A stretch of 35,835 bases of DNA, from the NCBI GenBank assembly GCA_904063045.1, contig CAJFCJ010000116.1, positions 1 through 35,835 on the forward strand, given 5' to 3'. Every line of letters begins with the position of its first letter. Position 1 is the stretch's first letter. Below, piece by piece: positions 1-35,835 of the stretch. A program made the translations under genes and the position numbers. This stretch comes from Dimorphilus gyrociliatus. Its lineage: Eukaryota > Animalia > Annelida. The notes beneath the pieces are model-generated. The model searched no databases. It had not been told where the DNA came from and was given only the letters and a program-made list of their open reading frames with translations.

Positions 1-3000
1 TAGATAAGTTGTAGAAAAAGATTTCTGCTCAGTTGAATTAATGAAAATATTTTTCAAATTTTTAAAAATCACTTTTTTAAATTGATTTTGAATCGTAACG
101 AATAATTTTGATAGAATAACACCACTTTGACATTCTATATGAAAAGGTGAAGGGCAAAAGCATTTCTGATGGCAAATTTTATATGAACAATACAATTCAT
201 CACTTCCGTATTCACAATCAACAATTCCGTTACAAACATTCGATAGATTGACAAACATAAATTGATTTTTACATTTGAAAAAACCTTTTGGTTTAAAATT
301 ATCTAATTTGAAAGAAAAATTGAAAATTTAAATATTTGAAAATATTTACAAATTTAAAAAAATAAAAAGAAAAACCGCAAAATATTTCGTCATCTTGATT
401 TTTGCAATGAAATTTTCCATCACAAACATTTTGAATTGAAATACAATAATTTACATTTTGACATAAATATTCTCCTATTTTACAAACTGTTGTTTGTTTA
501 CAATAATTTAGATATTGAAAAGGAGAATGAAATTTTTGTATTAAATTTCCCATTGAATCGTAAGTTATTCTACAGTGGTGTGAACGTTGTATTTGTACGT
601 CTGAAATAATTTGATATTATTTATAGAAAATTTTGGACAGGTAACCAAACTATTTCATTTATCTAACCCCTATCGCATATATTTCTATCTTTAAAACAAA
701 TTTTGTAAGCTTCGTCCGATTTATCGTTGCATTGAAATTTCATATCGCAAAGAACATCTCTCGATAAGCATTTATTATCGCAGAAAAATCGTCTAGTCTG
801 ATTGCAGTCTTTAAAAAATAAATTGCAGTTGGAAAAAGAACAAAAAGAGAAGGAAAAACAGGTAAAAACAAACTAACAATGATTGTTATTATTCAATTCT
901 AGAAAATTCAAGTTTGAACTTTGACCTTCCGAACAAATTTCGTCGCTTGAATCGAAACAATTTCTCTCAGAATTACAAAAATCATTGATATCCGTCAAAC
1001 ATTGATTGTTTTTACATCTTTAAAAAGTTAAAATGCATAATATTTGCAGTTTTTTTTTTTAAAAAACCTCAATTCTTCTTTGCAGTACGAAAATTCTATT
1101 TAAAAAGAAAACGTATTTGAATAATCAGAAACATTTTGACATAACAAACTGCAAAATAATTCATCTTTTGAATTTGGACAATCCGGAACGAAATCGCAAA
1201 CAAATTTTAAATTGATTGATACTTTTGAATTGCAACGGAAGTTTTTATCAAAATTATTACAATTCACTTCATCTTCCTTTGACAAACAATCGTATTTTCC
1301 ATCGCAAACGTAAATCTTATTAATACAAATACCATCTTTTACGCATAAAAATTCAATTTTACTTGAACATTTAGCAATATTGACATTCAATTTTTCAAGG
1401 TCACTGCTTAAATGATTTTCTATAATAAAAAAATGAACAAGTTTTTTTTTTTGAATAATTCAAAAAAATATGTTTATACTATTTTCAGTTGAGCATAAAA
1501 AGTTATGCTCCTGTTTGAAAATGCAAGATATTTTCTTAGGCTTGCTGATGAAAGCTTCTATATAGAATAAGGAAGTTTTAAAGCAACCTTTCTCAATAGA
1601 GGTCATAGCGTCTTTCATGCTTGAACATATATTGCTATAATTGACGTAGGAAAGAAAGTGTATTTATTAACACCTTTAACAAATATAAAATACGAAGATA
1701 ACCGAACTCTCTACTGACGTAAAGTTGAGATAAAAATTCTGAAGGATATCCACTAGGGGTCATTTGAATGTCTTGACCTTTAATATTTCGAACAATTAAT
1801 TCTTAAATAAACGATGAAAATTGATAAATAGATTAGTTTATAGAACAATAATAGGGTTTACTATTAGTTAGGCCTTTAAAATAAATTTGTTCCCATTCTT
1901 TTTCACCTAAGCTTATTTGTTCCCTTGCAAATTCATATTCCTCAATATTCTCTATTACGTAATAAGTTAAATTTCTCTTTCGGCAAAACATCTCTACGTC
2001 TGCCATACTGGCGTGATTCAAACTATGAAAATAGAGACATTTTTTATTGAATGAGAATGAATCTCCAAAACTGCATTCTAAATATATTGGAAATAGAGAA
2101 TTAATTGAGTGTTATTAATAAATATACTTTTCATACCAATAGGCCTAGTATGGTCGCATCTAAGATGATAAGGTCGATTGTGTTTATCAAAGTCAAAACT
2201 AAAAAAATTTTCAAATTTTTAAAATATTTTTAAATTAAAAAAAAAAACACATTGAGTACTTTTCAGCATTATCTGTTATTTTACAATCAGCCAATTGAGT
2301 ATAATTGACGAAACATTCAAAATTAAAAGTAATAACTGGTTTGAAATGTTCTATTTCTGTTGACGTTGTAAAATATCCTGAAGAGAATCCTAAGTTTTGG
2401 CAAATTTTATTGATATTCATTTGGGTATAAAATGTTTTCGGCACCATAGACCATACATTTTCGTAGAAAAATTGAGGATAACCTTGAATTATATTTTTAA
2501 ATTTTGAATCTCTTTTATAATACGATTTTTCATATTCAAAATTCCATAATCTTATATCAAAATCTGCAAAGTTTTATTTTTAAAAATGTGAGTTTTTGTT
2601 TTTTTTAAAAAAGAGACTTTTGAAATTTTGATTTGAATTTTCGCAATAAGGCATAAAATATCTTCCCGATTCACGACTTTTTTCAATTTTACAATCATTT
2701 AAGTTCATCTCTTTATCCCAGCGACATTTTTCGAATATTACTGATAATCTGTGATTGAAATATCGATTTGGACTTTTATGACAATTCTATAAATAGAAGT
2801 TGAATGATAAATAATTAATTAAAGTTTTTGAAAAAAAATTGACACTAAACTGAAAAGTATTGAATATATAGTTCTTCATGATAAGAATAAAGTACTTTTC
2901 CAACCATTTTACAAATTAAATTTAAAAATTTAATTGTTAATTTACGATAAGTAATTGGCAATTGGCCAAAAGTTTTTGAATTCATTGTATATAATTTAAA

Positions 3001-4038
3001 TTGAGTATTTGGAATATTCAATAATTTTGTGAAAAATTCATTGGAATTTACATTAGAAATGTCTATTTTTAGAAACATATAGAAAAAGTTATTTTCGTAT
3101 TTTTTATATATTAAAAAAATATAACCTCCAATTTCTGAATAGTTGCATAGAATTTTTTCTGTAAAATTGTTAGTCTCTTTCAGCAAAACATCTCCATTGT
3201 TGACGTAAGCGATTAAACGCTTGTCCTTTTTCAAGGACATATTAATGTAATACTGTACACTTTTGCAAATTTCACTTCTATACTGTAAATTTCCACTAAG
3301 TTGGTAAAAGATTTTTGAAAATCTATATAGAATTTCAAATTGTTCAAAATGTCTATTTAAAGCTGACGCAATGGTATCTTAAAAGAAGAAAAAGTTGCGA
3401 ATAGGCCTAAGTTGTTAATTTTAAACAACTTACAACCAACATTAATCTTATAGCATTTTATACAAAATCCTGGTGTTACTGGTAGAATGGACGAAAAATT
3501 GAACCTGTCGAAAAGTGTATCATTTAAATATTTGAATATTTAAAAAAACAAAACAAATTCATACAATGAACAGCAATCTCTTTTTCCATGTCTGTCAATA
3601 GCGGAAAAATCTTGAAAATACAAACCAATTTTAACTTGAATATCTCTATCTGAAGACAATAATAAGACGTTACGTCATAATTTTTTTGGATCCAATTAAT
3701 ATTTAACCATCCGTATTTCTACAAGCTTGAGCAATTATATTTACGTCATCGTATCCCATCGATCTACATAGGGTTCTATATTGATTATCCATCAAATTTG
3801 GATTGAATTCTATAGGAAAACTTTGATTAAGATGTTTAATATTGATAAAAAGTTGTCCATATGTCCAACTAGAAGAGTTCTCTATTGATTTTATAAAATA
3901 ATTAACTCTTTGAAAATTTAAAAAATGTATTGATAAATTTTTAAATGATAAACATTTTCCTTCGGAGATAATTGAAATTTGTTGGAAATTTACCAAAATA
4001 TTAAAAATTATTAAAAGTGTTTTACATAAATAGTTCAT
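1..4038 (-). CDS. GRL101: GRL101-like multidomain receptor, paralog C (spliced; 3' part runs off the left edge). SRCR-like units, CTLD-like domain, 6 LDLa repeats, LRRNT
   Basis: Signal-peptide-like start MNYLCKTLLIIFNILVNFQQ (ATG 4038). SRCR-like segments LCRSMGYDD and KICQNLGFSSG...FECFVNYTQLADC. CTLD-like VEMFCRKRNLTYYVIENIEEYEF...HNFLC. LDLa cores CDGKYDCLSKEDE, CDFVPDCPNSKDE, CNSERNCFDSSDE, CDMKFQCNDKSDE, CDGKFHCKNQDDE and CNGIVDCEYGSDE, then CHQKCFC..IEC (LRRNT), with the frame open to position 1. Module order matches the two plus-strand paralogs. The 7TM part is outside the window. Confidence 0.8.
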
Positions 4039-4907
4039 TCTAATTTGAAATTCAAACAAAAAATGGATAAACTGCAAAATAGTTTATTCTATTTTCAATC
4101 ATAAAATTGATATACTGCTCAAGCTTAACTAAGGTTATTAATATTGTTTATTAACGCTTCTATAGATACTCTATCGTTCGTATTACCATTTTAACAACCT
4201 TCTTTTCAATTATTTTTGCAGTTGAGAAGCCATATACTACTGCAACAACATAGTTAATTAAATTGTAACTATATTAGTGTAAAGATACAAAGATACTTTG
4301 GAATAATACAATTCTTTGCGCCATCTAGTATTAAAATATCTAAAAGTTGAAAATATCCAGTCACCCTCTTAATAAACGATACAATAGCAATTGTTCAAAG
4401 CCTAATCAATAAAATTGTATAGAGAATAATGTTTGTACTCTATAAACAGAATGACAATAATGGTAAACTTTTAGCAAACTACTAGTTTTTTGTATCAGCT
4501 ACTAGTTGTCCATTATACAACAATAAACATATCCAATACCATAGGACAAAGAGTTGTAAAATTATATAAGTAATTAATTGGGGGAGATACAATAGTGAAA
4601 GTAATTCAAGTTAATGTCAAATTAACTGCCGGTGCAGATATTACAATTGTGTTAAATGTATTAAATTTTGCAGTATTTCCTATTTATCGAAGGAATTAAT
4701 ATTTAAACTGGAAATAAGTGAAAACGTCTAAAATATTTATATTAACTTTTTGAATAATAAATAGATAAAACGACTTTTCAAAGAATTACACAAAATGTAA
4801 TTAGCAACTATATAATGTTTGTCAGGTGTTATATAAAAAGTGATTATCTCTCTCAATCAATTCATTTTTCCTTGATAAGAATATCACTTGATTTTTCTAT
4901 TCAAACT

Positions 4908-7128
4908 ATGACAAACTTTATTCAAGTTATGTCAATTTTTATGTTATTTCGTTAGTTTGTCTAGTTTGTCATTTTTTCTACCTTTACCTTCTCTTTTTTT
5001 TAATTTAGATATTCAAATTAAAAGTACTACTTCAAATTTGGCTAGAAATAAGCCAGCTTTCCAGAGTTCTATTGAAGTTTCGATTCTTGGTAATATATTT
5101 CCACCGGAATATGCAAATGATGATCATATTGAGATTTCGAATACATTTGTCAGTGTTTTACATACTGTGAAAATGTATTTAAAACGTGATGTTTTCTTTG
5201 TTCTAAATAGGATGAAAAATGTTCAAAAACTGACATTAGTGTATTGACAAAACAATGGTGGATGGTTGACCTTGAAAATTTCTATATAATTGAAAAAGTT
5301 TGCCTTCTAAACACCATGTCTCCGATATGTTTGTAATTTCGAATAAATAGCTTAAATGCATCTAAATTCAGAAGATTTTTTCAGATTCTCAGTTAAATAA
5401 TCTGGACATTACTGTACATGATTCGATAGACGGTCCTTCAAAGCTCTGCAAAACTATTTCTTCACCCGTAAAACAGCCAACTAGTACTGACTTTTCGCAG
5501 TATAGTTGTTATAATTGCCCGGAGAATTTAAAAGGCTCTTTGGTTAAGATTTCTCATCAAACTGCAAATATCAAATTAATAATTTGCGATGTTCACATTC
5601 AAGGAAAATTTATTGGGGAAAAAGGTAAAATATTTGGTTACCATGGTATTTATAAAAACATTCTTATTTCTTTTATATAGTTGAACATCTACTGCAAAGT
5701 GAAAATTTAAACTTAAGATACGGTATTAAAGATCTTAAGAATAATGGCGAGAATGCTTTTGATAAGAATTATACTAGCATATTCCATTCAAAGACGATAC
5801 CTTATTCATATTCTACACCATATTTACTAATTGATACAAACAATTTCCATACAGTTGTCGGATTATTTGTTTTGACAGATCAGAGTAAAGTTGAAAATCT
5901 TATCTAAGATAATCTTTATTCAAAAAAACAAACAAAAATCATTTATTTTGCAGATATTCTACTGCAAAACAAATTTGAAGGTGTTTATATTGCAGTTAAT
6001 TACATACCGGAAACAATGTTTAATCCAAATCTGAAATTTTGCATTCAAAACTATCATAGTGAAGATATCATTATTAGATATCAATTAAATTGGATATTAT
6101 GTAATGAAACTCACACTGGAAGATATATAAATATACTTAAATACAATGCCAATAACATTGATTTAGCATTAAAAATAGCTGAAATTTTCATCTACACTAC
6201 TCAGCCCAAAGAATTCAATTTAAAAAGTAATTGATTTTCAACACAATCTTTACATTCATTTTTCAAAAGAGTACGTTTTTTTTCCTTATTCCAGTATTCG
6301 ACTTTAAAAGTAATATTCAAGCAATGACACTTAATGACGTTAACGTAAATATTCAATATATGAATGATAATGTATATTATCCATCAGATTCATTGGGTTT
6401 GCAATTATTTAGGCAACATGAACGACTAGAAATTGTAATGGAGATATCCGCTTTAAATTTAATCTGTTTAACAGGTTAAAATCATAATTCAATTATTTAT
6501 CTTTTATAGTATAAGATATTTATTTTTTCTACCAGTTTACCACGTTGAATATTTTACCAATGATATTCAAGTAGAAGTTGAAAATATTGTAACAAAAACT
6601 CTTGTTTCCACATCAACAAGTGGCAATTTTAAATATGCCCATACAGTTTGTTGTACATTTGAGCTTGTAATGACAAAACTGGTAAGATTTATTGGGAAAA
6701 ATAGTCAACATATTTCTGAAATTGATTTACAAAGTGTTTCAAAGTTGTCTTATAAAGGTAATAATTGATTTTGACCAATAGAGAGAGAGAGTTTAATTAA
6801 ATAGTTTAATATTTTAATATTTGCAGTGGATAAAAATTCTAAATGTGGCCATAATTCTTATAGATTAGAATTTGACCTAATTAATATTCAAAATGTCGAG
6901 AATGAACAATATAATCTAATCATTGAAGGATCCTTAAATGCTGAAGATATAACTGTTATCTCAAAAAATATTACTCAAAATAATATTTTCAATATATGTA
7001 AAAATACTATAATAGATGATGAACCTCTTCCAGGTTTCATAATGTTTCAATGTAAAAGATTGAGTAGTATCATTGAAGTATATAGTTCTCTTCTGTTCAA
7101 ATCTGTATCGTATATTCATATATTTTAA
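4908..7128 (+). CDS. Secreted protein with three tandem fucolectin/FTP (F5/8C-like) domains (spliced)
   Basis: Phase-compatible exon chain from ATG 4908 (MTNFIQVMSIFMLF, intron 4951-5008). Domain 1: NLARNKPAFQSS...CSKT...QWWMVDLENFYIIEKV...LIICDVHIQG. Domain 2: NAFDKNYTSIFHSK...PYLLIDT...CNETHTGRYINI...LKIAEIFIY. A more degenerate third domain ends ISEIDL. The last exon is 6827-7128. Confidence 0.7.
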
Positions 7129-7707
7129 ATGTTTATTCTTTCTCTATATCTTATTATCTGCTGTGAATTTTTTAATGTTTTATGAACACTGTAAAGTTAT
7201 TAAGACAATTTTCAATTTATTGAAAATCTAGTATTATTAAAAGACAAAATAGAGAAATAATTCTAAAATTTCTTTACCTTTTTTTTGTATTTTATACAAT
7301 TTCAATAGGCCTATATACTTGAAACAACAATAGGAGACTTTAATTTATCTCCTAGTAGATATAAATAATCAATAAAAAATATACCTGCTTTACAAAAGTC
7401 CATGGAAGATTTCCAAGCTATAATATTACTTGAGATACTCTCCACTTCTCTGCTCATTACTTTTCTCAGTTATAAGATATCCCATATGGATATACAGGAG
7501 AGAAAAACCTAATAATGAATGAAAAGTATTAGGTAATCATTAGACTAATTTATCTTGGTTTTCTTTTCTTTTAATTAATAGCTTCTCTTCAACTATTCTA
7601 TGTTCTTTAGACAGAAAAACAACCAAAGAAAATAAGGTGTAATTCTTATTCTCAATGTAGAAAAGTAGTCAATTAGCTTATCCAATAAAAAGTGAATAAA
7701 TGTGATT

Positions 7708-10700
7708 ATGGGATTATTAAAATTAATGAATTTTATGTTATTTTTACTAATAACACCATTTAAAGATAATGTTATTGGTGTTAAAAATGTTTGTCTAAGA
7801 ATTTATCTATCAGACGAAATTGAATATAAAAATTTCACTATGGGCGAAATAATTGAAAATGATAATAGGAAAATAACAGCATTTGTTCATTTGTATCATT
7901 CTCGTGCAAAAACCAGATTTAATTTAACAATAAAGGATTCAAAATTGCAAAAAGTTGATACCAGTTTTAAATTTGGAAAAGGTATTTGTTCAAATGAAGG
8001 ATTCGATTCGTTTCATTTCTATATATGGAGTAGTTTTGTTGAAATGGGTAAGAAAAATGGCGTCTTTTCATAAAATATATAAAACTAATACATTTCCATT
8101 AACAAAATTGGGGGGAAAATAGAAGAAAATCCAGCTGAATTGAGGCTGTTCAAGGTTTATTAAATTGTTTAATCCTGTCTAAAACCAATTAGATTTGATT
8201 ACAATTTTCAATAGAGAGGTGAAAGAAGATCAAGTATTATTGTACGAAAATTGAGGAAATGCATTGATAAGAAAACAACTAGAATTCTTTTGAAAATAAC
8301 TTGTTTTAAAATTTCAGAACCATGTAACAATAAAGTTTTTTTTAAATTTACAAAACACAAATTCTCACTCTCTTTCTCTCTCAGTTTTTTACAGTTGGGT
8401 AATTAAAATGTACAAATCACCTTTATCTCAATATCAACTCTTTGTGAGATTAGATAACAAAGATTATAGATATTGTATTGACAATTTCACTGTTAGCAAT
8501 CCTTGTAAATTAAGATATTTGAAATGGTATCAAAGAACAATTCATAAAAGGATAACATATCATTATTTTTATGGTAACACTACTCATTTTAAAACAATCT
8601 CTAACGATCATAAAGATACGAAATGCTCCCCAGTAGAATGTTTAAATATTGCAGAAGGTTTGTCTATCAATATGCTTAAGATAAACAAAAAGAAAGAAAA
8701 GAAAACATTACAAACTTTAGATTTAAATACTAAAGAAATAAAACTTTTAAAGCATCCAATCAGAAATCAAGCATATGTTCCCTATATAAAAACTGAAAAA
8801 TATAATGAAATTGGTATTTTTATATCAGACATCAAATTCTTATTTCTTACAAAACATTTTCTGTGTCGGAGTTTAAATTTTAGGACAACTCTACCTAATG
8901 ACAATGAATTGAAATGTAAAAGCTTTACTCATCTAACTACATACACAAATTTCTTTACCACATTTTGCAATGGTCAAAATGAAATTGAATCTTTTAATGA
9001 TTGTATCATTAAAAGGAAGACGCCTAGCCCAAGTTCTTTAAGAATATGTGAGCTTCCTTGCAGTAATATATCCATTTCAGGTGAGAATACAAAGGCACAT
9101 GCACACACACTCACACTCTCTCTCTGCTTCAGATGAAAAGTATCGTATTTATGAAGAGTATCCATTAAATAATTCGCAAAGAATTGATGGATTTTTACAA
9201 GCAAATTTCCATGGAGTATGGCTAAATGTCCTAGTTATTCCATTATCTAATACAAAACAAGTATTCTTAAGACATTAAACTTTTTCTTTCTATTATTTAG
9301 CCGTTCTCTTTACAGTTGGTTTGCAATTATTTCGGTTATAAATACTCAACATTTTTTATTCCCAACCAAAGAAATGCAAGATGGTGGAATAGTTTTTTAA
9401 TAGCTAAATGCGACAATTGCAAACAATTGGATTGTTGCCAAATGTCATTTTTAGATATGGATAAGAAGGATATGGAAGATTTTTCATTATTTAGAATAAG
9501 CTGTCATAATTTACAACTTTTCGAAGAGTGTAGTAATGAGAAAATGGAATTGAATTTTAATGGAAAATGTTACTCATTCCACATTGGTCATCAGATGCTT
9601 TTCAATGAAGTAGAATCTTATTGCAGAAGAGAGAATAAATCAGTTATCAGTATTGATTCTTATCCAGAAGCTGCTATGTCAGTTTTAATGCACTCACACT
9701 TTTCATTCGATGAATATTTCAATATAAAATATCCGATTGGTGTGAACAAAAAATTCTAAAAGATTTCTAGATAAATAATTAAAAAAACATAGAAATTAAA
9801 AACCAATTTTTAAATGCAGATTTTATTTATCCAATGGAAATATCTGGAATGAATGGAATGTTTAGAGTTACGTAGGTTTCATTTATTGGAATATTTAAAA
9901 AAAATGTAAATTATTCACCTTTTTTGTAAATTATTCAAAAGCCATGTGGATAATTTGTTAGCAACTCATTTGGAAACAATTGTTTCTTTTGAGAAAGAAA
10001 ACTATTGCTTTTACGCCACGGGTTATAGACTTGTAAAAGTCAGCTGTCTTAGCAGGAAAATGTTCCAATATTTCATCTGCGAACAATCCTATAGTATGTT
10101 TTCTAAAGGCTTAAATGGAAGAGAAGAGAAGAGAAGGGAAGGGAAAGCATATATAAAAGTACTAGTTTGTAGATTCACCATTTTCTTCCTCACTTCCTCC
10201 CTCCCTTTCTTCCCGTCTTACATCTCTTATAGTTTTTCTCTATACAAAGTTTATTCTTTTACTAGATACATTACGAATACTAAATAGATTTTCCTATGAT
10301 AGATTAACACTGACAAACTCGTCATCTTGTCAATTTGGACAATTTATGTGTTTGACCTTGAACTATTGTATTAATTTAATAAATATTTGTGATGGAGAAA
10401 ACGATTGTACAGACGGAAGTGACGAAATTAATTGTCGAGATGCTAAATATAAATGTTCTGGTAATAGCAGCGATATTATATCGACTCAATTTGTATGCGA
10501 TTTCATTACTGATTGCAAAGAAAATGAGGATGAAAATTTTTGTCATAAAGAGAAAGATAATAATTTGTTAATATAGGCCTACAACCACCCCTTGAAGATA
10601 ATTTATATTTTGTTTTTCATCTTTTTCACCAAAAAACACAGTTTAAATTGTCGAAATGGACAAATGATTCTTAAGACTGAATTGTGTAATGCCGAGAAAA

Positions 10701-13700
10701 ATTGTTTCGACCAATCAGACGAAACTATAGCTTGTCAAGGTAATTTGACCTTGACCAAAGTAAAAAAAATTAAAATTCTACAAAAACAACAGAACTATGC
10801 GGAAAAAGACATTATTGTATGAAAAAGTGTCTTAGTTCAAATGAATATTGCGATATGAAACCGGATTGTTCAGAAATTTCAAAAGATGAAGATATTACCA
10901 AATGCTCAAGAATATTTCCCATTCGGTAACGAAAAAAAACAAACAAAAAGGATATTTTCAACCATTTTGCTTTTTTACATATTTAAATTGCAAATCTACT
11001 ACTCCTACAACACAAAACAGTAATTCAGACTCAAGAAACATCAAACAACTCTTTTTAAAATCTAACTATACAAGAGAAACTTCAATGACAAACTGCCGTC
11101 TTGTTTATAATTCATTTGGCAAACTTTTAACAAAAACTTCATTTCCTTATCTAGAACTTGAAAATTGTGAAAAGATAATTTGTAGGCCTGGAGAATATAA
11201 ATGTAAATATAAGAATTATTGTATTTCAATTAGCGAAATATGCGATAATACAATACATTGTCCTCAGGGAGATGATGAACAAAATTGCGGTACAATCTTA
11301 TTTTTTTATTTAAAAAATTCGTTCTTTTTACATCTTGGCTTTTTTTCACATAATAGAAAATTTCTTCCCTAAATTTACATTTAAATGTAAAAATCAAGTC
11401 AAATTTTTACAATCTTTCCAGTTTTGCAATAGAATTATTGACTGTAAACACGGTGATGATGAAAGATTTTGTCCAAATTCAAAAGATGAAGTTTGTCCAC
11501 AAAACTGCAATTGCCAACTTCTTTCAAAGATGAATTGTTCATTTGAAGGAAAAAAATTGATTTCAAATTTGAATGTCGTTTTCAAGTTGAAAAGTTTAAT
11601 TCTATTCGGCTTACCAGATTACTTTACAATTGATGTAAAACATCATTTGTCGTTGACCTACTTGGAAATAGGAGATAGTTTGACGAACAGAATACCCCAA
11701 CTGCAAACTTTTAACCTGGTTGTTCTGATTGTACGCAAATCTGGAATAAAGGCTTTAAACGTTACTGATTTATGGAATTATAAATATTTACAATATTTAG
11801 ATTTGAGCGATAATCCGTTTCATTTCGTTCCGCCATCATATTTTGAAAAATCTGTTAGAATATTGCACATAGATCTCTCCAAATCGAAGTTGAAGAGCCT
11901 CGAGAAATTTACATTCTCTTCTCTCAGCAATCTAAACACTTTGATTATAGCCGAATGCGAATTGAGTTTTATTCATCATCAATCATTTCATCATCTTACA
12001 AAATTGGAATATCTCTTCCTCAATGGAACGGAACTTCCTCCATTCCTATCCAATAGGCTTTTTGCAAAAATTTTCACATTGAAGACAATGATATCGGAAA
12101 GTTTTCAACTCTGTTGTATAGAGAAGAAAAAGGCATTGGGGATCGTTTGTCAACCAGATAAATCTGTTATTAAAAAATGCGATGATCTAATTGGAAATAG
12201 TAATTTAAGAATATTAATTTGGATATGGATCTTTTTTGGTGTTTTTGGAAATTTAATCGCCATTTTTCTCCAAATAAAATCATTTACATTTTCAAATACT
12301 TTGTGCATATTCCTGCATTTTTCCGATTTATCTCTAAGTGGTTATTTACTTGGAATTACTTGTATAGATCTATATTATAGAGGAGTATATATGGAGTACG
12401 ATTCAAAATGGAGATCTAGTCTAGGCTGTTCAATTTTGGGTGTATTATCAACTACAAGTGTAATATTTTCAAATTTTTGTATTCTACTAATCACAGCTGA
12501 GCGATATTTCGCAATTTGTCATTTGATAATTCATAAAAAATATTTCAAAAATCTTTTACAGTACTGTTTTTTTGCTTTGTCATTTTTATTCTTTTCAACT
12601 ATTTTATCAATAATTCCACTATTTTCATTTAAAGTTTGTTTCATTTTGTTATTGTTGTTGTTTTGTCTAACAAAAGTAAAAACAACATAGGCCTAAACTT
12701 TTGAAAATGATAGAAATCTATTATAAAATTTATATACAGTATATATAAAGTAATCTTCATAAAAAAGGAACACCTGAAATTTTGAATAGGCCAACATATT
12801 AAAAATGTTTTTTACTAAGAAAAATGATTTTTTTTACATTTTTTCTGCTTAAAATGTTAGATGAAGCTTAAATTTATATATAATTTTCTTTTAATTACGA
12901 TTTAGGTAAGATTTTACATCATTTTTTTTTGTTTATATTATGTTCTGTGTTATTGATTTTTTTTTCTTACTTGGCTGCACTTTATAATAAGATAAGGAAA
13001 AATCCACCAAATTTTTCAGCTCCCTTTGAATGGTTAATAGGCTAACATCTATGTCTAACTCTTTCAAAATTTTTCTTGCTGTCACCCTCTCCTTATTTTC
13101 ATTTTGTGTATAGCCCTCTTCATCCTGCCTATATATCTCTCTGTAAGTTTCTTTGGACAACCTCTATTCTCCTCTTCTGGTGGTTGATACCTTAAAGTAT
13201 TGCTAACAGAAGAGGGTGCCATTCCTAAAGCTCTTGCTGTGGCTTGTAGTTTTTGTAATTCATTGTATTTCTTGAATACAAGCTCCCTAATGTCTTTACT
13301 CCATGTCATATTTAAAAAAGTACAATAAAAATAAAGTAATATAAATGAAATTAACAATTAATTCATAAAGATAACTTAGAAAATCAAAGACATTGAAAAA
13401 AATGTTTGTTTGCAACATCTATTTGAATGCCAAACCAGATGTCAAGTGACTTTTCCAATAATTATGAAGTGGGGCGAAATAAAGAAAAAATTGATGAAAA
13501 TGACCAGAAATATTTTGCTTATGATATTATCATTACATAATTTTTTTTTTCAATATTACATAAATACAACCCTTTTTTATAGAAATTTAGACCAAAAAAA
13601 ATAATTTACAGTGAAAAAACAGTTTTAACCATTAATTAAAAATTGGCCTATCAAAATTTACCATGTCCATTTTTATGAAGTTTACTATATATATATATAC

Positions 13701-14746
13701 TTATTTATGACATTTAGGAATACTTTTCAAGGTCACCAGTTTGCCTTTCACTTCATATTACAATTGAAAAGACCAATGGATGGCAGTACTCTTTTGTGAT
13801 ATTTAGTCAATTAACATTTTTGCAGTTGGTGATAATAGTATATTTTTATATAAGAATAATAGAGAAGATAACAGAATCTAAAAGAATAAATAAAAAACAA
13901 TTTGAGAAAAGAATAAAAAACATTTTAAAATCAAGTTTATTAATTGTAATAACAAATATGATTTGCTTTTTACCAATTTCAATTTTAGGTCATTTGTTAA
14001 ATAAGATTTGACAAAGAAAAAGAAAGAATTTTGAATTATTTTTTTTTCCCAAAAACAACAGGTGTTTCAGTTTTAGTTGGAAATTTTGAAATTAATAGTC
14101 ATCATTATTCATTTATAACTCTGTTACTTTTACCCTTGAATTCAATTAGTAATCCATTTATATATTGTACATCCAAATTTTTCATCTATTTAAAGAAGAG
14201 AAGGAAGGAAAAAGTTGAGAATATTGCCAAAATGTAGTATTTCTTTTTTCGCATTTTTATCTATTTTATGAATATCTTCTTTCTTCTTCTTTGAAAGGCT
14301 TAAATTATTATCTGATATTGAACTTTTGGAATGTAGAGAATGTAATTGTTCTTTCTATAGAGAGATAAGTATCATTCAATTACCTCCTAAAATATTTCTC
14401 TTTTTCAGTTCATGATTTCCTACTAAATTTAGATTTACATGGAATTCTGTTGGAAACTAAATTAAAAGTTGAAATATTGAATATAAATTTAATAGAGAAG
14501 AAATCAATCAAATACATCTATCAATTATTTTTTCATATAATTCATTCAATTATGATAATGCATTTACTATTTTTGGGATTTAAAAAACAAACTACAATCA
14601 TTGAAATTTTTACTGCCAAATCAAGCAGTGGTACCATATTTCTACTACGATTAGATAATTTGGAAAAGAGAAGGAATGAATTAGAGAATGCTAATGATAT
14701 TTTCATTTATGGAAAATATTTTAATAAATTTTTAAATAGATTTTAA
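7708..14746 (+). CDS. GRL101: GRL101-like LDLa-LRR G-protein-coupled receptor, paralog A (spliced), with SRCR-like and CTLD-like N-terminal modules
   Basis: Signal peptide MGLLKLMNFMLFLLITPF (ATG 7708). SRCR-like LCRSLNF..C..ESFNDC and VCNYFGY. CTLD GKCYSF...VESYCRRENKSVISIDS...FICE. Six LDLa repeats at 10346-11470, then LRRs. 7TM exons 11357-12633, 13718-13988 (EYFSRSPVCLSLHIT..GWQYS) and 14062-14233 (NSISNPFIY). Canonical ERY and NPxxY motifs. It ends at 14237 if unspliced, or at 14746 through two extra exons. The exon(s) at about 8050-8400 were not resolved. Confidence 0.85.
11357..12633 (+). CDS. Paralog A large exon: last LDLa, LRRNT, LRRs, TM1-TM4
   Basis: Within ORF 11335-12690. AG acceptor at 11355-11356 and GT donor at 12634. 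LRR motifs LQYLDLSDNPF, LNTLIIAECEL and LEYLFLNGTEL. Hinge CC..C....SVIKKCDDLI. TM3 ITAERYFAI. Confidence 0.9.
12746..13687 (-). mobile_element. Non-autonomous Tc1-family element (internal deletion derivative) in an intron of paralog A
   Basis: Imperfect TIRs of about 50 bp (12746 taaagtaatcttcataaaaa...taggccaa; 13641-13687 reverse complement), flanked by TA. Frameshifted transposase N-terminus from ATG 13309 (MTWSKDIRELVFKKY...GMAPSSVSN...ERVTARKILKELDIDVS), homologous to the 30-32 kb element. The DDE domain is deleted. Confidence 0.85.
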
Positions 14747-15002
14747 ACATTTGTTTTTTCACTCTTTTTCTAATAAGTAGGCCTATAGTAGTTATGAGAT
14801 AGATTGATATATAGATACAGAGGGAATAGGAGTATCGTATTCAATTTTTTTAAATTGAAATTGAAATTAAAAAAATGAAATTACTCAACTTTCACTAAAT
14901 GCAATTGAAAAATTACTGTTTTTTTTCTCTATATTAATTAACACAGCCTTTATCTTGAAGATTTTACTTTTCTCTCTTCCAGTATTCTACTGATTGACTA
15001 GT

Positions 15003-17803
15003 ATGCATAGACTCTTGTATTCTTTCTCCATTTCCTCCTTCTGCTCCTCCTTATTCTTCCTCTTTTGCCCTATGCCTTTGAAAGTCGAAATGGCGAAAAA
15101 TTGCCTTCCAAATCACTACACAAATACAGCAGAACAAAGTATAGATAATTTAAAACTAGGACCGACATTATATGAAGATAAGGAAAAAATAACAGCTAGT
15201 GTCCTATTCACTGATTCAATAAGCAATTCAACTCTTTTAACAATACATGAAGAGAATATGTTTTTTCCTATTGAAGATTCAATTCTAGTGAACAATCTGG
15301 CAAAGAGACTATGCATGAAATATCGAAACAACGATCCTGAATTTAATTATATTCATAAATATTCCATTTTGAAAAGTAAGAAAATATTGAAAATATGAAT
15401 ATTTTCAATAAATTTTTGTTTTTTATAGAAGAAGTTGTTGCATCAATTAAATTACATTTTTATTCAAAGGAATATTTCGAAATGTAAAGAATTTTAATGA
15501 TTTTTCTATTGAAATATTTGAAATAGTTTTTTCAATTCATTATTAGATCTTTTAAAAATTGCGGTATTAATGTCTCAATTGTCGATGTCTTAAGAGTTAC
15601 TTGCTTCAAAATGGATAATCCTTGTAAATTATGATATTTAAATTTAAATTGATCTTTCAGTAAATTAACGTTTATTTTACTTTGGTGTGAATTTTGGGGT
15701 TAGGAGGGATAGATCATCTTAGCCCTCCAAGAAAGGCAATGATTATTTTACTAAAAGATCCAGACATTTTACTTGTCGAGTGGCAAGTTCAATGTCAAGA
15801 TTTTTGCAATCAAATCTTTATGTTTTTTTTTTCAAAGTTCTCTTTACAAAATCCTATTCGCCTAATGAGATTTTACATGTTCGCTATCTAAACGTTACGT
15901 ATTTTTATAAACCATTCGAAAATTCGACAATTGGCAATCTGTGTTATAATTCTTATTTGTTTCGAACTATGAACTATGAAAAATTAGTGGAAATTGCTCG
16001 TAGAAAAATTTTTTATGGAAATTTTACGAATTTTACTATAATATCTAGAAAAAATACAAAAAGTGATCAAGAGTTGTTCAAATGCGATATGACTGTAATT
16101 GGTTAGAATATATTTTAAAAAAATGTCTACCATTCTACTCTTTGTTTGTTTGTTTAGATGTTGGACAAGTTCATCTTATCAACTTGAATAATTCAACTTT
16201 TTTGGACAAGTCAAATATAGTTTATCCACGCTTTATATCAAAAAAATATGGAATGATTACTATTACTATGGAAAATAATCTTCATACTATCTATTTAATT
16301 TGTCGATTAATGAATTTTACAACATTCAATTCGGTAATGAACCATTGCTCTATCCATTCATCACTCGCTAACAATAATCTTCGATTGGACTGTCCTAAAA
16401 ATGCTATTAATTTGTCGGATTGCTCATTTAAATCTTCATTTTCCACATATTTAATGTGCACAATTGAATGCACGAAGGATGATGTTGTTGACGGAGACGA
16501 TTGCAATTATCATGAATGAAACAAAACAAAAGATAACGGCGTTTTCTCTTTTTGCAGATAAAATGGTATTTTTAAATGAATCTCAAAGAATTTTATCTGG
16601 AAATAAAGCTATATTAACTGGTTATTTAAATATGATAATGTTTAAAAAATACTTTAAAGTATCCGTTCCTCATGCCCAGAGTCATGTTTTCAAGGTAAAG
16701 AAAGGAACAATCGTATCAGACAGCAAAAACTTTTCAATAAATAAGCAGAAAATTCGGATGTGGTAGAAAACGGCCATAAATGTGTGGTTTTACCCTAACC
16801 CTAACCCAGGCCTTGTTTTTGCCTAACCTTTTTGAATACCCCTAACCCTTAGATGGGACCCTCCTAAGAACATATCAACAGTTATCTTATTCCTCCTAAC
16901 CATTTCCCAGGCTGAAATCTAACTTTCAAATATTTCATTTATGGCCGTTTTCGACCGGTCCCGGAAAATTCAGCCATATTCTCTGTTAATTTTTTTTCCT
17001 TTTAATTTCAGTTGGTGTGTATGAGTCTTGGATTTTCATCGGCCTCCTTCGAACTCATCATTAACGCTATAGCTGAAAATAAAGTTTCAGTTTCCTGTTC
17101 GAAAAATGTGAAGAATATAAACGACTGCAAATTCATAGATTTCAACAACAAAACTTCGAAAATTACTCAAAGAATAACGTGTCATAATGAAAAACAAATT
17201 GGTAAATTTTAATATCTAATCCTTAATTAGGTCAACGTTCATTTCATTTGGAATTTATGCCGCTTATCTATTGTTTTCAATCAATCAATTTATCTGTTTT
17301 TCCTTTTCAAGATTGCAACAATAAATCGCAGTTTTTCTACGACAATAAATGCTACTCGTTCGGTAAAATTACAACTACCGCAAAATTTTTGACGAGGGAC
17401 CAAATAGCAACTCACCAATGCAAACAGTTAAATATGACTATATTGGAAATTAGTTCTTTTATGGAAAAGATTCTTATTCTGGAACGTGTCATTTATACAA
17501 TACTGGAAAGTGGAGCAACGCCAAGTTTTCAGGAAGCAACCATGTCTGACTTTATTACTATTCCTCATAGTTTGTTTTTAATACTGCAATATACGGAAAG
17601 ATTTACAAGAAAATTCAAATTATCCTTTTCAGCTGTTAGCCGAACACAAGCCGGCATTGGTGTTCAGATTGAGACTTTGTAAGAAAATAATGATAAGATA
17701 AGACTCTGAAGATTAGAGAGAGGATGATAGCAGTTAGGGTTAGAGAACTTTCGAATTAATGTTAGTGATGACTGGATAGGTTCTGGTTTCGTAACCGCTC
17801 TTC

Positions 17804-17834
<31 letters not shown>

Positions 17835-20800
17835 TTTCTTCTACTCCAATCAAACCTTTTTTTTTCAAGGGAGTACCTCACTCAAAAATTAGAATACGGC
17901 ACATTTTTAACCAAAATAAAATCAGTCTGTGAGTTGAAGAAAATGATTATTCTTTGAGCAGGCTTACGTTAAAAAGTTAATCCTATTTCAAAAAGATAAC
18001 GCTACAATGTCTTTTGGATATATACACAGCAGAGAGACGAATATTATAATATGTGAAAGTGAAGGTTAGAAAAGAAAAGAACAATTTCATAAAATTTACA
18101 GGTTACATCATTCTGTTGTATTGTTATTTAATTGAAGAGAATAGAAAATTTCGTTATTCAAATATCATTCAAAATGAAAAGAATCAAAAATGTCTACCTG
18201 AACAGTTTACCTGTAAGATTGACAAATTTTGTATAAATACTATCAATGTTTGCGATGGATTTAGAGATTGTTTTGACGGAAGTGACGAAGAAAATTGTAC
18301 CAGTTACATTCCATTTACCTGTACGAAAGATTTGAAAATAAATAGTAAACTGGTATGCGATTTTATTCGAGATTGTCCAAACGGTACTGACGAATTATTT
18401 TGCGGTAGATCATCGAAATTCAATAAAAAGTATTCTATCCATAAAAAATTCTTACTGTCCATAACTTTTTACAGAAACTATTGATTGTTCTCAATCAGAA
18501 AAGTAGGATCAAAAATATCCTCATCTAATATTATTATATACATAAAATTGCACAGATACTACCGATGCAACAACGGACAATGCATTCCTAGATCAAAATA
18601 CTGCAATTTACAACCTAACTGCTTCGATTCAACAGACGAAACCAAAAAATGTCCAGGTAATATCGCTCAATTCAAACCTTTCATTTGATCTGTAGAATAC
18701 TGCGTATATATTCAGATCCGTGCTCTGCTTATCAGTGTAATGCAAACTGTCAAACTGGATATTTAAAATGCAAAAAGGAAAACTACTGCGATATTTATCA
18801 GAAATTTCCAGATCATTGTTTTCAGAAATGGAGAAAGTAAATATTTCGAAATTTTTCAAAATGTCAATAGAATAAACAAACAAAAAAAAACAAATACAGT
18901 CATTACCAGACTTATGAAGAAAATATGAACCAGTTTTTTCAGGAATTGAACTATACAAGAAAATATAGAAAAACAAATTGTAGATTGGTTTACAATTATT
19001 TAAATCAATTAGAAACCGCTCTAGGATATCCATTCAACGAATTGGATAATTGTTTTGAAATGAGATGTCAAGTGGGAGAATATCAATGTCAGTGGAAACA
19101 TTACTGTATACCTTTCGAACGTGTTTGTAATAATATTACTGATTGCTATTTTGGCGATGATGAAACTGATTGCCAAAACTACAAACCTAAATATGCTTTT
19201 AAATGTAAAAATCAAAAAAAATTTCTTACATTAACCACAGTTTGTAATGGAATTATTGACTGTAAACACGGTGACGATGAAAGATTTTGTCCAAATTCAA
19301 AAGATGAAGTTTGTCCACAAAACTGCAATTGCCAACTTCTTTCAAAGATGAATTGTTCATTTGAAGGAAAAAAATTGATTTCAAATTTGAATGTCGTTTT
19401 CAAGTTGAAAAGTTTAATTCTATTCGGCTTACCAGATTACTTTACAATTGATGTAAAACATCATTTGTCGTTGACCTACTTGGAAATAGGAGATAGTTTG
19501 ACGAACAGAATACCCCAACTGCAAACTTTTAACCTGGTTGTTCTGATTGTACGCAAATCTGGAATAAAGGCTTTAAACGTTACTGATTTATGGAATTATA
19601 AATATTTACAATATTTAGATTTGAGCGATAATCCGTTTCATTTCGTTCCGCCATCATATTTTGAAAAATCTGTTAGAATATTGCACATAGATCTCTCCAA
19701 ATCGAAGTTGAAGAGCCTCGAGAAATTTACTTTCTCTTCTCTCAGCAATCTAAACACTTTGATTATAGCCGAATGCCAATTGAGTTTTATTCATCATCAA
19801 TCATTTCATCATCTTACAAAATTGGAATATCTCTTCCTCAATGGAACGGAACTTCCTCCATTCCTATCCAATAGGCTTTTTGCAAAAATTTTCACATTGA
19901 AGACAATGATATCGGAAAGTTTTCAACTCTGTTGTATAGAGAAGAAAAAGGCATTGGGGATCGTTTGTCAACCAGATAAATCTGTTATTAAAAGCTGCGA
20001 TGATCTAATTGGAAATAGTAATTTAAGAATATTAACTTGGGTTTGTATTTGTCTTGTTAGTTCCGGAAATTTAATCGCCATCCTTATTCAAATAAAATCA
20101 TCTAAACCTATAAATTTTGTGAAAATTTTCCAATATTTTTCCTATTTAACCTTAAGTGGCTATGTAGTAGGAATTGCTTGCATAGATGTATATTATAGAA
20201 GAGTGTATATGGAACACGATTCAAAATGGAGATCTAGTCTAGGCTGTTCAATTTTGGGTGTATTATCAACTACAAGTGTAACATTTTCAAATTTTTGTAT
20301 TCTACTAATCACAGCTGAGCGATATTTCGCAATTCGTTATTTAAATATTTACAAGAAATACTACAATAATGTTAAAATAAAATTAACAAGTCTAACTGGA
20401 AGTTTGTTGATAATTGTATTAATATCGTGTATTCCGTATCTATCTGTAGAGGTAGGCCTATGAGAAATATATGAAATATTGAAATGAATGATTTGAATAA
20501 GAGATTGAATTTTTGTAGAATTATAGTTATCATTCAACATTTTGCTTTTTATTTGTTAAAGATTTAAATTTGAAAATTATCAACATTTATTCATTTTTTT
20601 CATTAAATTGTTTAATCTTTCTGATGTTGTTAATCAACATTTTAATTTACTTAAAAATCTATATCTTTATTCTAAAATTGGAAACTTTTAAAGGGAAACT
20701 TTTAAAATTAAGGAATCTTTTTAGCAATTTGTGGCAAATTGGTTTTATGTTTGAATTTTCAATTTCAAGTGAATTTGAACAATTTGAACAATTTTAAAAC

Positions 20801-21564
20801 TTTTGAATTTTTGTTTTTAGGTTTTTTTGTGAATATAGTTAACTCAAAATTGGATAATTCATATTTTCTATTGATAACAATTGTGTCGTTGTTTGTACAG
20901 AATATACTGTTTGTAATAAATGATTTGTTTTATGCTAGAAAAGAAAGAATGGCATTGGCGAAAACAAAAATGTTTGTTTTTGTTTTGAATGGAAAGACAA
21001 AATATTTAATTATTTAAATGTTTTACAGGCAAAGACACGTGATAATGAAGAAAAGAAATACAAGGAGAGTTCGTTAGTGTCTCGTTTATTAAAGAAAAAG
21101 AAAATCGGTTTTTGAAATATTTCTCTTTTTTAGATAATGATATTCTGATTAAGTGTTTCCTACTCAGAGTGTTTGTCAATTTTGATATGAATGTTGAAAA
21201 ATTTCATCCTTCAATGTTCCAAGATGAACAATTCATTTGTCGTAAAGACAAACTACTTCTATTCTTAAATTTTAACAAGCAAATATTTAAATCAATCTTA
21301 CAACTTGACAATAGAAATTTGTCATTTAAGAAAGATTTACAAGAACTACCAGTTTATTTTACTGTACAAGTTTACTTTTTCTTCTTTATCATTCTTTTTT
21401 ATTTTGCTATTAAAAAACAGACAAGAAGAAATAATAGAGAAAAGAAATTCTACATTGCTTTGGAAGATATGAACCAAAATGGCGACGATAATACTTTAGA
21501 AAATAAATTTAATTTATACGTTTTCGGCAACTATTTGAAAGGGTTTATAGAAGAATTTCATTAA
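15003..21564 (+). CDS. GRL101: GRL101-like LDLa-LRR receptor, paralog B (spliced), with atypical 7TM C-terminal half
   Basis: Signal peptide MHRLLYSFSISSFCSSLFFLFC (ATG 15003). SRCR-like ICRLMNF...LDCPKNAINLSDC and VCMSLGFSSA...SCSKNVKNINDC. CTLD DNKCYSF...HQCKQLNMTILEISS. Five clear and one degenerate LDLa. Large exon 18900-20451, then exons 20519-20741 and 20821-20971 with the same intron phases as paralog A. Probable extra exons 21029-21072 and 21134-21564. Confidence 0.8.
16762..16956. mobile_element. MITE-like element, copy A, with internal telomere-like CCCTAA motifs (intron of paralog B)
   Basis: Perfect 16-bp inverted repeat gaaaacggccataaat (16766-16781) / atttatggccgttttc (16937-16952), extendable to 20 bp with one mismatch. 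Internal ccctaaccctaaccc. The interior is homologous to 31543-31748. Confidence 0.75.
17804..17835. repeat. (CT)n microsatellite in an intron of paralog B
   Basis: ctctctctctctctctctgtctctctctctct read directly. Confidence 0.9.
18900..20451 (+). CDS. Paralog B large exon: Cys linker, two LDLa, LRRNT, LRRs, TM1-TM4
   Basis: ORF 18925-20463. AG at 18898-18899 and GT at 20452. LRR block nearly identical to paralog A. ITAERYFAI in TM3. Confidence 0.9.
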
Positions 21565-22308
21565 TATTTTTATCTACCAGTTTTCTTTTCTTGTAAAAAT
21601 TGAATAAATATTTAAACAAAAACAAAAACTTGAATTCAATTAAAATTTTTGCAGTAGAAAAATTTTAAAGAAATTAAAAAAACATTTTAAATAATTGGTA
21701 TTATGATTTCTTTTAATATTTGTATAAAAACTATATACATAGGGAAGAGAGAATGAAGAGAAAGTGAAAGATATCATTTCAATCTTCTCTATATTGTCTT
21801 AATTATAAGTATTTTTCAAGAATTACAAAATATGCATTGTCTTAGCTTTGCAATAAACAAAGAGCTTCTCTTCAAATATTTATTCTTTCATGTTGGCCAA
21901 GTTTCATTTGAATTTCAATATTTTATTCAGTTTGGTATTTTTTTTCCTTCAGGAAGAGAAGATATTTTTCTTAGAAATGACAAAGCTGACGTACGATTAC
22001 AGAAATGAAAGAATCATTGATATTTTTAATGCAGGCCTACTAATAAAAAATTTACTACATTGTAATAAATGTTAACATAGCCTTAACTTTATGCAATTAT
22101 TTTGCTTGTAGTATTAATTTAATATCCTATTATCATATTTCTGAATGATAGAAAATTGTTTACAACAAACGAAAAAATCTTCAATTTATGAAAGAGAGAA
22201 GTAATTCAGAAAATGTATATCCTTATTTTCAAAGATTACAAAACAAGGTGAAGGAACACTTTAAGTTCATCCACAAATAGTCTCAATAACTGACCTTTGT
22301 CAGAAATT

Positions 22309-22540
22309 ATTGTTCTATATTTACGGATGTACCGAATTAGCAATCCGTCTAATTTCTATTTTTCGTTGTGCTCATGCAGACTCGACCATGCTTTTATAGG
22401 CGACAGTTAGGCACTGCTCAACACCTGTTCTGACAGCCACCAATCATTTCTCTCTAGAAATATTAAATTGATTAATACCATCTGTCACATGATAGAAAAA
22501 TCCTGTAGAGGGCATTATCTGTTCTTTTCTATTTAAAAAG
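22309..22540. repeat. Dispersed 232-bp repeat of unknown family, copy 1
   Basis: Colinear with 35164-35395 (attgttctatatttacggat...ctatttaaaaag) with scattered substitutions and no net length difference. Confidence 0.85.
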
Positions 22541-23314
22541 TAATAAAATGATTTCATTAAGCACATAAAACTTTATTGTCATATTAATAAAATATTTAAA
22601 TACTTGGAAATGTTCTATTTTAAGAGAAGCTGCGAAAAACTGTGTTCGGGGTCGACACAAACTTCCCCTGAGGATAAAGTTTAGGGTTACTTTTAGTTAT
22701 TTTTAATGTTAGGAATATATTATATTATATTAATACTGATCTACATAAAAACAAAATTGAAAGTTAGTAACTAAAAAGAAGGAATCGCTTCCCCTGCAGT
22801 GGCAATAGGGTAAAAGTGAGAAATAGGCGTTCTTTTGTCCAGCATCTAACATATCATCATTACATAATTCACACAACTCTTTGTGTCAAGTGAATAAAAA
22901 ACTACAGATATTTACATAATTTGGTAATTTTAAATTCTTGTTTGTTCATCTCTTCTTGGTCATAATAAAGTATTCTATATTTATTCTATTTATAAGCTTT
23001 TAAGGTTAATTGAGAAAAATTGTCTTTTAACTTGAAATTTCGTCATCAAATATTCAACAGCAAAAAAGTAATAATGATATCGAAATTGGTGTGTTCTTGA
23101 AATATGCAACATGTTCACAAACCCAGTTATTTTATTAATAATAAAAAAACTACTTGCCATATAAAAAATTATTCATGCTTGATCATCTGTCTATATTCCC
23201 TCATATAAAACAGCATATGCAAAGGTAACAATGTCGACAACATACATTACTAATAAAATACCTTCTCATTCATCAGACATTCTCTATGAAATATCCAGCT
23301 AAGGAGAAATAAAG

Positions 23315-23571
23315 ATGGCGGTCACCTGGTCCAATTTCTCCAATGAAACAACATTTCATGGAATAAAAAATATCTTTGATAAAAACTACTCACTTTTTCG
23401 ACGTCTTATTTGGACCATCATTGTCTTGGGAGCAATTTCTCTCTTTTCCTATCAGGTGTATTCCAGGCAATATGACTTTAGAAAGAGGGAAGTGGCTGTT
23501 AACATTGAGATGATCTATCCTAATCTTCTCGAATTTCCATCAGTGACCATCTGTAACCAAAATAAATTCAG
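23315..23571 (+). CDS. DEG/ENaC (ASIC/amiloride-sensitive sodium channel family) first coding exon; remaining exons not found
   Basis: HG motif (ETTFHGI), TM1 (RRLIWTIIVLGAISLFSYQVY) and the family signature FPSVTICNQNKFR, ending at a GT donor (23572) in phase 2. May be a pseudogene fragment. Confidence 0.85.
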
Positions 23572-23882
23572 GTAATTTATCTTCTCCATAGTTAATCAAT
23601 TGCTTTCTTTAAATGTTTCAAAAATGTACAGAATGAAGCAGACATTTTTAACTGTTCTAGTCATTTTTTGTATGTACATGTTACTTTAGGTGAAAAGTAT
23701 ATATTCTATGGATTAAATGATATCGTCTTATCTGGAAGTAGTTCAAAGTTAAATATCAGTATAGTTGATGGTTTTTTGTTTTCTCTATGGAATGGTCAAT
23801 GGTTTCTAATTTTTGTCAATCCATTTGATAAATATTCAATATCCGTAAGTAATGTATTGTTTTATAGATGAAGATTTCATTC

Positions 23883-24376
23883 TTAATGAGTAAAAAAACA
23901 ATAAAGATGCGGTTTAATTTTGCTTTCATTGCTGAATATAACTTTTCTCCATGTATTTGAGCTCCATTTAAGGTTTTTTTTGCAAAATTCTATTCTGTTT
24001 TTAATTTGCTTTCTATTTAGGGCTGGCTTCTTTGCAGCAATTCTGCCATTTAGTTTGTACTTACATAGGATTTTTTTCACAATAGATGGTGATATCTGAA
24101 TAGAAATTGCAGAATTGTCTAGAATGCCTCTAGCAGTCCATTTTGGGTTGATCTACATGTTCTTGTGAGTTGCAGTTCCATCCTCTTGGTGATTTTATGT
24201 GGTCTACCAGACCTATGCAGGTCATTTATTGTTTTTAATTGCTTGAACTGATTTTTTATATCCTGCACTGTAGCTAGGCTGCAATTAAATTTTGCTGCTA
24301 TGCCTTGAATGGTCATTTTTGGCATGCTTAAGTGGAACAGGATATCTTTGCGGATTTCTAAAGATAGCTGATGCAT
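23883..24376 (-). pseudogene. Tc1-like transposase remnant (second family): HTH domains up to the first catalytic motif
   Basis: MHQLSLEIRKDIL...IAAKFNCSLATVQDI...RSGRPHKIT, frameshift near 24153, then INPKWTARGI...RIAAKKPALNRKQIKNRIEFCK...WRKVIFSNESK (consensus SDESK, here D to N). Truncated after that. TIRs not identified. Confidence 0.85.
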
Positions 24377-25906
24377 TTTTTAATATTTCCAAAAGAAATT
24401 GTATGTTGTAAATTCAAGGGAACAATATTTGTAGACCAAATTTTTTTTCAATGATACTACTTATAATTATAAGGTCATAGTGACAGTGTTATAATTACTT
24501 CATAGCTGTCTAAATTGATAATATTGTAAAAAAATGAGTGAAAAACTGATGATTAAAATATAGATATTTTAAAAAATTTTGCCTGATGCTTCATAAGTCA
24601 TCTCTCTTACAGAAAAAAATATTCCTAACCATAAACTTCATTTGTAAATCAAGATATTTGGATTTTTGGAGAACGAAATTGTTAGACAGCAGTGACGAAT
24701 TTGAAATTTTGTCATAGTAAGAAAAATGAATGACAAAATGATATTTTGAATATTTAATTATGAATATTTCTTTAACTAATTACCAGAAAAGTGTAGGAAT
24801 AAAGTTTTTTGCCAAAATCACTGTTCGTCAATTGAAGATCTCTGTAATTTTAATCTGTTTTAAAAGAATCTGGAAACTTGTTATATTATGTATTTAATTA
24901 GTTGTGCCTGTGTTTTTGTTTTATCGTTATTTTTATCTTACATACCAATTCTGCTGAACCATTTACTAGTTTCATAAGAGTAAACTTCTTTAAATTCTCT
25001 CTTTTTTATTTCATAAGAACTTGTTTTCAAATTCAACAATTTGTTCTCCATTCCATTTTCTGATGGCAAGATCTAAAGGAGGGGTGGAGATTTTATTTTT
25101 TAATATTCTTGCTAATTCTCCGTTTTCGTGTACATTTTTTAGAAAATTTTTCAAAAAAATACTAAATTGGAGAAAAGTGATAATGAACAATACGAAACGA
25201 TTAAATTAAAATATAAATTTTACTTTAGACTATTAATTATAAAGAATATTTCGGTATTTCTTATTTATATATTAATATGTTAGTATTTTAAAAAAAACGA
25301 AGGATAAATAGAGATAAAACAATGTCTTTAAATAGATATTCTGTTATTGAAATTTCCAAAGATTGACAGTTTATACCTTGTAATAGCCATTTTAATTATT
25401 CCCGTACACGGTTACTTACAACAATACAAATTTTAAAAATTATAAAACAGAATGAGCATAACGATGCAAAGAAGATTAAGAAAAAGTAATTATGTTATCA
25501 TCATTAAAATTTTCATAACTTTTGTTCCTTTTTTCTCTTTTTTTTCAGAATTTATTCAACTTATGTAGAAAATTTTGAATGAATAATAAACAAATAAATC
25601 TAAAAAAATTGAGCTCACACAAAAAAGGCCTAGATATCATTAAAGAATTTTTAATAACCATGGACTATGTAAAATAATGGAATATATGTTGTTTACTAGT
25701 CTTAACATGTCTGTGACATTTTTTATCCTTGTATTTCATACAATATTTGTGTAAATAAAATATATGACTCATTGGCGAAAGTAGGTCAACATTGCATATC
25801 TCTATTAGTATAAATCAGCAGAAACCAAACAATCTATAGTAGAATAGAGCTGACTAACGATTGTGTACAATGACTCATTCGCTATAGCAGACAACTATTG
25901 TAAGAA

Positions 25907-26694
25907 ATGGCTAACCTAAAGAGCACAATTCTAAATTATATAGTGAATTCGACTGATTTAATCTTGAAAAAATCAGGAAATGTTATTATTCCTTGTTGTT
26001 TGGCAGTGGATCTATTGAATTATTTTGATAGCCTTAACATTGGAATTTCATTGAAACATTTGAAGTTTGTTTTATCTTTACGAACAGATTTATTTTATAT
26101 TAAATTTCATGGTTTTAACATAAAATCTTTTGATGTTGTACCTCTAATAAGAAATCATAGTATAAATAGTCTAAAGGTATACAATTTACAAAATATACCT
26201 TTAAAATCTTTGCTGTCAGTGATAAATGAAGACAAGTTAGTTGAGTTGACTGTTTCGGATAGTATTGATATTAATCATCTAGATTTTGCAAATGAGATGG
26301 AATTGATAAAGAAATATTCAAATTTGAAAAAATTGGATGTAAGCTTTACAAATTTTCAGGATGATTGTTTAAGATGTCTAAAGGATAATTTACCAAATTT
26401 AGAAGAATTAAATATATCAGCAACAGAAGTAGAAAGTCTTGAGCCTGTTCAATATTTTTCAAAATTGATGATTTTAACATTCTATTCAATTTTACCTTCA
26501 ATAAAATGTAGTGAATTGTATTTTTTACAAAAATTACAATATTTAAAAAAACTAGATGTCAGCAATAATAACTTTGAATCAAAAAGTGAAGATTTATACT
26601 TTATGAATGAATTTTTAAAATCTACATGCACTTGGAAAGCTCTAGAGTATATTAGTATTTGTGGAAAATGGCTTGTTGAAGAAGAGACACTTAG
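25907..26694 (+). CDS. ZYG11/ZER1-like LRR protein, first exon (putative Cul2/VHL-box substrate receptor-like)
   Basis: LRRs LKKLDVSFTNF, LPNLEELNISATEV, LKKLDVSNNN and LEYISICGK spaced as in the ZYG11 family N-terminus. N-terminal NLKSTILNYIV...IPCCLAVDLL resembles a BC/cullin box. GT donor at 26695. Downstream exons (about 26940-27520) could not be assembled cleanly. Confidence 0.6.
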
Positions 26695-28254
26695 GTTAAA
26701 TTTATTTCTACCTCCATTTAACATATTTCATAATTTTCAATCAATTCTAGAAATTTTGTGACAAGTCATTCAAATTTGAAATTTTTTGGATTGTTTTTAT
26801 ATGGAAGTGAAGAGAAGAACGTAAAAAATTTATGCCTAATTTCTGAAGTTATCTACACAAATTTCTTGCCAGTAATTAAAATATTTTGCTAGTTTTTTCT
26901 TAAATTATCAATAATAACTTATTATTTTTTTTAGAAATCTAAAAAAACCAGTATATTTTATCTTTTAAATGGATTGCAAAATTTCATTTATAGCAAAAGC
27001 CAAATTCATATTTATTTAAATTTTCTTGAAAATTTTATAATTGACTATAAATTGAAAAGAAATGAAAATTTTTCAAGCAAACAAATATGGATGGTTTGTT
27101 AAAATATTTGTTAGAGGTTTTCATTGGTAGTTTGCCTATAAACAGCCATTATTTACTGATAGTAGGCCTACTTTTATTAAAAAAAAAATTACCATAAATC
27201 TCTAAAACACTATAAATTCCTTTTTTTTTTAAAGTTTATCATTTTATCTCTTCAGCTAATATTTAACCTAATTGAATATTACAAGTTTGGAGTTTTTAAA
27301 TGGAAACAAAGGGATTTTTCAATATTTGTTATAAAAAAATGTCTTTTAATTTTATACCATTTAAATGGAGAAGAAGATGATTGGTTTCAAATTCTTTCTT
27401 CTGCCCAACAAATTACTGAAAGGCTTCATATGGATTATAAAAGTGGTAAATTTGGTTATCCTGAATTTTTGAATATGATATTAGATATCTTCTTAAAGAA
27501 TCCAAAAATAACTGGAAAGGTAAAGTAAATTTTCTCTTCTAATCTCTCAATATATTCTTGAATACTTTTAATTATAGATAGTACTCCCACTAACAATATC
27601 AAGGATATCTTCTCTCTTTGATTGTATAGATTATACAAGTATAGAATATAATTATAAACTGCAGGCTTTAAATTCTATTTATGATTAATGGAAAACAATA
27701 TGTTATGTAAAGTTGTATAAGTAAAACTTAATCTTTTTTAAATCTAGTGAAACAACTATTTCTATTGCTATGTTATAAGGTTTGAGTATTTAAATTAGTT
27801 CAAGCAATCTGCTTGAATCAGAATTTTGATACGAATGGTGAAATTTCTGTTCTACAAAAGAGGTTATCGTTAACACAAGCCGAGCATGGTGTCATGTGAC
27901 ACCGTAAAATGTTAATTGATAGTTTTTACCGTCAAAAGATACTAGTATCATGTGTCATTGAGGTGTTTTTTTGAGTTTAATCAATTAAATCTGTTTGTAT
28001 AATCTGTTTTTATCTGGCTGCTGTTGAGGGGAGAGAGAAAAGTCAATACAACTCAATATATGATAAAGAATATGTAAGAAATCATTAATGAAATAATTTG
28101 CTACATTAGAATTGTAAAAAAAGATGTTGTATTGATAGTCTGTCTGTGGCCAAGGGCTACCACTATCTATTCATTAATTATTGCTATTGTTAATTTATAT
28201 GAAAGATAACGAATGAATAATTTCATTGAATGTTAAAAAACAAAGCTCACTTAC

Positions 28255-28929
28255 GACATCCGTAGACTTCAATGTTAATTGCTCCATAATTTCCATCTCT
28301 TGGATAGAATTTAAAAAACCTAGTAGTTATTTTATGGGGAAATGGAATTGTTTTAATGGAGGTACTTTCTGGTGGAGATGTTCCTATAAATGTCTTGATA
28401 GCAAAAAAGTAAAATAGGTTTAATAATAAACAAAAATTGTTATTTAAATAGATAGTTTTACATAAACAGTTCCATTTACTTGAAAGTACTCTAAGGAATC
28501 TGCCATCATTCCATATTTTATTTGAAATTTGGATGTGTAATAGTGTTCAAAGGCGCCATTGGAGTTTTTGAAAGAATGTCCCAATAGATCTAATTTGTAA
28601 ATATCATATAGCTGATCTGTTGTACAAAAGCATATAAATACTTATATTCAACATTTTAAATTGAAATATCAACTTAAGTTAATCATCACCCATCCATTTG
28701 TAAAATCCGTAGTGTGCCATTTTGGGTAATCTAAAGGAATTTCAATTCTAGCATGATAAGCAGGCTTATCATTATAAGATGAATTATGAGTAAACAAGAC
28801 GTCAGGAAATTTATTTTTATCCCAAAGTCCAATTTTTACATCTGGACATTTTGTAACAGAATATGCATTTTTTACCAAATGGAACAAAAATAGAACAACT
28901 GTTGAGTAGTTCATTCTGCAAAAATGCAA
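28255..28929 (-). CDS. Secreted F5/8 type C (discoidin/FA58C) domain protein (three exons identified; 3' end uncertain)
   Basis: Exons 28929-28674, 28616-28462 and 28393-28255 splice in phase. Signal peptide, then CPDVKIGL...AYHARI...W...NGWVMINLNQLYDIYKLDLLG...YYTSKFQIKYG...TFIGT...ITTRFFKFYP...INIEVYGC, a typical FA58C pattern. Confidence 0.8.
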
Positions 28930-30008
28930 TATATTCTTAAGTTTCTGATAAAATATAATAATTCATAATTGATCGAAAACGGCATAACGACATGTCTCAT
29001 TAAAAATCACTCAAATTTTCATTTGATATCTAATTGAATTTCATGCCTTTTATATAAAAATTTCTCTAAGTTGAGAGAATAAAATCGAACAAAAATACGA
29101 AACTAATTATTAAATTACGAACATTATCAAGTAAAGTGCATTGAGTAGTAAATTTACATGAATAAATACAACTCAAAACAAATATACCTAGAGCTTTTAT
29201 TTCAGTAGTTGAAAATAATGGAATTTTTTTGTATAATTTTTCAAAATTAACAATTAATGATGAAATCACACCAATCTGCTCAAATGACAAAATATAAAAG
29301 TCGGGAATTTTAAACAATTTACAATAAATATTGCTCACCAAATTTCCTGAAAAATTATTATGACTAATTTAATCAAAAAAATATTTAGTAAGGAGGGGAC
29401 TGGAAGGTTAAAGCATTATTTTATCTAAAAGCTACATCACATTTTAAGTAGGCCTACCCTAAAAGCAAGCATCCTACAATGAATATTCTTTCCAGATTGT
29501 AAAAAATGTAAATTAGTTATGCTAATAACTTATATAAATATTAAAACAAACAAAAAAAAACATTCTGCTTTTTATTCATTTGACGTCCTTTTTTTAATGA
29601 TAAAAAATGGTAAAGTTTTTATCTAGAGTTAATTGAATACTGTTGATGTTGCTTTTCAAAACCTTTGTCAGTAAAAGGCAAGATTAATAGGAGACTGCAA
29701 AATATTCTGGATTCATACTGTCATACAATGCTGCATAAAATACAGTTTATAGTTTACAAGTAAATTGTATAGCTCTTGCTCCGTAAGAAAAGTTTAAACG
29801 AGTTTGATTTAATCTTAGTAATAAAGTAATAACTTATGCTAGTATGCTATTTATTATATATGTTAAATATTACCTCTGACAGCCAGGTATTGCAGACATT
29901 TCTTGGCCATAAACCGTATTTTAAATAAAAATGTTAGGAGTTCAGGTAACGCAACAATGTTCCATTAGTGTTTATAACCAAGACAAACAAACCAATCTAG
30001 ATAATGAA

Positions 30009-30043
<35 letters not shown>
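30009..30043. repeat. (TA)n microsatellite at the left end of the Tc1 element
   Basis: atatatatacatatatatatatatatatatatata read directly. Confidence 0.9.
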
Positions 30044-30315
30044 AAGTGGACGACAGGTATGTTGGAACACCTCAAATTTTTATAGGCCAAATATTAAAAA
30101 TCTTTTTCGTGATGAAAAAAGATTATTATTTTTATTTTTTTAGTGTTTAATAATAGATTAAACCTGCAATTTTATATAGATTTCTTTAAAACAGCAGTTA
30201 GGTACATTTTTACATATTTTTTTTTTATAGAAATTACCATAGTTTTCTGATTTTTTTTCTTATTTGGCAGCATGACATGTTTATTGGAACTATGTTCAAT
30301 AGTTAAATTTTTGGT

Positions 30316-31313
30316 CTACTTTTGTATGTGCCCACCCTCTCTTTCTATACATTTGCTTATTCTACGGCCCATTCCCCCATATAAGCCTGGCAACAAGAGT
30401 GGATTTCTGTTGATAACCTCATAGGAGCATTTCTTAATCTTTTCCCACAGTTCATCCTCTGTCTCAAACTGTGGACCATCATAGACCATTGTCTTGGTCA
30501 GATGCCACATGTTCTCTATTGGACTTAGATCAGGGCTCCTTGCTGGCCAATCTATGGGCTTGTTATTATTACTTTAAAAGGCCCTTTTTGTTTTTCTTGC
30601 AGCATGACAGCCAGTATTGTCTTGCTGGAAGATGTACTGCCTGCCCATTTTTGCCTCAATTTCTTCTATGACAGGCAGAACATCTTCCGCAATGAAGGAG
30701 CTATAGTTTTCAGCATTCAGCTTGCTCCTTATCCTCCAGACTTCAAATATGCTGTCAGAGGTTATTAACCCCCACACCAATACTCCACCTCTCCCCATAT
30801 TTATTGTGACCCTGAAATCCTTTTCGCTGTTACTGGTCCAAGTCCTAAAATCGTCAGGTCCACTTAGTGAAAACCTAGCCTCATCAGTACAAATAACCCT
30901 AGACCAATCTAGATTTTCGCTAATAACTTTGAGGCAGTACGCTTTTCTGAGTTTACAGTCTTTGGAGGTGAGATCAGTTCTTTGTCTGACTCTTTTATAT
31001 TTGAAATTTTGTCTTTTCAGCTCCCTCTGTATTGTTCTTATGCTTACATCTACTTCTAATTCTTTTAATATCTTTACTGCTGTCACTCTTTGCTTGTTAT
31101 CTTTCAGTTTCTTTAAAATTCTTTTCATCCTCTCTATCTCTCTGTCGGAAAGCTTCTTCGGACCTCCCTATTGTCTTGTTCTGGCTTCTTATACTTTAGT
31201 TTGTTGCTAATTGATGATGGTGCCATTCCTAAAACTCTTGCTGTTGCCCTTAATTTGCCTATTTCACTATATTTCTTGATTACCAAATCCCTTATATCTT
31301 GACTCCAAACCAT
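30316..31313 (-). pseudogene. Tc1 transposase pseudogene (DD34E)
   Basis: ATG 31313 MVWSQDIRDLVIKKY. Frameshift at about 31166-31168 and in-frame TAA at 30574-30576. Catalytic motifs CTDEARF, FQQDN and SPDLSPIEN, with 34 codons between the second D and the E. Confidence 0.92.
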
Positions 31314-31542
31314 AATTAAAAAAATACAATATAAATTATGTACAGTAATTTTTAATATTCAATAACTAATTAACTTAACTTAAAACAGGAAAAAAGTTGA
31401 AAAATTTTTTGTTTGAGATGTCTATTTGAATGTCAAACCAGATGTCAACTCAATGTTCCAATAAACATGTTGCGCGGCCAAATAAAGAAAAAACTTATGA
31501 AAATTATTAAAAATTTTTGCTAATAATCTTCACAAAGGATAA

Positions 31543-31748
31543 GACAGAAAACGTCCCCAAATTCATGATTTAACCCTAACCCTAACCTAGCCCTTGTCTC
31601 TCCTAAACCTTTTTGATTGCTCCTAACCCTTAGATTGAACCCAGTTAGGGGGGTTCAAAAAATAAATCAAAAGCTGCTTTACCCCTCCTAACCATTTTTC
31701 AATCCGAAATGTTGCTTTCAAAAATCTCATTTGGGGACGTTTTCTGTC
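31543..31748. mobile_element. MITE-like element, copy B, nested in the Tc1 element
   Basis: Perfect 20-bp inverted repeat gacagaaaacgtccccaaat (31543-31562) / atttggggacgttttctgtc (31729-31748). Internal ccctaaccctaacc. Absent at the homologous position (about 13520) of the related intronic Tc1 derivative. Confidence 0.8.
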
Positions 31749-32196
31749 GGCCCCCTTGACAAAATATTATCATTTTCTTAAATTTTTTTCAATATTATGT
31801 CAATTTAACTCTTTTTCTATATAAATTTAGACAAAAAATACTAATTTGCAGAGGACAAACAATTTTAACCATTAATTAAAAATTGGCCTATCAAAATTTA
31901 CGGTGTCCATATATACATGTCATCCACTTTATATGTAGTCAACTAGCACATCGTCTAAATTTGGCAGCGAAATTATCGTAACGTTTTATATAATTTTAAA
32001 CCTGTTCTTACCCCCTTATCATTCAGTTTGTGTACGAGTAATACTTATAATTACTGCTATATTACCAGTATAGACTTTAAAATTTAACGCGCTGTACTGA
32101 TAAGTCAATGACGTAGAAAGGACTTATATCCGCAACTACATATATATATATATATATTACTTTTTATACTAGTTTATTTGACATTCGAACGTAACA

Positions 32197-32270
32197 GCTT
32201 CCATAGCTCAGTTGGTTAGAGCGTCGTGCTAATAACGCGAATGTCCTGGGTTCGACCCCCAGTGGGAGCA
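32197..32270 (+). tRNA. tRNA-Ile(AAT): tRNA-Ile, anticodon AAT (IAU)
   Basis: Cloverleaf: acceptor GCTTCCA/TGGGAGC, D-arm GCTC/GAGC, anticodon stem TCGTG/CGCGA with loop CTAATAA, T-arm CTGGG-TTCGACC-CCCAG, discriminator A. Confidence 0.97.
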
Positions 32271-32273
32271 ATA

Positions 32274-32281
32274 TTTTTTTT
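32274..32281 (+). terminator. RNA polymerase III oligo-T terminator of the tRNA gene
   Basis: Run of T residues starting a few bases after the tRNA 3' end. Confidence 0.75.
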
Positions 32282-33619
32282 CTCTTTTTTGTCTTTTTTT
32301 TTCAATAATGCAGGGATTCTTGGAAATGGATGGGTTCACTAGAGACTCTACAAATGCAAAGTCTAATTGACGTTCTCAAAGTCAACTCAGTTGCTTTAAA
32401 TTTCTGGAATTATTAAATACAGCTAAAGGTAGAATTATAAATATGCAAGACTTATTAACTGCACGACTGGAATATTTCTATTCATGTTCTTGAACCATCA
32501 AAATACTCAACTGGAATAACTCGAGAACTGGATGTGAAAACAAGACTTATGGACAGCTATAAAAGAGCGTCGAAATGGACAAAGGAGAAATATCCAAAAA
32601 ATGTTTTACATTTTTCTTATTAAATTATCCTTATTATTTAAGAAATGATTATTTATTTGAATCTAGTTTTTGGAAGTGTTAAAGATGTTCAATTATCCGA
32701 TAAGTTAAATGAGGTGATCGACACCTATGAACATGCAATCCTTTCGATATGGCCCAAAAATCGTTATATAATTGGATTTCTAGAAAAATATTTTATAATT
32801 CCACTTAGTCATTTACCAACAAGCACTTCGGATAACGTCTTTTTAGAGTTGAAAAGAAAATCCTAATCAAGAGAAGTGAAAGAATTAATTAAATTCAAAT
32901 GAATATTTTTCTCCTTTTTGACTATTTTCACTTTTCCCTTTTGGGTTTTACTTCATTAGAGTCAAGACAAACTTCACACTCAGGAATTTAATGCACCAAT
33001 TGTTGACCTAAATGTCATTGATTTCTTTGAATAACAGACTCCGTATATGCAAAAAAATTTCTTTTATAATCTTAAATAAATAACTGTCTGTTTTTTGAGC
33101 CACAGTAACTTTTGGAATTTTTCACATAGCCTACAATGACTAGAAATTTCACCATAAAATATATGTAAAAATGTATTTCTTTGAACAGCCGATAGGATAA
33201 GAACTTAATGTAGACTGGGTGAAATAATAAAGAATGTATAAAGTTTCATTTATTTTTTAAAAGAATGCATCATATTTTATGATATACTGTATTTACAGTT
33301 GACATTATTAGATATGTATGGTTGATCAGTATCCATTTGAAGACACTTTTATCATTTCTATACCAGTGCCATCTATCCGTTTATTTGAAAATTACAGTTA
33401 GAACTCAATTAAGGATGACAATAAAAACTATTTTAGACATTAGTAGGTGAGTAAACTGTTTTAGCTTCCTGCAATTATTTACTTCTAATAAAAAAATAAA
33501 TTATAAAATTATATTATTTTATTAATTTAATATCCTATTCATATTATTGTATTTTTTTAAGTAATATAAAATAATTTACAACATGTGAAAAAATCTTCAA
33601 TTTACTGTCAACTCTTTGA

Positions 33620-35097
33620 ATGATGAAAGAATTATTCTACCTAGTTTCATTCTATGTTTGTCACAGCATTATATTACAGTGTTTTTTATTGCATTTTAAT
33701 ATCAAATTGTTTTTTCTCCTTCAGATTATTTCTGTTTCAAGGACGACTTTTGTAAGTTTAGAATGGGAGATTCAAAAGATTGCATCCTCTTCGAATGATT
33801 CTTATAGTTTAGATATAAATGCAACATTTTCTCTATCATATTTTACCGATTTAAAAGATTATTTTATACTTTGGAGGAATTCTACTAAAAGTAATTTCAA
33901 TTTGGATTATTATGAAACTTATTATTTTACCAGTTAGTATTACTTTCTTCTTCCTTTATAGCCATCCTAACCTAAAAACTATCTTGTTGTTTCCTTCTTT
34001 AAGATGTAAATGCTGGAACAAAATTAGAAAATACTCACTACGTGAAAAATTCAATAGATTTTCTAAAAAGTAACTTAAAGTTTGACTATTTCATTTACAA
34101 CAAAGATGTTTTGAAATACTACGAAATATGTCTAAGGATATTGAAGATATCGGCTGGAACTGAATCTGGATATTGTATTCAATTGAATGACGAACTGTCG
34201 GGAAAAATTGAAAATATACCAAAATTTGTTGAATGGGATGAAACTATGGATAAAAGTATAATCAGCTATTTAAAAGGAGAAAGATTTTCGTATTCAATTG
34301 ATTTTTGGCTTTATCAAACGAAAGTCAATTTTGAAATAATCAGATCATATAACAAAAAATTGAATGGAAAGTATCAATGGTCAGGGTACGGACATTCTAT
34401 AAATTTGAATACTACTTATAACAATGAGAATTTGGGTCAAAATATTACTGGAGAAGTTTTTATTTTAAAATCTAAAGATAAAATGCATATTGTTAATGAA
34501 ATTTCTTTTGAAAATACAAGCAATTCTATAAATACTGATTGTAGACTGAGCTTTCTTATTTATCAATTCGGAGAAGATTTATCTACATCAATTGAAGATG
34601 ATAATACAAAAATTGCATCATTCTACTCAGCTAAAGATTTACTTATTAAAGAAAGAAGCAGGTCAAGAATCTTTGAAAATTTACATCCTTATTTTCAAGG
34701 ATGCGATTTCAAAACAAGTGATGGTTACAATGTAAAAAAGTCAATTAATTTTACCCTTCCTGTATTATCTGGTAAAATAAATTGCTTTCATTGCAAAGTT
34801 CAATATGCTTCAATGGATGATATATATTTAGAAATTTACAAAGATAATAGGAAATTATCAAAGAATACTTGGATAATGAAAGATAAATTACATTCTATGG
34901 TAATTATTTAGTTAAAAATATCTCTTGCCATTTGAATTTCTTTGTTTTAATTCCAATTTCTTTAGATTACTGTTGATTTACCATATCCAACAATTTCTGA
35001 TGAAGGACTTTATGAATGTCGGGCAAGATCAATGCTAAATGGAATTTTGCCAACAGCTTTTGCTAATGTACAAATTTATCACAATAAAATCTTCTAA
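33620..35097 (+). CDS. Secreted protein with a C-terminal Ig-like domain and a possible N-terminal FN3-like fold (4 exons)
   Basis: Exons 33620-33655, 33725-33932, 34004-34899 and 34966-35097 splice in phase. Signal peptide MMKELFYLVSFYIISVS. Ig motifs FHCKV...LEIYKDN...DEGLYECRA. No TM segment. The FN3 call rests only on TTFVSLEWE...Y.L.Y spacing. Confidence 0.7.
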
Positions 35098-35163
35098 AAT
35101 CGAGTTACAGCGATCATTCATATCTTATATAATTGGCGCTTTATAAAGCGGCACTCTTTCGGG

Positions 35164-35395
35164 ATTGTTCTATATTTACGGATTTACTGCATTACCAATC
35201 CGTCTAATTTTTATTTTCCGTTGTGCTCATGCAGATTCGATCATGCTTTTATAGACGACAGTTAGGCACTACTCAATACCTGTTCTCACAGTCATCGATC
35301 ATTTCTCTGTAAAAATTTAAAATTGATTAATACCATCTTTCATATGATAAAAAAATCCTGTGGAGGGCAATATCTGTTCTTCTCTATTTAAAAAG
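35164..35395. repeat. Dispersed 232-bp repeat of unknown family, copy 2
   Basis: Homologous to 22309-22540. Confidence 0.85.
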
Positions 35396-35835
35396 ATATA
35401 AAAACGTAAGAAATCCGTGAAAGAATTAAAACTAGATGCAAGAGAAAGTGCGGCTATATAGTTTATAAAAAAAATCCTAATTCCATCATTATCTTTACTT
35501 CATGCTTTCATTCTCACTAATCTTTAATTGATCAAATAAAAGAAGCTTATACAGCTGGATTGAGATTAGTAGGAATGTAAATAGTCCAATGCAGTAAATA
35601 AATGATTTATGAATTAGACTAAAAACTATACAAAGTCATAACATTTTCTGGTGCATCTTTTACCTTACTACAACTTTCTAAAATTGCCTTCGCTAATTAT
35701 CTCTCAAGTGACAAGACTTTATCAATCTGAATAACTGGACAATAGTTCTACAGCTGGATTCTTTACAGATAAACAATTATTCATTTTCTTTAAAACTCTC
35801 TCACCGATATAATTATTTATACTGACTCTAGATTT

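Follow-up and report, generated by a model that had tools for sequence, protein, structure and literature searches.

Layered homogenization of two tandem LDLa-LRR receptor genes in Dimorphilus gyrociliatus, most probably by interlocus gene conversion

Introduction

How two neighboring receptor genes that are saturated at silent sites along most of their length can yet be almost identical over two stretches of a single exon is the question raised by a locus in the annelid Dimorphilus gyrociliatus. The window analyzed here is the whole stretch of 35,835 nucleotides forming contig CAJFCJ010000116.1 (assembly GCA_904063045.1), in which two receptor genes, A and B, lie in tandem and in the same orientation, 7.8 kb apart. 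A preliminary description of this DNA had attributed the likeness to recent ectopic gene conversion over the LRR and hinge region and over ECL1-TM3, with divergence everywhere else, and had proposed that the outcome was two receptors with the same LRR and different outputs.

Interlocus gene conversion has well-known textbook cases, among them human TLR1/TLR6, the fetal globin genes, RHD/RHCE, opsins, and CYP21. Teshima and Innan are said to have provided a population-genetic model of escape from concerted evolution, in which the convertible island contracts as its diverging margins cease to allow further conversion. Interlocus conversion has also been surveyed genome-wide in Drosophila (PMC2588116).

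Gene structures and receptor identity

The features of the locus, together with those of related gene pairs elsewhere in the genome, are collected in Table 1. The most conspicuous is a large exon shared by the two genes, whose A and B versions align without a gap from end to end. In A, its acceptor was observed in spliced form in a contig of run X3, and its donor, a GT at 12634, was placed by homology with B. In B, the reading frame stays open upstream as far as 18925 and lacks the intron that precedes the large exon of A. The upstream LDLa exons of the two genes are deeply diverged, with 45-54% protein identity and 54-64% DNA identity. Introns observed at the locus measure 53-95 nt in a window of 28% G+C, and the median intron of the D. 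gyrociliatus genome is 66 nt (PMC7854359).

Pfam and profile searches were run exon by exon, without joined spliced models. They recognized multiple N-terminal LDLa modules (PF00057), spread over several exons in each gene, followed by an LRR ectodomain (PF13855, 3e-13 and 5e-13) and a hinge. The 7tm_1 domain of A is split across two exons, scoring 23.5 and 26.8 bits, each under the whole-protein cut-off of 30.5. The ERY and NPFIY motifs can be read in the open reading frames of A, and in B only TM1-TM4 were recognized. Family profiles built from 7-8 paralogs detected no recognizable TM5-6 or TM7 exon downstream of B in 20300-23300 (best value 0.037), and Pfam gave no significant match on the open reading frames downstream of B.

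The solved structures nearest by sequence are FSHR, LGR4, LHCGR, and RXFP1, with LGR5 also among the PDB matches. In a word-based protein search with the large exon of A, the best named matches were "GRL101-like" clam proteins with 26-27% identity, and the top match overall (P0001) reached 35% identity; no closer relative emerged, in a search whose length range of 248-775 aa excludes full-length receptors. Contigs of this top match in two Logan runs yielded nothing further, and exact look-up of the B open reading frame in public contigs returned no match in a collection that possibly does not include the records of the source genome itself. LGRs with multiple LDLa domains are referred to as GRL101 or type C2 (PMC4079206), and A and B are accordingly best regarded as putative GRL101-like LGRs of the multi-LDLa, LRR, 7TM type. 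Both resemble GRL101-type receptors in their LDLa repeats, in their LRR and hinge, and in a rhodopsin-type 7TM region with ERY, and A additionally in NPFIY; a placement with bilaterian GRL101 would draw its support from the best named matches. They differ from that type in the size of their family, which counts at least 94 members within a genome of 78 Mb, and, in the case of B, in having no recognizable TM5-TM7 or NPxxY.

Table 1. Positions of receptor features in the window and of near-identical tracts in related gene pairs of the genome
Feature	Position	Strand	Length and mismatches	Basis or remark
Paralog C: LDLa repeats and LRR start, ends at contig edge	1..~1400	-		tblastn
LDLa exons of A, upstream (B counterparts within 18182-19173)	10319..11288	+		Pfam Ldl_recept_a
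Phase-1 intron of A, not present at the equivalent place of B	11290..11356	+	67 nt	GT..AG; joint 11288 to 11356, X3 contig
Large exon of A: last LDLa, LRR, hinge, TM1-TM4	11357..12633	+		ORF; LRR_8 and 7tm_1 (Pfam)
Tract 1, copy in A: second half of last LDLa, LRRNT, LRRs, hinge, to TM1 start	11432..12217	+	5/786 vs B	LRR_8 (Pfam)
Unconverted middle block in A: TM1, ICL1, TM2 (B = 20036-20215)	12218..12397	+	47/180 differ	
Tract 2, copy in A: ECL1, TM3 with ERY	12398..12516	+	1/119 differs	X1 k-mer contig with these ends
TM5-6 and TM7 (NPFIY) exons of A	13718..14234	+		family profiles 1.2e-33, 4.5e-28; Pfam 7tm_1
Large exon of B, homologous part	19175..20451	+		Pfam Ldl_recept_a, LRR_8, 7tm_1
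Tract 1, copy in B	19250..20035	+		same comparison; B-type letters 12176/12177 in X2 and X3 contigs
Tract 2, copy in B	20216..20334	+		base-by-base comparison
Family pair	C5:536621-537618		998 nt, 1 mismatch	7TM half, not LRR
Family pair, inverted	C146		2427 nt, 2 mismatches	
Family pair	C36		2118 nt, 18 mismatches	
Family pair	C21		1625 nt, 13 mismatches	
Family pair, inverted	C5:265707-266709		1003 nt, 5 mismatches	
Family pair	C75/C99		620 nt and 2042 nt, 3 and 6 mismatches	tracts split by ~220 nt, like A/B

Near-identical tracts and their borders

Base-by-base comparison of the two copies at the constant offset of 7818 divides the large exon into sharply different segments. Tract 1 has five mismatches (11457, 11913, 11959, 12176, and 12177; 0.64% divergence, 99.4% identity) and tract 2 has one, at 12464, which exchanges I and T (0.84% divergence, 99.2% identity). 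The middle block between them is 74% identical, the exon-internal left flank (11357-11431) differs at 25 of its 75 positions (67% identity), and past 12517 the mismatch rate is ~50% (about 45-50% identity). Self-comparison of the window at this offset gives a match only from ~11357 to ~12555, and outside the large exon no DNA alignment between A and B is found. All four tract borders fall inside a single exon, each gene has flanks of its own on either side, and spacing and frame are intact. The left border of tract 1 lies inside the exon, midway through an LDLa repeat, and the reading frame is continuous across it.

Such a pattern is far from what scattered substitutions would produce. The longest perfect run measures 455 nt, whereas permuting the 131 mismatches 100,000 times never gave a run longer than 140. 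If mismatches occurred at the background rate of 0.356, a segment of 786 nt would contain at most five of them with a probability of 7e-140. The preliminary description, made by eye, had given the same tract coordinates, offset, and five mismatches of tract 1, all of which were reproduced exactly, as was a second tract with a single mismatch. Its further statements that the 180 nt between the tracts and the flanks are heavily substituted, and that tract 1 starts in mid LDLa repeat within an exon, were likewise confirmed, the latter by an RNA-like contig in which the intron 11290-11356 is spliced and by the frame running through. Its domain labels (LRR and hinge for tract 1, TM1-TM2 for the middle block, ECL1-TM3 for tract 2) agree with the open reading frames and with Pfam, and the GENECONV-type run test that it had proposed for A against B is the permutation test above. 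Paralog C, which it had described as lacking the LRRNT sequence, indeed does not share the tract, with 67% DNA identity and about 35-44% protein identity.

Silent-site divergence and age classes

Silent sites (Nei-Gojobori) also separate the segments. Tract 1 carries two silent and three replacement differences (dS 0.013), tract 2 a single replacement difference (dS 0), so that the two tracts together have two silent differences over ~187 silent sites. The middle block reaches a pS of 0.377 and a dS of 0.52 over its 59 codons. The exon-internal flanks have a pS of 0.62 and the pooled upstream LDLa exons one of 0.725, the range outside the tracts and the middle block being 0.62-0.73. Since the pS expected by chance at 28% G+C is ~0.70, this background is saturated, and the silent divergence of the middle block falls significantly below the background of 0.70 (bootstrap p=0.002). 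Three age classes are thus arranged along the exon: the tracts with dS of ~0.01, TM1-TM2 with ~0.5, and the remainder at saturation. The intermediate age of the middle block points to a layered history, most likely one of repeated conversion with stepwise escape. The earlier claim of divergence everywhere outside the tracts consequently needs amendment: the tracts are recent, as it held, and the flanks saturated, but the middle block (pS 0.38 vs 0.70) is younger than the rest.

Tracts and base composition across the receptor family

The A/B pair does not stand alone. A first pass through the genome gave 546 candidates, and at least 94 copies of the large exon were recovered. All-against-all DNA comparison of 94 of them revealed six further pairs with sharp tracts (Table 1), which overall span 998-2427 nt with 1-18 mismatches. 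When the flanks were fetched, these tracts proved to be sharply bounded between otherwise unalignable neighbors, and several of them are accompanied by shoulders of intermediate identity. Several tracts cross introns, which indicates copying at the DNA level, and they cover different domains in different pairs, so that nothing singles out the LRR as a special target. In sum, 7 pairs in a family of at least 94 members have tracts that are all <1% diverged on a saturated background.

Base composition differs between converted and unconverted members. For converted exons the median of the pair-mean GC3 is 0.31, compared with 0.22 for the 76 unconverted members (by pair, p=7e-4), and in the columns of tract 1 GC3 is 0.30-0.35 in two converted pairs (A/B and one other) against a mean of ~0.17 in eight unconverted paralogs. 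Conversion in this family may therefore be GC-biased, an excess of this kind being expected where such a bias has operated for long, although what is observed is a correlation over 7 pairs for which expression or regional composition may account.

Gene conversion and competing explanations

Interlocus gene conversion between the ancient tandem paralogs A and B very probably explains the tracts. The proposal of ectopic conversion over the LRR and hinge and over ECL1-TM3 is supported by the homogenized silent sites, the decisive run test, the lack of a third copy in the genome, and the branching of read-derived contigs at the borders (see below). Mechanistically, a break in one gene would be repaired with its neighbor as the template, resulting in non-reciprocal copying. 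The convertible island would then have shrunk as divergence in the flanks blocked the extension of heteroduplex, with the TM1-TM2 block escaping earlier and the two tracts being re-homogenized very recently. That conversion was recurrent within a shrinking island, from which the TM1-TM2 block dropped out ahead of the two tracts, is modestly favored. The three age classes, the shoulders of sister pairs, and the raised GC3 all resemble the escape model attributed to Teshima and Innan, to which the fit here is one of pattern. On the other hand, the initiation of conversion between sequences merely 65-75% alike lacks an explanation unless the process has been continuous, and this weighs against the conversion account.

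The locus shares with known interlocus conversion its sharp tracts of 0.1-2.4 kb in diverged neighbors, the homogenization of silent sites, and the disregard of domain and exon borders. It departs from the known cases in three respects: the background is saturated, as expected of very old paralogs, yet the tracts are less than 1% diverged; two tracts flank a block of intermediate age; and at least seven pairs are affected within one receptor family.

The main alternative for the last step is a single recent event between paralogs that had already diverged fully and had never converted before, in which patchy mismatch repair or template switching left the tract discontinuous. This would suit the equal divergence of the two tracts and has a parallel in the C75/C99 pair, which likewise shows two tracts with a gap of ~220 nt. 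It is nevertheless unlikely as a complete account, because the silent sites of the middle block are significantly younger than the background, implying at least one older homogenization that covered it; a single discontinuous event leaves that age unexplained. Strand invasion at 60-70% identity would also be unexpected given known homology requirements, and the raised GC3 of the converted exons suggests long exposure rather than one recent episode.

A chimeric gene generated by recent partial duplication or unequal crossover is very improbable. One breakpoint would be expected from such an event and four are observed within one exon, each gene has retained its own flanks on both sides, and neither spacing nor frame is altered; only the tandem, direct orientation of the genes, which permits unequal crossing-over, speaks for it.

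Still less probable is an artefact of assembly or polishing, in which consensus mixing or Pilon would have written one copy onto the other. The concern is legitimate, as the contig is short (35.8 kb) and the D. gyrociliatus assembly relies on older PacBio data, polished with Quiver and Pilon and processed with HaploMerger2 (PMC7854359). At a likeness of 60-75% between the copies, however, short reads cannot be mis-mapped, and a tract of 786 nt could not have arisen through polishing. Further evidence comes from k-mer contigs of sequencing runs, which were compared with A 10400-13400 for their positions, depth being unreliable in contigs of this kind. In a DNA run (X1), the reference-free contigs span 10400-11487, 11458-12217, 12188-12427, 12398-12516, and 12487-12807. 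Their breaks coincide with all four borders, each contig overlapping the next by 30 nt (k-1), as results from a de Bruijn graph of reads that holds two continuations at each border. The contigs also carry the junctions between the flanks of A and the tracts. The first (10400-11487) holds the unique flank of A across the left border and ends 30 nt past the first A/B difference, 12188-12427 represents the middle block of A itself, and 12487-12807 its right flank. The depth of 236 for the shared contig against 97 and 113 for the A-unique ones fits two copies, insofar as depth in k-mer contigs can be relied upon.

Two further runs add the perspective of B. Run X2, which is from another study and is spliced and RNA-like, contains a 455-nt contig identical to the tract and a 344-nt contig that passes from the tract into the middle block of B itself, with B letters at 12176, 12177, and from 12218 onwards. 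The same junction between the tract and the B middle block (12217/12218) is present in X3, which is likewise RNA-like. This border has thus been seen in its B context, while the left, middle-to-tract-2, and right borders of B are inferred from the branch points. In X2 and X3 together the A introns 10738-10790, 10925-11019 (both spliced out in an X2 contig), and 11289/90-11355/56 are removed, and from these spliced contigs it follows that both genes are transcribed. X1 possibly derives from the sample behind the assembly, and its evidence does not depend on the assembler but is tied to the animal line. Since contigs from a second study also join the tract to the middle block that is specific to B, an assembly artefact is effectively ruled out.

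Finally, purifying selection on the LRR and TM3 without any copying can practically be dismissed, for although the ligand-binding LRR and the ERY-bearing TM3 that the tracts span are functionally important, their silent sites are identical too against saturation elsewhere, so that selection cannot account for the identity and is ruled out by dS, and other paralogs show just 32-42% protein identity across the same columns.

Probable donor and direction of transfer

A genome-wide DNA search found no third donor for the tracts or for the middle block, whether in its A or its B version, and the nearest sequence was C5:265392-265846 (68-73%, hinge to TM3). The possibility that the middle block had been overwritten from a third paralog was considered and rejected, as the genome contains no third copy. 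In protein identity to other paralogs, the middle block of A reaches 51-57% and that of B 38-39%.

Over the unconverted parts, other paralogs are no more distant from A than from each other, which does not hold for B. To quantify this, distances to four outgroup paralogs were expressed relative to the average distance that separates these outgroups from one another. On this scale the tracts lie at 1.12-1.19, the unconverted columns of A at 1.16-1.22, and those of B at 1.42-1.52. Maximum-likelihood analysis of the unconverted columns places A (branch 0.37) and B (branch 0.70) as sisters (96/96), and in the tree of the tract columns their branches shrink to 0.011 and 0.009. Incongruence of trees, also considered as a signal, is not found: A and B are sisters in the unconverted part too, so that there is no topological conflict and just a ~50-fold difference in branch length. 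TM1-2 and TM4 of B are on a long branch. Because the tracts have A-like scaled distances and B is fast-evolving, A appears to be the donor and B the acceptor, and the last transfer probably went from A to B. This is a rate argument, drawn from paralogs within the genome.

Implications for the receptors and the family

At the level of sequence, the proposal of one LRR combined with different outputs fits A and B. B would consist of the LRR, hinge, and TM3 of A set on a divergent, fast-evolving, and possibly non-signaling 7TM half. A broader and more tentative reading, which we consider rather doubtful as a whole, is that unusually pervasive, long-lived, still ongoing, and GC-biased conversion in D. 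gyrociliatus keeps modules identical in very old neighboring receptors, with B as a partner or decoy. The module in question would vary between pairs, being either the LRR or the 7TM half, and for A and B the identity could be kept up because B has to recognize the ligand that A recognizes.

The process itself is well known, and the case offers no new mechanism. A literature search found no paper tying Dimorphilus gyrociliatus to gene conversion in its genes, the sole co-mention concerning minor introns, and the main text of the genome paper does not mention the receptor family (PMC7854359). What distinguishes the case is that it is clean, backed by read-derived contigs, and layered, with three age classes on one ungapped exon. 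It also carries a warning for annotators and phylogeneticists, as trees of such a family depend on the segment chosen: A and B are 98% alike over the LRR and ~55% elsewhere. The family-wide pattern could, moreover, make this small spiralian genome a handy system for measuring how long the tracts of ectopic conversion are, how much homology they require, and how strongly they are GC-biased.

Receptor family and shared tracts across the genome

There were 546 first-look candidates for the large exon of the multi-LDLa, LRR, 7TM receptors, represented in the window within 8000-21500, and a whole-genome search places at least 94 copies of it in the 78-Mb genome, many of them clustered on contigs C5, C36, C34, C146 and others. 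The D. gyrociliatus genome paper (PMC7854359) counts no more than nine expanded families, describes the GPCR set as a 'conserved GPCR repertoire', and leaves this receptor family unmentioned in its main text. In six further pairs of family members, the two copies share tracts with sharp borders that are 1.0-2.4 kb long and differ at 1-18 sites (see the table); the domains covered vary among these pairs, and introns lie inside some of the tracts. In the C75/C99 pair the members lie on two different contigs, which might be allelic copies.

Tract pairs elsewhere in the receptor family (by contig) and direct repeats in the window
Feature	First copy	Second copy	Orientation
Tract pair	C5:536621-537618	C5:542865-543862	
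Tract pair	C146:40707-43133	near 48717-51370	partner inverted
Tract pair	C36:147303-149420		
Tract pair	C21:925183-926804		
Tract pair	C5:265707-266709		inverted
Tract pair	C75:73645-76527	C99	
Dispersed direct repeat	22309-22548	35164-35403	
Dispersed direct repeat	16756-16962	31537-31754	

Between the tandem genes A and B, two adjacent differences at 12176-12177 (AAA versus AGC, K/S) fall within tract 1, a near-identical segment of their large exon, 41 nt short of its right end. Both versions are present in read-derived contigs, and the site could represent either a dinucleotide change that followed conversion or a small unrepaired patch.

Repeats and sequence downstream of B

An intron of A contains a repeat (window 12730-13400) in which an ORF on the minus strand, at 13082-13357, has a Tc1/mariner-like helix-turn-helix. 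In the DNA run X1 the repeat reaches a k-mer depth 10-30 times that of the gene, more than 30 copies with 86-92% identity occur genome-wide, and a diverged second copy lies in the window at 31168-31915. The two dispersed direct repeats, with identities of 72-89%, are probably fragments of mobile elements.

Downstream of B, family profiles recognised no TM5-6 or TM7 exon of this gene in the interval 20300-23300. Open frames at 20570-20797 and 20712-21014 resemble degenerate TM5 and TM7, without NPxxY. Further 3' of B, the exon at 23315-23575 resembles, on visual inspection, the start of a putative ENaC/degenerin-type channel, with its N-terminus and first transmembrane helix. According to the genome paper (PMC7854359), ENaCs belong to the families expanded in annelids.

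Introns and splicing

One low-depth contig from the RNA-like run X3 skips 65 nt (11203-11267, GT..AG) within the last-but-one LDLa exon of A, leaving a 21-nt piece (11268-11288). This skip could reflect a minor splice form, or else noise; the frame of A is kept when both it and the 67-nt phase-1 intron at 11290-11356 are removed. The latter intron lies directly upstream of the exon shared with B, whereas B lacks an intron at 19173/19174 and its frame remains open through the same codon, which implies intron gain or loss. Open-frame lengths suggest that the presence of this intron varies across the receptor family.
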